Below are positions 1 to 64,000 of a stretch of 64,000 nt of DNA, piece after piece. Source of the stretch: Bacteroidales bacterium. GTDB lineage: Bacteria > Bacteroidota > Bacteroidia > Bacteroidales > UBA7960. Within the stretch, counting starts at the first letter, position 1; each line of letters starts with the position of its first letter. Below the pieces are notes generated by a model, which was given only the letters and a program-made list of their open reading frames with translations, did not search any database and was not told the DNA's origin. The DNA lies in contig PWJZ01000004.1 in the NCBI GenBank assembly GCA_003559855.1, positions 30,695-94,694 of the forward strand, written 5' to 3'. The position numbers and the translations under genes are program-made.

Positions 1-1072
1 TCTTTCTCAACAAAGCATCTGCAACGTCATCATTCATATGCAGAAAGTTGTCAAGCCGCTTCTTCAGAATATCGCCTATATAGTTGCGTACGGACGGGCC
101 GCCCGGCTCTATATGCTGTGAACCAAGCTTGGTCTTGGTTTGTGATTCAAAAACAGGCTCCTGTATTTTAATGCTCAGAGCCACTATCAGCGAGGTTTTT
201 ATATCGCTGGCGTCGAAATCCTTCTTGTAAAAATCCCTGATTGTCTTTACAAAAGCTTCCCTGAAAGCCGCCTGGTGAATACCCCCCTGTACTGTATGCT
301 GGCCATTAACAAAAGAAAAAAACTCCTCGCTGTATTGTGTAACGCTGTGAGTAAATGCAAACTCAAAATCATTTTCAACAATATGCACTATGGGATAAAC
401 CGTCGGGGAATCTATATTCCTGTTAAGAAGATCTTTAAGTCCGTTTTCAGAATATAATCGCTGACCGTTATAGATAATTGTCAGGCCACGGTGAAGGAAA
501 ACATAATTCCATAACAACCGCTCAACAAGTTCGTCAATAAAACGGTAATTCCCGAAGATCTCTTCATCAGGCATAAACGTCACTACGGTTCCTTTACGTT
601 GTGAATTCTCTTCAAAAAGTGTCTCTTCAACAAGGTTGCCATTTTCAAACAACGCTTCCTTTAACTTCCCTTCGCGTATTGATCTTATTTTGAATTTATA
701 TGATAATGCATTGACGGCTTTCGTACCCACACCATTCAAGCCGACTGTCTTCTTAAATACTTTGGTGTCGTATTTGGCTCCTGTATTTATTTTGGAAACG
801 CAATCGACAACTTTCCCCAGCGGAATGCCTCTGCCAAAATCGCGTACCGTAACAGCTTTACCCTTTATCTTTACTTCAATGGTTTTTCCATAGCCCATAA
901 TGAACTCATCAACCGAATTATCTATGACCTCTTTCAAAAGGACGTAAATACCATCATCGGGAGAAGCACCGTCGCCAAGCTTGCCGATGTACATACCCGG
1001 CCTTACCCGAATGTGCTCACGCCAGTCAAGTGTTCTGATGCTATCTTCGCTATATGTCAACGGCTCAATCAT
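1..1072 (-). CDS. parE: DNA topoisomerase IV subunit B (type IIA topoisomerase ATPase subunit), N-terminal part; the 3' end runs off the window
   Basis: Minus-strand frame is open from the ATG at 1072-1070 to position 1. It is absent from the supplied ORF track because it is truncated. My translation is MIEPLTYSEDSIRTLDWREHIRVRPGMYIGKLGDGASPDDGIYVLLKEVIDNSVDEF...GLNGVGTKAVNALS, a GHKL ATPase N-terminus of the GyrB/ParE family. The YSEDSIR..LDW..HIR.RPGMYIGKLGDG start is the Bacteroidota ParE style as I recall it. The plus-strand ORFs listed at 275-1195 are antisense artefacts. Confidence 0.75.
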   Translation of the reverse strand, partial: MIEPLTYSEDSIRTLDWREHIRVRPGMYIGKLGDGASPDDGIYVLLKEVIDNSVDEFIMGYGKTIEVKIKGKAVTVRDFGRGIPLGKVVDCVSKINTGAKYDTKVFKKTVGLNGVGTKAVNALSYKFKIRSIREGKLKEALFENGNLVEETLFEENSQRKGTVVTFMPDEEIFGNYRFIDELVERLLWNYVFLHRGLTIIYNGQRLYSENGLKDLLNRNIDSPTVYPIVHIVENDFEFAFTHSVTQYSEEFFSFVNGQHTVQGGIHQAAFREAFVKTIRDFYKKDFDASDIKTSLIVALSIKIQEPVFESQTKTKLGSQHIEPGGPSVRNYIGDILKKRLDNFLHMNDDVADALLRK

Positions 1073-1515
1073 TTTAAAACTATACAGACATTTGTGCGGT
1101 GCGAATATATAACAAAGCTGATAAAAACCAACTCTTCAGCTTTTCACTTTATTAACAGCGTATATCGGGTAAACAAACTCTTAATACACACCTAAGCAGT
1201 AAGTTAACTTAAGCAATGTCCCGAAATACCTTAACTGTTGATAATTTTATGTTACTTACGATTGCTGTCAGCCGCTTATTGTTTAATAGTGCCATATTTT
1301 TGCAATCGGCTTATCATTTCGGAAAAAATCAAGCCCGCGTTTTATCGCATTTTATTATGTTCAAAAAAATATAAAAAAAGTGCAAGTTTATTAAACTTTA
1401 TCCGTTATTATTTGTCTTATCAATGCGAACTTTAATTAAACAGACTGCGATCAACATACCTGATACATAAAAAATTAAAGAGATAAACGGAAAAATCGGA
1501 AAAACATTTAAACGT

Positions 1516-4083
1516 ATGAAATGGATTAAGAAGCTGCGGGTAAAGCATGTCTTTATCATTATTTATATAGCATTTTGTTTTGTCATGCCTGAATTGAGTG
1601 CAGAACAGCCTCCTGCGCGAGGTGGAGCGGAAGGAGGGTCAGCTCCCGGTATTGGTACTGTTATGGGAGAATTGATAGATGAGCAGACTGAACAGCCATT
1701 GATGTATGCCAGTGTGGTTTTATACCGTGAGAAAGACTCGGTCATGGTATCAGGTGCCATATCTGATGAAGATGGCAGGTTTATTGTAGATAATGTACCT
1801 CCGGGTCAATATTATATACAGGTACGGTTTGTAGGGTATCCGGCATATAAATATAACGGTATAAGAATAACACCGGGAGAACCTGTTTATGATACAGGTC
1901 TCATAAAGATAAGCCCCACTGCAGAGTATTTATCGGAAGTTGTGGTTGAGAGCACCCGCGAAATGATGGAGATAGGCCTTGACAGAAGAGTCATAAACGT
2001 AGGGCAAGAACTGACGGCAGCCGGGGGAACAGCACTTGATCTTATGCAAAACATACCTTCGGTAAGTGTAGATTTCGACGGGAATGTCAGTCTGAGGGGC
2101 AGCCAGAACGTTACCATACTGGTTGACGGCAGGCCGTCCGCCTTGACAGGGCTCGACGACGATGCCGTACTTGAACAAATACCCTCCGAAATGATCGACC
2201 GTATCGAAGTTATCACTAATCCTTCGGTAAGATACGACCCGGACGGAACCGCAGGGATTATCAATATAGTTACCAAAAAAGAAGAAAGGCCCGGGTATAA
2301 CGGGATGATTAATCTCAGCGCAGGTACAAACAACAGGTACAGCGGCTCTTTAAACTTTAATTACCGGCCGGTTGATAATATTAATTTATTTGGTAACGCC
2401 AGCGGCAGGTTCTTTAATATGGAAGGATGGGGCAAATCCGAACGTACAAGCTGGTTTACAAACCCCGAGAATCCCAATGAAGAACCGATCACATCTTACC
2501 ATTACCAGGATATGGACTTTGAAAGAAGTATGAATACTTATAATATCCGGCTTGGAATTGATTATACCTTTAGGGATAAGAACACTATCACCTTCAGTAC
2601 AAGATACAGTAACTGGGAAAGAAATGCCGATGATTACCAGGACTATACCTTTTTTAATTCCCGCTTGCCAAGATATTCGAACGAATATATTAATTATATC
2701 GAAGACATTACTTCGGGAAATATTATGATGCGCGATGGTTTTGATCATTCTTTAAGATATCAAAGGGATTTTGATGAAAAATACCGTGATCTTACCTTTG
2801 ACATAAGATATTCTGATTCTGATTTCGACAGGCAGGAGGTACTTGAAAGGATGTTTTATGATCACGATTACAATGTTTTGAATGACCTTCAGGAATTGCT
2901 GGAAGAAACATATAATGAAGGTGATTATTACAATTTCAGGGTTGAAGGAGATTACATTCACCCTTTAACCGAAAAGAGCAAGTTCGAAGCCGGTTTTCAA
3001 ACCATATTCAGAGGTAGCGACAACAAATTAGATTTTTATGAATTTGACCATGATTATGGCGGGTTTTTAATTGACTCCGGTCGTACTGATCATTTCATTA
3101 TGGATGAGCAAAGGTACTCGGCTTACGGTATTTATTCGACTGCCCTGGGCAACTATAACATCCAAACAGGTTTAAGGCTTGAACATGCTGTTTTGGAAGG
3201 AGATCAAGTTGTTATTGAAGATGGTGATTTCAGAAACACTTATTTCAGTTTTTTCCCCAGTGCTCATATACGGCGAAGCTTTGAAAACAATCAGAACGCA
3301 CAGATCAGTTACAGCAAAAGAATCAGCCGCCCAAGACGCTGGGCTCTGAATCCTTTTACAAGATATTCGGATCCATATAACCTTCGCACCGGTAATCCTG
3401 AAATATTACCCGAATACATTCATTCTCTTGAACTGAGCTATACCAAATACTGGGAAAACACAACTCTCAATCCTTCAATATTCTACAGATACACTGACCA
3501 GATGATATCGCGTTACAGGACAATGGATGAGCAGGGCATTACGACCACCACCTGGGAAAATATAGGTCACGCCGTAAACTACGGAGCAGAAATGATTGCA
3601 TCTCAAACTATTACTGACTGGTGGCGATTAAATGGCAACTTCAGCTACTTCCACAGAATCGTTGATGGAGGAACTGTTCATGATGAATTTACAACAGACA
3701 GTTATTCCTGGACAGCACGCTTAACCAATAATTTAAGGTTTGGGAACAGATTCTCCGTTCAGGTTTCCGGTTATTATCGTTCGCCTGTAGTAATGCTTCA
3801 AGGAAAATTGCAGGAAATGTATTCGGCTGATATGGGAATGCGCTATAACGTTTTTGATAACAAGGGAAGTATTACGCTCCGCATAAGCGATATCTTTAAC
3901 ACCCAAAAATTCAACATGTATATGATGGGTGATAATTTTGAGATGAACAGAGAGCGCAAAAGAAGAAGCAGAATGATTTTCATAGGATTCACATACAGAA
4001 TCCACGATTTTACAAGAGACCGGGATCGTGAAAGACCCGACCGGGATGAATTGGAACCTATTGATGATTTTGACGAATTTTAA
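1516..4083 (+). CDS. TonB-dependent receptor / outer-membrane beta-barrel protein with N-terminal CarboxypepD_reg-like domain
   Basis: 855-aa ORF with an N-terminal hydrophobic signal-like segment. It has a carboxypeptidase-regulatory-like beta-sandwich (DGRFIVDNVPPGQYYIQVRFVGY) and a plug-like segment (NVSLRGSQNVTILVDGRP...IDRIEVITNPS). A long Tyr/Asn/Phe-rich barrel ends in FIGFTYRI, followed by a charged tail. Confidence 0.8.
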   Translation: MKWIKKLRVKHVFIIIYIAFCFVMPELSAEQPPARGGAEGGSAPGIGTVMGELIDEQTEQPLMYASVVLYREKDSVMVSGAISDEDGRFIVDNVPPGQYYIQVRFVGYPAYKYNGIRITPGEPVYDTGLIKISPTAEYLSEVVVESTREMMEIGLDRRVINVGQELTAAGGTALDLMQNIPSVSVDFDGNVSLRGSQNVTILVDGRPSALTGLDDDAVLEQIPSEMIDRIEVITNPSVRYDPDGTAGIINIVTKKEERPGYNGMINLSAGTNNRYSGSLNFNYRPVDNINLFGNASGRFFNMEGWGKSERTSWFTNPENPNEEPITSYHYQDMDFERSMNTYNIRLGIDYTFRDKNTITFSTRYSNWERNADDYQDYTFFNSRLPRYSNEYINYIEDITSGNIMMRDGFDHSLRYQRDFDEKYRDLTFDIRYSDSDFDRQEVLERMFYDHDYNVLNDLQELLEETYNEGDYYNFRVEGDYIHPLTEKSKFEAGFQTIFRGSDNKLDFYEFDHDYGGFLIDSGRTDHFIMDEQRYSAYGIYSTALGNYNIQTGLRLEHAVLEGDQVVIEDGDFRNTYFSFFPSAHIRRSFENNQNAQISYSKRISRPRRWALNPFTRYSDPYNLRTGNPEILPEYIHSLELSYTKYWENTTLNPSIFYRYTDQMISRYRTMDEQGITTTTWENIGHAVNYGAEMIASQTITDWWRLNGNFSYFHRIVDGGTVHDEFTTDSYSWTARLTNNLRFGNRFSVQVSGYYRSPVVMLQGKLQEMYSADMGMRYNVFDNKGSITLRISDIFNTQKFNMYMMGDNFEMNRERKRRSRMIFIGFTYRIHDFTRDRDRERPDRDELEPIDDFDEF

Positions 4084-4482
4084 ATCATAAAATTTCCCGC
4101 TTCATGTAATATTAATAGCTGAAATTGAAAATAAATATTTGTCCGGAGATTCATTAGCCATTATTAATGGTTATATATATAATTCATAACTCATCACCCG
4201 TTAGCAAATATCCTTAAACTGTTTATTGCCAGAAAAAGAGAGTTTGCCAATGTTTATTCTATTTTAAAACTTATATTACAAGTTATTCTTTTCAGGCTTA
4301 AAACTGATATCTGATGTTACTGCCCTTGAAAAAGTCAGCATATTACAATAATTAGCTTGTATTAACCAGTAAAAATTAATGTAATTCGTGTACTTAAAAT
4401 ATAAAAATGACTGAAACATATTTAATTTTAAATAAATTTGCCTGTCTGTTCGTTAAAGAGAATAAATTAGAGAATTGTAATT

Positions 4483-5808
4483 ATGAACATAACAATTGTT
4501 GGAACCGGTTATGTAGGATTGGTGACGGGTGCTTGTTTTGCTGATATGGGTGCAGAGGTTACCTGTATTGATATAGACAGTTCAAAAATAGAAAACCTCA
4601 AAAAAAACATACTACCTATTTACGAACCGGGTCTTGATGTAATTGTAGGGCGTAATTGCAAAAGGAATAAGCTTAAATTTTCCACCGACCTCAAAAATTC
4701 GATACGGGAATGTGATGTTATTTTCATTGCCGTTGGCACTCCTCCCGATGAAGACGGAAGCGCTGACCTTGATCATGTGATAAGAGTGGCAGAAGAAATT
4801 GGCAAACACATTACAGGTTATATGGTTGTTGTAACCAAAAGCACGGTTCCTGTGGGCACGGCTGAAAAAGTACGTCAAGCAATAGACAGCCAGTTAAAAT
4901 CCCGCAAGCTTGATATCAAATTCGACATAGCCTCAAATCCGGAGTTCCTGAAAGAAGGTGCTGCTATTGATGATTTTATGAAGCCCGACAGGATAGTAAT
5001 CGGTATAGAATCCGAAAAAGGCCGTAAGATCATGGAAAAGTTGTACAAGCCATTCACCCTTAACGGGCATCCGATAATTTTCATGGACATTGCATCTGCC
5101 GAAATGACCAAATATGCAGCCAATGCAATGCTTGCAACAAGGATAAGCTTCATGAATGAAATTGCTAACCTGTGCGAAATTCTCGGAGCAGATATTAACA
5201 TGGTAAGAAAAGGTATTGGCAGCGATTCACGTATAGGTAATCAGTTTATTTATGCAGGTATAGGATATGGAGGCTCCTGTTTTCCAAAAGATGTTCGCGC
5301 TCTTATAAAAACCGCACGGCAGCATAATTATAAGATGCGCGTGGTACAAGCTGTTGAATATGTAAATGATCACCAGAAAACAGTGCTTGTCGATAAAATG
5401 AAAAAGCATTTTAAAAATAATCTTGACAGGCTTAATGTTGCAATCTGGGGGCTGGCATTTAAACCTCAAACCGACGATATGCGTGAAGCACCTTCACTGG
5501 CAATCATAGAAAAACTCCTCAAAGAAGGATGCAACATCACAGCTTTTGACCCGGAAGCTATGAAACAAGCACAAAAAATTACAGGAAATAAAATAACATA
5601 TGCAAAAAATAAAGAAGAAGCTGTTGCAAATGCCGACTGTCTGCTATTGATAACAGAATGGAATGTATTCCGTATACCCGATTTTAAAAAAATGTACGAA
5701 TTAATGAAGCAACCCGTGATTTTTGACGGGAGAAACATTTATAATGCCGATGAGCTTAAAACCATCGGATTTTTATATTACTGCGTGGGAAAAAGAACAC
5801 AAACATAA
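4483..5808 (+). CDS. ugd: UDP-glucose 6-dehydrogenase
   Basis: 441 aa. It has an N-terminal Rossmann motif (IVGTGYVGLVTG) and the catalytic-Cys motif GGSCFPKD. The C-terminal UDP-binding domain (WGLAFKPQTDDMREAP) is typical of the UDPGDH family. Confidence 0.9.
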   Translation: MNITIVGTGYVGLVTGACFADMGAEVTCIDIDSSKIENLKKNILPIYEPGLDVIVGRNCKRNKLKFSTDLKNSIRECDVIFIAVGTPPDEDGSADLDHVIRVAEEIGKHITGYMVVVTKSTVPVGTAEKVRQAIDSQLKSRKLDIKFDIASNPEFLKEGAAIDDFMKPDRIVIGIESEKGRKIMEKLYKPFTLNGHPIIFMDIASAEMTKYAANAMLATRISFMNEIANLCEILGADINMVRKGIGSDSRIGNQFIYAGIGYGGSCFPKDVRALIKTARQHNYKMRVVQAVEYVNDHQKTVLVDKMKKHFKNNLDRLNVAIWGLAFKPQTDDMREAPSLAIIEKLLKEGCNITAFDPEAMKQAQKITGNKITYAKNKEEAVANADCLLLITEWNVFRIPDFKKMYELMKQPVIFDGRNIYNADELKTIGFLYYCVGKRTQT

Positions 5809-6043
5809 ACAGGAAAAACCGTAAAAAAAATCCGGAATGTGGAACATTAATCACTGAATATGAAATACTGAACGCTCTGCCCGTCACAAACAATAGTAAA
5901 AAAATGCATGACGCCCTATATCAGGCAATAATATAAAAACAGTTGAAAAATGTATAAGGGTACATCGGGTTTAATTTATTGACGTTTATTTACACAAACA
6001 AATATTTTATTAAAAATCAGGTGTTTAATTATATTTTATTCAG

Positions 6044-6982
6044 ATGAAAAAAAGAAAAATACTGGTTACCGGTGGGGCAGGATTTCTGGGCTCACATCTT
6101 TGTGAAAAGCTTTTGAGTATGGATAACGAAGTATACTGTCTTGACAACTTCTTTACAGGTCAAAAAAATAATATTATTCATCTGCTGAACAACCCATGGT
6201 TTGAACTTATAAGACATGATATTACCATGCCGTTTTTTATAGAAGCAGATGAAATATATAATCTGGCTTGTCCTGCCTCTCCAATTCATTATCAATACAA
6301 TGCAATAAAAACAATCAAAACGTCAATTATGGGCTCCATAAAAATGCTTGGACTGGCAAAACGGATAAAAGCCAAAATTTTACAGGCATCTACCAGCGAA
6401 GTTTATGGTGATCCTGCCGAACATCCTCAAACTGAAGAATACTGGGGCAATGTGAATCCTATTGGTGAGCGTGCTTGTTATGATGAAGGTAAAAGATGTG
6501 CCGAAGCACTTTTTGTAAATTATCACAAGCAAAACCAGGTACGTATCAAAATAATGAGAATATTCAATACCTATGGACCCCGAATGCACCCAAACGATGG
6601 CAGGGTGATCAGCAATTTTATTGTTCAGGCATTGAACAATGAAAATATTACAGTTTTCGGAACCGGTAAACAATCACGCAGTTTTTGTTATGTTGATGAT
6701 ATGGTTGATGGTATAATACAATTCATGAACACCCCCGAAAATATCACAAGCCCTGTTAACATTGGCAACCCCGTCGAACATTCGATACTTGAAATTGCCG
6801 AAAAAATCTTGAAATTAACAGGATCACGTTCTAAAATTGTTTTTAAACCCCTTCCTAACGACGATCCGCTAAGACGTAAACCCGATATTTCAAAACTGGA
6901 AAATATTACACAATGGAAACCAACCGTTGATATTGATGACGGACTTAAAGAAACCATAAATTATTTCAGAAAGACCCTTTAA
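6044..6982 (+). CDS. uxs: UDP-glucuronate decarboxylase (UDP-xylose synthase), extended SDR family
   Basis: 312 aa with [12 protein letters not shown] and the YDEGKR (YxxxK) catalytic motif. The region [24 protein letters not shown] is characteristic of the UXS/ArnA-decarboxylase clade. It lies directly downstream of ugd, which is the pathway order. Confidence 0.85.
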
Positions 6983-7066
6983 TATGCTTGCCGGGATTTG
7001 GAATTGATTTCCATCGGCCTGCGGCTATATCTTATAAAACGAAAAAAACAAACAGATACATAGATT

Positions 7067-7927
7067 ATGCGCTTATTAATTACAGGAAGCAAAGGTCAGT
7101 TGGGAAGCCAGCTCAAGGACATATCAAAGTCATACAAGAAAATGGATTTCATTTTTGCCACGCGCTCTGAAATTGATATTACCAATACAGTATCTGTTGA
7201 AAAAGCCGTAAAATCGTATAATATTGATTGTATAATAAATTGCGCCTCATATACCGGTGTTGATGCTGCCGAAAACAACATATCGAGTGCAATGAAAGTA
7301 AACTCCTTGGGTGCAAGAAATCTGGCTTTGACAGCGGCGAAAACAAATGCATTCCTTGTACATTTTTCTACCGATTACGTTTTTGACGGCAATAATTATA
7401 AACCCTACACCGAAAACGATATTCCCAATCCGCAAACAGTGTACGGAAAAAGTAAGCTTGAAGGTGAAAATGAAATTATAGCAAATGCCAATAAAGGCTT
7501 GATAATCAGAACATCATGGTTATATTCGATATTTGGTGAGAATTTTGTAAAGACTATCCGCGAGAAAGGAAAAGAAAAAAAACATCTCAGGGTCGTTTAT
7601 GACCAGATAGGATCGCCCACCAATGCATACGACCTTGCCTGCACTGTTCTGAAAATTTTGCCTCAAATTACAGACCAATCAGAAGGCATAAAGATATATA
7701 ATTACTCCAACGAAGGAGTAGCAAGCTGGTATGATATAGCCGTAGCCATTACCGAATTAAAACGGCTCCCATGCACCGTTGAACCGGTATTAAGTGAAGA
7801 TTTTGAAACCAAAGCCAGCCGTCCTCATTTCACTTTATTGAACAAAAATAAGATCAAAGAAGATTTTAAGCTAACAATACCACACTGGCGACGAAGCCTT
7901 GAATCATGCCTGAAACGTATGAAATAA
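7067..7927 (+). CDS. rfbD: dTDP-4-dehydrorhamnose reductase
   Basis: 286 aa with LITGSKGQLG, STDYVFDG and YGKSKLEGE (YxxxK). The RmlD substrate-binding-domain pattern is present throughout. Confidence 0.85.
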   Translation: MRLLITGSKGQLGSQLKDISKSYKKMDFIFATRSEIDITNTVSVEKAVKSYNIDCIINCASYTGVDAAENNISSAMKVNSLGARNLALTAAKTNAFLVHFSTDYVFDGNNYKPYTENDIPNPQTVYGKSKLEGENEIIANANKGLIIRTSWLYSIFGENFVKTIREKGKEKKHLRVVYDQIGSPTNAYDLACTVLKILPQITDQSEGIKIYNYSNEGVASWYDIAVAITELKRLPCTVEPVLSEDFETKASRPHFTLLNKNKIKEDFKLTIPHWRRSLESCLKRMK

Positions 7928-8135
7928 AAATATTGATTTATGACCAATGCTGCCGGTAATAATCTGGTATGGGAGAATCTGCAAGCTAATGTTACATTCT
8001 GTAACTTAATAAACCGAATTTTAATGACCAACCTGTTAAGTGAAAAAATAAACGGCAGGAATATTAAAAATTGTTCCCAAACAATTAAATTTACCCGGAA
8101 TTTTTACGTTAAAAAACAAAAAACAATAACGTGTT

Positions 8136-9152
8136 ATGAAAAGGAAAAGAATTATTATAGCGGGTTTGATTGTTTTAATAGTGGCCATATCTGCAATTAT
8201 CGTCTTAATGGATTCATCGGGGCGTAGACCTTTTGAAGTTGATGTCTCTGATATAAAAATAGATCGCGTAAATATAAACCGTTTTGAGAATGTACTGTTC
8301 AGTTTGAATCCTTTTGATCTGCGTGAAGAAATTAAACCTTACGTTGACGATTATTATTTTTTCCTGGGTGATGAAATTGACAACCCTGTAGCTCAGCAAC
8401 AATTGTTTGATTATATTACCGATCCTGTTATTATTGATCTGTATCATGAGACAATGGTTGTTTTCCCCGATATGAATGATCTTGAAAAGGAGCTAACCGA
8501 TGCATTTACTTATTACCATTATTACTTTCCCGGGTCAGAAATTCCGGTAGTCTATTCCTATGTTTCCGGTATGGATCTGGCGCAGCCTGTAAAATTTGGC
8601 GACAGCGCCGTGGCTGTTGCGCTTGACATGTATCTTGGCAGTGATTTCAAAAAATACCAGCATGTTGGTGTACCGGCTTACCAGCTTATTCGCCGGTCGC
8701 CCGAATTTATTGTAAGGGATGTAATGTATGCCATAGGTGAGGCAAAGATCCGTGAAAACTTTAAACCTGAAACTCTTATCGATTTCATGGTTTATGAAGG
8801 TATGAAGCTTTTTTTTCTTGACTGTATGATGCCTCATGCACACGATACGCTAAAGATCAGCTACACTTCAATGCAGGAATACTGGATGGATAGGAACCAG
8901 GGGCATGTCTGGAGCTATTTTATTGATAACCAGCTTCTGTTTTCTACCAACAGACATAAAATTAACAGTTTTATTACAGATGCTCCCTTTACCGCTCCAT
9001 TTTCCAGAAATTCAGCTCCGCGTGCTGCTGTCTGGATAGGATGGCAAATTGTCAGAGAGTACATGAGAAGAAACCAGGATGTAAGTTTAAATGAACTGAT
9101 CCGGATGACAAACGCTGAAAAAATCCTTGACCATTCAAGATATAAACCATAA
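8136..9152 (+). CDS. gldB: Gliding-motility lipoprotein GldB-like protein
   Basis: 338 aa with an N-terminal hydrophobic anchor. The C-terminal region (APFSRNSAPRAAVWIGWQIVREYMRRNQDVSLNELIRMTNAEKILDHSRYKP) closely follows the pattern I recall for Flavobacterium GldB (..PG..G.W.GWQIVR.YM..N.VSL..LL......I...SKYKP). Confidence 0.65.
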   Translation: MKRKRIIIAGLIVLIVAISAIIVLMDSSGRRPFEVDVSDIKIDRVNINRFENVLFSLNPFDLREEIKPYVDDYYFFLGDEIDNPVAQQQLFDYITDPVIIDLYHETMVVFPDMNDLEKELTDAFTYYHYYFPGSEIPVVYSYVSGMDLAQPVKFGDSAVAVALDMYLGSDFKKYQHVGVPAYQLIRRSPEFIVRDVMYAIGEAKIRENFKPETLIDFMVYEGMKLFFLDCMMPHAHDTLKISYTSMQEYWMDRNQGHVWSYFIDNQLLFSTNRHKINSFITDAPFTAPFSRNSAPRAAVWIGWQIVREYMRRNQDVSLNELIRMTNAEKILDHSRYKP

Positions 9153-9171
9153 CGGGCAGATATGCCGGCAA

Positions 9172-10584
9172 TCACTCGTTGTTCAGCTTACGGCTGATAA
9201 TATCCTCAACCTGATCAACGCCAACATGCTTGGCAAGGATTTTTTTATTTTCATCAATCAGAAAAATCAGCGGTATTGAATAAATATCATACTTGTCTCT
9301 GAAGCCCGAACGATTCATCACATCATTGACATTTATCCAATCTTCAATATTGTTGTCATAAATATATTTAAGCCACCTTTCCCGGTCAGGTTCAGTATTA
9401 ACGGCAAAAATTTCAACGCCATGATCTTTGTACCTTTGGTATAGATCATTGAGTTTGGGGGTTACTTTTTTACAATGAGGGCACTCCGAATCCCAGAAAT
9501 ATATCACCGTAAACATTGCCTCCACATCATGCAACGAAATGGTTGCCTTATCCGGCAGATACATTTTTATATCGGGAGCGGTTTTACCCAGCAGCAATGG
9601 TTTCAGCCGGTCCGAACGCCTGATGATCCTTTCAAGCTGCTCATCTTCAAGCCAGAAAACCTTACCGGTCTTATAATATTCTTCAACCATATGAACAAAT
9701 ACCGCATCAAAGCCCATGATTTGCGAACGCTCAAATTTGTTGGTAATAAACCATACCGTATACTTGAACATTTCATCATTCGCAAGCGTCTTGTCAACCA
9801 GGTAATCTGCCATGCTGATGATACTGTCGGGATGATTTATAACAACATTTGTGAAAAAATTATCAAGTTTTGAATAATAGGCCGGAGTACGTATAATCCT
9901 TTCATCATTAAAATCAATGTGCTTCCAGTAATTTTCAATATGCCTTCTGTATGTGGTAATGTAATCAATTGTTGAATTTTCCTTCATATCGGATTCAGGA
10001 GGCGGCACTTCTCTTTGTGATCTGAGGATCAGGCTAAATACACAGTCAGGAAATTGTTCTATATATTTTTCACGCTTTTCCCTCACCTGGCTGTCGATCA
10101 ACCTTGATTTCTCACGTAAAGCTTCCCTGCGTTCTTCATCAATTGAAGGATCGTTCAGCTCCTTACGTATGGGCGCAACCTCTTCACTCTTTTTTCTCAA
10201 ATAACGCATGTATTCAAAAAAAGAAGAGTTTTCAGGTGAACCCTTAAATGTAGTGGTTTCAATAAACCGATCCATTACGGTTTCAATCTTGAAATATTGA
10301 TTTTTATCAATTATCACTTCAAAATATTTCTGACCAGGTACTACTACCAGGTATAAACCACCCGGCAATCTTTCATCTCCCTTAAAAACAAACCGGCCTT
10401 CACTGTCAACCTCAACGGTATCAAGCAAGTATTGCCTGTCACCATAATGATAAGCAAGAAAGCATACCGTATCACTGATCCCTTCAACCCGTACCTCAAT
10501 ATGATAACCATCCGTAGCACATGCAGTAGTTGAATTTATCAGAAAAAAGACCGGTATCAGAATTTTAAATAATTTTTTAACCAT
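9172..10584 (-). CDS. Thioredoxin-fold thiol:disulfide oxidoreductase (TlpA/redoxin-like) with N-terminal DUF4369/DUF5106-like domain
   Basis: 470 aa with a signal peptide. It has a C-terminal thioredoxin fold carrying the CxxC active site (FWDSECPHCKK). The N-terminal beta-rich domain is typical of Bacteroidota TlpA-like lipoproteins. Confidence 0.7.
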   Translation of the reverse strand: MVKKLFKILIPVFFLINSTTACATDGYHIEVRVEGISDTVCFLAYHYGDRQYLLDTVEVDSEGRFVFKGDERLPGGLYLVVVPGQKYFEVIIDKNQYFKIETVMDRFIETTTFKGSPENSSFFEYMRYLRKKSEEVAPIRKELNDPSIDEERREALREKSRLIDSQVREKREKYIEQFPDCVFSLILRSQREVPPPESDMKENSTIDYITTYRRHIENYWKHIDFNDERIIRTPAYYSKLDNFFTNVVINHPDSIISMADYLVDKTLANDEMFKYTVWFITNKFERSQIMGFDAVFVHMVEEYYKTGKVFWLEDEQLERIIRRSDRLKPLLLGKTAPDIKMYLPDKATISLHDVEAMFTVIYFWDSECPHCKKVTPKLNDLYQRYKDHGVEIFAVNTEPDRERWLKYIYDNNIEDWINVNDVMNRSGFRDKYDIYSIPLIFLIDENKKILAKHVGVDQVEDIISRKLNNE

Positions 10585-10609
10585 CTTTTATTTGATCTTT
10601 TATTAGTTA

Positions 10610-11140
10610 TCATTCAAAAAAATCTTGATCTTCTCCGGTTTCAAATTTAATGCCATGAACCGCTTTAAGCGCATTTATCAACTTGATGCCCCAACGGGTT
10701 TCAAACAATGAACCAATAAGCGCAATGGCATTTTCCTCTGCAAAGCTATTATCTTTTCTGTAAAGCCATACAAAATCTTTCATGTCCTGGTATATATCGG
10801 TCATGCATTCGGCAAGGCTCGCCTGTGTTGCTTCATAATTTGCATCCAGTATATGAAAAATGTCCTTGTCATCAAACCTTTCCTTTAATACTAGAAACAA
10901 AGCCTCATATTGTTCTTCCGTAAGGAAACGTTCTCTGTACGACGGGTCACTAACCGTAATATCCGGAACAAGGCTGCCTTTAAGATAGAGCAGTGGCGCA
11001 ATCTTATGGAAGTACTCAAGTATGTCATCACAAGAATATTCCTCAGCCTTGTCAAAAAACAAACAATACTCATTGGCTACGGTAAACATATCAATTACCT
11101 GCTTCGAAAAAAGCGGATCGTTTTTCATGGCTTCCATCAT
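10610..11140 (-). CDS. DUF5063-like hypothetical protein
   Basis: 176-aa ORF. Motifs LLYLKGSLVP and DIYQDMKDF match my memory of the Bacteroidota DUF5063 family. No function is known. Confidence 0.5.
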   Translation of the reverse strand: MMEAMKNDPLFSKQVIDMFTVANEYCLFFDKAEEYSCDDILEYFHKIAPLLYLKGSLVPDITVSDPSYRERFLTEEQYEALFLVLKERFDDKDIFHILDANYEATQASLAECMTDIYQDMKDFVWLYRKDNSFAEENAIALIGSLFETRWGIKLINALKAVHGIKFETGEDQDFFE

Positions 11141-11478
11141 TCAAAAAATGTATTGTTTATGTGCAAAGTTATTTTATTTGCCTTAATTTTACCCGTAAAG
11201 ATTCGCCTGTAAAAAAACAACCTGTTTTACGGAAGCACATTTGTGAAAGTATTATTGACAAGATCGTTTAAAACACGAAACCAGTTACGTTAAAAAAAGT
11301 TTTTTACCGGCGGCAAAACCATGAACATTTGATCAAATATTTTTGTTATCTTACAGGATAAAATTTTAAAAGCCCTGCATTAAAAGACCATTGAATTGAC
11401 CTTATTTTTTCAGCCGTTTATTTTTTTATGTTTGTATAAAAGTTTGTTTATTTCGCAAAAAAACCATTGGACAAAGAT

Positions 11479-12363
11479 ATGATAAAATATTCTATAAATG
11501 ATCTCGAAAAGATCACTGACATAAAAGCTCACACCATAAGGATATGGGAAAAACGATATAACCTGGTCAAACCAAAGAGGACTTCAACAAATATCCGCTA
11601 TTATCTTGATGAAGATGTAAAGAAACTTTTAAATATCAGCACGCTAAAACGATATGGTTTGAAAATATCGGATATTATGAAAATGGATTCCGGCGAGATA
11701 AATGAAAAAATAATTGAGTTGTCAAGCAGTAATGAAGATCATGAAGGGCAGATAAACAACCTTTTTATATCAATGATCGAGTTGAATGAAGAAAGTTTTA
11801 ATAAAATCATGGCTGATTCGATCCTGAAGATAGGTTTGGAAAAGACAGTTATGTATATATTATATCCTTTTTTAGAAAAAATAGGTATTCTTTGGCAGGT
11901 TGGTTCGATAATTCCCGCACAGGAACATTTTATAAGCAGCCTGATACGTCAAAAACTCATTGTGGCTATTGATGCACAAGCTAAAGCCAGCAAGGAGCAC
12001 GCAAAAACATTTTTGCTTTTCCTTCCTGAAGATGAGCTACATGAATTGGGACTGCTATTTTACAATTATCTGTTAAGAAAATACGGGCATAAAGTAATAT
12101 ATCTCGGACAAACAACTCCATTTGAAGACCTGATAAAAACACAAAAAATAGTAAATGCCGATTTTCTGCTGACACATCTTGTCACTGCAGCAGTTCCATA
12201 CAAAGCATGTGAGTACATAGAAAATATATCAAAAACATTTCCCGACAAAACCATATTCGTAACCGGCAAGCAAGCCTGTGATGTAAAATCAGACACTCCG
12301 AAAAATATAATGATAATACGAAATTCCAACGAGTTTAAAAGCTTTTTGAACCATTATATTTGA
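11479..12363 (+). CDS. MerR-family transcriptional regulator with CarH/LitR-type B12-binding module
   Basis: The ORF track starts at a TTG (11467). The ATG at 11479 gives MIKYSINDLEKITDIKAHTIRIWEKRY, a MerR helix-turn-helix. The middle region has W-x9-EH (WQVGSIIPAQEHF). The C-terminal Rossmann-like part has ExHxxG (EDELHELG...YLGQTTP), the lower-ligand motif of B12-binding domains. Confidence 0.7.
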   Translation: MIKYSINDLEKITDIKAHTIRIWEKRYNLVKPKRTSTNIRYYLDEDVKKLLNISTLKRYGLKISDIMKMDSGEINEKIIELSSSNEDHEGQINNLFISMIELNEESFNKIMADSILKIGLEKTVMYILYPFLEKIGILWQVGSIIPAQEHFISSLIRQKLIVAIDAQAKASKEHAKTFLLFLPEDELHELGLLFYNYLLRKYGHKVIYLGQTTPFEDLIKTQKIVNADFLLTHLVTAAVPYKACEYIENISKTFPDKTIFVTGKQACDVKSDTPKNIMIIRNSNEFKSFLNHYI

Positions 12364-12601
12364 ATATTACTATAATATTTTTTTAAATTCTTTCTTAAAA
12401 TTATTAAACAATAATTATTTCTACTAATAGTTAAATTTATATAGCTATATTTCTACATAACTTATGCCTGTATAGATATTTTTGAGATAAAAAAATAAAT
12501 TCGACAGCAATATATTTGTTAAATTTTCAAAAAATACTTGACTTTTGATTTTTTTTGTTTAATTTTATATTGTATTTCTTAAACAATAAAAATTTAAAAT
12601 C

Positions 12602-13102
12602 ATGACATCACTTGAATTCAACTATAAACTACTCGGACTTCAGAAAAATCTGAAATATTTTGCCTATACTTTAACATCAAACTATGATGACGCTGAGGAT
12701 CTTTTGCAGGAAACATATCTCAAAGCTTTAATCAACAGGGATAAATTTACTGCAAACACCAATTTCAAAGCATGGACTTTTACCATAATGAAAAATACTT
12801 TCATTAACAATTACCGTCAAAATGTAAGAAACAAAACCATTGTTGACAAGACCGACGATCTTTATTTTCTTAATCTTTCAAAGGTAAGCCGGACAGGTTT
12901 GCCCGATTCCGAATATTATGCCAGGGAAATTGCCGAAAAAGTAAACAAGATCAACAAGGATCAACGCAAACCTTTTGAAATGTACAATGAAGGATACAAA
13001 TACAAGGAAATAGCCGAAAAACTTGATCTTTCAATAGGAACAGTAAAAAGCCGTATTTTCTTCACCCGCAAAAAACTAATGGAAGAACTGAAAGATTACT
13101 GA
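12602..13102 (+). CDS. RNA polymerase sigma factor, sigma-70 family (ECF-like group)
   Basis: 166 aa. Region 2 reads DAEDLLQETYLKAL...FKAWTFTIMKNTFINNYR. The region 4 HTH reads YKYKEIAEKLDLSIGTVKSRIFFTRKKL. Confidence 0.8.
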   Translation: MTSLEFNYKLLGLQKNLKYFAYTLTSNYDDAEDLLQETYLKALINRDKFTANTNFKAWTFTIMKNTFINNYRQNVRNKTIVDKTDDLYFLNLSKVSRTGLPDSEYYAREIAEKVNKINKDQRKPFEMYNEGYKYKEIAEKLDLSIGTVKSRIFFTRKKLMEELKDY

Positions 13103-13144
13103 TCAAAAAAATAACCAGAGCAAATAAATATCTCTTTGTTTTTT

Positions 13145-13175
13145 ACCCGGCTTTTTCAAAGCCGGGTTTTTTTTC
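13145..13175 (+). terminator. Rho-independent terminator after the sigma-factor gene
   Basis: ACCCGGC-TTTTTCAAA-GCCGGGT forms a 7-bp GC-rich stem. It is followed by a run of eight T. Confidence 0.6.
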
Positions 13176-13406
13176 AACATGCATTATTGACAAGATAATA
13201 AATACTTAATGTTATTGCATTTTTATTGCAGCAGGCAAAAATTTATGATTTAAAACAATGGTTACCTTGCTTTACTTGTTGAGAATACATTAATTTGCCG
13301 GCTTTTTCCTTTCGTATTAATATCAAACAAATTTTAGTGCATATCTTTGTGAATTATCAGGGTTATTTATTTTTGCCACAAACAAACGGATCAAATATTT
13401 TCTGCG

Positions 13407-14699
13407 ATGCATGTATTCAAATTTGGCGGTGCTTCCGTAAAGAGTGCAAAAGATGTAAGAAAAGCAGCTGACATCGTTGCAAGGTATAATGACATACCGC
13501 TTATGATAGTAGTATCGGCCATGGGAAAAACCACGAATTCCTTAGAGCTGCTTACCGAATATTATTTCAAAGGCAGAAAGGAGGATCTTCATAAATGTTT
13601 TTCAAAAATCAAAAATTTCCATAATGATATAGCCGATGAGCTTTTCAATAACAGCAACAGCCGATTTATCCGCTCTTTAAATGAAAAGTTCAATTCTATT
13701 GAGGCTGATTTAAAGCAACCGCCCGGAGAGAATTACAATTTTGAGTATGACAAGATCGTTTCGATCGGAGAAGAGCTGTCGGCTATGATAATCAGTCATT
13801 ACCTGAACGAAGTAAATATCAGCAACCGTTGGTTTCATGCAAAGGATATTATAATTACCGATGCAACGTATCGTGACGCTCATGTTTACTGGGATAAAAC
13901 ATGTAAAGCTATAGAAAACAGGTTATTGCCCTATTTCAAACGATTTGCCCGTGAAAGTCAACGACCGGTAGTCATTACCCAGGGTTTTGTCGGGGGTACT
14001 CCTGCAGGTTATGTAACTACACTAGGACGCGAAGGCTCCGACTACAGCGCTGCAATACTTGCATATGCATTAAACGCACGCGAAATTTTTATCTGGAAGG
14101 ATGTCGCAGGTGTGTTAAATGCAGACCCCAAACTGATTGAACAAACTGTACTGTTGCCTAACATATCATATCAGGAAGCAATTGAACTTGCATATTACGG
14201 GGCGAAAGTCATACACCCTAAAACCCTGAAACCCCTGCTGACAAAAAGTATCCCCCTGAGAGTAAAATCATTCTACGAACCTGATAAAGACGGAACTTTG
14301 ATCAACGATAATACCAGCCTTGACAATCAAACACCGTCTTACATATTCAAATTTAAACAGGTCATGTTATCCGTTTCTCCTAAAGATTTCAGCTTCATTG
14401 CCGAGCATAATCTGTCGCTTATCTTCTCTGAATTTGCAAAGCAAAATATAAGAATCAACATGATGCAAAACTCTGCCATCAGCTTTTCGGTATGCTTCGA
14501 TTTTGACAGAACAAAAACCCCTGCACTGATAAACGGTTTGAAAAAATCGTTCAACATAAGCTGTATTTACGATAAAGAACTGATAACAATAAGGCATTAC
14601 AGCAAAGCTGATATTAAACCTTATATTAAGAACCGGAAAGTAATTCTTGAACAAAAAACATGCGACACCCTTCAGCTTTTGGTAAAAAAAGAGGGTTGA
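13407..14699 (+). CDS. lysC: Aspartate kinase
   Basis: 430 aa with an N-terminal amino-acid-kinase fold (VFKFGGASVKSA...VVSAMGKTTN). It also has TLGREGSDYSAA and C-terminal ACT-like repeats. Confidence 0.85.
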   Translation: MHVFKFGGASVKSAKDVRKAADIVARYNDIPLMIVVSAMGKTTNSLELLTEYYFKGRKEDLHKCFSKIKNFHNDIADELFNNSNSRFIRSLNEKFNSIEADLKQPPGENYNFEYDKIVSIGEELSAMIISHYLNEVNISNRWFHAKDIIITDATYRDAHVYWDKTCKAIENRLLPYFKRFARESQRPVVITQGFVGGTPAGYVTTLGREGSDYSAAILAYALNAREIFIWKDVAGVLNADPKLIEQTVLLPNISYQEAIELAYYGAKVIHPKTLKPLLTKSIPLRVKSFYEPDKDGTLINDNTSLDNQTPSYIFKFKQVMLSVSPKDFSFIAEHNLSLIFSEFAKQNIRINMMQNSAISFSVCFDFDRTKTPALINGLKKSFNISCIYDKELITIRHYSKADIKPYIKNRKVILEQKTCDTLQLLVKKEG

Positions 14700-14784
14700 C
14701 AAAGATTTGGCAATTACGGAAAAATAACGGTTCATAGACAGGTTGTTAGTTGACAGTTGTTCAGGCTACAATTAAGAATATTTT

Positions 14785-15357
14785 TTAAACCAGCCCTGCG
14801 AATCCCATAAAGGCAAGTGCCATAATTCCTGCCACGACAAGAGCTGCCGGGGCGCCTCTCATACCTTTGGGAACGTCTACCAGATCAAGTTGTTCGCGAA
14901 TACCTGCAAACAAAATTATGGCAAGCCCGAAGCCAATAGCATTGGCAATGGCAAATACAACGCCTTGCAGAAGATTATATTCGTTTTGAACGGTAAGTAT
15001 AGCAACACCGAGTATAGCACAATTAGTTGTCATTAAAGGAAGAAATATACCCAATGCCTGGAATAGTGCTGGGCTGATTTTTTTTAGAATGATCTCAACC
15101 ATCTGCACCAGCGAAGCAATTACCAGAATATAGGATATGGTTTGCAAATAACTAATATCCAGCGGAATAAGGATAAAATTATATATAAGATATGTTACAA
15201 CTGTTGCAAGTGTCATCACAAACATTACTGCCCCGGACATTCCAACAGATGTTGAAACTTTTCCCGACACGCCAATATAGGGGCAAATACCCAAAAACTG
15301 GGCTAGAACGATATTGTTAACAAATATAGCGCCTATTATAATAAATATATATTCCAT
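14785..15357 (-). CDS. rnfA: Rnf electron-transport complex subunit A
   Basis: 190-aa polytopic membrane protein in the RnfA/RsxA/NqrE pattern (FVNNIVLAQFLGICP...). It is the last gene of the rnf operon. Confidence 0.9.
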   Translation of the reverse strand: MEYIFIIIGAIFVNNIVLAQFLGICPYIGVSGKVSTSVGMSGAVMFVMTLATVVTYLIYNFILIPLDISYLQTISYILVIASLVQMVEIILKKISPALFQALGIFLPLMTTNCAILGVAILTVQNEYNLLQGVVFAIANAIGFGLAIILFAGIREQLDLVDVPKGMRGAPAALVVAGIMALAFMGFAGLV

Positions 15358-15377
15358 AACACAATTATTTTATAAAA

Positions 15378-15962
15378 TTACCTTTGACCGATTATTTTCA
15401 AAAAAATTGCCGTTAAATATCCCAGACCTATAAATGCTCCGGGAGCCAGCACAAACACCAACATTCCGTCGCCTTCCAAAAATGAATATCCGAATATTGA
15501 ATAGCTGCCAAGAATTTCACGCAAACCGCCCAATGCCGTCAGTGCCATTGTAAAACCCATACCCATGGCCAGGCCATCGGTTAGAGCACTAAAAGTGTCA
15601 TTCTTGCTGGCAAAAGCTTCCGATCTGCCTAAAACAAGACAGTTAACAACTATCAATGGGATAAAAAGCCCAAGTGCGTCAAACAGGTCAGGTAAATAGG
15701 CTTCCATAACCAGTTGAACTATTGTAACAAATGAAGCTATGATAACGATAAAAGATGGTATCCTGACCTTGTTGGGTATAAAGTTTTTTATCAGAGACAC
15801 AACCAGGTTTGACATAAAAAGCACAAAAGTTGTAGCCACACCCATTCCAAATCCGTTGTACGCAGATGTTGTGACACCCAAAACCGGACATAAACCCAGC
15901 AGAAGAACAAAAACAGGGTTATCCGTAATAAGGCCTCTTGTAATAATTTTAATCTTATTCAT
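15378..15962 (-). CDS. rnfE: Rnf electron-transport complex subunit E
   Basis: 194-aa membrane protein in the RnfE/NqrD pattern (NPVFVLLLGLCPVLGVT...VVNCLVLGR). Confidence 0.9.
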   Translation of the reverse strand: MNKIKIITRGLITDNPVFVLLLGLCPVLGVTTSAYNGFGMGVATTFVLFMSNLVVSLIKNFIPNKVRIPSFIVIIASFVTIVQLVMEAYLPDLFDALGLFIPLIVVNCLVLGRSEAFASKNDTFSALTDGLAMGMGFTMALTALGGLREILGSYSIFGYSFLEGDGMLVFVLAPGAFIGLGYLTAIFLKIIGQR

Positions 15963-16035
15963 ATATCAGATTAATTTTTTTATGCTGTATAAAGAATTTA
16001 TATTTTACAGGTTACTTCATTTTCATTACGAAAGA

Positions 16036-16632
16036 TCATTCATTCAAAACAAAATATTCTTCGTCCAGATTTTCCTTAAGAGTGATGTAAGCCCGGTTAA
16101 TGGCATCACAATATGCTCTTGCGGTAATTGTTGCAGCGGCAATACCGTCAACATCACCCTGATCTTGTTTAAGTTTTATTGTTTTTTTTGACGGATCAAA
16201 ATTTCTGAACTGGTTGCTCCAGTCTGATCTGTCTTTTTCGATTTTATCGCCCAGACCCGGGGTTTCGGCATGTTGCAGATGCACAACGTCATATATACGT
16301 TTGTCGGGATAAAATCCGACCATTGCAGATATATAACCGCTAAATCCCATTGTAGTATAAGTTTGCACCGCAATTCCCACTAGTTCACCCTCTTTGTAAG
16401 CAAAATTAAATTCAAGTGAATCACGTCCGTCGGGCGGCATAAAAAACTTTGTTAGGAGCTCATCAAACTCAGGCACGACAAAGCTTATTGCAGCCTGCTT
16501 ACGTTCATATCTGCCCTGTTCTATCGGCTCTTTTGTAATATTGTAGATCATTGACAAGGTAAAGGCAGCAACAGCAGTTACCATAAGCAATGTCAGCAAC
16601 ATATTTGCAAATGTTGATTCTCTTTTAGCCAT
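16036..16632 (-). CDS. rnfG: Rnf electron-transport complex subunit G (FMN-binding)
   Basis: The track ORF starts at 16677, inside rnfD. The ATG at 16632 (MAKRESTF...) gives the usual short ATGGCTAA overlap with the rnfD stop. It has a single N-terminal TM helix and an FMN_bind domain with GIAAATITARA (the flavinylated Thr motif region). Confidence 0.85.
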   Translation of the reverse strand: MAKRESTFANMLLTLLMVTAVAAFTLSMIYNITKEPIEQGRYERKQAAISFVVPEFDELLTKFFMPPDGRDSLEFNFAYKEGELVGIAVQTYTTMGFSGYISAMVGFYPDKRIYDVVHLQHAETPGLGDKIEKDRSDWSNQFRNFDPSKKTIKLKQDQGDVDGIAAATITARAYCDAINRAYITLKENLDEEYFVLNE

Positions 16633-17632
16633 TTTTTTCCTCCTCTCCGAATCTTTTGGGTTTGAAAGTTCTGTCAATTATTGGAACAAAAGCATTCATG
16701 ATCAAAATTGCAAAAGAGACCCCTTCGGGATATGCTCCGAAAATTCGTATCACTACGGTAAGCACACCGCATCCAACACCGAATATGAGCATACCTGCCG
16801 GTGTCATGGGGCTTGTAACCATGTCGGTAGCCATATATATTGCTCCGAGCATCAACCCTCCCGTTAAAAGATGAAACAATGGGTCAATATATATATCGGG
16901 ATCTATCAGCCACATAATGCCTGTTAAAATCAATACCGAACCTATGAAAGATACCGGTATATGCCACGTTATGATCTTTCGGACCAGCATGTATAATCCT
17001 CCAAGGATCAATGCAATAGCAGACACCTCGCCCAATGAGCCTCCCATATTGCCGATGAAAAGATCCAGATATTCAGGCACTTTTGGCAACAGCTCGGATA
17101 CTTTTTCGCCTCTTCCAACACCATCCTTTATTACCGCCAAAGGCGTGGAGCCTGTGACCACATCGGTAATCTGTGTATTTAAAGGCACCGGTTTCGGCCA
17201 TGTGGTCATTTCAACCGGAAATGAGATCATCATAAACACTCTGCCTACCAGTGCAGGATTGAAAGGATTTTTACCCAAACCGCCAAAAGTCATCTTCCCC
17301 ATGCCTATCGCAACAAAAGAACCTATGACCACAATCCATAAAGGCAGATTGGAAGGAACATTAAAGGCAAGCAACACCCCTGTAATTATCGCAGAACCGT
17401 CGAAAATCGTTAACGGCCCCCTGATAAGAAATTTTTGGATCAAAAACTCAAACACCAAACACGATACCACAGCTGTCAAAGTAACTATTACCGCATCCAG
17501 TCCGAAAAAATAAAAAGAAACAAGCATTGCAGGAATCAATGAAAAAATTACGCCATACATGATCTTCCTGACCGAATCATCAGCATGAATATGGGGTGAT
17601 CCTGAAACCGTCAATAAACTCATATCATTCAA
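16625..17632 (-). CDS. rnfD: Rnf electron-transport complex subunit D
   Basis: 335-aa polytopic membrane protein in the RnfD/NqrB pattern (SGSPHIH...; GGLMLGAIYMATDMVTSP). Confidence 0.9.
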   Translation of the reverse strand: MNDMSLLTVSGSPHIHADDSVRKIMYGVIFSLIPAMLVSFYFFGLDAVIVTLTAVVSCLVFEFLIQKFLIRGPLTIFDGSAIITGVLLAFNVPSNLPLWIVVIGSFVAIGMGKMTFGGLGKNPFNPALVGRVFMMISFPVEMTTWPKPVPLNTQITDVVTGSTPLAVIKDGVGRGEKVSELLPKVPEYLDLFIGNMGGSLGEVSAIALILGGLYMLVRKIITWHIPVSFIGSVLILTGIMWLIDPDIYIDPLFHLLTGGLMLGAIYMATDMVTSPMTPAGMLIFGVGCGVLTVVIRIFGAYPEGVSFAILIMNAFVPIIDRTFKPKRFGEEEKNG

Positions 17633-17925
17633 CTTTAACCTGTTAATTATCCATTTATAAAATTTTCAATTATCTCAGTATGTTCTATCGTAATTCAACA
17701 CGACCTTTTCTTACTTGTTGCAGGTTGCTTAATGTTGATAACCAGTCATAGGTTATTGTTTTTGTAACATGATTACATTATCGCATAATGGTCTAAAGGT
17801 ATCTCAGGTCTTTCAAGTTGCTTAAGTCTGTTACATAAATCTTAAGCCGAGTTTTGCCTGCTGCCTTAGTCCTGTTCTCTTTTCAATCAACTCCCGCAAC
17901 CGGCGTCATTCTTTTTCATATCATC

Positions 17926-19266
17926 TTACTTTGCACTTCTTTCGCGTATCATTTGACCTACTTTTGCTTTTCCGACCCTTATCTGATCAAGCAGGGGTCT
18001 TCCCGACGGGCATACGTACTGACATGAGCCGCACTCGACACAATCCATTATTTGATTTTTTTCACAGTGTTCATATCGTTTTTTATCAGAAAGCAATCCC
18101 AGCAGGTATGGTTCAAGAGTCATGGGGCAGGTACTGACGCATTTGGCACAGCGTATGCAGTTAAGTTGTGTTATGCGCTGTGATGTTGCTTCAGGGAAAA
18201 CCAGGATACCGCTAGTTCCTTTTGTCACAGGCACTTCAAGATTGATCAGTGCTTTACCCATCATTGGGCCGCCACTGACAACCTTGCCGGTATCTTTCGG
18301 TATTCCACCGGCAGCTTCTATGAGAGCCGATACGGGAGTGCCTATCCTGACAAGCAAATTGCAAGGTCTTTCAACACCAATACCCGTTACCGTCACTATT
18401 CGTTCTATCAAAGGCTTGTTCTTCTGAACAGCCTCATAAACTGCGTATGTTGTCCCTACATTGTGAACAATACATCCAACCTCTATGGGAAGTTTGCCGG
18501 ATGGAACTTCCCTGTTTACCAATGCCTTTATCAGTTGTTTTTCACCTCCCTGCGGATATTTGACCTTCAACGGCTCTACCGATATACCTTTATATTCTTC
18601 TGCCAGCTCATCAAGATATTCAATTGCATCGGGTTTATTTTTCTCTATACCTATTATGGCTTTATTTACACCTAATGCTTTCATTTTTATGGTAATTCCA
18701 ACCATAAGCTCTTTTCCTTTTTCAATCATCAGGCGATGATCGGAAGTAAGATACGGCTCACATTCTGCACCGTTAATAATAAGGTAGTCAGCTTTTTTAC
18801 CTTTTGGAACCGTCAGCTTAACATGTGTGGGAAATGCAGCTCCCCCCATACCAACGATACCCATCCGGTTGACCTTTTTTACTATCTCTTCAGGCGTAAG
18901 ACCGCAATCCTTTATTAAAGTACCGGTTGTATCAACAGATTCTTCCCACTGATCTTCTTCAACCTTGATAATTAGAGTTTTTTTACGATATCCGCTAACA
19001 TCAACAACATCATCTATTTTAGTGACCGTACCTGTAACTGACGAGTGGATGTTTGCAGATATAAAGGCTTCACCCCTGGCTACGATCTGACCGGTTTTTA
19101 CTTTATCGCCTTTATTAACAACCGGCACAGACGGCACTCCCAGATGTTGCGACAGGGGTATTGAAACGTTTTCCGGCAATGGAAGCACCTCTATGGGTTG
19201 ATGTTCGGATAATTTGTTTTCGGGAGGATGAACCCCTCCTGTTTTAAATGTCTTTAAAACTCCCAT
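17926..19266 (-). CDS. rnfC: Rnf electron-transport complex subunit C
   Basis: 446 aa with an NADH/FMN-binding-like core (GMGGAAFPTHVKL). Two ferredoxin motifs are present, CIRCAKCVSTCP and CVECGSCQYVCP. Confidence 0.9.
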   Translation of the reverse strand: MGVLKTFKTGGVHPPENKLSEHQPIEVLPLPENVSIPLSQHLGVPSVPVVNKGDKVKTGQIVARGEAFISANIHSSVTGTVTKIDDVVDVSGYRKKTLIIKVEEDQWEESVDTTGTLIKDCGLTPEEIVKKVNRMGIVGMGGAAFPTHVKLTVPKGKKADYLIINGAECEPYLTSDHRLMIEKGKELMVGITIKMKALGVNKAIIGIEKNKPDAIEYLDELAEEYKGISVEPLKVKYPQGGEKQLIKALVNREVPSGKLPIEVGCIVHNVGTTYAVYEAVQKNKPLIERIVTVTGIGVERPCNLLVRIGTPVSALIEAAGGIPKDTGKVVSGGPMMGKALINLEVPVTKGTSGILVFPEATSQRITQLNCIRCAKCVSTCPMTLEPYLLGLLSDKKRYEHCEKNQIMDCVECGSCQYVCPSGRPLLDQIRVGKAKVGQMIRERSAK

Positions 19267-19296
19267 AATATTTTTTATTCTACAAAATATATCCTA

Positions 19297-20160
19297 TTAC
19301 GCTTCAGCAGCTTTATCTTCTTTTTTCTCCTTATTTTTTCTTGGCGGAAGATTAACTTCATGTATAGCACTTGTGGGGCAAACCGGCGGACATTTACGGC
19401 ATAAAGTACATTTATTGAAATCGATATAGGCCAGGTTATTTTCAAGGGTAATTGCCTCGAAATTACATTCCTTGACACATCTTCCGCAACCTATACAAGC
19501 CACTTTGCAGTTTTTTCTTGCTACACCGCCTTTTTCTTTGTTGATGCAGGAAACAAATATCCGCCTGCTTTTCTTTCCTTTTTTCCTGAGTTCCATTATG
19601 TTTCTGGGGCAAGCTTTAACACAGGCACCGCAGGCGACGCATTTTTCTTCAATAATAACCGGCAACCCTGTGTTTTCGTCCATATACATTGCATCGAAAT
19701 TGCAAGACACCACGCAATCTCCTTCACCGAGGCAGCCGTATGGGCAACCGCTAAGGCCTGCATAGAGGCTGTGTGCAAATTCACAGGTGTTAAGTCCTTC
19801 AAAGCGGGTTTTGGGCGGAGCAACCTGGCGGCTGCCAGAACAAAGCACAACGGCAACCATGGGTTCCTGCTCTTCGGCTTCCAAACCAAGCACATCCGCA
19901 ATATCTTTCATAACATCTGTACCGCCCGGCGGGCAATTTTTGCCTTCCAAAAAGCCTGACTTGACAATCTCCTCGGCAAAATTACGACACCCGGCATAAC
20001 CACACCCGCCGCAATTTGCCCCGGGCAACTTGTCCTCAACCAGATCAATGCGAGGATCCTCTATAACCTTAAATCGTTGAGAAACAATATATAAAACAAT
20101 GGCAAGTAATGTGCCCAGGCCTCCTATTGATAATACCGAATATAGAACAACTTCGTTCAC
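19297..20160 (-). CDS. rnfB: Rnf electron-transport complex subunit B (polyferredoxin)
   Basis: 287 aa with an N-terminal TM helix and a CGGCGYAGC cluster. Several CxxCxxCxxxCP 4Fe-4S motifs follow. Confidence 0.9.
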   Translation of the reverse strand: MNEVVLYSVLSIGGLGTLLAIVLYIVSQRFKVIEDPRIDLVEDKLPGANCGGCGYAGCRNFAEEIVKSGFLEGKNCPPGGTDVMKDIADVLGLEAEEQEPMVAVVLCSGSRQVAPPKTRFEGLNTCEFAHSLYAGLSGCPYGCLGEGDCVVSCNFDAMYMDENTGLPVIIEEKCVACGACVKACPRNIMELRKKGKKSRRIFVSCINKEKGGVARKNCKVACIGCGRCVKECNFEAITLENNLAYIDFNKCTLCRKCPPVCPTSAIHEVNLPPRKNKEKKEDKAAEA

Positions 20161-20499
20161 GTTTGGCTACGTTTTGTTATTTAAAAAGCAAAAATATCGA
20201 TAAAAAAATCAAATCGTTTTTCAATCCGCAAAAATAAAAACTTAATCCTTAATGCAATGATATTACCAAAAAAATAAGGATTTTACAATGTCTTGAATTA
20301 CAAATCTTTAAGCTCTGCCAGATAAAAGTGCGATTTACTATTTGCTGGCTATCAGTTATTTAAAAAAATATAAAGAATTTATTTAAAAACTGCTAAAATA
20401 ATAATATATCCGGACTTATTAACAATTCGGGCAGATCCATCGACGGTCGCTATCGCTCACTGCTCAACGAACCTGCACACCCATCAAAATCTCCGTTAA

Positions 20500-20922
20500 T
20501 TATTCCTTTATATGAAAATTGAACGTTCTTCGCAATTTATCACGTTTCAAATATACCATAACATAATAAGGTACCATAAGCAACACAGCAACCAGTGCCG
20601 ACAAGGGTTCATCACCCGTAAGTGCAAGCATAACTATCAAAGCCAGCAGCAAAATTACCAATGGCACGATATAACCTAATAATATTGCCTTATATCCGAG
20701 CGATTGTTTCAAGGTAACGGTAATCTTCTGACCAATTTTATAATTTGCGGCTTTGCTTGTTTCAATTTCAATGATCTTATCCTTGACGTCCTGCAATCCG
20801 CAATAAGATCTCGACTTGCAGTCGCCGCATGCCGTGCGCGATTTGATGCGAACCAACACATTCCTGCCCGAAACGCCCTCTACAACTCCCGGATGTTCTA
20901 TATTTTCAAGCTTCTTTTCCAT
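20500..20922 (-). CDS. rseC: RseC/SoxR-reducing-system family membrane protein, first gene of the rnf cluster
   Basis: 140 aa. It has an N-terminal Cys-containing soluble part (ACGDCKSRSYCG) followed by two TM helices. The position directly upstream of rnfB is typical of Bacteroidota rnf loci. Confidence 0.7.
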   Translation of the reverse strand: MEKKLENIEHPGVVEGVSGRNVLVRIKSRTACGDCKSRSYCGLQDVKDKIIEIETSKAANYKIGQKITVTLKQSLGYKAILLGYIVPLVILLLALIVMLALTGDEPLSALVAVLLMVPYYVMVYLKRDKLRRTFNFHIKE

Positions 20923-20971
20923 AACAACAGCGCAAATTTAATAAAATCAAATAATTTATAATAATATCAAA

Positions 20972-20996
20972 TAAAAAAGCCGGCTCGCACCGGCTC
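20972..20996 (-). terminator. Rho-independent terminator after the lipoprotein gene at 21031-21384
   Basis: On the minus strand, AGCCGG-TGCGAG-CCGGCT is followed by a TTTTTT run. Confidence 0.55.
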
Positions 20997-21030
20997 CTTC
21001 AGATGTTTCTACTCCGGAAAAAAACGATGT

Positions 21031-21384
21031 CTATTTTTCCATATGAACCTTCCATTCATCATCAATTTTTATCAAACTGATCGTTTCTCTATCATCAAAA
21101 CCCTCAATATTATATGTACAATATGCCTTATCTTCCTCAACACTACATTCAATATTTTCATATTTTTCACCGGTTGGTTCTTCCTCTTCAACCAGCCAGG
21201 CCATAAAAGACAATATTTGTGCCGTTTCATCGGTACAATATTTTGCAGCTTCATCATACTCATGGTTTGATAAATGGTTCAGATACTTTTCAACAACTCT
21301 TTCGGGAGTATGGGCAGGTTTACAGCCTGTAAAAAGGACTGAACCCGCAAAAATAACAACAAGTAACAATGACAATTTTTTCAT
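21031..21384 (-). CDS. Small lipoprotein (DUF4878-like), function unknown
   Basis: 117 aa with a lipoprotein signal and lipobox (LLVVIFAGSVLFTGC). The remainder is an acidic soluble domain. Confidence 0.6.
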   Translation of the reverse strand: MKKLSLLLVVIFAGSVLFTGCKPAHTPERVVEKYLNHLSNHEYDEAAKYCTDETAQILSFMAWLVEEEEPTGEKYENIECSVEEDKAYCTYNIEGFDDRETISLIKIDDEWKVHMEK

Positions 21385-21476
21385 ATGTATAAATTTTAGG
21401 TTAATAAAAATTCAGGCACTATCTATCTATTAGGTATTTATATCAACTCGTTAATGGGAGGTCGGCCAACTAAATA

Positions 21477-22394
21477 TCAAAAGTAAACCCTTTCGATATC
21501 AAGCTTGCTGAGGTCAAGCGTGCCTATACCCATTTCTTCGGCAATACGCAGATACCCGATATCTTTGGGGTTGGAGCCGAACAACAATGTACTTGCAGCA
21601 TCGATAGCGACAATATCCGGTGATATAAGCAAACTTTCCATTCTTGTGAGGTCTGCGGTTGATACACCGCGAGGACCGTTGCGTGTCATAACAAAGTAGG
21701 CGTCTACAATGTTAAGTTGTGGTTTACGCTCATAAAGACAAAAATCTGCTATACATTGATGCAGGTTATTCCTGTGCCAAAAGCGACGGTCCCAAATAAT
21801 GCCCATCAAGTTTTTCATTGCAATGGTCAATGATGTAGAGCCATGATGCTTTAGCACGGGAACATTAATATAGAGATCCGACTCCAGTATCAATTCATGC
21901 ACTTTAACATCCTTAAGTCTTCTGGCGCCGGGAATGTCAACCGGATGATAATATCGTTCGAGATTACCCGGTACCATTTGCCCGTTTGCTGCACGTACAG
22001 CATCTTCAATTCCGCTGTTCTGGTATGACCGTCGCCAGTTATCGCATGTATTATCGAAAGATAAAACTCTCCTTGCTCCTGCCGCATAGCAACTTTCAAC
22101 GACTGCCTTCACCAGGTCCGGATTTGTATTTGCTGCACGCTCCGGTGAAACATCCCACCCGATGTTGGGCTTCACCACAACAGTCTGACCCCTCTTAACA
22201 AACCTGCCCATACCACCTATCTCTTCAATGCCGCGTTTGAACATAGTGACAGGATCCGATCCCCGTAAAGCAACCAAATCCGGCAAAGTACGTCCATGGC
22301 CGAATAACCTTGTGCCAAATCCCGAAACCGAAGCTATCAAACTCCCGGATAAACCATATAAAAAACTTTTCCTTAAAAATTCCCTCCTGTCCAT
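21477..22394 (-). CDS. DUF362 domain protein with twin-arginine signal peptide
   Basis: 305 aa. The N-terminus MDRREFLRKSFLYGLSG is a Tat-type motif. The remainder matches the DUF362 pattern as I recall it (VVKPNIGW...; HHGSTSLTIAMKNLMG). Confidence 0.65.
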   Translation of the reverse strand: MDRREFLRKSFLYGLSGSLIASVSGFGTRLFGHGRTLPDLVALRGSDPVTMFKRGIEEIGGMGRFVKRGQTVVVKPNIGWDVSPERAANTNPDLVKAVVESCYAAGARRVLSFDNTCDNWRRSYQNSGIEDAVRAANGQMVPGNLERYYHPVDIPGARRLKDVKVHELILESDLYINVPVLKHHGSTSLTIAMKNLMGIIWDRRFWHRNNLHQCIADFCLYERKPQLNIVDAYFVMTRNGPRGVSTADLTRMESLLISPDIVAIDAASTLLFGSNPKDIGYLRIAEEMGIGTLDLSKLDIERVYF

Positions 22395-22666
22395 ATTTTA
22401 TTTTTTTTTATTTCAATACAAATATATAAGGAAAGTTTAAAAATTCTTATTTTTGAAAAAAATTCTGTTATAAAACTTAATAATGTTGTTTTTAAAAATA
22501 ACAAAAACAACTAATTAAAATGCAAATTTTTTATAACAACGTATCGCAAACAACGTATATTTCAGAAAAGGCTAACCCGTCAAAGGTTGCCCGTATACCG
22601 TTATTTGAAAAAACAAATGAGATACTCATAGACCGGAGTTCGCAATGAACTCAGAATAGTGGTTTT

Positions 22667-22802
22667 ATGAGCAATGTGAGTAACCGACCTCATGAGCGAA
22701 AAGAGTTATGAAGCATGAGGATTCCATCGGTTTATAATCAATTATGCTTATTTGGAAGATATATATTATTGTAAATCAATATTTTAAACACATTTTATAC
22801 AG
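22667..22802 (+). promoter_or_regulatory. Conserved bipartite 5' leader element, copy A (hairpin, two mini-ORFs and an 18-nt start-proximal box)
   Basis: It shares two blocks with 26086-26219 at identical spacing and identical distance to the start codon. Block 1 (22709-22727) matches 17/19. Block 2 (22781-22798) matches 18/18. Details are in the findings. Confidence 0.55.
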
Positions 22803-23324
22803 ATGAAAACAAATATTGCAGTTAAAGCTATCAACATCAGGAAAAGTATTCCAACGGTTATATTTCATGCTTTTGCACTGGCTTTTATTTATCTGATACC
22901 TACTTTTTCTCATTTGTTAAGCTTTCCTTTATACTATATTGAGCCTATGAGGCTTATGGTGGTCATTGCCATCATACACAGCCACCGTTATAATGCATAT
23001 GCCCTGGCAATAACGCTGCCTTTGTTTTCATTTGCAGTGGCAGCACATCCGGTTTTCATCAAAAGCATACTGATCTCCATCGAATTGCTTTTCATGGTGT
23101 GGTTGTTTTACCGGTTGTCACAATACCTTAATAGTTTCGCAAACATTTTGCTAAGTATATGGGCTTCAAAGATTCTTTATTACGGATTAAAATACATAGC
23201 AATTCTTACATTGCTGCCAAAAGAACACCTTGTTGCAACCCCAATACACCTGCAAGTTATTACTTCTGTGGTTTTCAGCGCCTACCTTTTCGGTGTGTTG
23301 TATTACAGAAACCGTAAAAGCTGA
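22803..23324 (+). CDS. Integral membrane protein, function unknown (about 5 TM helices)
   Basis: 173-aa hydrophobic ORF. I recognise no diagnostic family motif. Confidence 0.6.
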   Translation: MKTNIAVKAINIRKSIPTVIFHAFALAFIYLIPTFSHLLSFPLYYIEPMRLMVVIAIIHSHRYNAYALAITLPLFSFAVAAHPVFIKSILISIELLFMVWLFYRLSQYLNSFANILLSIWASKILYYGLKYIAILTLLPKEHLVATPIHLQVITSVVFSAYLFGVLYYRNRKS

Positions 23325-23437
23325 AAATATTTTTCATCTTTATATAATAAACCGTTAACTGTACAAAACCAAAACAATAAAATTTACCTTACTCACGGTA
23401 TTTTATAATAGCCGGTTTCTTAAAATTAAGAATTTTC

Positions 23438-24010
23438 ATGATCATTATTGGTAATGCTATAGTTTCTGAGGATCTGCTTAATGTTCATTTCACCTGTGAC
23501 CTTGTAAAGTGTTCGGGTCGTTGCTGTGTGGAGGGTGAGGCTGGTGCACCTCTTACAGAAGATGAAACCGCTATATTGCAATCGATATACCCGTCAATAA
23601 AACCTTATTTGCCTTACAAAAGCCTGAAGTCAATAGCAAAACAGGGATTATTTGTAAAAGATTTTGAGGGTGAGCTTACCACACCGCTTATAGATAATAA
23701 GCACTGTGTTTATGCTTGTTTTGACGATGGAAAAATAGCAAGATGTGCAATAGAAAAAGCTTATTTCGATGGATTAATAAAATACCGGAAACCGCTTTCG
23801 TGCCACCTCTACCCTGTCAGAATAACTAAAAATAATTTATATGACGCTGTCAATTATCACAAATGGCATCTTTGCGGTCCAGCACGAAAGTATGGGAAAA
23901 AACTGAATATCCCAGTATATGAATTTGCAAAAGACGCACTTATAAGAAAATATGGCAATGAATGGTATAATGAATTTGCCAATATTGCAAAGGAACATAC
24001 GGAAAAATAA
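23438..24010 (+). CDS. DUF3109 family Cys-rich protein
   Basis: 190 aa. The N-terminal pattern is FTCDLVKCSGRCCVEGEAGAPLTEDE. It also has CAIEKAY...KPLSCHLYPVR, which matches my memory of Bacteroidota DUF3109. Confidence 0.65.
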   Translation: MIIIGNAIVSEDLLNVHFTCDLVKCSGRCCVEGEAGAPLTEDETAILQSIYPSIKPYLPYKSLKSIAKQGLFVKDFEGELTTPLIDNKHCVYACFDDGKIARCAIEKAYFDGLIKYRKPLSCHLYPVRITKNNLYDAVNYHKWHLCGPARKYGKKLNIPVYEFAKDALIRKYGNEWYNEFANIAKEHTEK

Positions 24011-24161
24011 AATAAAATTTTATGTTTGCTTCGTTTGATATTTATTTCTTTGCATTTTTTTGTACATGATCGCCTTTCAGGGTGCATTTGTGAATACTGC
24101 AACTTTCACTATCGCTCTTCCAGGCCATCTAAATCAACGGATCGAACATCGACAACAAAAA

Positions 24162-24599
24162 ATGAATATGAATAGCTTTATAAAACACCTTTTCGTACGT
24201 ACTTTTTCAGCGATCCTGCTTTTTAGCGTTTTTTATCCGGCATCATTCTCACATGTCTTTAATAAACCTGAAAAGCCGTTGCATCCGCAACTAAAAACCG
24301 ATACAAATATTATTCGATATGATACTATAATTCAGCACAGTAAAACAACACGGCGAATTACCATAACCAACCAGGGTAATGTTGCTTTGCGGATTTTCAA
24401 TATCAGGAGCTCATGCGGCATATCCGTCCCTTCATGGCCAAGACAACTTATTGAACCCGGAGAAAAAGCTTTTATACAAATGAGATATGATGCATCCAAT
24501 CCAGGGCCAATAAACCGTAAGATCATCATCCACAGCAATTCGCCCGAAGAGACAAAAATTATTAAAGTAAAGGGATATGTAATTCCGAAAGAAAAGTAA
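24162..24599 (+). CDS. DUF1573 domain protein (secreted)
   Basis: The track ORF begins at 24060. The ATG at 24162 (MNMNSFIKHLF...) gives a normal signal peptide. The core ITITNQGNVALRIFNIRSSCGISVPSWPRQLIEPGEKAFIQMRY matches the DUF1573 pattern (..N.G...L.I..V..SCGC..P.W....I.PG....I...). Confidence 0.7.
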   Translation: MNMNSFIKHLFVRTFSAILLFSVFYPASFSHVFNKPEKPLHPQLKTDTNIIRYDTIIQHSKTTRRITITNQGNVALRIFNIRSSCGISVPSWPRQLIEPGEKAFIQMRYDASNPGPINRKIIIHSNSPEETKIIKVKGYVIPKEK

Positions 24600-24607
24600 T
24601 TCGAATT

Positions 24608-25300
24608 ATGCAAACGTTCGCCGAAAAAGTCATCTCATTCAACAAAAACCTTAGGCTTGACATTGAACTTCCAAAGGATATCCGTGTGATGAACCCGTTT
24701 ACAGAGAATCCTGGGGCTCTGGCTGTATCATCAGCTTTTTACCGTAAGTATTACGATGATCATAAAAAACGTCATTTAATACTGGGCATAAACCCGGGGC
24801 GTTTTGGTGCTGGCGTAACGGGAGTGCCTTTTACCGATACAAAAAGATTGGGCGAAAAATGTGGCTTAAAAATAAAGAATTTAAGTACCCACGAACCATC
24901 ATCAGTTTTTGTTTATGAAGTAATTGACGCTTACGGAGGAGTTGAAAGGTTTTTTTCCGATTTCTACATAAACTCCCCAAGCCCCCTGGGATTTGTCAAA
25001 ACCAACAGCAAGGGTAAGCAGGTGAATTTCAACTACTACGACAGTAAAACTTTGCTCGACAAAATAGAAAAATTTCTTGTCAACTCAATTTGTGCACATA
25101 TAGACAAAGGAATCAATACCAACGTATGCTTTTGCATGGGTTCGGGTAAAAATTTCACTGTAATCAGCAGGATCAACAAAAAACATGATCTCTTCAAAAC
25201 GATAATCCCGCTTGAACACCCACGCTATATTATGCAATATAAATCAAAACATAAAAGGCACTATAGAGATAAATACCTGCTTTCTTTCAACTCTGTATAA
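24608..25300 (+). CDS. Uracil-DNA glycosylase superfamily protein (SMUG-like)
   Basis: 230 aa. The motif HLILGINPGRFGAGVTGVPFTD resembles UDG motif 1 of the SMUG-type enzymes (GMNPGPFG). Confidence 0.6.
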   Translation: MQTFAEKVISFNKNLRLDIELPKDIRVMNPFTENPGALAVSSAFYRKYYDDHKKRHLILGINPGRFGAGVTGVPFTDTKRLGEKCGLKIKNLSTHEPSSVFVYEVIDAYGGVERFFSDFYINSPSPLGFVKTNSKGKQVNFNYYDSKTLLDKIEKFLVNSICAHIDKGINTNVCFCMGSGKNFTVISRINKKHDLFKTIIPLEHPRYIMQYKSKHKRHYRDKYLLSFNSV

Positions 25301-25312
25301 AACAATCAAATA

Positions 25313-25348
25313 TCAAAAAAAAGCCGCTGCAAATTCGAGCGGCTTTTT
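25313..25348. terminator. Bidirectional rho-independent terminator between the convergent glycosylase and csp genes
   Basis: The arrangement is AAAAAAAA-GCCGCT-GCAAATTCG-AGCGGC-TTTTT. There is an A-run on one side and a T-run on the other. Confidence 0.65.
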
Positions 25349-25395
25349 AACCGGTTAAAAAAACAGACCATTACAGAATTCTTTCTGAAGATCAA

Positions 25396-25593
25396 CTATT
25401 CCGTTTTTAATTTCACATTTGTAGCGTTCAAACCTTTTCTACCTTCTACTAATTCGAAGGTCACATCGTCACCTTCTTTAACCCGGTCTACCAAGCCGGA
25501 AGCATGAACAAAGAATTCCTTGTCCGATTCCGAATCTTTTATAAATCCAAATCCTTTTAGTTCATTGAAGAACTTTACTATTCCAGTTTTCAT
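25396..25593 (-). CDS. Cold-shock protein (CspA family)
   Basis: 65 aa with RNP1 and RNP2 motifs (KGFGFI, FFVHAS). Confidence 0.9.
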   Translation of the reverse strand: MKTGIVKFFNELKGFGFIKDSESDKEFFVHASGLVDRVKEGDDVTFELVEGRKGLNATNVKLKTE

Positions 25594-26085
25594 AAATTTA
25601 ATATGTAATTGTGTTTTAAATTTGGTATTGAAAAACGCAAAAATTGAAGGGAATTATTCTGGCAAGGAAATTAATTCAATGATCAAATATGCGGTAAACA
25701 ATACCGTTTATTATTTTTTATCACCACAAAGGTAATTTAAAATTTCAAATAACCTGAAAAATATTTCAGAAAAGATAAATTTTTAAGAGTTTGAATTTAT
25801 TTTGCTTTAATTATCGTTGAGATTGGCTTTCCGGATATTAAAGCTTAAAACCACTGTTCTAGCGCATTTTGTTCAAATAATATTTGTGCTGGTGCTCAAC
25901 GATTTTTAAAATTTTATTTTCCGGCGAATCACTTATTTTAAAAATTAGCCGCTTCACAAACCCGAATTTTAATTTCATGTTATTTCAAACCAATCTATTT
26001 TTTAATTTTGCACGATATTTTTTGTAATTCAGTATGGTTAATTGCGGTGATTTCAAATGTCATTGCAAAAAATCCGGAATAAAAT

Positions 26086-26219
26086 ATGAAACCTTCATTT
26101 GCCAACTTCCACAAAAGGAAATAAGTGAAGCATGAGGGTTTCATGTATTAAGAACTGATAACGCAAACATTAATCAATATATGTTTTTAACAATAGGATT
26201 TTAAACACATTTTATTCGG
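26086..26219 (+). promoter_or_regulatory. Conserved bipartite 5' leader element, copy B (13-bp hairpin, two abutting mini-ORFs and an 18-nt start-proximal box)
   Basis: The stem pairs 26086-26098 with 26132-26144 (12 Watson-Crick pairs plus 1 G.U). Block 1 is 26126-26144 and block 2 is 26198-26215. See the findings. Confidence 0.55.
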
Positions 26220-27296
26220 ATGAAGCCAACGGGTATTCAAATAGCTGGCGAGTTCAAGGGTTGTTCCTCGGATATTTTGAACTGCCCGGAGACTCTTGAG
26301 CAACTTATCAACAAAGCCATTACCGACTCAGGCATGATGATGGTCAATATTATTTCACACCGTTTTGATCCGGTAGGCATAACTGTTGCCGCTATTCTCA
26401 GCGAATCTCATGTAGTTGTTCACACCTATCCCGAAGCCGAACATGCTTCGGTTGATATTTATACCTGCAGTTTTAACCCGGAACCGCCCAGGCGATTATT
26501 TGAATACCTTAAAAGAGGATTGCAGGCAAGGCGAATAAAGCATCTTGAAATACTTCGCGGAGATATTCTTGACAACAAAAAAACAAACCTTATAACCACT
26601 ACTGCGGGTAATGGTTTTGAGATACGTTATGAAATTGAACGTATGATCCTGAGTCAAAAAACAGATTTTCAGCAGATGGACATCATAGACAATGCGGTCT
26701 TCGGCAGGATGTTGTTTCTTGATAATGACCTTCAGATAGCCGATTCCGATGCATATATTTATAATGAGGCGATGATCGCCCCTTCAAGGCTGTTGGATAA
26801 AATAAACCGTAGCCTGATACTCGGAGGAGGCGATGGTGGCATTGCAAATCAATTGCTCAAGGAATCCGGCACTGAAATAACCCTTATTGACATTGACCCT
26901 CAGGTAATTCAAGCATGTAAAACCCATATACCAAAAGTGGCAGGAAATGCTTTTGAAAATAAACGCCTAAAAGTCATTAACAGCGATGCCGAAAAATTCC
27001 TCCAATCTGTTGAAAAAAAATATAATGCTATATTTTATGACCTTTCTATGCATCCCGAAATTTTTTCCGTTAAAAACAAAAAAACCTACCTTACCGACCT
27101 TTTCAGATCACTTGAAAAAACCCTGAAAAGCAATGGGATACTCTCTATGCAATGCTGTTCGGCATTCGACAGTGAAACACTTGAAATGATCAATAAAATA
27201 ATCCCGCAATTCTTCCAAAATGTCAACTATAAAGAAATATTCATCCCCTCATTTTGTGAACCCTGGGTGTTTGCTTCGGCAAGAGTTAATAGTTGA
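26220..27296 (+). CDS. Fusion protein: S-adenosylmethionine decarboxylase (SpeH/class 1b type) plus spermidine synthase-like aminopropyltransferase
   Basis: 358 aa. Residues 1 to about 115 align with small bacterial AdoMetDC, including the self-processing site LSES|HVVVHTYPE and DIYTC. The C-terminal 240 aa have an aminopropyltransferase pattern (LFLDNDLQIADSD..YNEAM, LILGGGDGG, LIDIDPQV). Confidence 0.8.
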   Translation: MKPTGIQIAGEFKGCSSDILNCPETLEQLINKAITDSGMMMVNIISHRFDPVGITVAAILSESHVVVHTYPEAEHASVDIYTCSFNPEPPRRLFEYLKRGLQARRIKHLEILRGDILDNKKTNLITTTAGNGFEIRYEIERMILSQKTDFQQMDIIDNAVFGRMLFLDNDLQIADSDAYIYNEAMIAPSRLLDKINRSLILGGGDGGIANQLLKESGTEITLIDIDPQVIQACKTHIPKVAGNAFENKRLKVINSDAEKFLQSVEKKYNAIFYDLSMHPEIFSVKNKKTYLTDLFRSLEKTLKSNGILSMQCCSAFDSETLEMINKIIPQFFQNVNYKEIFIPSFCEPWVFASARVNS

Positions 27297-27355
27297 CTGT
27301 CCTCCATACCATTTATTTGCCATATATTTGCAACTGAATCAAAAACAACACTACT

Positions 27356-28465
27356 ATGGATGAAATAATCTCATTTGCCGGTCAAACCTGGTACGATAAC
27401 TACATTTGGCAGTATGGTTTGTTTTTATTGCTGATAATTGCAGGGTTGATTTCAAAGAAGTTTTTTTCAAAACTAATAAGCTTTTTTCTTTTCAAACTTT
27501 TCAGAAAATATAAGGAATACATTGAAGCTGACGCATTTTACAGGTTACTGCAGAAGCCATTGAGTTTTATCCTGATGCTGATCTTTATTTACCTGGCTTT
27601 CATACAGATAAGTTTTCCCGAATATTGGGAAATGGCGCCAAAAGAAGAATTTGGAATTAATATGATCCTTAAACGTTTATTTTCCGTTTTACTTATATGC
27701 TCAATCATCTGGATTTTCTTACGTCTTGCCGATTTTATGTCGGTAATCATGATTAAAAGGGCTGAACAAAAGGAGAATATTCTCGGCATAAAACAGATAA
27801 TACCTTTTTTTGTTGACGGCACTAAAATAATCATTATCATTTTCGGACTGTTCTTTATATTAGGGTCGGTTTTTGATGTGAACATCAGCACTCTTGTTGC
27901 CGGTATTGGCATTGGAGGACTTGCCCTGGCACTCGCTGCCAAGGAAAGCCTGGAAAACCTCGTGGGCTCATTTACTATATTTCTTGACAAACCTTTTGTT
28001 GTGGGAGATTTTGTAAAAGTAGGAGATGTACTAGGTGTTGTTGAAAAAATAGGCTTCAGAAGCACCAGGATAAGAACACTCGAAAAAAGCTACGTTACAC
28101 TGCCAAACAAAAAAATGGTTGATCAGGAACTGGACAACCTTTCACTACGTACCTACAGAAGAGCCATGTTCAATATAGGGCTGACATACTCAACAAATAC
28201 CAACCAGGTACAAGCTATAGTGAGTGATATCAAAAAGCTAATTGAAGATCACACCAATACCAGCGAAGATTATAAAGTCTATTTTACCGAATTTGGAGCC
28301 AGCAGCCTCGATATCATGATACTTTTCTTTGTTGACACTATGGACTGGGGAGTATATCTTGAAACAAAACAGGAAATCAATTTCAAGATCATGGAAATTG
28401 TCAAAAAGCATAAAGCTGATTTCGCATTCCCGTCAACAAGCGTATATATTGAAAAACAAACTTAA
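27356..28465 (+). CDS. Mechanosensitive ion channel family protein (MscS-like)
   Basis: 369 aa with N-terminal TM helices. The MscS pore/beta-domain signature is GIGGLALALAAKESLENLVGSFTIFLDKPFVVGDFVKVGDVLGVVEKIGFRSTRIRT. Confidence 0.85.
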   Translation: MDEIISFAGQTWYDNYIWQYGLFLLLIIAGLISKKFFSKLISFFLFKLFRKYKEYIEADAFYRLLQKPLSFILMLIFIYLAFIQISFPEYWEMAPKEEFGINMILKRLFSVLLICSIIWIFLRLADFMSVIMIKRAEQKENILGIKQIIPFFVDGTKIIIIIFGLFFILGSVFDVNISTLVAGIGIGGLALALAAKESLENLVGSFTIFLDKPFVVGDFVKVGDVLGVVEKIGFRSTRIRTLEKSYVTLPNKKMVDQELDNLSLRTYRRAMFNIGLTYSTNTNQVQAIVSDIKKLIEDHTNTSEDYKVYFTEFGASSLDIMILFFVDTMDWGVYLETKQEINFKIMEIVKKHKADFAFPSTSVYIEKQT

Positions 28466-28858
28466 AACAGGACTTGCCGGGTGTGTTGCGCCAGGAATGC
28501 CGGCAACCGCTGCAAGACAAATCTTGCTGGAAACACCTGTGAACCTTGCAGTATTGAAAACCATGTAATACTCTGATTTTTTACAAAGGCAATAAATTAA
28601 TTTCAAATATGCAATAAAAACGATCAATGATTGTTGTCTAATTATAAAAATCAATATTTTTCCGGGCAGTAAAATTTTTCGGAAAAAACTATTAACACAA
28701 ATTTACGACAGGTAATACAGACAGATACACAAGATCAGGAGTCCAATCGTATCCTTTTAGTAATTTTGTGCAAAACTCTGATGTTTTTTTTTGTTATATA
28801 TACAAATCATTTACTATTTTAGTTGCTAATTCTAAATTCAACTAATAAAAAGACCGCA

Positions 28859-29569
28859 ATGATCAAACATTTTTTATTACAGGTGCAGCTTCAGAGTCAG
28901 GATTCGGCTGCAGATACTTTGGCAATGGCTGACATGCCTGCCGAAGAGACTCTTACTGTATGGAGTCTTGTACTTAAAGGCGGATTGGTTATGATCCCTC
29001 TTGCCATATTGTCAGTTATAGCGATTTATATTTTTATAGAAAGGTATTTGGCTATAAGCAGGGCATCGCGTGAAGAGACCAACTTCATGAACAATATACG
29101 TGATTTTATGCATGAGGGAAGGATCGATTCAGCCAAATCGTTGTGCCGTAATAATGATTCGCCTATTGCAAGTATGATCGGCAAGGGGCTCGTGCGTATA
29201 GGACGACCGTTGACAGACATCAACGCAGCTATTGAGAATGTAGGTAAGCTTGAAGTGACCAAACTCGAGAAAAACATCGCATTCCTGGCAACGGTTGCAG
29301 GTGCTGCACCCATGCTGGGTTTTCTCGGAACAGTAATAGGTATGGTAAGAGCATTTTACAACCTGTCAATGGCAGGAGGTAATATTGATATCGGCCTTCT
29401 TGCAGGAGGCATTTATGAAGCAATGATAACCACGATAACAGGCCTGACCGTCGGAATTATAGGTTATATCTGTTATAATATCCTGGTATCAAGAATAGAA
29501 AAAGTTGTGTTTTTGCTTGAAGCCAAAGCCACGGAATTTATGGACTTACTTCACGAACCTGCAACATAA
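28859..29569 (+). CDS. exbB: MotA/TolQ/ExbB proton-channel protein
   Basis: The track ORF starts at a TTG (28823); the ATG at 28859 is more plausible. It has three TM helices and the conserved C-terminal region AAPMLGFLGTVIGMVRAF...GIYEAMITTITGLTVG. Confidence 0.85.
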   Translation: MIKHFLLQVQLQSQDSAADTLAMADMPAEETLTVWSLVLKGGLVMIPLAILSVIAIYIFIERYLAISRASREETNFMNNIRDFMHEGRIDSAKSLCRNNDSPIASMIGKGLVRIGRPLTDINAAIENVGKLEVTKLEKNIAFLATVAGAAPMLGFLGTVIGMVRAFYNLSMAGGNIDIGLLAGGIYEAMITTITGLTVGIIGYICYNILVSRIEKVVFLLEAKATEFMDLLHEPAT

Positions 29570-29580
29570 AAAAAAACATC

Positions 29581-29994
29581 ATGGCAATAAGACCAAGAAA
29601 TACACGAAATGTTGCCTTTAATATGGCATCTTTTTCCGACCTGGTATTTTTGTTGTTGATATTCTTTATGCTTACATCAACATTAATAGCACCCAGCGCC
29701 ATAAAATTACTTTTACCTGCGAGTGAAAGTCGCACCATGGCAAGTCAAACAGCAACAGTATATATAAATGAGAAAATGGAATATTTTCTTGAAGAAAGAC
29801 CCGTTAACATTGAAACGTTGCAATCTGGCCTGGAATTTGTATTACAAAATGAAACGGAAGGTTCGGTGGTGTTACGGTCTGATCATACCGTACCGGTACA
29901 GCACATAGTAAATGTTATTGATGTGGTAAATAATATAAACAATAAACGCGATACAAAACACAGGGTAATTTTAGCAACACAACCACCAAGGTAA
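29581..29994 (+). CDS. exbD: ExbD/TolR biopolymer transport protein
   Basis: 137 aa. It has the SFSDLVFLLLIFFMLTS TM segment with the conserved Asp. A periplasmic domain follows. Confidence 0.85.
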   Translation: MAIRPRNTRNVAFNMASFSDLVFLLLIFFMLTSTLIAPSAIKLLLPASESRTMASQTATVYINEKMEYFLEERPVNIETLQSGLEFVLQNETEGSVVLRSDHTVPVQHIVNVIDVVNNINNKRDTKHRVILATQPPR

Positions 29995-30815
29995 TGGAAG
30001 AAAAAAATAAAAAAGACAACATGAAAGCTCTTACCGGCACTATCATATTTCATATAGTGTTGTTGGTATGTTTTATGTTTTTCGGACTTTCCACTCCTTT
30101 GCCTTTACCTGAGGAAGAGGGGGTATTGGTTGTATTGGGTCATCACGATGAAGGCACGGGACACCCTCAGCCGTTGCCTGCTCCGCGACCTTCGGCGCCA
30201 CCTGCACCGGAGCAGCCTGATGTGGCCGAAGAGGAGGTTTTAACACAAACCATCGAAGAGACGATAAGCATTCCCGACACAAAGAGCCCGGAGCCTGAGG
30301 AAGATCCCCGACCGGAGCCTGTTGAAGATAAACCGGAGCGGGATGACTCGCCGGTACAGGAAGAGGTTGCAAAGAAAGAACCTGAGCCTGAACCTGAGCC
30401 TGACCCCAGGGCATTGTTTCCCGGTCGCGACGAGCGCACTGCCGAACAGGAAGGCAGAGGTGAATCTGGAGTGCCGGGCATTGAAGGACGACCGGAAGGG
30501 TCTCCTGAAGGCGAAGCAGCAACCGGCGGAAAAGGCAGTGGCGTCGAATTCAGCCTGTCAGGACGTAGAGCAAACTATCTGCCCATGCCCGACTATACAT
30601 CGCCCGAAACAGGCCGCGTAGTAGTTTCTATAAGAGTAAACAGGCAAGGACAAGTAACCAGGGCTGAAGCCGGCGAAAGAGGCACTACAACCACAAATCA
30701 AACCCTATGGCGGCTGGCTGAAGAAGCAGCACGAAAAGCAAAGTTCGACTTAAAACAAGATGCACCGGAAGAACAAAGAGGTACTATTACTTACAACTTC
30801 ATCAGACTTAACTGA
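29994..30815 (+). CDS. tonB: TonB-family energy transducer
   Basis: 273 aa with an N-terminal TM anchor and a long Pro/Glu-rich linker (PEPEPEPDP...). The C-terminal TonB_C-like domain reads GRVVVSIRVNRQGQV....ITYNF. The start overlaps the exbD stop (TAATG). Confidence 0.8.
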   Translation: MEEKNKKDNMKALTGTIIFHIVLLVCFMFFGLSTPLPLPEEEGVLVVLGHHDEGTGHPQPLPAPRPSAPPAPEQPDVAEEEVLTQTIEETISIPDTKSPEPEEDPRPEPVEDKPERDDSPVQEEVAKKEPEPEPEPDPRALFPGRDERTAEQEGRGESGVPGIEGRPEGSPEGEAATGGKGSGVEFSLSGRRANYLPMPDYTSPETGRVVVSIRVNRQGQVTRAEAGERGTTTTNQTLWRLAEEAARKAKFDLKQDAPEEQRGTITYNFIRLN

Positions 30816-30818
30816 TCA

Positions 30819-32114
30819 ATGCAATATCCCGAAATAATCAAGTACCTCTACAAACAGCTGCCAATGTTTCACCGCATTGGCCCGGCAGCTTATAAAGCTA
30901 ATCTCAACAATACAATAGCTCTCGCTAAATACTTCAACAATCCCGAAAAAAACTTTAAATCAATACATGTCGCAGGAACCAACGGAAAAGGATCAGTAGC
31001 ACATATGATAGCTTCAGTCCTGCAGGAAAAAGGCCTTAAAACAGGCTTATGCACTTCACCCCACCTGAAAGACTTTCGCGAACGTATCAAAATAAACGGA
31101 AAAATGGTGCCGAAAAAATATGTATGTGATTTTATCAATAACAACAAAAGTTTAATAAATAATATTTCGCCTTCATTCTTTGAGCTCACAGTTGTGATGA
31201 CGTTCAAATATTTCTCCGACCAAAAAACAGATATTGCCGTCGTTGAAACAGGTATGGGAGGAAGACTCGATTCAACAAATATCATCTTACCCCTTGTTTC
31301 TGTCATTACAAACATAGGTCTTGACCATACCGACCTGCTGGGAAACACCATGGAAAAAATTGCTGCCGAAAAAGCCGGAATAATAAAACCCGAAACCCCG
31401 GTAATTATCGGAAAGACACAAAACCCGGTCTGCAATATCTTCAGAGAAAAAGCCGCTGAAAATAACAGTCCGCTGTTTTTTGCCGATCAGTCATATGATG
31501 TTGTTCGTATCACGGCAAACAAAGATCTGTCCGTATCAAACTACAAATACCTGATAAGAGGCAAAAACAGGCAATTTACAGCAGAATCAAACCTAGGAGG
31601 TATCTACCAGTCAGATAATATAACTACGGTAATGCAAACCATTGATGTGTTGAACAGCCACTACAAAATGAACATTTCGCCCGAACAAATAATAGAAGGA
31701 TTGAAAAACGTGGTAAGCAACACAGGGCTTAAAGGCAGATGGCAGATTATAGGAAAACAACCATTGGTCATATGCGATTCGGCTCATAACACCGAAGCAA
31801 TCAAAACAGTGCTGAACCAGCTGAACACTCTTTCCTGTAACAGGCTGCATATTATAATTGGTATAATGAATGACAAAAACATCGAAGAATTACTCCCTCT
31901 TTTACCCGTTAATGCAAGATATTACTTCACCAATGCCGACGTGCCCCGTGCCCTTGATGCTCAAACCCTCAAAGATAAAGCCCAAAACTATAATCTAAGA
32001 GGTGAAGCATACGACAATGTGAAGAATGCTTTGAGATATGCCAAAAGAAATGCCAAAAAGAATGATCTTATATTTGTCGGGGGAAGCACTTTTGTGGTTG
32101 CAGAAGTGATATAA
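30819..32114 (+). CDS. folC: Bifunctional folylpolyglutamate synthase / dihydrofolate synthase
   Basis: 431 aa in the Mur-ligase family. It has the P-loop VAGTNGKGS, plus ETGMGGRLDSTN and AAEKAGIIK. Confidence 0.85.
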   Translation: MQYPEIIKYLYKQLPMFHRIGPAAYKANLNNTIALAKYFNNPEKNFKSIHVAGTNGKGSVAHMIASVLQEKGLKTGLCTSPHLKDFRERIKINGKMVPKKYVCDFINNNKSLINNISPSFFELTVVMTFKYFSDQKTDIAVVETGMGGRLDSTNIILPLVSVITNIGLDHTDLLGNTMEKIAAEKAGIIKPETPVIIGKTQNPVCNIFREKAAENNSPLFFADQSYDVVRITANKDLSVSNYKYLIRGKNRQFTAESNLGGIYQSDNITTVMQTIDVLNSHYKMNISPEQIIEGLKNVVSNTGLKGRWQIIGKQPLVICDSAHNTEAIKTVLNQLNTLSCNRLHIIIGIMNDKNIEELLPLLPVNARYYFTNADVPRALDAQTLKDKAQNYNLRGEAYDNVKNALRYAKRNAKKNDLIFVGGSTFVVAEVI

Positions 32115-32280
32115 ATCATGAAATTATAAGGTAAACACTGACAATTAACTCTATTAAACGATATTTGCCCTTTTTCAGGAAAGTATCAGGCTTCAATGCA
32201 ACCGGTTTTGTTTGCAGATTGTTTCCGGCCCGGAGATCAATATTCGATATTATAAAGTATCTATTTCTATTTAATGACGC

Positions 32281-32325
32281 AAAATAAAAACAGGTTACAT
32301 GGATTTACCGTAACCACATAACCTG
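32281..32325 (-). terminator. Probable rho-independent terminator after the 32352-32966 gene
   Basis: CAGGTTACATGG...CCACATAACCTG forms an imperfect stem (10 of 12 pairs). An adjacent A-run on the plus strand is a T-run on the minus strand. Confidence 0.45.
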
Positions 32326-32351
32326 CTCTAAAATTCTTTTAGTGAGAAAGT

Positions 32352-32966
32352 TTAATTTTCTCTTTCTTCTTTTTCACTTCTTCTTATTATGAGTTCTTCC
32401 GCTTCTTCTTCAGTTAATCCTTTTTCTTCTATCAATTCCTGCTTGCGTCTTTCAAAGGCTTCCTGTCTGGCTCTCTCACGAAGAAGCTCCCTGACGTACT
32501 CCTGCAAGTCAGGGTCTTGCCTGTAATCCTGCAGAATTTCCTGGTACAACTCAGAGCTGATATCTTTTTCCGCGATTATTGCCTGGGTCATACCGCTCAT
32601 TTGCTGCCGCAAATCGTTAACCATAGGTGCTACCTGATTGAAAGCCTCTATCTCTTCCGAAGAAAAAGCCGTTTCATCCAAAGCCCCGATTTGCGCGGCA
32701 CGTGCAATCTGGTTAAAACGATCCATCGTTAAACCCGCTTCATCAACTATTTCAGAAATATCATTGTTGACTTCCCTTCGTAATGCGCTGATCTCCTGAT
32801 TTACCTCTACAAACTTTAACAGATACTCATCTTCATACCTGAATTCAACATCCTGTTCATCTTGTAATTCATGTATGGCAGCATCAACAGGCATGTTTAA
32901 CCCGAAAAGGAAAAAGATAATCACGATAAATAAACCGGAATTAAGATTCTTTTTTGAAAACATCAT
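32352..32966 (-). CDS. Secreted Glu-rich helical protein (DUF4168-like), function unknown
   Basis: 204 aa with a signal peptide. It has repeated helical segments and a highly acidic/basic C-terminus. Confidence 0.5.
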   Translation of the reverse strand: MMFSKKNLNSGLFIVIIFFLFGLNMPVDAAIHELQDEQDVEFRYEDEYLLKFVEVNQEISALRREVNNDISEIVDEAGLTMDRFNQIARAAQIGALDETAFSSEEIEAFNQVAPMVNDLRQQMSGMTQAIIAEKDISSELYQEILQDYRQDPDLQEYVRELLRERARQEAFERRKQELIEEKGLTEEEAEELIIRRSEKEEREN

Positions 32967-33147
32967 TTTATTACTTTTTAAAGGTTTATAATTATTTTAC
33001 TTCTTATCTTGTAAACTATATATATAACTGCCGATTTTTCTATGGTGCATATTGTTTAACGCGCAAAAATACAATAAATTGATTTAATACAATACTTTTT
33101 AATCTTATTCATTCACTAAAATGTTTATTACAATCATCTTATTATCT

Positions 33148-35880
33148 TTAGGGCTGATCTGAGTTGATCGTTGTTTTTATCCGTTTAAATATCTCCATAA
33201 CTAATAACAAAGGTAATGCCAAAATCAAAAGTTCGAACCATTCTTTTGGTGTTATGGGTTCTACTCTGAGAACCTCCTGCATAAACGGTATATGCATGGA
33301 TAATATATGTATGCCTTGTGCGAGCACCACACCAAAAACAAGCAACATATTTCTTTTTAACGGCACTTTAAATGCCGATACTCTTTCCGAGCGGCAACTG
33401 AACACGTGCACGTTTTGCATCAACACCATAAGCAGCAGCACCATATTTCTGGCATGCGCCTCGTCCATAACAATATGGTTTTTGAGATAAAACCACAGTC
33501 CGAAAGCTATCATACCCATTGCCAGTCCTGATACTATTGTTTGCTGCATCATCAGGGGGTTGAATATTTTTTCCGACGGGTTTCTGGGTTTACGTTTCAT
33601 TGCGCCGGGTTCTCCGCCTTCGAAGGCAAGTGCAACATCCTGTATTCCGTTGGTTACCAGGTTTAGCCATAGCAGTTGAACCGCCAGCAGCGGCAATGGC
33701 AGCCCTGCAATAATGGAAGCTATAAATAGCGCTACTTCTGCAGCGCCAGTAGATATAAGCAGGTAAATAACCTTACGGACATTATCGTATGCGAAGCGAC
33801 CCTCCTCAACACCCGATACTATTGATGAAAAGTTATCGTCAGTAACGATCATATTGGCAGTCTCCTTGGCAACATCTGTGCCTGAACCCATTGCTACACC
33901 GATATTTGCGCGTCGCAAAGCAGGAGTATCGTTAACCCCGTCTCCGGTTACAGCTACAAACTCTCCCTGCTCAATCAGCCTTTCAACGATTTCAAACTTT
34001 TGCATGGGTGCGACGCGTGCAAACACGTGAGTTGACCTGACCAGCTTGTCAAGCTCTTCGGGCGGTGCATCGGAAAGTGCCTTGCCCGTAATTACGGGCT
34101 CACCTTCCACGGCTATGCCAAGCTCTCCGGAGATAGCCCTTGCCGTTTCAGGATGGTCGCCTGTGATCATCAACACCTTGATACCCGCTTCGTTGCATTT
34201 TTTTACCGCATCAACAGCCTCAGGACGCAATGGGTCTATAAAGCCGACCAACCCATACAGGCTGAGCTCCGGAACATCTCCATTCTCATAAACCTCCTTT
34301 TGAGGAAAATCCCTAAACTCCCCTCCTGCAAGCGCCAACACACGATAACCCTTCGATGCCAGCTCAAGTGCTTTTTTCTCAACATCTTCGCGATCAATAT
34401 CCGACTTACCCTCAGCCGTCTGCCGCTCAGTGCAAAAATCCAAAACCGTTTCCACAGCTCCTTTCAGCGCCACATGAATACCATCCTGCCGCCGGTAGAA
34501 CGCGGCAGAGAATTTTCGCTCCGACTCGTAGGGTATCTCACCCATTATCCTGAAATCTTTACGTAACTCTTCCGGATCAAGGTCTGCCTTGTAAGCCATT
34601 GCCAGGAAAGCCACGTCAATAGCATCGCCATGATAAACCCATCCGCCGGCATCACCTTTTTGGAGATTTGCCTCATTGGCAAGAACGCCGAATTTGATCA
34701 TCCTGTGAACAAACTCCTTCTCCCTGTCATCAAGCGGCTGATCATCCTCTTTAACAATTTTGCCTTCACCGTTGTATCCCTGCCCTGAGATCTTGTATAT
34801 TGTTCCGTCTGGTGATTCTATCACCCTTGCGGTTTGCTGGTTTAGGGTCAGCGTACCTGTTTTGTCGCTGGCGATGACAGTACAGCTGCCAAGGCTTTCC
34901 ACTGCGGTAAGTTTTCTGACGATAACATTGCGTTTCGACATTCGCGATGTTGCTATCGACAATGCCACTGTCAATGCGACGGGCAATCCTTCAGGTATAG
35001 CCGAAACTGCCAGTGCCACTACGAAAAAGAACACTTCCCTTCCCGGTGTGCCCTGGACAACCAGGATTACTGACAATATGGCACTTGCTGCCACCACCAA
35101 GTAGGTGATCTGCTTGGTAAAGCGCTCCATGCGAATTACCAGCGGCGGCTTTGCCGACTCCGACAACGTCACGTTTTCAGCGATCCTGCCTACTTCGGTA
35201 TCCATACCTGTCGCCACAACCACTCCTACTCCCCTGCCTGTGGTTACCGTCGAACCGGCAAAGCCCATGTTGGTACGGTCGCCAATAACTATATCCCCGC
35301 GCAATGCACCCGTCTTCTTTTCTACAGCCACCGACTCGCCGGTAAGAAAGCTTTCATCAACGGTAAGGTTGGTGCAACTGACAAGCCTTATGTCTGCAGG
35401 AACCTTCATGCCCGACTCAAGAAACACAACATCGCCGGGAACAAGCTCTTCCGCCGGAATCTCCTTTTCTGCACCGTCGCGCCTTACCCTCGACCTGACC
35501 TTTAAAAGATTCTGCAACGCCGCAGCACTCTTCTCGGCTTTAAACTCCTGGTATGCACCCAATGCCGAGTTGAGAGCTATTACGATAAGAATGAATACCG
35601 CATCTGTGTATTCCCGTATAAACAAAGATGCAACACAGGCCGCCAACAAAATGAATATTAACGGATTAAGAACCTGGTGCAGAATGATCCTCAACAGCGA
35701 AGGAGGAGGTTTCAGCGGAAGCGCATTAATACCGTAAATGTCAAAACGCTTACCGGCCTCATCACTGCCCAAACCCTCTTCTGATGATTTTAGTCTCCTG
35801 AAAACATCATCAGGCATAAAGGCATGCCAATTGACACTGAATGAATTTATGGTATTGCCACCGGACTTTTTTTCTTTCAT
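33148..35880 (-). CDS. Cation-translocating P-type ATPase (P2-type, Ca2+/Mg2+-ATPase-like)
   Basis: 910 aa with the TGES actuator motif, the phosphorylation site DKTGTLT, and the hinge TGDGVNDTPAL. It has about 10 TM segments. Confidence 0.9.
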   Translation of the reverse strand: MKEKKSGGNTINSFSVNWHAFMPDDVFRRLKSSEEGLGSDEAGKRFDIYGINALPLKPPPSLLRIILHQVLNPLIFILLAACVASLFIREYTDAVFILIVIALNSALGAYQEFKAEKSAAALQNLLKVRSRVRRDGAEKEIPAEELVPGDVVFLESGMKVPADIRLVSCTNLTVDESFLTGESVAVEKKTGALRGDIVIGDRTNMGFAGSTVTTGRGVGVVVATGMDTEVGRIAENVTLSESAKPPLVIRMERFTKQITYLVVAASAILSVILVVQGTPGREVFFFVVALAVSAIPEGLPVALTVALSIATSRMSKRNVIVRKLTAVESLGSCTVIASDKTGTLTLNQQTARVIESPDGTIYKISGQGYNGEGKIVKEDDQPLDDREKEFVHRMIKFGVLANEANLQKGDAGGWVYHGDAIDVAFLAMAYKADLDPEELRKDFRIMGEIPYESERKFSAAFYRRQDGIHVALKGAVETVLDFCTERQTAEGKSDIDREDVEKKALELASKGYRVLALAGGEFRDFPQKEVYENGDVPELSLYGLVGFIDPLRPEAVDAVKKCNEAGIKVLMITGDHPETARAISGELGIAVEGEPVITGKALSDAPPEELDKLVRSTHVFARVAPMQKFEIVERLIEQGEFVAVTGDGVNDTPALRRANIGVAMGSGTDVAKETANMIVTDDNFSSIVSGVEEGRFAYDNVRKVIYLLISTGAAEVALFIASIIAGLPLPLLAVQLLWLNLVTNGIQDVALAFEGGEPGAMKRKPRNPSEKIFNPLMMQQTIVSGLAMGMIAFGLWFYLKNHIVMDEAHARNMVLLLMVLMQNVHVFSCRSERVSAFKVPLKRNMLLVFGVVLAQGIHILSMHIPFMQEVLRVEPITPKEWFELLILALPLLLVMEIFKRIKTTINSDQP

Positions 35881-36149
35881 TGGTAAAAGAGTTTTGGTTT
35901 TGCAGTGTTGCTAAATTATTGAGGTTTTCATTAAAAATACCGGATATTAATATGAATGCTAAAATATTAAAAAACTATTTAATAAGTCAGATAAGATTTG
36001 AAAAAGTTTTTTAAACAGTTATCTGAAACAAATTAGAAATTTACGCTAAGCCGAAGCACAACCTGAATTTTTATCTAAACTTTTATTGAGTATTTTTTTA
36101 ACTTTTTAGTAAAACACTGATATATACCTTAAGAATATTTATTATTCTT

Positions 36150-36193
36150 GAGGCCACTACAAAAAGTATTTTTGAACTTTTTATAGTGGCCTC
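36150..36193. promoter_or_regulatory. 17-bp near-perfect palindrome/hairpin 30 nt upstream of the 36224 start codon
   Basis: GAGGCCACTACAAAAAG (36150-36166) pairs with CTTTTTATAGTGGCCTC (36177-36193). That gives 16 of 17 pairs and a 10-nt loop. It lies in a divergent promoter region. Confidence 0.5.
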
Positions 36194-36223
36194 ATTCTTG
36201 GAATTGAAAATTTTTTACGACAG

Positions 36224-37087
36224 ATGAAAATCCATCCATTATACCTGCTTATTGCTTTGGTTCTTTTGTTTAGCATTGATTTGAGCTTCGGCCAAAGCGG
36301 TCATACGTACAGGAAGTATAAAAGAAATGTATGTTTGCCGGCATCAGGAGCTTATAAGAGTATTCCCGGCCATGTATATTTTACTATACGCCCTTATAAT
36401 AATATTTTATATGTTATTTATAATGATCAGGAGTGGTTTGAAAATATATTCCGGTATAATTTAAACAGCCTTGGAGCAAAGCTTGTATCAGCCGATTATT
36501 ACGATTGCCAAACAGATAATAAAAAAGTAAGTGATAATTATTTTTATTACATGAAGCCTCGCTTCTACTTCCAGATGAAAGACAAAGCAGAAAAATCCGA
36601 CAACTTATATTTTCTGCCGCTGTGGAATGTGCCGGACAGCTTTGTTAATAAAGATTTTGATATATCTATTATAATATCGCGCTGGGGACGTAAATGCCTT
36701 AACGTTTCATATAGGCTTATACCTATACATGACTGGCAACTTTTAGAACCGGTCCTCCTGGCCGACACTCTGCTTTTTGAATCTGAAGAAATAAAAATTC
36801 AGGATGTTACAGACCCAATAAAAACCAGCGGGATAAAAACATTAGATATCATATTTCCAAAAGATAATGTAAGCTACAACAAGGATGAGCTGCACGACTT
36901 TCTAAAAGCGCTACCCCTTGATAAATACAAGCCCGTTAAAGTAAACATACAAGGTTATGCATCTGTTGAAGGCACTAAGGAAAGGAACAGGGAGCTATAC
37001 AACAAAAGGGCAGAAGTAATAATTGATGAAATGAAGAAAATACTGCCCGACACTATTGAATATGAAACGGAAGTATCGGAAAATTAG
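36224..37087 (+). CDS. Secreted protein with OmpA-like C-terminal segment; ends at an in-frame TAG that separates it from the next ORF
   Basis: 287 aa with a signal peptide (LLIALVLLFSIDLSFGQ). The C-terminal segment NIQGYASVEGTKERNRELYNKRAEVIIDEM resembles the OmpA_C peptidoglycan-binding motif. The stop TAG is at 37085-37087. Confidence 0.55.
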   Translation: MKIHPLYLLIALVLLFSIDLSFGQSGHTYRKYKRNVCLPASGAYKSIPGHVYFTIRPYNNILYVIYNDQEWFENIFRYNLNSLGAKLVSADYYDCQTDNKKVSDNYFYYMKPRFYFQMKDKAEKSDNLYFLPLWNVPDSFVNKDFDISIIISRWGRKCLNVSYRLIPIHDWQLLEPVLLADTLLFESEEIKIQDVTDPIKTSGIKTLDIIFPKDNVSYNKDELHDFLKALPLDKYKPVKVNIQGYASVEGTKERNRELYNKRAEVIIDEMKKILPDTIEYETEVSEN

Positions 37088-37192
37088 GATGATTTCTTTT
37101 CGGATATACGTGATACTCCGTATGAATATCTGGCAGACAAATCGAGTGATGAGATTAAGGAGAAACTGTTTGATGAGGAGATAAACAGTGAG

Positions 37193-38116
37193 ATGGAGCC
37201 CATATTGAAAAATCACCGCAAAACGATTGCGCAGATAACATTACAAAAGTCCATCCATCCTAAGAAGTCAACAATAAACAACTTAATGGATTTTTATGTC
37301 ACTGCTCTTGAAAACGAACATATGGAAAGCGTGTTACAGATACAGGATGCCATTTTTCAAAACATACAAGGAGAAAATGTGGTTGCCGAATTCCCAAAAG
37401 ATCTGCCTTTGCCGGAAAATAAACCTTTTAGCTTTGCATTAAACCGTGACTATTTGCACCGCTACAAAGTGGGAATTACAAGTACTGAACAAACATATGA
37501 GCTTTATAGAGAACTTGCGGGGCACTATCCTGACAATCCCTATATAAGGTTTAATCTTGCAGAAATGATGTTCCGCCTCTGGTTGCAGGATAACTCCCAA
37601 ATTACTGACAGAATGATGAGAAACACAATAAACAGTATGAATAATTATGATATTCCTTTCGAAGCATCGCGCAGGTTAAAGGTAAACTATCATAAGATAA
37701 TGGTAAACCGGAATTACTATTCCAAACCTAAAAAACCAATTGGTTGGCATATCAGGCAGATCAGAAATGTTTATTCAAAAACCGATCTGGATGAACGGGA
37801 TATGATCAGCATTGCAAAATTCCTCAGGGCATATAACCAAATCAATGTGGCGGAAAGAATTCTCAGACCCTATGCCAGGAAAGAAAAGCCAGATGAAGAT
37901 CTGCTGTTTTATTACATCAAGCTTACAATTACAAAAACCAGAATAATAAGGACACAATGGTACCGTGATCTGATGGTTCAAGCATACCTGCAAAATCCCG
38001 CAAGGTTCTGCAACCTGTTTCTGCCGCACAGCAAGCCGGAAGGTCATGGAATGTTAGTGCTTAACAATGAAAATATAAAAGAAATTTATTGCAAACTCTG
38101 CATTATAAAAGATTAA
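37193..38116 (+). CDS. Hypothetical protein, in the same frame as 36224-37087; possibly the downstream half of one interrupted gene
   Basis: 307-aa ORF. The frame is open from 37088, directly after the TAG, for 35 codons before the first ATG. No family is recognised. Confidence 0.45.
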   Translation: MEPILKNHRKTIAQITLQKSIHPKKSTINNLMDFYVTALENEHMESVLQIQDAIFQNIQGENVVAEFPKDLPLPENKPFSFALNRDYLHRYKVGITSTEQTYELYRELAGHYPDNPYIRFNLAEMMFRLWLQDNSQITDRMMRNTINSMNNYDIPFEASRRLKVNYHKIMVNRNYYSKPKKPIGWHIRQIRNVYSKTDLDERDMISIAKFLRAYNQINVAERILRPYARKEKPDEDLLFYYIKLTITKTRIIRTQWYRDLMVQAYLQNPARFCNLFLPHSKPEGHGMLVLNNENIKEIYCKLCIIKD

Positions 38117-38320
38117 CCCTCACAAACCCCCCAGGTTCTCTGTAATTACTACCCCGTAATGTCGCCGGCTTGGCTTATATTGACCGAATTTTTTCAATAT
38201 TAAATTCATCAATACAACCTTAACCGGAAACTGATATAAAAAAAGATTCCGGCAAATTTTTCTTATATTTGACCTTTCCAAAAGAGGTAATAAATTCAAA
38301 TCACAAAAATTTTATAAAAG

Positions 38321-41300
38321 ATGAAACTACAAACTCTTAACCATTTTGTAATTCTTGCATTATTCTTACTATCACCGGTATTGTCGTGGTCTTATGAAGA
38401 TGCTCGTATGATGCGTTACCCCGACATCAACGACGACCGGATAGTATTTGTTTATGCAGGGGATATCTGGACTGTGAGTTCTGACGGGGGTGATGCCCGT
38501 CAATTAACGTCTCACAAAGGGCTGGAGCTCTTTCCGAGGATCTCGCCTGACGGTGAATGGATAGCATTTTCGGCGGAATACAGCGGCAGCCGGCAGGTTT
38601 ATGTTATGCCCGTAAAAGGAGGAACTCCAAAACAACTCACTTACTACAACGACGTAGGTAAAATGGCACCAAGGGGAGGTTTTGACAATGTGGTCATGGG
38701 ATGGACTTCCGACAGTAAAAAAGTGTTCTTCAGAAGCAACAGGACACCATACGGCAAGCGAATGGGTAATTATTACATGGTAAGTATCGACGGCGGAATG
38801 GAAAAGGAATTGCCCATACCTCACGGCGGATTTGCCGACCTTTCGCCGGATGATTCCAAAATTGCTTTTGCATATGTTGACCGCGAGTTTCGTACCTGGA
38901 AAAGGTATAAAGGAGGACGCGCCTCAAATCTGTGGATATACGACCTGGCAGAAAATACCTCGGAGCAAATAACTGATTTTAAAGGCACCGACCATATACC
39001 AACATGGTATGGCGATATGATCTATTTTGCGTCCGACCGCGACCTGAGGCTCAACATTCATAGCTATGACATTAATACGGGTGAAGTGGATCAAATGACT
39101 TTTCATAAGCAGTTTGATGTAATGTGGCCAAGTGGTAATAACGGCCAGCTCGTTTATGAAGTGGGAGGACATCTCTACAAACTTGACCTTGAAACCGGCG
39201 AAGAGGAACGTGTTATTGTCAACATCCGCTACGACAACCCGCATACACTGCCACGTTTTACAAACGTCAAAGAACATATTCACAGTATGGCAATATCACC
39301 GTCGGGCAACAGGGCGCTTTTTGATGCAAGAGGCGATATTTTTTCCGTGCCCGCCGGCGAAGGTACTATACGCAATCTTACCGATGAACAAGGTGTGCGT
39401 GCCGTTTATCCGCAATGGTCGCCCGATGGAAAATGGATAGCATTTTACAGCGATAAAACCGGCGAATATGAAGTCTATCTCCTGGAAAACAAGCAATATG
39501 CCGAACCAAATCAGATAACATCCGGTTCGAAGGGTTGGAAATACCCCGCCAAATGGTCGCCTGACAGCCGTTACCTGGTCTTTTTCGACCGCAGCATGAA
39601 ACTGCAGGTGCTCGATGTCAACACAGGAAACATTGACGTTATTGATACACCGGGAGCAAATGAACTGAGACAATATGATTTCTCACCCGACTCAAAGTGG
39701 ATAACTTATACTAACACTAACCCGAATAATCAAAGCTCAATATTTGTTTATAATATTGACACAAAACAAAAACACCAGCTAACAGATCATGTTTTCTCCG
39801 ACAGAAACCCGGTATTCTCGAAAGATGGTGAATATATCTTCTTTTTGTCCAATCGCGACTTCAACCTCAGGTTTTCAGACTATGAGTTTAACTACCTTTA
39901 CGACCGTGCAACACGCATTTACGCATTACCGCTTAATGAAGACAGCCCGAGGCTGTTTGAACCAAAGGAAACGGAAGAAACCACAGATGAAGATTCGCAG
40001 GATGGTGGCGAAGGTGGTGATATAAATGTTCGTATTGAACCTGAAGGGGCTGATCGCCGTATTGTTGCTTTTCCGCTGCCTGCAGGAAGCTATTGGGGGT
40101 TGCAGGCTGTAGAAGACGGGCTGGTATATTTCAACAACCAGGGAATGAATCTGTACAAAATTGAAGAGCAAAAAGATGAACTGATAATGGGCGGCATAAG
40201 AACGGGCATAGTTTCTGCGAATGAGAAGAAGTTTTTGTACCGTCATGAAGATGATTATGGCGTAGCAAACCTCACACCCGGTCGTGAAGCCGGCGAAGGA
40301 AAGCTCGACCTTGAAAACCTTACAATGAGATTAGACCCGCGAGCCGAATGGAAACAGATCTTTAAAGATGGCTGGCGTATTTTCCGCGACTTCTTCTATG
40401 TTGAAAATCTGCATAATGTTGACTGGAAAGGCTATTATGACAATTATTCCCAATTGCTGCCCTACGTTAACCATCGTTTTGACCTTGATTACATATTGGG
40501 TGAATTAATTTCGGAGGTCAACGCGGGACATACGTACACAGATTACGGCGACTTTGAAACCGTTGAAAGAGTGGAAACAGGATTGTTGGGAGCCCGGCTG
40601 AAAGCAGACTATGAGAATAACCGTTATATCATAAGCAAGATATATGAAGGTGAAAACTGGAAGGAAGATCGCCGCTCGCCGTTAACAAAACAAGGTATTG
40701 ATATTCAGGAAGGCAAATATCTTATTGCTGTTGAAGGCCATGATATCACAACCGGTCAGAATCCTTACAAGTTTTTGGAAAACAGGGTTGATGTAGCTAC
40801 ACGTATTACGGTTAACAGCCGCCCTGATGCAAACGGGGCTCGTACATACACTATACACCCTATAGAAAGCGAGCTGGAGCTTAAATATCTTGACTGGGTC
40901 AGCACCCGCCGGGAGATGGTAGATAAGATGTCGGACGGACGTATAGGCTATTTTCATGTGCCAAACACTGCATTTGAAGGAAATCGCGAGTTACACCTCG
41001 GCATGTATGCATATCATGACAAGGATGCACTTATCATTGATGAGCGTTTTAATGGCGGCGGGTTTATCCCTGACCGTATGGTTGAACTTCTTGAACGTGA
41101 AACGCTGGCCTACTGGCACACACACGGGCTTGACCCGATGCGTACTCCGGCTATAGCACACGACGGCCCGAAAGCAATGCTCATCAATCAGTATGCTTCC
41201 TCAGGCGGCGATGCTCTGCCATACTTTTTCAGACAAAAAGAGCTTGGAACTATTATCGGAACAAGAACATGGGGTGGCCTTATCGGGATGAGAAGAAATG

Positions 41301-41563
41301 CGGGATTGGTCGATGGAGGATATATCGGTGTGCCGCGTTTTGGCATTTATAACCAGGAGGGCGAATGGATAATAGAAGGTGTTGGAATATACCCCGATAT
41401 TGAAGTTGTTGACAAACCGCACCTGGTTGCAAAAGGACAAGACCCGTCACTGGAAAAAGCAGTGGAAGTACTGCTGGAAAAACTGGAAGAAGATCCTCCT
41501 GTAAAATGGAAAACCCCTGAAGACCCTGACCGCTCAGAGTGGATCGAAGTGGAGATAGAATAA
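38321..41563 (+). CDS. Tricorn-protease-homologue / S41 family peptidase with N-terminal beta-propeller domains
   Basis: 1080 aa with a signal peptide. It has TolB/WD40-like propeller repeats (SPDG.WIAF..., FSPD...). The PDZ-like and C-terminal S41 domains include IDERFNGGG and ASSGGDALPYFF. Confidence 0.8.
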   Translation: MKLQTLNHFVILALFLLSPVLSWSYEDARMMRYPDINDDRIVFVYAGDIWTVSSDGGDARQLTSHKGLELFPRISPDGEWIAFSAEYSGSRQVYVMPVKGGTPKQLTYYNDVGKMAPRGGFDNVVMGWTSDSKKVFFRSNRTPYGKRMGNYYMVSIDGGMEKELPIPHGGFADLSPDDSKIAFAYVDREFRTWKRYKGGRASNLWIYDLAENTSEQITDFKGTDHIPTWYGDMIYFASDRDLRLNIHSYDINTGEVDQMTFHKQFDVMWPSGNNGQLVYEVGGHLYKLDLETGEEERVIVNIRYDNPHTLPRFTNVKEHIHSMAISPSGNRALFDARGDIFSVPAGEGTIRNLTDEQGVRAVYPQWSPDGKWIAFYSDKTGEYEVYLLENKQYAEPNQITSGSKGWKYPAKWSPDSRYLVFFDRSMKLQVLDVNTGNIDVIDTPGANELRQYDFSPDSKWITYTNTNPNNQSSIFVYNIDTKQKHQLTDHVFSDRNPVFSKDGEYIFFLSNRDFNLRFSDYEFNYLYDRATRIYALPLNEDSPRLFEPKETEETTDEDSQDGGEGGDINVRIEPEGADRRIVAFPLPAGSYWGLQAVEDGLVYFNNQGMNLYKIEEQKDELIMGGIRTGIVSANEKKFLYRHEDDYGVANLTPGREAGEGKLDLENLTMRLDPRAEWKQIFKDGWRIFRDFFYVENLHNVDWKGYYDNYSQLLPYVNHRFDLDYILGELISEVNAGHTYTDYGDFETVERVETGLLGARLKADYENNRYIISKIYEGENWKEDRRSPLTKQGIDIQEGKYLIAVEGHDITTGQNPYKFLENRVDVATRITVNSRPDANGARTYTIHPIESELELKYLDWVSTRREMVDKMSDGRIGYFHVPNTAFEGNRELHLGMYAYHDKDALIIDERFNGGGFIPDRMVELLERETLAYWHTHGLDPMRTPAIAHDGPKAMLINQYASSGGDALPYFFRQKELGTIIGTRTWGGLIGMRRNAGLVDGGYIGVPRFGIYNQEGEWIIEGVGIYPDIEVVDKPHLVAKGQDPSLEKAVEVLLEKLEEDPPVKWKTPEDPDRSEWIEVEIE

Positions 41564-41572
41564 AATCGTAGC

Positions 41573-41610
41573 CGGGGCACAACCTATGCTGGTCGTGCCC
41601 CGACTTTTTT
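41573..41610 (+). terminator. Rho-independent terminator after the tricorn-like gene
   Basis: CGGGGCAC-(14 nt)-GTGCCCCG forms an 8-bp GC stem. It is followed by TTTTTT. Confidence 0.7.
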
Positions 41611-41680
41611 CTATCTTTAATAGGTGAAGCAAATTAACATGCAATGTTATGATTTCAGTCGGGGTACGACTGAAAAGATT

Positions 41681-44600
41681 TTATTCTGCAAAGTTTATCT
41701 CAGCATATTTCTTATATATGTTATATCTCCTCTTTGCGTCTTCTTCTGCTGTTTTAAAGAGTTGTTTTGCCACATCCGGGAAGCTGTTCATCAGGGAGCT
41801 GAAGCGCACTTCCGACTTGAGGAAATCATTAAACTTGCTCCAGTCCGGTTCTTTGGAATCGAGCTGGAAGGGGTTTTTCCCTTCTTTTTCCAGCATCGGG
41901 TTATACCTGTATAGGTGCCAGTATCCGGCATCAACACTATCTTTCATCTGATTTTGGGTATAGCTCATTCCTTTTCTCAGGCCGTGATTTATACAGGGGG
42001 AATAGGCTATAATTACCGACGGGCCGGGATATGCTTCTGCTTCACGGAGGGCTTTGAGAAACTGGTTCTGGTTTGCTCCCATTGCCACCTGGGCTACATA
42101 CACATAGCCATAGCTCAATACCATAATACCAAGGTCTTTTTTGCGTTGACGCATGCCTGCCGCAGCAAATTTGGCAACAGCACCGACAGGCGTAGACTTT
42201 GAAGCCTGGCCGCCCGTATTGGAATAAACTTCAGTATCTACCACCAGCATATTTACATCGTCGCCTGTAGCCACCACATGATCAAGGCCGCCATAGCCTA
42301 TGTCATAAGCCCAGCCGTCGCCACCTATTACCCATACCGATTTTTTAACAAGATATTGCCTGAGCGCCAATATATCCTTAGCAACCGGATGCTTCTCCTT
42401 TTTAAGACATTCAATGACTTTACGCGACGCTTCTTTCGATTTTTCACCATCATCTTTGCTGTCGATCCAGTTTTTGAAAGCTTCTTTGGTCTCACCCGAT
42501 ATATCGCTGTCCATATTCTCCCGCATCAGGCGGGCAATCCTCTCACGAAGCTTTTTAACGCCTTTTGCCATTCCAAAACCGTACTCGGCGTTATCTTCAA
42601 ACAGCGAGTTTGCCCAAGCAGGTCCGTATCCGTTTTTGTTAATGGTATAAGGGGTTGCGGGTGCTGAACCACCGTAGATAGATGAACATCCGGTAGCATT
42701 GGCTATCATCATCCTGTCGCCATAAAGCTGGGTTATCAGTTTTATATAAGGTGTTTCGCCACAACCTGCACATGCTCCGTGAAATTCAAACAGTGGCTGC
42801 GCAAACTGGCTGTTCTTAACCGATTGCTGTTTGTCGAGGTATGTATCCTTGTAAGAAACATTTTTGCTGATATAGTTCCAACGCTTATCTTCTTCCATCT
42901 GGCTTTCGAGCGATTTCATGACCAGGGCTTTTGTTTTTGCCGGGCATGTTTCAACGCAGTTGCTACAGCCGGTACAGTCGAGTGGGCTTATCTGTATCCG
43001 GTACTTGAGCCCTTTGAGCGATTTTCCGCGTGCATCAATCACGTTTGTACCTTTGGGCATGTTTTTCATCTCTTTGTCGTTGATCAGGAAGGGACGTATG
43101 ACGGCGTGCGGGCATACATAAGCGCACTGATTGCACTGGATACAGTGTTCAGGTTGCCACTCGGGCACATTAACGGCAATGCCGCGCTTCTCAAATGCAG
43201 TGGTGCCGGGCGGGAACGTGCCGTCTTCCCTGCCAAGAAAAGCACTCACCGGCAACAAATCGCCCTTCTGAGCATTAATGGGGTTTACAACCTCGCGGAT
43301 AAACTCCGGAAAATCAGTATCTTTAGCTTTTTTATCATCCTCAATATCCTTCCACTCTTCAGGTATGTCAACCTTTAAGACCTCCGCACCCTTGTCAACG
43401 GCGGAAAAGTTCATTTTCACGATATCCTCGCCCTTGCGCCCGTACGTATTTTGTATGGCATCTTTCATCTCCTTCACGGCAAGGTCGTAAGGTATAACCT
43501 CGGTAACCTTGAAAAATGCACTCTGCATGATAGTATTTGTACGTGAACCAAGACCTAACTCTTCGGCTATTTCCGTTGCATTTATGATGTAAAAATTAAT
43601 GTTGTTTTCAGCCAGATACCTTTTCATATGACCGGGCAACTTTTTCCTGGTCTCTTTTTCGTCCCATATACTGTTGAACAAAAAGCTCCCGCCTTTTTTC
43701 AATCCTTTTAGCATATCATATTTCTCGAGGTAAGCCGGCACATGACAAGCCACAAAATCCGCAGCATTCACGTAATAAGGCGAACGTATGGGGCTGTCAC
43801 CGAACCTTAAATGAGAAACAGTAAAACCACCGGACTTTTTACTGTCATATTGAAAATATCCCTGTGCAAACTTGTCGGTGCAATCACCGATGATCTTTAT
43901 GGAGTTCTTATTTGCTCCGACAGTACCATCGGCACCTATGCCGTAAAATTTTGCAGCATAATTGCCTTCGGGGGATACGTCAACGTCTTCACCTACAGGC
44001 AAAGATCTGAAAGTAACATCATCGGTAATACCTACCGTAAAATTGTTTTTGGGTTCCGGCAGTTTCAGGTTATCATAAACTGCCAGGATCTGCGCAGGCG
44101 TGGTATCTTTGGAGCTCAGCCCGTATCTTCCGCCAACCACAACCGGACACGACTCGCTGCCATAAAAAAGGTCTTTAACATCAAGGTACAGGGGTTCGCC
44201 GTTTGCTCCGGGCTCTTTTGTACGGTCCAAAACCGCTATTCTTTTCACAAACCGGGGCAGAACTTTCCTGAAATATTTTTCAGAAAAAGGCCTGTATAAG
44301 TGTACGGTTATTATACCGCATTTTTCACCGCTTGAGATCTTGTAATCCACTACTTCTTTGATGGTTTCCGTTACGGAGCCCATTGCTACTATAATATCTT
44401 CGGCATCTTTGGAGCCGTAATATGTGAACGGATGGTATTCCCTGCCACAGATTTTGGTTATTTCCTTCATATACTCTTCCACAATATCGGGCACAGCATC
44501 GTAGAACCTGTTTGCTGCTTCTCGTGACTGGAAATAAATGTCGGGGTTTTGTGCCGTTCCTCTTGTAACGGGATGTTCGGGATTGAGTGCTCTTTCACGG

Positions 44601-45214
44601 AATTCCTGCAGTGCTTTGTAGTCAACCAGCTTTTTAAGTATTTCCTGGTCTGCCGGTTCAACTTTTTGCACCTCGTGTGATGTTCGGAATCCGTCGAAGA
44701 AATGCAGGAAAGGAATCCTTGATCTTATAGCTGCAAGATGAGCTATTGGTGCAATGTCCATTATTTGTTGGGCGCTGGCTGTGGCAAGCAGTGCGAATCC
44801 TGTTTGACGGGCACTCATAACGTCGGAGTGGTCGCCAAATATTGATAATGCCTGTGCGGCAAGGCTGCGAGCCGACACATGCAAAACGCCGGGCAGCAGC
44901 TCACCCGACATCTTATACATATTGGGGATCATAAGCAACAACCCCTGTGAAGCCGTATAAGAACTTGTCAGAGAACCCGCCTGTAATGCACCGTGTATGG
45001 CACCGGCAGCACCCGCTTCCGATTGCATCTCAACCAAAGAAACTTCCTCACCGAAAATACTTTTCCGCCCCTCGGCTGCCCACTGATCAACGTTCTCCGC
45101 CATATCGGACGACGGCGTAATAGGATAAATAGCCGCAACCTCACTGAACATGTAAGCTACATGTGATGCAGCATAATTACCGTCGCATGTGATAAAATTC
45201 TTCTTTTTTGTCAT
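41681..45214 (-). CDS. nifJ: Pyruvate:ferredoxin (flavodoxin) oxidoreductase
   Basis: 1177-aa single-chain PFOR. The N-terminus reads DGNYAASHVAYMFSEVAAIYPITPSS. Two ferredoxin motifs are present (CIQCNQCAYVCP, CTGCSNCVETCP). The C-terminal domain has the TPP-binding GGDGWAYDIG. Confidence 0.95.
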   Translation of the reverse strand: MTKKKNFITCDGNYAASHVAYMFSEVAAIYPITPSSDMAENVDQWAAEGRKSIFGEEVSLVEMQSEAGAAGAIHGALQAGSLTSSYTASQGLLLMIPNMYKMSGELLPGVLHVSARSLAAQALSIFGDHSDVMSARQTGFALLATASAQQIMDIAPIAHLAAIRSRIPFLHFFDGFRTSHEVQKVEPADQEILKKLVDYKALQEFRERALNPEHPVTRGTAQNPDIYFQSREAANRFYDAVPDIVEEYMKEITKICGREYHPFTYYGSKDAEDIIVAMGSVTETIKEVVDYKISSGEKCGIITVHLYRPFSEKYFRKVLPRFVKRIAVLDRTKEPGANGEPLYLDVKDLFYGSESCPVVVGGRYGLSSKDTTPAQILAVYDNLKLPEPKNNFTVGITDDVTFRSLPVGEDVDVSPEGNYAAKFYGIGADGTVGANKNSIKIIGDCTDKFAQGYFQYDSKKSGGFTVSHLRFGDSPIRSPYYVNAADFVACHVPAYLEKYDMLKGLKKGGSFLFNSIWDEKETRKKLPGHMKRYLAENNINFYIINATEIAEELGLGSRTNTIMQSAFFKVTEVIPYDLAVKEMKDAIQNTYGRKGEDIVKMNFSAVDKGAEVLKVDIPEEWKDIEDDKKAKDTDFPEFIREVVNPINAQKGDLLPVSAFLGREDGTFPPGTTAFEKRGIAVNVPEWQPEHCIQCNQCAYVCPHAVIRPFLINDKEMKNMPKGTNVIDARGKSLKGLKYRIQISPLDCTGCSNCVETCPAKTKALVMKSLESQMEEDKRWNYISKNVSYKDTYLDKQQSVKNSQFAQPLFEFHGACAGCGETPYIKLITQLYGDRMMIANATGCSSIYGGSAPATPYTINKNGYGPAWANSLFEDNAEYGFGMAKGVKKLRERIARLMRENMDSDISGETKEAFKNWIDSKDDGEKSKEASRKVIECLKKEKHPVAKDILALRQYLVKKSVWVIGGDGWAYDIGYGGLDHVVATGDDVNMLVVDTEVYSNTGGQASKSTPVGAVAKFAAAGMRQRKKDLGIMVLSYGYVYVAQVAMGANQNQFLKALREAEAYPGPSVIIAYSPCINHGLRKGMSYTQNQMKDSVDAGYWHLYRYNPMLEKEGKNPFQLDSKEPDWSKFNDFLKSEVRFSSLMNSFPDVAKQLFKTAEEDAKRRYNIYKKYAEINFAE

Positions 45215-45454
45215 AATAAAACTAAGTTTTTTATTTTGCCCGCATAAGCAAGCACCGTTAATAATTATTTTTACTAGTGATCTTTATATTAGATTACTAA
45301 TTTTACGTCTCCCGAAAATAATAAAGATCAGCAATTTTATTATTCGTAAGCCGGTTTACAAAAATAGTAAATTTTAATTTTTTTATGAGAGCAGCGAAAC
45401 AATTTAGTTCAATTCTTTTCGCACAAATATTTTTGATAATTTAATGTAGAGCCT

Positions 45455-47356
45455 TTAATCATAAAACATCCATGATATTCCGAACCTGATCTGGGCTTCA
45501 AGGTGCGGATAGAAAGGAATGGTATAGATCGGAGGCTGACCCCATATGAGGGATCCCAGGTTTTGCCATTTTACAAACAGCCGTGCTCTTTTTATTTTGG
45601 CATTTATAAAAGCATCGAGGAAGATATAGTCTGGGTTTTTGTATTCGTTCTGGACATAGAACTGTTTAAAGACGGGCATATAAGCCTGTGCATAATATGA
45701 TGAGTGGTAGCTTGCATCCAGTCCGGCGCGCATATACAGAGCCTTGTCAAAAAGCACCAGGTCGGCATAAACTGAATGATAGCTGACCAACTGCGGAAAC
45801 TGCTCATAATTATCATCAGAGAGAAACTGATAAACGATATGATTGTCAAAGCCAAAAACTCCTGCTTTAAGGTTTGATCTCAGTCCTGCTGAAAAAACTG
45901 TAAAATATTCTTCAGCCTGTCGTGGTAATGCTTCATTATCAAAATATTGCCAGTTGTCAATAAAATAAGCATTCAGATCAATTGATAACCAGCGATTTTC
46001 ATAGATTACACCCGCACTGGAAATACCCGTTTTGTCAAAATCGTTATTCCAGCGTACATAATTGCCGAAGTAATTATTCATCATATAGGGTGCTTCCATT
46101 AAATTATATGATGCCCTGATTTCCAACCGGTGCCTGCTTTTGCCTTGTTTACCCGTTTGCCCGCTGATACCCGCTGAGACATCCTGATCATTATAACCGC
46201 CCAAAGTATAATTAAAAAAACCATCAAATGAAAAAAGCCTTCTTTTATCCGAATAGACACGAACTCCCGGCGTAAACTGGTTGAAATCATGCTGAAGATC
46301 ATCAGGGTGGCGTATATTAAAATAATCATGCTGCAAATATATGTTGAAAAAAAAAGGAAACCCGGATACACCCTGATCCGTCCTGTAATTGGAATATCCG
46401 ATCCTGTTTGATATATTATGTACTATGGTTGAATCATAGGTCTTCAGACTGTCATTTTTCGGATATTCCGGAAAATAGGGGTAAGGAGGTGCATTCTCAT
46501 CAAAAATGAATGACCTGCGGTTATAGGAAGAGTTGTGATATATTCTGCCAAGGTTAATAAACTTATTATTGTTGTCATCATTATTATTATTATTATTGTT
46601 ATTAACGTAAAACCCAAGCTGGTAATATTGATGCACGTTTATAGCCGTTTCCCTGTATCTGCCTTCCGCATTATAAAGCTTTACACTGTCTCTCGCCTCT
46701 TGCTCTTCAAAAGTTTCATGATCACGTAAGCCACCGCTTTCCTGGTTTTCCATCCTGTTCCATACAAAACTGCCCAGCGCCTGGTACCTTTTATTGTCGC
46801 TGAGATAATCCAAAGAACCATAAAAATTGGCATTATTTGATTTAATGCGGCTATAAATGGACGGCGAACGGGTCAACTGGTATTTGAATGACATTACAAG
46901 ATCATCGGTTAGTCTCTGGGAATGTAAAGCATAGAACAACTGCTCACGTTCTCCGCCGGTGATATAATACAGGTCGGTAAAAACATAATTGGGGCGGTAA
47001 AATCTTATTTTTTCATGTGCGAACAGGTTTCCTTTGTATACATCGGTCTGAAGATATTTAAATCCATACCCTTTTGAAACAGGTTTGAAAAGCAGGTTTC
47101 GATGTGCATGCCCGGTAATGCCTTTATGCGAAAAAAAATTCCTTTCGCGGTATGCAAAATCGTATTTCTGAAAACCCTTTAAAGTAGTATCAACATAATT
47201 CGGTTCTGCAACTGCCGGATTGGCAAGATGACACTCGCTGTACCATTTCACATAGGAAGGAAATACTTCAGCCGTATCAGCCTCAAGCAGCTCAACACCA
47301 TAACTAATGCCGGAATACAATAGAAGAAATACGGGTATAATTAGTTTTATTTTCAT
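45455..47356 (-). CDS. Putative outer-membrane porin / beta-barrel protein, unknown specificity
   Basis: 633 aa with a signal peptide. It is Tyr/Asn/Phe-rich with alternating beta-strand character and a C-terminal aromatic residue pattern (...GISWMFYD). It contains a poly-Asn tract. Confidence 0.55.
   Translation of the reverse strand: MKIKLIIPVFLLLYSGISYGVELLEADTAEVFPSYVKWYSECHLANPAVAEPNYVDTTLKGFQKYDFAYRERNFFSHKGITGHAHRNLLFKPVSKGYGFKYLQTDVYKGNLFAHEKIRFYRPNYVFTDLYYITGGEREQLFYALHSQRLTDDLVMSFKYQLTRSPSIYSRIKSNNANFYGSLDYLSDNKRYQALGSFVWNRMENQESGGLRDHETFEEQEARDSVKLYNAEGRYRETAINVHQYYQLGFYVNNNNNNNNDDNNNKFINLGRIYHNSSYNRRSFIFDENAPPYPYFPEYPKNDSLKTYDSTIVHNISNRIGYSNYRTDQGVSGFPFFFNIYLQHDYFNIRHPDDLQHDFNQFTPGVRVYSDKRRLFSFDGFFNYTLGGYNDQDVSAGISGQTGKQGKSRHRLEIRASYNLMEAPYMMNNYFGNYVRWNNDFDKTGISSAGVIYENRWLSIDLNAYFIDNWQYFDNEALPRQAEEYFTVFSAGLRSNLKAGVFGFDNHIVYQFLSDDNYEQFPQLVSYHSVYADLVLFDKALYMRAGLDASYHSSYYAQAYMPVFKQFYVQNEYKNPDYIFLDAFINAKIKRARLFVKWQNLGSLIWGQPPIYTIPFYPHLEAQIRFGISWMFYD
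46565..46606 (-). repeat. Trinucleotide (AAT/AAC)n tract encoding NNNNNNNNDDNNN inside the porin-like gene
   Basis: The plus strand reads attattgttgtcatcattattattattattattgttattaac. It is in frame with the minus-strand CDS. Confidence 0.8.
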
Positions 47357-47448
47357 CAGAACCGCTGCAGAAAATTATCCCGCAAAGGTAATAATTATTG
47401 TCAGTATAGTGTTTAATCAAAGCTCAACATTGTTTTTAGCATCAGGAT

Positions 47449-47479
47449 TTTGCAAATACCGCTTTGATTTGTATTTTTA
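47449..47479 (+). promoter_or_regulatory. Candidate Bacteroidota-type promoter (-33 TTTG / -7 TAnnTTTG-like)
   Basis: The arrangement is TTTG (47449-47452), 19 nt, then TATTTTTA (47472-47479). It lies about 35 nt upstream of the 47512 start. It matches the published Bacteroides consensus except for the last base. Confidence 0.3.
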
Positions 47480-47511
47480 CTTTTTAAATTTAACAAACTA
47501 AATCTAAAAAC

Positions 47512-48852
47512 ATGAAATTTAAATTATTATTAAAGGCTTTATTATCCGTGTTGGTTGCCATAGTGGTAATAGGCTGCAAATTTGGAGACACAGCGGATAA
47601 GGGTGACGATCTTGTTTCTTATCTTAGCTCAAAAGCCACCGGATTGAGCACTTCTGCTGATTTGGACGAACTAATCGCTGTGGCGGGTGACCGTCGTTTG
47701 GTTTTATTGGGCGAAGCAAGTCATGGCACTCATGAATATTATGCATGGCGTGATTCTATCAGCCGCAGGCTTATCGGTGAGAAGGGCTTTTCGTTCATAG
47801 CCGTTGAAGGTGATTGGGCAAGCTTATATGAGCTGAATCGTTACGTGAAAAATATGGATGGAGCGGCAGGCAGTGCCCGGGAAGTACTAGGAAACCTTAC
47901 TAGATGGCCTCTTTGGATGTGGGGGAATGAAGAGGTGGAAGGATTGATTGAATGGCTTCGTGAGTACAATATGGACAGAAACTTTGAAGATAAGGTCGGG
48001 TTTTATGGTATGGATGTGTATGATGAGTGGAATTCAAAAGCTGCGCTATATGCCTTCCTGGAAAAACATGACCGCAATCTGTTGAGGCAGGTAAAAGACC
48101 TGTATGGATGTTTTGCACCCTACGGTGAAGACAGCTGGGAGTATGCACGTGCAGTAGGCAGAGGAAGCGTTGATTGTACGGATGAGACGGCTGCCGTGGT
48201 TAAATTGATCGAAGGTTCGCGTTACGACCTTAATGTCAGCGATTATGAATTCTTGTATGCGAAACAAAATGCATATGTTGTAAAATATGCTGAAAAGTTT
48301 TATCGCAAGTCTGTTATTAGACGCGGGCCTGAATCGTGGAACAGCCGGGTGCAACATATGCATTTGACCGTCAACCGGTTGTTCAACCATTATGGTGATA
48401 ATGCAAAAGGCATTGTATGGGCTCATAACACACACGTTGGTGATGCACGTGCCACTGAAATGGCAAACCGTGGGCAGGTCAACATAGGGCAGCTATCGCG
48501 CGAAGAATTGGGTGCCGGCAACGTTTTTATCACCGGGTTTGGTACTTATACAGGTACTGTGAAAGCCGGCAGGCAATGGGGCGACCGCATGCTTAAGCTC
48601 AATGTTCCGGAAGCACACAGAGACAGTTATGAATACCTGCTGAACCAGGTTCCTTACAACAATTATATTCTGATCTTTGATGAGCAAGACCGTGCACATG
48701 ACGAATTTGCCGAACCACGTGGGCACAGAGCCATAGGCGTTGTATACAACCCCGAAAGAGAGGTGCCCGGCAATTATGTTTTCAGCATTTTGCCGCAACG
48801 CTATGATGCATTCATATTCTTTGAAGAAACACGGGCTCTGAATCCTTTATGA
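47512..48852 (+). CDS. Erythromycin-esterase-family protein (lipoprotein)
   Basis: 446 aa with a lipobox (VVIGC). The motifs VLLGEASHGTHEYY and VWAHNTHVGD are typical of the Ere/ChaN-like esterase family. Confidence 0.75.
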   Translation: MKFKLLLKALLSVLVAIVVIGCKFGDTADKGDDLVSYLSSKATGLSTSADLDELIAVAGDRRLVLLGEASHGTHEYYAWRDSISRRLIGEKGFSFIAVEGDWASLYELNRYVKNMDGAAGSAREVLGNLTRWPLWMWGNEEVEGLIEWLREYNMDRNFEDKVGFYGMDVYDEWNSKAALYAFLEKHDRNLLRQVKDLYGCFAPYGEDSWEYARAVGRGSVDCTDETAAVVKLIEGSRYDLNVSDYEFLYAKQNAYVVKYAEKFYRKSVIRRGPESWNSRVQHMHLTVNRLFNHYGDNAKGIVWAHNTHVGDARATEMANRGQVNIGQLSREELGAGNVFITGFGTYTGTVKAGRQWGDRMLKLNVPEAHRDSYEYLLNQVPYNNYILIFDEQDRAHDEFAEPRGHRAIGVVYNPEREVPGNYVFSILPQRYDAFIFFEETRALNPL

Positions 48853-48865
48853 TGCGGGGAACCCA

Positions 48866-48885
48866 AATCGGTAATCGGTAATTGG
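48866..48885. repeat. Heptad micro-repeat AATCGGT AATCGGT AATTGG
   Basis: 7-nt periodic tandem copies begin 14 nt after the 48852 stop codon. Confidence 0.6.
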
Positions 48886-48965
48886 CTGTTTGCCGAAAGT
48901 ACCTTGTATCGGGAAGGTGCTTTACCATCATGGAAAAGTGCAGGCATTTAAAAGCTTTCTCATTT

Positions 48966-50144
48966 TTATTGTTTCTTACCCTTTTGAAGTGGTTGTGCAA
49001 ATAGGATAACATCATCACCTGTTATGGTCTTGTCGCAAAGGATTGCCAGCCGCTCGACCACGTTTCTCAGTTCACGGATATTGCCTGTCCAGGTGATTTT
49101 TTTCATTTCCTCTAGAGCATTGTCAGCAAACTCTTTCAGAGGCATTCCTTGTTCGCGGCATATTTCTTCCAGAAAATGGTTTGACAGCAATGGTATGTCT
49201 TCTTCACGTTCGTTCAAAGCGGACACGTGCATAAGTATGACGCTCAGCCTGTGGTAAAGATCATCACGGAAGTTATTCTTTTCTATTTCTTTCTTTATGT
49301 CTTTGTTTGTGGCCGCTATAACCCTTACATCAACCTCTATTTCCTTTTCGCCGCCCACACGTGTTATCTTGTTTTCCTGTAATGTTCTCAAAACCTTAGC
49401 CTGTGCGGCAAGACTCATATCACCGATCTCGTCAAGGAAAAGTGTTCCGCCGTTGGCAAGCTCAAAATTACCGATCTTTTGTTTTATGGCGCTGGTAAAA
49501 GAACCATTTTCATGACCGAAAAGCTCGCTCTCGATAAGTTCTGAAGGTATGGCAGCACAGTTTACTTCTATGAAAGGATTTCTTGACCTGTTGCTCAGCT
49601 CGTGGATATGCCTCGCCACAAGCTCCTTTCCGGTACCGCTTTCGCCCGTAATAAAAACACGTGCATCGGTCGGAGCAACACGCTCTATCATTTTGCGTAT
49701 GTTTTGTATAGCTTCCGACTCGCCTATCATCTCATATTTCCTGCTTACCTTCTTCTTAAGAACCTTAGTCTCGGTAACAAGCTGTTTCTTATCCATAGCA
49801 TTGCGGATGGTTATCATCAGCCTGTTCAGATCAAGCGGTTTGCTGATGAAGTCAAAAGCCCCCTTTTTTATACAATCAACAGCCGCCTCAATGGTACCAT
49901 GACCCGATATCATAACAACAGTGGAATCAGGTGTCTTTTCCTGCAACTTCTCCAGCACCTCTATTCCATCCATCTTCGGCATCTTGATGTCGCAAAGAAT
50001 AACATCAAAATCAGACTCCCCTGCTTTCTCCAAGCCCTCAAAACCGTCCTCGGCAAGCTCAACATCAAATTTTTCATATTCCAGAATCTCCCTGAGCGTG
50101 CGACGAATGCTCGACTCATCATCTATTAAAAGTATTTTTGCCAT
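48966..50144 (-). CDS. Sigma-54-dependent response regulator (REC + AAA+), apparently lacking a C-terminal DNA-binding domain
   Basis: REC domain: ILLIDDE...DVILCDIKMPKMDG. AAA+ domain: Walker A GESGTGKE, Walker B LFLDEIGDM, and a sigma-54 contact loop reading GSFTSA instead of GAFTGA. The ORF ends 22 aa after the NIRELRNVVERL sensor-II region. The track start at 50165 is an alternative; the ATG at 50144 gives MAKILLIDD. Confidence 0.8.
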   Translation of the reverse strand: MAKILLIDDESSIRRTLREILEYEKFDVELAEDGFEGLEKAGESDFDVILCDIKMPKMDGIEVLEKLQEKTPDSTVVMISGHGTIEAAVDCIKKGAFDFISKPLDLNRLMITIRNAMDKKQLVTETKVLKKKVSRKYEMIGESEAIQNIRKMIERVAPTDARVFITGESGTGKELVARHIHELSNRSRNPFIEVNCAAIPSELIESELFGHENGSFTSAIKQKIGNFELANGGTLFLDEIGDMSLAAQAKVLRTLQENKITRVGGEKEIEVDVRVIAATNKDIKKEIEKNNFRDDLYHRLSVILMHVSALNEREEDIPLLSNHFLEEICREQGMPLKEFADNALEEMKKITWTGNIRELRNVVERLAILCDKTITGDDVILFAQPLQKGKKQ

Positions 50145-50300
50145 AATATGTATCCCTTTTTTCACCTATTGTTTGAAATGCAAAAATACACAGGATTTTG
50201 ATCGGTCAGAAAAGAAAAATCTTGAGTAACTTTGAACTTCAATTATATGAATAATTACAGTTCAGACTGATTATTTTCATAAATTGATGAATAATGAACA

Positions 50301-50383
50301 AGTAACGGGTAACGGGTGACGGGTGAAGAGTGCCTTGTTTAGATTACTGAATAAATTTTATCCGTTACTCATTATCCGTTACT
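50301..50383 (+). promoter_or_regulatory. Long imperfect hairpin built from heptad repeats; strand-asymmetric (G.U-rich) so probably an RNA structure in the 5' leader of the 50452 gene
   Basis: 50301-50328 pairs with 50356-50383. The count is 21 Watson-Crick pairs, 6 G.U and 1 C.A mismatch, with a 27-nt loop. Every G of the G.U pairs is in the 5' arm. Confidence 0.5.
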
Positions 50384-50451
50384 CGTCAAAATGATGAAGA
50401 AAACATTATACTTTAAAATATTCAAAATAAGTAAATAAAAAATAACCATTA

Positions 50452-51672
50452 ATGAAAAATAAGAAGTTCAATAATCATAAAATTACCCCGGAAAATCCGA
50501 AATGGGATAATTGTATAAAGAGATATGATCATTTATACGATCGCACTGATGATATACGAAGTGAATTTAACCGTGATTATAACCGGATACTGCACTCTCA
50601 ATTGTATAGACGGTTGCGTCATAAGACACAGGTTTTTTTCGCAACCAAAAACGACCATATCTGCACCCGCATGGAACATGTAAATCATGTTGCTTCCGTA
50701 AGCTATACCATAGCCAATAATCTGGGTTTTAATACTGAGCTTACCAATGCAATAGCCATCGGTCATGATCTGGGACACCCGCCATTCGGTCATGAAGGTG
50801 AATCTATTCTGAACAAACTTTCGCTTGATTATGCAGGTCAGAAGTTCTGGCACGAAGGAAACGGCATTTATGTATGTGATAATATTGGCACATTGCCCAG
50901 CCCCGAAGGATTTCAACAAAACCTCAACCTGACATACGGAGTAAGAGACGGTATAGTATCACACTGTGGCGAAATAGATGAAAACCACATAAAACCGCGA
51001 AACGAATATATAGAACTTTACGGTATGGACAGACCAAGCCAGTATCAACCCTATACATGGGAAGCATGCGTGGTGAAAATTTCGGATAAAATATCATTCC
51101 TCGGCAGGGATATCGAAGATGCTATCGAATTAAGGCTGCTTGACAAAAAGCAACTGCTTAAACTAAGAACACTAATACATGATTTTGCAAATATCCATAC
51201 CCTCAACAATACCATCCTGATGCATAACCTTATTACAGACCTATGCAGCAACAGCAGCCCCGAAAAAGGCCTTGTCCTGTCGGAAGATCACCTTAAGCTT
51301 ATGAACGCTGTTAAGGAATTCAATCATGAAAATATTTACAATCACCCACGGCTTTTATATTATAAAAAATATTCAAGCCTGATAATCAACACCTTGTTTG
51401 AAACACTCGGTAATATGTATGATCAGAATAACCTTGATTCAATACTAAAAAATATTACTAATATTTTCCCCGAACTTGCCCGATCATTTCATTCGTGGCT
51501 TATTAAATTCAGCAACCTTGATCTGAAGGAACATAAGAGAAAAAAACTTAAAAACAAGATAATTTACGATATCCGTTCGAAGAAAGACTACAACAAAAGC
51601 ATTATTGATTTCATTGCAGGAATGACCGATAATTATGCAATAAAAATGTACCACGAAATAATATCGTTCTGA
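50452..51672 (+). CDS. dGTP triphosphohydrolase-like HD-domain protein
   Basis: 406 aa with the HD motif region TRMEHVNHVASV...GHDLGHPPFGH. The overall pattern is that of dGTPase family type 2/3 proteins. Confidence 0.75.
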   Translation: MKNKKFNNHKITPENPKWDNCIKRYDHLYDRTDDIRSEFNRDYNRILHSQLYRRLRHKTQVFFATKNDHICTRMEHVNHVASVSYTIANNLGFNTELTNAIAIGHDLGHPPFGHEGESILNKLSLDYAGQKFWHEGNGIYVCDNIGTLPSPEGFQQNLNLTYGVRDGIVSHCGEIDENHIKPRNEYIELYGMDRPSQYQPYTWEACVVKISDKISFLGRDIEDAIELRLLDKKQLLKLRTLIHDFANIHTLNNTILMHNLITDLCSNSSPEKGLVLSEDHLKLMNAVKEFNHENIYNHPRLLYYKKYSSLIINTLFETLGNMYDQNNLDSILKNITNIFPELARSFHSWLIKFSNLDLKEHKRKKLKNKIIYDIRSKKDYNKSIIDFIAGMTDNYAIKMYHEIISF

Positions 51673-51951
51673 TGTATCAGATGTGTTTTTCTTTTAAACC
51701 TTAAGGCTGGCGTATCCGGTGGCAGAAATATATCCGATGGGGCTTGCCCGGGATTTTGTTGTTAGAGTCTTCCGGCATATTGTTTTGTTATCGAAACCTT
51801 CATTATTGCTATTGTTAATTGTATGTGTTTTTTGCTTTCATAAGGATTGTAAATTACATTTGATGTCGTAAAATTGAATAAAATGTATAATTTTACATCC
51901 GGAATTTCAGGTTTTTTTTAAGGTACTTATCATTTTAATTCTACTTAGAAG

Positions 51952-53271
51952 ATGCTTGAACAGATAATTTTTATCCTGGCCTTCATATCTGCATTGGGCT
52001 TGTTTATTTTCAGGCTTTACCGGATATACAGGTATATAAGAACCGCCAGACCTTTAAAGTTCAAATTCAGGTCAAAAAGGATAACCCGGATACTAAAACT
52101 GGCTATTGCCCAGTCAAAAATATTCAACAACCCTCTTGTCGGCATTCTTCATGCATTTATTTTCTGGGGTTTTATCATTATAAATATTGAGATGCTGGAG
52201 ATAGTCATTGACGGTGTTTTTGGCACTCACAGGTCGATGGCATTTTTGGGCGGCATATATCCCTTGCTGTTATCGGTTTTTGAAGTATTTGCCGTGGCAG
52301 TTATTATTGCATGCGTTATCTTTTTATTCCGCAGAAACGTTATAAAGCTGAAACGTTTCTGGAATAAAGAGATGACCACCTGGCCAAGGACTGACGCCAA
52401 TATTATTCTTATTATCGAAATACTGCTTATGTGTTCAATCCTTACCGTAAACGCTGCCGATTCTGTTCTGGCATCAAGAGATCATCCCCACTATCCTGAT
52501 GTTGGCAAGTTTTTGATAACCGGTCTTATTCAACCGCTGTTTTCAGGTATGACAGACAGCAGTCTTGTTTTTCTTGAACGCTTTGCATGGTGGTTTCACA
52601 TTATAGGTGTACTGATATTTATGAATTATATTACATTTTCAAAACACCTTCACATTTTTTTCTCATTCTTTAATATATACTTTTCAAGGTTTGAGCCTTC
52701 CGGGAAGATGATGAACATGCCTTCCGTAACCAATGAAGTGAAGTTAATGCTGAATCCTTCGGCGGAAGCACCGCCTTCATCTACCGAGGCTCCGGCCGGC
52801 TTGTTTGGAGCAAAGGATATCCGCGACCTTTATTGGAAGAATCTGTTGGACGCCTTTTCCTGTGCCGAGTGCGGCAGATGTACGGCGGCTTGTCCTGCCA
52901 ATATTACCGGCAAAAAGCTCTCCCCGAGAAAGATCATCATGGATTTACGCGACAGGGTCGAAGAGATTGGCAGCAAGCTGCTTAAGCAAGAAAAGAACTT
53001 TGATGACGGAAATGACCTGCTAAGCAGGATCAACACCGAGGAATTATGGGCATGTACCACCTGTAATGCATGTATAGAAGAATGCCCCGTTAAAATAGAC
53101 CCCTTAGCCGTGATCCTGGAACTTCGCAGATATTTGGTGCTTGAAAAAGGCCTGGCTCCGGGTCAGTTAAATGCAATGTTTGCCAATATCGAAAATAACG
53201 GAGCCCCCTGGCAATATTCTGCCGAAGACAGGCTCCTGTGGACTGAAAATTTAAGTTTTAAATCGAAATAA
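51952..53271 (+). CDS. Membrane-bound Fe-S protein: N-terminal polytopic (NarI/DsrM-like) domain plus 2x[4Fe-4S] ferredoxin domain
   Basis: 439 aa with about 5-6 TM helices in the first 240 aa. These are followed by CAECGRCTAACP and CTTCNACIEECP. Confidence 0.7.
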   Translation: MLEQIIFILAFISALGLFIFRLYRIYRYIRTARPLKFKFRSKRITRILKLAIAQSKIFNNPLVGILHAFIFWGFIIINIEMLEIVIDGVFGTHRSMAFLGGIYPLLLSVFEVFAVAVIIACVIFLFRRNVIKLKRFWNKEMTTWPRTDANIILIIEILLMCSILTVNAADSVLASRDHPHYPDVGKFLITGLIQPLFSGMTDSSLVFLERFAWWFHIIGVLIFMNYITFSKHLHIFFSFFNIYFSRFEPSGKMMNMPSVTNEVKLMLNPSAEAPPSSTEAPAGLFGAKDIRDLYWKNLLDAFSCAECGRCTAACPANITGKKLSPRKIIMDLRDRVEEIGSKLLKQEKNFDDGNDLLSRINTEELWACTTCNACIEECPVKIDPLAVILELRRYLVLEKGLAPGQLNAMFANIENNGAPWQYSAEDRLLWTENLSFKSK

Positions 53272-53273
53272 AA

Positions 53274-54068
53274 ATGGAACATAGCCCGTTAAAAGTACCT
53301 GTAATGGTTGATCTGCATAAGGAGGGCAAAACCCCCGAATATCTCTTTTGGGTTGGCTGTGCCGGTGCATATGACGACAGATATAAAAAGGTTACAAGAG
53401 CCTTTACAAAAATATTGTTGCATCTGAAAGTTGATTTCGGCATATTGGGCAATGAAGAGAGATGCACAGGCGACCCTGCGCGCAGGGCAGGAAATGAAAT
53501 GCTATTTCAGATGATGGCTCTTAACAATATTGAAATCTTAAATTCGTATAACGTAAAAAAAATAATAACAATTTGCCCTCATTGCTATAATGTTTTTAAA
53601 AACGAATACCCCGAATTAGGAGGAAGTTATGAAGTCATTCATCATACACAGTTTCTCAGGCAGATGATCGAGAAGAAAAAGATAACTGTTAAAAACAATG
53701 ACAATGTCAATAAGCTGATCACCTATCATGACCCCTGTTATATGGGAAGGGCCAACGAAGAATATGAATGTGCAAGAGAGATCATCAGGGAGTTGGGGGC
53801 AGATCTGGCAGAGATGAGAAGAAACAGAAGATCTGCCTTATGCTGTGGCGCCGGCGGAGGGCAGATGTTTAAGGAGGCAGAAAAAGGAGATAAAGAAATA
53901 TTTATTGAAAGAACAGAAGAAGCCCTGGAAACAAAAGCAGGTATAATAGCTTCTTCCTGCCCGTTTTGCATGACAATGCTCACTGACGGATTAAAGTATA
54001 AAAACAGGGAGGAAGAGATATTCAACTATGATGTTGCCGAATTACTGGCAAATTCCATGGGTCTTTAA
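53274..54068 (+). CDS. Cysteine-rich CCG-domain protein (HdrD/GlpC/DsrK-like Fe-S subunit)
   Basis: 264 aa with two CCG-type domains. The first is ...ERCTGDP...ICPHCYN. The second is DPCYMGR...ALCCGAGGG...SSCPFCMT. It starts 2 nt after the preceding gene. Confidence 0.7.
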   Translation: MEHSPLKVPVMVDLHKEGKTPEYLFWVGCAGAYDDRYKKVTRAFTKILLHLKVDFGILGNEERCTGDPARRAGNEMLFQMMALNNIEILNSYNVKKIITICPHCYNVFKNEYPELGGSYEVIHHTQFLRQMIEKKKITVKNNDNVNKLITYHDPCYMGRANEEYECAREIIRELGADLAEMRRNRRSALCCGAGGGQMFKEAEKGDKEIFIERTEEALETKAGIIASSCPFCMTMLTDGLKYKNREEEIFNYDVAELLANSMGL

Positions 54069-54113
54069 TAACAGGATTTTTAATAACTTAAATTCATCAC
54101 CAAAACAGCCTTT

Positions 54114-55187
54114 ATGCAACATTTAATTCTTTGTTTAAAAACAGCATCAAAAACAACAAGATTATCGGTTCATTCAAACCGGGAACAGATTTTCATGAAT
54201 ACCGTAAGACACTCTTCCGAAGAGCTGTCTAAATTCAGATCGCCACGCGAGCAATATGATTTCAGGAAGAAAATAGTTCTTGATGAATTGAAGAAAGCTG
54301 ATATCGATGTAAATGATATAGCTATCATTGTTTGCAAGGGTGGTGTAATAAAACCCATGACCGGCGGCATTTACCGCGTAAATAAAGCAATGCTGGATGA
54401 TATTTTGCATCCAATGGCTGAGCATGAATCTAATCTGGCTGCATTAATTGCAGAGAATATTGCCAGGCAGTCAACACAGGATATCGAAGCTGTTATTGCC
54501 GACCCTGCCTGTGTTGATGAGATGGACGAGGTGGCAAAATTATCAGGCTTACCCGAAATAACCAGGAGAAGCATTATGCATACATTAAGCCAGAGAACGG
54601 TAGCAAGCGATTATGCAAAAGCAATGGGAAAGAGTTATGATTCTGTCAATGTTATTGTTGCTCACCTGGGTTCAGGGATTTCTGTCGGAGCTCATTGTAA
54701 GGGACAAATAATAGATGTAAACAACGGGCTTAATGGCGACGGGCCAATGTCGCCTGCACGAACCGGCAGTTTGCCTGTAGGACAGTTGATTGATCTATGC
54801 TATTCGGGCAAATATTCCAGGGAAGATATGTTGTTTAAAATATACAGGGATGGAGGAATGAAAGCATATCTGGGCACAAGCGATTCTGTTGCCGTTGAAA
54901 AAAGAGTATTGGCAGGTGACAAAGAGGCTGAACTGATATATAAGGGAATAGCATACCAGGTAGCAAAAGAGATAGGTGCTTTGAGCACGGTCTTAATGGG
55001 TGAAGTCGAAGGCATCCTTATTACAGGTGGTCTCGCTCACAGCCACTTTATTGTCAGCGAAATCATGAAAAGAGTAAAACACCTCGGAAATGTGACCACA
55101 TATCCCGGCGACAACGAAATGCATGCCCTGGCATTGAACGGTTATATGGTCCTTTTAGGAGAAACGAAAGTGAAGGAATATGCTTGA
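54114..55187 (+). CDS. buk: Butyrate kinase homologue (ASKHA family) with degenerate N-terminal phosphate-1 motif
   Basis: 357 aa with strong similarity along most of the length to the Buk pattern (RHS.EEL..F, DPACVDEMDEVAKLSG, VAHLGSGISVGAH, DVNNGLNGDGPMSPARTG, ITGGLAH). The usual INPGSTSTK is replaced by CLKTASKTTR. Confidence 0.75.
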   Translation: MQHLILCLKTASKTTRLSVHSNREQIFMNTVRHSSEELSKFRSPREQYDFRKKIVLDELKKADIDVNDIAIIVCKGGVIKPMTGGIYRVNKAMLDDILHPMAEHESNLAALIAENIARQSTQDIEAVIADPACVDEMDEVAKLSGLPEITRRSIMHTLSQRTVASDYAKAMGKSYDSVNVIVAHLGSGISVGAHCKGQIIDVNNGLNGDGPMSPARTGSLPVGQLIDLCYSGKYSREDMLFKIYRDGGMKAYLGTSDSVAVEKRVLAGDKEAELIYKGIAYQVAKEIGALSTVLMGEVEGILITGGLAHSHFIVSEIMKRVKHLGNVTTYPGDNEMHALALNGYMVLLGETKVKEYA

Positions 55188-55224
55188 TTGGTTGATGTGG
55201 TGATGTGATGATGTGATGATTGGT
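55185..55224. repeat. Five tandem octamers TGATKKGD that start with the buk stop codon
   Basis: The units are TGATTGGT TGATGTGG TGATGTGA TGATGTGA TGATTGGT. Confidence 0.75.
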
Positions 55225-55326
55225 CGATTAATCCATAAAGGCTCTCAGAAGCTCTCTATGTAATTCCTTCCGGGAAAGATCTGAAAAATTACAGAATTTG
55301 TAAAACCTAAAACATAAGATTTTACC

Positions 55327-56037
55327 ATGCCAGATATTGATAAAAGGCGACTTGTGATTGACTTTATTCACCGTCTTTTCATGCACCATGCTTTCTGGTT
55401 CATGGAAGTCAGTGAAAAATTCGGAAATGAGAGGGCTTTTAAAATAATTGAAAAAGTCTTTGAAACAAGTTCTCAGATTCAGTTGAAAAGGCTTTCAAAA
55501 GTACTAGACTTTAAGGTTGAAGACGGCATTCCTTCTTTATTTCACAACATGAGTGATCAGGAAGTTAAAAAGCTGATTGAAACTATTGCTGTAAACTGGC
55601 TTGCCAATGATGGTGTGTGGTTTCAGGCGGTTGAGAGTTCTTACAGTATGGCTGACGCCAAACATTGCAATGACCTTTGCTGGGGTCGTTTCTCACCCTT
55701 CGAAGCCAGGGTGATCCGCAGACATCTTCAGTTGGTTGAAAAGCCAGGTCTTGATGGATTGAAGCAGGCTTTACAATACAGGTTATATGCATTTATCAAT
55801 AAGCAGGAAATCGTTGAAGAAAGAGAGGACAGTTTTGTGTTCAGGATGAATGACTGCCGGGTTCAATCGGCCAGGAAACGCCGCAATCTTGACGAATATC
55901 CCTGCAAATCCGCAGGCATTATTGAATACACAACATTCGCCGAAACTATTGACGGCGATATCAAGACCGAATGTGTCGCCTGCCCGCCCGACAAACACCC
56001 CGATAACTGGTATTGTGCATGGAGGTTTTATAGGTAG
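55327..56037 (+). CDS. Hypothetical cytoplasmic protein with C-terminal Cys cluster (possibly DUF6125-like)
   Basis: 236-aa ORF. Conserved-looking Cys residues are present (CRVQ...CKSAG...CVACPPD...YCAW). The family assignment is from memory only. Confidence 0.45.
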   Translation: MPDIDKRRLVIDFIHRLFMHHAFWFMEVSEKFGNERAFKIIEKVFETSSQIQLKRLSKVLDFKVEDGIPSLFHNMSDQEVKKLIETIAVNWLANDGVWFQAVESSYSMADAKHCNDLCWGRFSPFEARVIRRHLQLVEKPGLDGLKQALQYRLYAFINKQEIVEEREDSFVFRMNDCRVQSARKRRNLDEYPCKSAGIIEYTTFAETIDGDIKTECVACPPDKHPDNWYCAWRFYR

Positions 56038-56154
56038 TTGAAATTAGTCAGTCGTAAGATATAAGATAAGTGTACCAACAAATTAATTTTGCAACATTTT
56101 AAATGAAATTACAAAAAACAAATAACAAAAAACAAATAATTTTCAATATCAAAA

Positions 56155-56482
56155 TTCGGTTAATTCTTTTTTTTGAGATGCTAAGTGTTTTTTATTATTT
56201 TTATTCCTTGCAAAAACCGCAAAATTAAATACACGCAAAAATCGCAAAGACAGTGACAGAAAATGAAATATCTTATAAAGTAATTGGTGCAGCAATAGAT
56301 ATACATAAAAGTATTGGTCCTGGGTTGTTAGAGTCAGCTTATGAAAATGCTTTAGCTTATGATCTGAAAATATTCATAGATTAGTTAACAACCTATAAAC
56401 TTTGCGCACTTTTGCGTTTAAACATTTTGCGTGCTTTGCGTGGAACTTTTTCTCATAGCACCTCAAAAAAAGAATTAACCGA
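56155..56482. mobile_element. Inverted-repeat-flanked cassette (MITE-like) carrying a truncated GxxExxY gene
   Basis: The outer inverted repeat is TTCGGTTAATTCTTTTTTTTGAGATGCTAAGTG (56155-56187) against the reverse complement of CTCATAGCACCTCAAAAAAAGAATTAACCGAA (56452-56482). Inner arms are rich in CGCAAA / TTTGCG units (56206-56254 against 56397-56446). Confidence 0.55.
56253..56384 (+). pseudogene. Truncated GxxExxY-family (PD-(D/E)XK-like) gene fragment
   Basis: A GTG-initiated frame reads (M)[42 protein letters not shown]. This is 43 codons, against about 120-130 aa for intact family members as I recall them. The family name motif is visible (GLLESAY). Confidence 0.6.
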
Positions 56483-56540
56483 AATGTTCTTTCTTCCAAA
56501 TCGTAAACAGGTCTTTTTTAAAAAATTTTTCACTCGTCAC

Positions 56541-59500
56541 CTACATATTTCTCCTGTATTGCCCGCCAACATCATATAATGCCTGTGTCAACTGGCCTAT
56601 AGAGCAAAACTTCGAAGCTTCCATTATGTTTTCAAAAATATTTTCATTTCTCAAGACAGTTTTTGTCAGTTTCTCCTTTATTTTTTTCTGTTTATCGCTA
56701 TGAAACTTATGTAGCAGCTCCAGGGTTTTTAACTGGTGTTGCTTTTCTTCTACTGTTGACCGTATGACTTCACCCGGAATAATTGTCGGAGAGCCGTCTG
56801 ATGAAAGATATGTATTTACACCTATTACCGGAAGTTCACCGGTATGCTTAAGGTGTTCATAGTATAATGATTCGTCTTGTATTTTATTTCTCTGGTAAGC
56901 AGTTTCCATTGCTCCCAGCACTCCTCCCCTTTCCGATATCCTGTCAAACTCGGTCAAAACGGCTTCTTCTATAAGTTCGGTAAGCTCTTCAATTATAAAC
57001 GACCCTTGTAGCGGGTTCTGATTTTTTGCCAGCCCAAGCTCTTTGCTTATTATCAATTGAATTGCCATTGCCCGGCGAACAGATTCTTCGGTCGGAGTAG
57101 TTATCGCTTCGTCGTATGCATTTGTATGCAGAGAATTACAATTATCATATATTGCGTATAATGCCTGCAAGGTAGTGCGAATATCATTAAATCCGATCTC
57201 CTGGGCATGAAGTGAGCGCCCGGATGTTTGTATGTGATATTTCAACTGCTGCGAACGGGCATTGCCGCCGTATTTATGCTTTATCGCTTTAGCCCATATT
57301 GACCTGGCTACACGACCTATTACCGAAAATTCAATATCTATGCTGTTAGAAAAGAAAAACGACAGGTTGGGAGCAAATTTGTTAATATCCATTCCCCTCG
57401 AAAGATAGTATTCAACATAGGTAAACCCGTTTGCAAGAGTGAAAGCCAGCTGGGAGATAGGATTTGCACCGGCTTCTGCAATATGATAGCCTGAAATTGA
57501 CACCGAATAAAAATTCCTTACTTTATTATCGATGAAATACTCCTGAATATCACCCATAAGCTTAAGTGAAAAGTCCGTTGAAAAAATACATGTATTTTGC
57601 CCCTGGTCTTCTTTAAGAATGTCAGCCTGTACGGTACCTCTCACAACGTTTAATGTATTTGCCTTTATTTTTTCATAAACCTCTTTGGGCAAAACCTGGT
57701 CGCCTGTCAAGCCAAGCAGCATAAGCCCCAAACCATCATTACCATCGGGCAGATCTCCTTTATATCGTGGTCTCTCCATGCCTTTTGCCGCGTATATTTC
57801 TTCAATCTTTTTCTCTGCCTCTGCTTCAAGTCCGTTTTCTTTAATATATATTTCACATTGCTGGTCAATAGCTGTATTCAGGAAATATCCCACCATTATC
57901 GGAGCAGGACCGTTGATAGTCATAGAAACTGATGTAGCCGGGTGTGCAAGATTAAATCCGGAATAAAGCTTTTTGGCATCATCAAGGCAGCATACGGAAA
58001 CGCCCGAATTACCAATTTTACCGTAAATATCTGATCTTTTGCCGGGATCATTACCATACAAAGTAACCGAATCAAATGCCGTTGACAACCGTTTTGCCGG
58101 CATATCTTTCGATAAGTAATGAAAACGCTTGTTTGTCCTTTCAGGACAACCTTCTCCCGCAAACATTCTCGTCGGGTCTTCACCCTCGCGCTTAAACGGA
58201 AACACACCCGCCACGTAAGGAAATTCCCCGGGTACATTCTCCTTTAAATTCCACTTCAAAATATCCCCCCAACCCTTATATTTAGGCAGTGAAATTTTAG
58301 GAATCTCAAGATGCGACAAGGTGGTGGTATGGGTCTTTACTTTGATCTCTTTATCCCTGACCTTGAAAACATAATAATCGTCTTTATAAGATTTTACTTT
58401 CTTTTCCCAGTTTTCCAGTATTTTTTTATTATCACCATCAAGCTTTTCCGCCAGCTTTTCATATCTTTTTTCAAGATCATCTATCAATACAACATTGTCA
58501 CTGTTATTTTCTGCCTGCAAAGATTCTATTGACTGCCTCAGGCAATACATTTTCTGAGCCACTTCACCCTGCTCGCCGGCCCATTTATTGTAATTTCCAA
58601 TTGTTTCGGATATTTCCGCAAGATATCGCACCCTTTTAGGCGGTATTATGTGAATCTTATCTGGCATTTCACCTTTAAACTTCATTGAAGATTTGAATCC
58701 TGCCGACAGTTTTTCGTTCAGCTTGCTGATAACGTCATTATAAAACTGATTCACGCCCGGGTCATTAAATTGCGAAGCAATAGTTCCGTAAACCGGCATT
58801 TCTTCAACAGGTTTTTCGAACAACTGATGATTACGTTGAAACTGTTTTTTCACATCCCTCAGTGCGTCCAATCCTCCGCGCTTATCAAACTTGTTTAACG
58901 CAATGATCTCCGCAAATTCCAGCATATCAATTTTTTCAAGCTGTGATGGTGCACCATATTCAGGAGTCATTACATAAAGGCTCAGGTCGCTATGGTCAAC
59001 TATTTGGGTGTCGGACTGCCCGATACCTGATGTTTCCAATATGACAAGGTCGAAACCTGAGATTTTAAAAAGATTTATTACATGTTTAATATGTTTGGAT
59101 AATGTGAGATTGGATTGCCTCGTTGCCATAGAACGTACAAACACCCGCGAATTATTTATGGCATTCATTCTGATCCTGTCGCCAAGCAGCGCCCCGCCTG
59201 TCTTGCGTTTTGTAGGATCAACGCATATAATGGCAATGTGTTTGCCGGGAAAATCCATTAAAAACCTCCTTGTAAATTCATCAACCAGGGATGATTTTCC
59301 GGAACCGCCTGTTCCTGTTATACCTAAAACAGGTATTTTTAACTTTGCAGCCCTTAAATCCAGGTGCTTTATTATTTGCTGATTTTCAACGGGAAAATTT
59401 TCCAGGGATGAAATGATCTGCGAAATTAATTTGTGATCTTTTTTTTCAACATCCTCCAAAGATATTTCGGCATTATTGCCCCTCGGAAAATCGGACTTTT

Positions 59501-59921
59501 TCAACAGATCATTTATCATGCCCTGCAAGCCCATTTTTCTGCCATCGTCGGGCGAATATATTCTTGCTATACCATAGTCATGCAGCTCTTCAGCCTCTTC
59601 GGGAAGTATAACACCGCCGCCTCCGCCAAATATCCTGACATCTTCCATACCCTTTTTCTTTAACATATCGTACATGTATTTGAAAAACTCAATATGCCCT
59701 CCCTGGTATGAAGTAACAGCTATAGCCTGAACATTTTCCTGAACCGCACAATCAACAATTTCCTGAACCGAACGATTATGCCCTAAATGAATTACTTCTG
59801 CACCGGTTGACTGAATTACTCTTCGCATTATATTGATCGACGCATCATGCCCGTCAAACAAAGAAGTAGCGGTTACAATACGAATGTGATTTTTTGGCTT
59901 ATATGAAGGTTTTTTAAGCAT
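56541..59921 (-). CDS. icmF: Fused isobutyryl-CoA mutase (B12-binding domain + MeaB-like GTPase + mutase catalytic domain)
   Basis: 1126 aa. The N-terminal B12 domain reads [15 protein letters not shown]. The central P-loop GTPase has [13 protein letters not shown]. The C-terminal acyl-CoA mutase barrel has [30 protein letters not shown]. Confidence 0.9.
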
Positions 59922-60117
59922 AAGACCATATTTTTGAAATTTTTATCAAAATTATAAAAAGAATAATACTTAATAAATGTTTGTACAAATTCGTGTTAAA
60001 ATATTTATCGAAGATAAGGAACAAATACCGTTTTTACAGTTCGTCTGAGTTTTATACTGTCATTTTCGGACCTTTTTAAGCCATCGAAGCAAATTAATTA
60101 ACATTATTAATTTTTTT

Positions 60118-60125
60118 TATATTTG
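60118..60125 (+). promoter_or_regulatory. Candidate -7 promoter box TATATTTG upstream of the MCC-beta gene
   Basis: It is an exact match to the Bacteroides TAnnTTTG -7 consensus, about 65 nt upstream of the proposed TTG start at 60192. No clear -33 TTTG is present. Confidence 0.25.
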
Positions 60126-60191
60126 CAACCTGTCGTTTCATTGTTATTACCGGTCAGTAAAAAAATTTTAATCATTAAAAACTTTATCACC

Positions 60192-61799
60192 TTGTATAAA
60201 TTAGAAACCAAAATCGATGTAAATTCCGGGGAGTTCAAAAAGAATAAGGAAGCATTTATAAATCAGTTGGACCTTTACAAAGGGATTCTCAGGGATGTAA
60301 AAAAGGGTGGCACTCCTGTTTCAGTTGAAAGGCATAAGAAGCGGGGTAAATTATTAGCGAGGGAGCGTATTGATCTTTTACTTGACCCTAACACGCCTTT
60401 TTTGGAGCTTTCTCCGCTGGCATCCTATGGTATGTATGATAATCAATTTCCTTGTGCCGGTATTATTACGGGCATTGGTGTGATACAGGGCAAAGAAACT
60501 GTTATTGTAGCCAATGATGCTACGGTAAAGGGCGGCACTTATGTAAAAGAATCCATAAAGAAGCATGTCAGGGCTCAGGAAATAGCTATGGAAAACAATT
60601 TACCATGTTTATACCTTGTTGATAGCGGCGGTGTATTTCTGCCTGAGCAGGCAAATGTTTTTCCTGACAAGTATGATTTCGGAAGGTTTTTCTTTAACCA
60701 GGCAAAGTTGTCGGCGATGGGCATTCCACAGCTTTCTATTGTGATGGGTTCATGTACGGCCGGCGGTGCATATGTACCTGCCATGAGCGACGAAACCATA
60801 ATTGTAAAGAAGCAGGGAACCATTTTCATTGGCGGGCCTCCTTTGGTTAAGGCTGCTACAGGCGAAGAGGTGACCGCTGAAGAGCTCGGCGGTGCCGATG
60901 TTCATACTGCTATTTCAGGCGTTTCGGATCATTATGCCGAAAACGATGCCCATGCAATACAAATATGCCGTAATATTTTCGAAACGCTTCGCGTAAGTGA
61001 AAAACAACCTTTGGAACTTTCTCCTGTCGAAGAACCCGAATATGACCCCGAAGAGCTTTACGGTATAGCGCCAACAGATTTAAAAAAGTCTGTTGACTCA
61101 AGGGAAATTATCATGAGAATAGTCGATGGCAGCAGATTTCACGAATTCAAAGAACGCTACGCACCAACCATAGTTACGGGTTTTGCCAATATTATGGGCT
61201 TCCCTGTCGGGATCCTTGCCAATAACGGTGTGCTTTTCTCAGAAACATCCTTAAAAGCTGCTCACTTTATTGAACTTTGCACAATACGCAAAGTACCGTT
61301 ACTTTTCCTTCAAAATATTACAGGTTTTATCGTCGGTAAACAATATGAGCATGGTGCTATTGCAAGCGACGGAGCCAAATTGGTACACGCGGTTGCCAAC
61401 GCCAATGTTCCGAAATTTACAATTATCTTCGGCGGCTCATTCGGTGCCGGCAACTATGCTATGGCAGGCAGGGCTTATGAACCAAGACTGCTTTTTATGT
61501 GGCCAAATGCCAAAATTTCAGTAATGGGAGGAGAACAGGCTGCCGGTGTCCTTGTGCAAATAAAACAAGAACAGCTTGCTGCCAAAGGAAAAGAACTTTC
61601 AGAAGAAGAAGTGGAAAATATGAGAAATAAAATACTCGAAACCTATGAAACCGAAGGTTCAGCATATTTCAGCACCTCGCGTTTATGGGACGACGGAATT
61701 ATAGATCCCTTAGATACCAGAAAAATCATAGCAATAGGTATAGCAATGTCGCTTAATAAAAAATTCCCCGAACAACGGTACGGGGTGTTCAGAATGTAA
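60192..61799 (+). CDS. Methylcrotonoyl-CoA carboxylase beta subunit (carboxyltransferase)
   Basis: The track ORF starts at 60123. The TTG at 60192 gives (M)[17 protein letters not shown] and a typical length of 535 aa. Motifs include [27 protein letters not shown] and [15 protein letters not shown]...FGRFFFNQA. Confidence 0.8.
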
Positions 61800-61800
61800 T

Positions 61801-61849
61801 GGTAACTGGTTATTAGTCATTAGTTATTGGTGAAATGATAAACAGTAAT
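61801..61849. repeat. Seven degenerate heptads (RGTNANT-like) immediately after the MCC-beta stop codon
   Basis: The units are GGTAACT GGTTATT AGTCATT AGTTATT GGTGAAA TGATAAA CAGTAAT. Confidence 0.7.
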
Positions 61850-61927
61850 ACAGGTTTATTACTTTTAAAAATCTTTTTTTTAGCAAATTTTAAAAATAAA
61901 CTGAGTATTATTCGAATATCGAACCAC

Positions 61928-61948
61928 CGATTAACGATTTGCGATTTG
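61928..61948. repeat. Heptad micro-repeat CGATTAA CGATTTG CGATTTG
   Basis: 7-nt periodic tandem copies. They share the GATTAACGATTT core with 63033-63045. Confidence 0.6.
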
Positions 61949-62152
61949 CAAAGTGATAAAACTTCAAAAATCTAAAACCGGTGTTCCTTATTCGTTATTA
62001 AAATAACATTTATATTAATTATAATGGCGTTTTACTGACAAAAAACAATAAAAGGATTATGAAACCCTCATGTTTTAATAACACAAACACAACATTAATA
62101 AAATAAGCAAGATAAGGGTTCGATCATACCAATTAAAACAAATTTTACTAGG

Positions 62153-62941
62153 ATGAAAACATACGATACCATAGAACTCAAAATAGAAGAAAGGGTTGCA
62201 ACTATATGGCTGAACCGCCCGCGAGTGCATAATGCATTTAATAATAAGATGCTGGATGAGCTTGTTGATAGTATTGAATATATCAATAACAGCAAAGACG
62301 TTGTTTGTGCCGTTATTCGCGGCAAGGGCAAATCATTTTGTGCAGGCGTTGATATAAACTGGATGAAAGATGTTGCAAAAAATACCTATGAAGAAAACTA
62401 CAATGAAAGCCTGCGATTATCAAAATGTTTCTATACAATATATCATTGCAAAAAGCCTACAATAGCTCTCATTCATGGCGTTTGCCTGGGCGGTGCCAAC
62501 GGCATTCTCGCAGCCTGCGATATGGCATACTGTGCCAACAATACCGTTTTTTCACTTAGTGAAGTAAAAATAGGCGTTATCCCCGCCTGTATATCACCAT
62601 ACGTCATCAAACGGGTGGGCGAATATGGTGCAAAAGATTTAATGATCACAGGCAACAGAATAAACGGGAAAAAAGCCGAATGGTACAGACTGGTCAATAA
62701 ATCCGTCGAACCCGAAAAACTTGAAGAACATGTAAACTCAATAATAGCCCTGCTTAAAACCAGTGGCCCGAAAGCTATGACACATTGCAAAAACTTGATC
62801 TATAATGTCGCCAATAAGCTGACACTCGAAGAAGCTTATGATTATACCGCAAAAATAATCGCCGATATAAGAGCTTCAGATGAAGGACAAGAAGGAATGG
62901 CGGCTTTCCTGGAAAAACGGAAACCCAAGTGGTGCGAATAA
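62153..62941 (+). CDS. Enoyl-CoA hydratase/isomerase family protein, probably methylglutaconyl-CoA hydratase
   Basis: 262 aa with a crotonase fold (FCAGVDINWM, GVCLGGANGILAACDMAY, SEVKIGVIP). The specific assignment rests on its position between the MCC beta and alpha genes. Confidence 0.65.
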   Translation: MKTYDTIELKIEERVATIWLNRPRVHNAFNNKMLDELVDSIEYINNSKDVVCAVIRGKGKSFCAGVDINWMKDVAKNTYEENYNESLRLSKCFYTIYHCKKPTIALIHGVCLGGANGILAACDMAYCANNTVFSLSEVKIGVIPACISPYVIKRVGEYGAKDLMITGNRINGKKAEWYRLVNKSVEPEKLEEHVNSIIALLKTSGPKAMTHCKNLIYNVANKLTLEEAYDYTAKIIADIRASDEGQEGMAAFLEKRKPKWCE

Positions 62942-62947
62942 AACATT

Positions 62948-63145
62948 TTACAGACAAACACTAATTAGTAGAGGGTAAAGTTTTAATTAAAGCAATGTCG
63001 TTCATTTGAGAAATAATTGATTTAAGAACAAGGATTAACGATTTTAGATTTATGATTTTAAAGCACTTCTAAAATCAAAAATCGCTAATCAATATTCGTT
63101 AATCAAAAAAGTTTGATATTACAGACAAACACTAATTAGTAGAGG
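62948..63145. repeat. 27-bp perfect direct repeat (62948-62974 and 63119-63145) bracketing a 144-bp hairpin-containing insert
   Basis: TTACAGACAAACACTAATTAGTAGAGG occurs twice, 171 bp apart. The intervening DNA contains heptads GATTAAC GATTTTA GATTTAT GATTTTA (63033-63060). Their imperfect complement lies at 63070-63104. Confidence 0.8.
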
Positions 63146-63210
63146 ATGACGGTTGATGAGTAATACATTAATAGGCTATTAAATTTAACAATTTAACATA
63201 AACAGTAATA

Positions 63211-64000
63211 ATGAAACTATTTAACAAAATATTAGTTGCAAACAGGAGCGAAATAGCCATCAGGGTTGCAAAATCGGCGAAGGCGTTAGGAATAAAAACC
63301 GTCATGGTCTATTCCGAAGTGGAAGCAGATGCTATGCATGTCAAATCGGGAGATGAGTCTTATTGTTTGGGCGAAGTGGAATTGAATGACACATACCTTC
63401 ACATAGAAAAGATAATTGATGTAGCCGCCAAGTCAAAATGCGATGCTATTCATCCGGGATATGGTTTTTTGGCAGAAAATCCTTTATTTGTCAAGGCGTG
63501 TGAAGATGCGGGAATAACTTTCATAGGTCCGAATGCCCGGGCGATGCAGATCATGGGCAATAAAATTGAAGCGCGGGATTTTATAAAAAAGATAGGGATA
63601 CCCATCACCGACGGCATCACGGGCGATCCCGTGTTCCTGCTTGAAGCAGGAAAAACAATACCGTTTCCCCTGCTTATCAAAGCGGCTGCCGGGGGAGGCG
63701 GAAAAGGCATGAGAATAGTCCGTAACGAAAAAGAATTGAAAAATGCACTGGAATCCACAAGCCGCGAAGCAAAAGCATATTTTGGCGACAGTACCGTTTA
63801 TATTGAAAAATTTATCGAAGAACCCAGGCATATCGAAATACAAATCTTAGCCGATAATTACGGTAATGTAATACACCTTTTCGAAAGGGAATGTTCTATT
63901 CAGAGAAGATACCAGAAAATCATTGAAGAATCGCCCTCTCCCACCATTACCGATGAGGTGCGTTCGAAAATGGGAGAAGCAGCCGTCAAAATAGGAAAAG
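63211..64000 (+). CDS. Acyl-CoA carboxylase biotin-carboxylase (alpha) subunit, probably methylcrotonoyl-CoA carboxylase alpha; 3' end runs off the window
   Basis: My translation from the ATG at 63211 is MKLFNKILVANRSEIAIRVAKSAKALGIKTVMVYSEVEADAMHV...HPGYGFLAENP...KAAAGGGGKGMRIV...RHIEIQILAD.YGN. These are the biotin carboxylase ATP-grasp signatures. It is absent from the ORF track because it is truncated. Confidence 0.8.
   Translation, partial: MKLFNKILVANRSEIAIRVAKSAKALGIKTVMVYSEVEADAMHVKSGDESYCLGEVELNDTYLHIEKIIDVAAKSKCDAIHPGYGFLAENPLFVKACEDAGITFIGPNARAMQIMGNKIEARDFIKKIGIPITDGITGDPVFLLEAGKTIPFPLLIKAAAGGGGKGMRIVRNEKELKNALESTSREAKAYFGDSTVYIEKFIEEPRHIEIQILADNYGNVIHLFERECSIQRRYQKIIEESPSPTITDEVRSKMGEAAVKIGK

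Follow-up and report, generated by a model that had tools for sequence, protein, structure and literature searches.

Correia-type MITEs carry terminal inverted repeats and a short target-site duplication (TA for Correia elements), and PATEs are non-autonomous IS200/IS605 derivatives that use peel-and-paste single-strand transposition. IS200/IS605 elements and PATEs are treated in three papers (PMC6006769, PMC10055086, PMC3119063), and REP and REPIN sequences, with their RAYT transposases, in two others (PMC3116915, PMC2817692). REPs are GC-rich palindromes of 20-40 bp, usually located 3′ of genes, often arranged as inverted doublets and marked by a GTAG or CGTC tag (PMC3733652). Correia elements and similar MITEs (ERIC, RUP, BOX) are co-transcribed with adjacent genes, whose expression they can alter, and sometimes overlap ORF starts (PMC3575422). 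Putative mobile promoters (Matus-Garcia, Nijveen and van Passel, 2012) are highly similar upstream sequences found before non-homologous genes of a single genome; the class is operational, covers positions -150 to -50 and is mechanistically heterogeneous (PMC3575422). Our full-text literature search found such related classes and no description of the repeat family reported here.

We analysed a stretch of 64,000 nucleotides from a Bacteroidales bacterium (contig PWJZ01000004.1), hereafter the window. The first-pass annotation had pointed to one bipartite element common to the leaders of two unrelated genes, coding for a membrane protein (copy A) and a speD-speE fusion (copy B). This common element is real. 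It is not a switch specific to the two genes, since the repeat of about 135 bases sits before many unrelated genes. Copies A and B, together with two further copies (C and D), are probably old members of a dispersed, non-autonomous repeat family of about 135 nt that is found in Bacteroidales and related Bacteroidota and would target ATGAA.

The repeat unit and its copies in the window

The unit is about 135 nt long and non-coding, with stops in all frames. It begins with a 5′ arm, (A)TGAAACCCTCAT, followed by a loop of about 32 nt that includes ACAAAAG..ATGAAT.AAA and by a 3′ arm, CATGAGGGTTCCATGG, which corresponds to block 1 of the first-pass annotation and completes a hairpin of 13-14 bp. 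This CATGAGGGTTCCATGG segment is nearly invariant across the family. After the 3′ arm come an AT-rich spacer of about 55 nt, the 3′ terminus ..TTTAA..TTTTAT(A/T)CNR, which is block 2, and a final (A/G)TGAA(A). The inverted repeat occupies unit positions 1-13 and 46-58, that is, it is internal, and the two ends of the unit, of which the 3′ one reads ..TTTTATACAA, are not complementary to each other.

Four copies lie in the window in the order D, A, B, C, each terminating at the ATG of some gene (Table 1). The two blocks of copies A and B were recovered as first described: block 1 is identical at 17 of 19 positions (22709-22727, TGAAGCATGAGGATTCCAT, against 26126-26144, TGAAGCATGAGGGTTTCAT) and block 2 at all 18 (22781-22798 against 26198-26215, ATTTTAAACACATTTTAT), the offset between blocks is 72 nt in both copies, and block 2 is separated by 4 nt from ATG 22803 or ATG 26220. 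The hairpins proposed for the two leaders were also found. In copy A, CCTCATG (22688-22694) pairs with CATGAGG (22714-22720) and the outer ACCGA with TCGGT; in copy B, ATGAAACCTTCAT (26086-26098) pairs with ATGAGGGTTTCAT (26132-26144) over 13 bp, including one G-U.

Table 1. Positions of the repeat copies, their parts and neighbouring features in the window
Feature	Coordinates	Strand	Remarks
Copy D	5908..6043	+	Ends at ATG 6044 of a 312-aa NAD-dependent epimerase/dehydratase-type gene
-7 box match TATTTTTG	22448..22455	+	Upstream of copy A; kept in relatives
Probable remnant of a further unit's spacer, leader A	22488..22531	+	blastn against unit spacers
Copy A	22681..22802	+	Ends at ATG of the 173-aa membrane protein gene; degenerate
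Copy A, 5′ arm remnant ACCGACCTCATG	22683..22694	+	Pairs with 22714-22731 in the MFE fold
Copy A, block 1 CATGAGGATTCCATCGGT (loop end and 3′ arm)	22709..22731	+	Aligns to CATGAGGGTTCCATGG
Copy A, block 2 plus 4 nt ATTTTAAACACATTTTATACAG (unit 3′ terminus)	22781..22802	+	Adjoins ATG
173-aa membrane protein gene	22803..23324	+	Homologues widespread in Bacteroidales
-7 box match TAATTTTG	26003..26010	+	76 nt upstream of copy B, in a block conserved with relative L003
Copy B	26086..26219	+	Ends at ATG of the speD-speE fusion; the best-preserved of the four copies
Copy B, 5′ arm ATGAAACCTTCAT	26086..26098	+	Opens mini-ORF 26086-26124 (MKPSFANFHKRK, then stop)
Copy B, block 1 (3′ arm) CATGAGGGTTTCATGT	26126..26146	+	
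Copy B, block 2 plus 4 nt (unit 3′ terminus)	26198..26219	+	
speD-speE fusion gene	26220..27296	+	AdoMet decarboxylase and spermidine synthase
Copy C, short variant	62059..62152	+	Ends at ATG 62153 of an enoyl-CoA hydratase gene
Copy C, 5′ arm ATGAAACCCTCAT	62059-62071		
Copy C, 3′ arm	62111-62124		Decayed
Copy C, block-2-like end	62133-62152		

The copies differ in their degree of preservation. Copy B matched the family profile across positions 1-141 (nhmmer, E=1.3e-16) and its hairpin reached a CM score of 67.1 bits (E=4.5e-17). Copy A was matched by the profile at 22689-22807 (nhmmer, E=4.6e-11), with a hairpin CM score of 13.4 bits at 22681-22731; a deletion has shortened its loop by about 14 nt, its 5′ edge is fixed only to about 8 nt, and its 3′ terminus is that of the soda-lake subfamily (L012-L016, L042, L062, L067). 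The gene behind it encodes a protein assigned to no Pfam or NCBIfam family. The hairpin of copy C scored 22.6 bits (E=6e-4), and the same short form occurs at L046, L076, L077, L086 and L127. In copy D both arms are decayed (5908-5919 and 5954-5965) and the 3′ end TGTTTAATTATATTTTATTCAG is well kept, with a CM score of 14.5 bits and an nhmmer match to profile positions 37-141. Further upstream in leader A, positions 22488-22531 resemble the unit spacers of L079 (85% across 46 nt, E=7e-6) and L017 (81%, E=1e-3; blastn). An additional degenerate unit at 22546-22672 was discarded for want of profile support, only 22488-22531 matching a unit spacer.

Allowing up to 3 mismatches, the window has 3 occurrences of block 1 where 0.09 would be expected (0 of 100 shuffles). 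Taken by itself, block 2 makes a weaker case, its 2 occurrences comparing with 0.56 expected and being reached by 11 of 100 shuffles. The decisive evidence that the shared blocks are not due to chance is the hundreds of homologous copies outside the window. Copies C and D, within it, had escaped the first-pass annotation. That annotation had explained the dissimilar stretch between the blocks by selection on two separate blocks, and not by a recent duplication. The dissimilarity stands, the spacers of A and B being only 49% identical, yet the spacers are 74-76% identical to those of other family members, and the stretch proved homologous to the family once gaps were allowed, with A and B falling in different sublineages. 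As judged from sequence, A and B are old copies of these different sublineages, sharing the family-wide stem and the subfamily 3′ end, and the two blocks are the parts of them that have been retained best.

Scanning for the bipartite pattern identified the unit on 8 soda-lake metagenome contigs, and scanning for the hairpin pattern at 117 or more genome loci; the matches listed came from about 40 MAGs, mostly Bacteroidales, and included 15 loci in Tobar14m-G12 and 13 in CSSed10_302R1. Family matches numbered 155 by nhmmer and 243 by CM, both strands counted. Units also form tandem arrays with a period of about 135 nt and up to 5 units, and are often located at contig ends, as expected of repeats, whose assembly may be imperfect, every carrier being a MAG. 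No phage or plasmid carriage was detected in IMG/VR (exact pattern), INPHARED or PLSDB (blastn). No recurrent transposase or recombinase appeared among 132 neighbouring ORFs in 8-kb locus pieces of the two richest genomes. Nor did 0.92 Mb of loci contain a longer element in which the hairpin and the 3′ end are 0.4-3 kb apart. Mobility is accordingly presumed.

The pairing of the stem is maintained by compensatory change, as in AACATCCAT/ATGGATGTT and ACCTGCAT/ATGCAGGT. In total, 88.6% of cells pair and double changes were seen at 8 of 14 pairs, in a sample biased by the scan, which demanded perfect arm cores. The earlier description of block 1 as a hairpin arm with conserved complementarity thus extends to the family.

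Start codons, target word and differences between genomes

We then examined what follows the units. Among 102 units with an intact 3′ end, 55 led at their terminal RTG into a long ORF, 28 into another unit and 19 into neither. The first start of an ORF of at least 60 aa most often lies 79-84 nt from the stem. The downstream genes are unrelated and comprise at least 50 housekeeping genes, those for LpxB, TrmD, a tRNA synthetase, PurE, AraA and HemE among them. Unit orientation always matches that of the downstream gene; about 4 copies face convergent genes or precede nothing. A function as terminator of the upstream gene was rejected on two grounds: the units lack a T-run, and 33 of 96 have a divergent gene as upstream neighbour.

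In a subfamily ending in GTG, all 11 downstream genes start with that GTG, and the 5′ edge of the first unit is ATG in 12 of 13 cases. LpxB-like orthologues located behind a unit (L058, L073, L082) start with GTGAAATAT, and the unit-free orthologue L132 with ATGAAGTAC. It thus looks as if the start codon comes with the element: genes behind GTG units use GTG, while ATG is found at the 5′ edge and in the unit-free orthologue. TGAA is the invariant word flanking the unit, and the tandem junction in L117 reads GTGAAACCC. Unit-free orthologues of the A, B and D genes start with ATGAAA; one empty orthologue (L061) starts with ATGTAC, not ATGAA. From the junctions and 4 of 5 empty orthologues, we infer that (A)TGAA would be the target word. 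C is enriched at -3 in the 5′ flanks of first units, as at the unit's own end, and could represent either an extended target or leftovers of earlier units. A variable target-site duplication was dismissed, as the 5′ flank and the 3′ end of a given copy do not match, nor do longer flanks.

Units share a median identity of 86-94% within a genome against 65-70% between genomes. Their presence also differs at orthologous sites: the closest syntenic relatives have no unit at either leader (A or B), and the same genome has units elsewhere (L062, L067). These comparisons of filled and empty sites involve genomes with barely alignable intergenic DNA, and no insertion polymorphism among near-identical strains came to light.

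These observations are at odds with the functions first proposed for the two leaders. A gene-specific riboswitch or attenuator does not account for a unit that stands before so many unrelated housekeeping genes and in tandem arrays, is missing from both orthologous leaders in the closest relatives, and varies little from end to end among the copies of one genome, unlike between genomes. A polyamine or SAM riboswitch for speD-speE was likewise rejected, the identical unit type also preceding LpxB, TrmD, PurE and others. A leader-peptide sensor is not supported either. The mini-ORFs 22667-22711 and 22708-22737 are present in the sequence but incidental: such ORFs stop at varying positions and range from 12 to more than 25 codons, and their 'MKPS' and 'MKHE' starts are set by the stem and loop sequence. 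In copy B, the ATG of the 5′ arm would be a former start codon, and mini-ORF 26086-26124, which it opens, is incidental.

We propose that insertion proceeds as follows. The element would integrate at a TGAA core, typically where a gene begins with Met-Lys or Met-Asn and so reads ATGAA(A). The 5′ arm would then open with the gene's old ATG, now held in the stem at the head of a junk mini-ORF, and the terminal RTGAA of the element would provide the new start codon. This start would be preceded by the last 80 or so nt of the element, whose AT-rich and weakly structured sequence may suit the Shine-Dalgarno-less initiation of Bacteroidia. The unit would be transcribed within the 5′ UTR of the host gene, and the mobilising enzyme would presumably act in trans. 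Insertions elsewhere in genes would be purged, so that copies remain at start codons, at unit junctions (tandems) and at a few intergenic ATGAA. We tentatively put forward, as one possible reading, that the family represents an undescribed class of selfish DNA adapted to Shine-Dalgarno-less Bacteroidia, which homes to ATGAA starts, buries the old start and supplies a new start with its initiation region, making insertion near-harmless. The units would then have come under purifying selection, and may have been co-opted as a portable 5′ leader tuning translation or mRNA stability of many housekeeping genes.

Evidence for and against other readings

The unit might instead be a structured cis-regulatory leader RNA (a hairpin, perhaps with a pseudoknot) that controls translation or stability and was recruited at many genes because it is useful, its proliferation being secondary or selected. 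We consider this unlikely, with several observations in its favour. The Bacteroidetes -7 promoter box, known from Bacteroides promoters, has the consensus TAnnTTTG. The match upstream of copy A places this copy within an inferred 5′ UTR and, in general, units lie within inferred 5′ UTRs, downstream of conserved -7 boxes. The compensatory changes in the stem also fit an RNA, as does the slow evolution of orthologous units: L058 and L073 are 92% identical over the unit against 52.5% at four-fold sites, with 64% in the 5′ flank. Such conservation, far above neutral, points to constraint or homogenisation and not to inert junk. In addition, the same genes carry units in distant genomes (the LpxB-like L058/L073/L082; the copy D gene and L022; L012 and L050).

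The structural evidence for a leader RNA is mixed. The 3′ part of the loop complements the pre-start segment slightly better when both belong to one unit (-2.97 kcal/mol) than when they are taken from different units (-2.28 kcal/mol; permutation p=0.004, kinship ignored), giving a hint of a loop-to-pre-start pseudoknot. Similarly, the pre-ATG bases of copy B pair with the 5′ flank in its MFE fold (z=-3.3). However, RNAalifold and pair counts supported a single core stem and no multi-helix architecture, and the whole-unit folds have z-scores of mostly -0.3 to -1.8. Candidate inner loop hairpins P2/P3 (CTGCA/TGCAG, GTTAC/GTAAC, CCACA/TGTGG) were abandoned: their registers clash among subfamilies and RNAalifold gave them no support. 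No Rfam family reached its gathering score in the window or at 15 further loci, and at E<=10 nothing was reported on the units in 22300-26400 and one tandem array, in line with the initial remark that no Rfam family could be recognised. Also against a leader RNA are the conserved A.C mismatch in the sense-strand stem, the functional incoherence of the downstream genes, the arrays of up to 5 units, spacers near-identical inside one genome, the unit-free orthologous leaders of the nearest relatives and the roughly 4 copies that precede convergent genes or nothing.

There is a slim chance that the unit is a mobile promoter, which would bring its own promoter, possibly giving a leaderless or very short-leader mRNA, and rewire transcription of the target gene. 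Other small repeats and 'putative mobile promoters' provide documented precedents (PMC3575422). In about 16 of 43 representative units TAnnTTTA lies 4-5 nt before the start codon, with ATTG about 18 nt further upstream in several subfamilies, as read off the alignment. But TAnnTTTG itself occurs in 2 of the 43, at no fixed place, even the TA is missing from the soda-lake subfamily, to which copies A and B belong, and conserved host promoters stand upstream of both A and B.

Slimmer still is the chance that the bottom strand is the functional one, either as an antisense small RNA family or as a single-stranded DNA hairpin recombination substrate like integron attC. Read on the bottom strand, the A.C mismatch of the top strand is a G.T wobble (115 of 149 sequences), and the bottom-strand hairpin is the stabler in 39 of 43 representatives (RNA, -20.2 against -15.2 kcal/mol; DNA, -8.7 against -7.6 kcal/mol). 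This signal is, however, effectively one inherited feature counted repeatedly. Moreover, the loop and 3′ half are conserved strand-specifically and tied to the downstream gene, the CM scores sense matches at 40-84 bits against 19-38 for antisense, and the attC core motifs RYYYAAC and GTTRRRY are absent. The single-stranded DNA version would be compatible with a dispersed repeat targeting ATGAA, and is in that sense not a rival to it.

We give hardly any credence to a transcription-factor operator (a CATGA-N5-TCATG palindrome in block 1) with a promoter-proximal box, since the CATGA-N5-TCAT(G) found within block 1 of copies B and C is the stem sequence read through, and neither copy A nor the family consensus (GGTTCCAT) has it in perfect form. 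An operator would have no need of arms that co-vary at a distance of 45 nt, the full 135 nt is repeated and not the site alone, and the gene set is incoherent; nor do the tandem arrays and the many unrelated downstream genes support an operator specific to the two genes first noted.

Significance and comparison with known systems

For annotation, these units of about 135 nt account for 'conserved leaders' of unrelated genes in Bacteroidales MAGs, as well as for long 5′ UTRs, strings of very short ORFs, rare GTG starts and broken contigs, and they should not be labelled riboswitches. If the units behave as proposed, a mobile element would target the start codon and repair the damage with a new start and initiation region, an unusual way to harmless insertion, and its units would be natural translation-initiation cassettes for a phylum without Shine-Dalgarno pairing. 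The 92% identity of orthologous copies, against 52.5% at four-fold sites, raises the question of host domestication, which can now be tested.

The unit resembles PATEs in being small, non-coding and multi-copy, in having neither terminal inverted repeats nor a target-site duplication, in its conserved imperfect hairpin near one end, and in a short target word kept at the left flank, here putatively (A)TGAA. Unlike for PATEs, the loci yielded neither a TnpA, TnpB or IscB gene nor a longer element bounded by these ends, and there was no match to the Rfam IS605 or HEARO RNA motifs. The strong hairpin is at the left end only, no conserved right-end hairpin being seen; the target word would be part of the stem, not outside a subterminal hairpin, and the unit ends in a start codon used by the host gene.

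With REPs and REPINs the unit shares the character of abundant extragenic palindromic repeats that are homogeneous within a genome, long-persisting and transcribed with their neighbours. It differs by its length of 135 nt, its 13-bp stem and 32-nt loop and the absence of a GTAG or CGTC tag, and by lying 5′ of genes, in one orientation and in direct tandems. Like Correia, ERIC, RUP and BOX elements, the units are of 100-150 nt and scattered through intergenic regions, and they are small, non-coding and numerous as MITEs are, with at least 13-15 loci in single MAGs. Unlike in MITEs, the inverted repeat is internal and the 3′ end unrelated to the 5′ end, and the flanking TGAA is invariant, with ATG at the 5′ edge against GTG at the 3′ end in one subfamily.

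The resemblance to integron attC sites lies in the imperfect hairpin, the variable loop length, the mismatch favouring the fold of one strand, the position shortly upstream of the next ORF start and, putatively, a crossover in a short shared core. In contrast to attC, the arms ATGAAACCCTCAT and ATGAGGGTTCCAT contain no RYYYAAC or GTTRRRY cores, and the units are distributed chromosome-wide before housekeeping genes, with no cassette arrays and no integrase nearby. Finally, as with putative mobile promoters, near-identical sequence is found upstream of non-homologous genes in one genome. Identity of at least 80% over at least 50 nt holds among the units of Tobar14m-G12, CSSed10_302R1 and others (median 86-94%), and does not hold for copy A against copy B, with their 49% spacer identity. 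Unlike members of that class, the unit has no recognisable promoter box, and it reaches as far as the start codon and includes it.

Two leaders and their counterparts in relatives

The first-pass annotation had proposed a conserved two-block leader element upstream of a membrane-protein gene (gene A) and of the speD-speE fusion (gene B), and its measurements held: block 1 is identical at 17 of 19 positions and block 2 at 18 of 18, copies A and B share a 72-nt offset between the blocks and a gap of 4 nt from the end of block 2 to the ATG. The hairpins of both copies were confirmed (in copy A, CCTCATG with CATGAGG and outer ACCGA with TCGGT), and both mini-ORFs claimed for leader A are present. 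The interpretation fared differently. A regulatory role specific to these two genes is unsupported; the two blocks are the visible tip of a dispersed repeat family of ~135 nt, lying directly against start codons. Allowing up to three mismatches, the window holds three occurrences of block 1, where 0.09 would be expected.

Features of the window and layout of the repeat unit
Feature	Position or length	Description
Copy A	22681-22802	Block 1 22709-22727, block 2 22781-22798; ATG 22803
Copy B	26086-26219	ATGAAACCTTCAT (26086-26098) pairs with ATGAGGGTTTCAT (26132-26144); block 1 26126-26144, block 2 26198-26215; ATG 26220
Copy C	62059-62152	Absent from the first-pass annotation; ends ..TTTTACTAGG directly before ATG 62153, enoyl-CoA hydratase
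Copy D	5908-6043	Absent from the first-pass annotation; ends TTTTATTCAG directly before ATG 6044, NAD epimerase/dehydratase type
-7 box match in promoter-like segment, gene A	22448-22455	TATTTTTG
-7 box match in promoter-like segment, gene B	26003-26010	TAATTTTG
Spacer-like match, leader A	22488-22531	44 nt
GC-richer segment, leader A	22546-22672	Three small hairpins: GGCTAACC..GGTTGCC, ATGAG-ATA-CTCAT, GAGTTCGCAATGAACTC
GC-rich hairpin	25326-25343	GCTGCAAATTCGAGCGGC; A-runs before, T-runs after; between convergent UDG-like (+) and cold-shock (-) genes
speD-speE fusion	26220-27296	Single 358-aa ORF
Unit, 5' arm		(A)TGAAACCCTCAT
Unit, loop	~32 nt	Conserved ACAAAAG and ATGAAT.AAA
Unit, 3' arm (block 1)		CATGAGGGTTCCATGG
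Unit, spacer	~55 nt	AT-rich; differs by subfamily
Unit, 3' terminus (block 2)		..TTTAA..(A/T)TTTAT(A/T)CNR
Unit, end		Final (A/G)TGAA(A)

The gene A product (173 aa) has 396 homologues, mainly in Bacteroidales, and no Pfam or NCBIfam family. Contigs encoding its nearest homologues (68-78% amino-acid identity) served as relatives. One of them, L003, has the gene order of the window (DUF362, membrane protein, DUF3109, DUF1573, CSD, speD-speE, MscS), and neither block is present in L003 to L008. A promoter-like segment further upstream is conserved for both genes. The Bacteroidetes -7 box consensus is TAnnTTTG, and both segments contain a match to it. The distance from this landmark to the ATG is 353 nt for gene A in the window versus 46-127 nt in relatives, and 239 nt versus 142 nt for gene B. 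Since the window leaders are longer and the relatives are without blocks, the blocks sit in lineage-specific extra leader sequence. The genome of L003 carries no unit at leaders A and B, yet has units elsewhere (L062, L067).

The spacer of copy B is 76% identical to that of the unit in L067 and the spacer of copy A 74% identical to that in L080, against only 49% between A and B. These spacers resemble other units rather than each other, which explains why two islands of identity stood out from background-like sequence at first pass. The 44-nt stretch in leader A resembles the spacer found in units of L079 and L017 (85%, E=7e-6), and this leader seems to hold remains of more than one unit.

Several other features were observed in the region. 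The GC-richer segment of leader A has no counterpart in relatives and no match to the repeat profile or to Rfam. The fusion joins speD (S-adenosylmethionine decarboxylase) and speE (spermidine synthase) and is followed by an MscS-type channel gene; fusion and gene order are kept in L003 (80% identity). The GC-rich hairpin between the convergent genes looks like a bidirectional terminator and was the source of the region's only weak Rfam sRNA look-alike hits.

Extent of the family and structure of its units

The search for further copies carrying both blocks, suggested at first pass, was made with a relaxed bipartite pattern (CATGAGGNTTNCAT-N45-60-TTTAAACAC) and matched eight metagenome contigs. 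Every one of them comes from soda-lake sediment; six are new, and the other two represent copies A and B in another sample. The window itself derives from a Bacteroidales MAG of Kulunda soda-lake sediment. Homology in the matched contigs reaches well past both blocks, and they show ATGAAACCCTCAT coming after block 2, a sequence that forms the next unit's 5' arm; units stand in tandem in L014 and L009. A hairpin-only pattern (AAACCCTCAT-N26-38-CATGAGGGTT), in which block 2 plays no part, found at least 117 loci in species-representative genomes. Among the matches listed, hosts are nearly all MAGs of Bacteroidales or Bacteroidota; Tobar14m-G12 has 15 loci, CSSed10_302R1 13 and binchicken_co13_31 11. 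A nucleotide profile from 73 units gave 155 copies in 0.92 Mb of loci and matched copies A (E=4.6e-11) and B (E=1.3e-16), while a covariance model (CM) of the hairpin scored B at 67 bits, C (62056-62128) at 22.6 bits and D (5905-5969) at 14.5 bits. Copy C is shorter and lacks the long spacer, a form also found in L046, L076, L077, L086 and L127. It is near certain that the units are a repeat family.

Some MAGs that carry units bear the labels Helicobacteraceae, Kosmotogaceae, Chlorobiota and Chitinophaga (L092, L095, L055/L082, L046 and related loci), which could reflect mis-binning, mislabelling or horizontal spread.

RNAalifold predicted the stem core alone and whole-unit folds had modest z-scores; the stem is the sole robust structure predicted for the unit. 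The covariance test proposed for it came out positive: in an alignment of 149 distinct sequences to the CM, pairing holds in 88.6% of cells and double changes occur at 8 of 14 pairs, and no shuffle reaches the observed covariation score. Clear compensatory variants, which come from secondary copies not selected by the search pattern, include AACATCCAT/ATGGATGTT (L117) and ACCTGCAT/ATGCAGGT (L086, L056). Stem position 4 is a conserved A.C mismatch on the sense strand in 115 of the 149 (in the window, 26089/26141 is an exception with A-T). On the opposite strand the mismatch becomes a G.T wobble, and as a consequence 39 of 43 representatives have their more stable hairpin on the bottom strand; this is one inherited feature and not 43 independent observations.

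Additional repeats were seen next to some units. In two minus-strand units of one MAG (L109:7730-7870 and L106, ~5540-5610), a GC-rich mini-palindrome, TCTCCCGCTCAAGCGGGACAGGC, directly follows the 3' arm and looks like a second, nested small repeat. In L013 (10690-10740 and 10905-10920), a unit is closely preceded by iteron-like 12-nt repeats in tandem, ACTGTGGAATAA (at least 3 copies), and closely followed by the related CTGTGGGATAA, and in L063:2706-2820 GC-rich degenerate ~12-nt repeats (..AGCGGCCCACCTGGCAACGACCCACCTGGCAGCGATCTACCTG..) replace the usual spacer after the hairpin.

Start codons and putative insertion

Measured from the stem, the first start of an ORF of at least 60 aa shows a sharp peak at 79-84 nt; secondary peaks lie at 215-216 nt, where there is one extra unit, and at 33-71 nt in short subfamilies. 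After 102 intact 3' ends, a long ORF begins exactly at the terminal RTG in 55, another unit follows in 28, and neither in 19 (~10 of these with a same-strand gene 20-250 nt on, ~4 facing a convergent gene). In a GTG subfamily (L050, L058, L073, L074, L079, L080, L082 and others) units end ..TTATTCTA then GTGAAA; all 11 long ORFs behind such ends start at that GTG, and the 5' edge of first units is ATG in 12 of 13. The tandem-pair junction in L117 is GTGAAACCC. LpxB-like orthologues with a unit (L058, L073, L082) begin GTG AAA TAT (M K Y), and the one without (L132) begins ATG AAG TAC (M K Y). For genes A, B and D, orthologues lacking a unit start ATGAAA; one other empty orthologue, L061, starts ATGTAC.

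The word common to both unit ends is TGAA; the preceding base comes from the target at the left and from the element at the right, and with these different origins there is no target-site duplication. We infer, with good support, that ATGAA is probably the insertion site and that the start codon probably comes from the unit. Integration would occur within or just after (A)TGAA of the start codon; the 5' arm would then open with the old ATG, and the start would be restored by the RTGAA at the element's end. Tandem arrays would arise by insertion at the junction of an existing copy.

A unit might also have been co-opted as a leader, its stem masking the old start codon or stabilising the mRNA. 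Whole-unit identity is 86-94% (median) within a genome versus 65-70% between genomes. Orthologous units of L058 and L073 are 92% identical, against 52.5% at four-fold degenerate sites of the adjacent orthologous gene and 64% in the 60-nt 5' flank, and units recur at three gene families in distant genomes; both points keep co-option in play. They speak against inert copies and would reflect purifying selection, gene conversion or else hot spots at which insertion was repeated. The carrier genes, which the first-pass annotation had advised examining, do not bear out a gene-specific leader: 50 downstream proteins hit 69 different Pfam families (LpxB three times, TrmD, class I tRNA synthetase, PurE, AraA, HemE and alkaline phosphatase among them). 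The upstream neighbour points the same way as the downstream gene in 63 cases and is divergent in 33, and because of the latter a terminator of the upstream gene was rejected.

Relation to known repeat classes

Rfam searches gave no family match, in line with the first-pass annotation. Only 2 of 43 units contain TAnnTTTG, and the family has no terminal inverted repeats, GTAG or CGTC tag, or attC cores. They were not found in IMG/VR (exact pattern), INPHARED or PLSDB (blastn). There was no transposase among the 50 downstream proteins (Pfam), no recurrent one among 132 neighbouring ORFs, and no long element with the unit's ends was seen in the examined loci. Full-text literature searches turned up related classes, namely REP/REPIN, PATE, MITE and putative mobile promoters (PMC3575422), and no account of this repeat family. 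In behaviour the unit would most resemble target-specific, non-autonomous elements of the IS200/IS605-PATE type. Of the features that define PATEs, a conserved right-end hairpin and a TnpA gene were not found in the loci examined, and the repeat is therefore placed outside every named family and filed as a new form within the small bacterial dispersed repeats.
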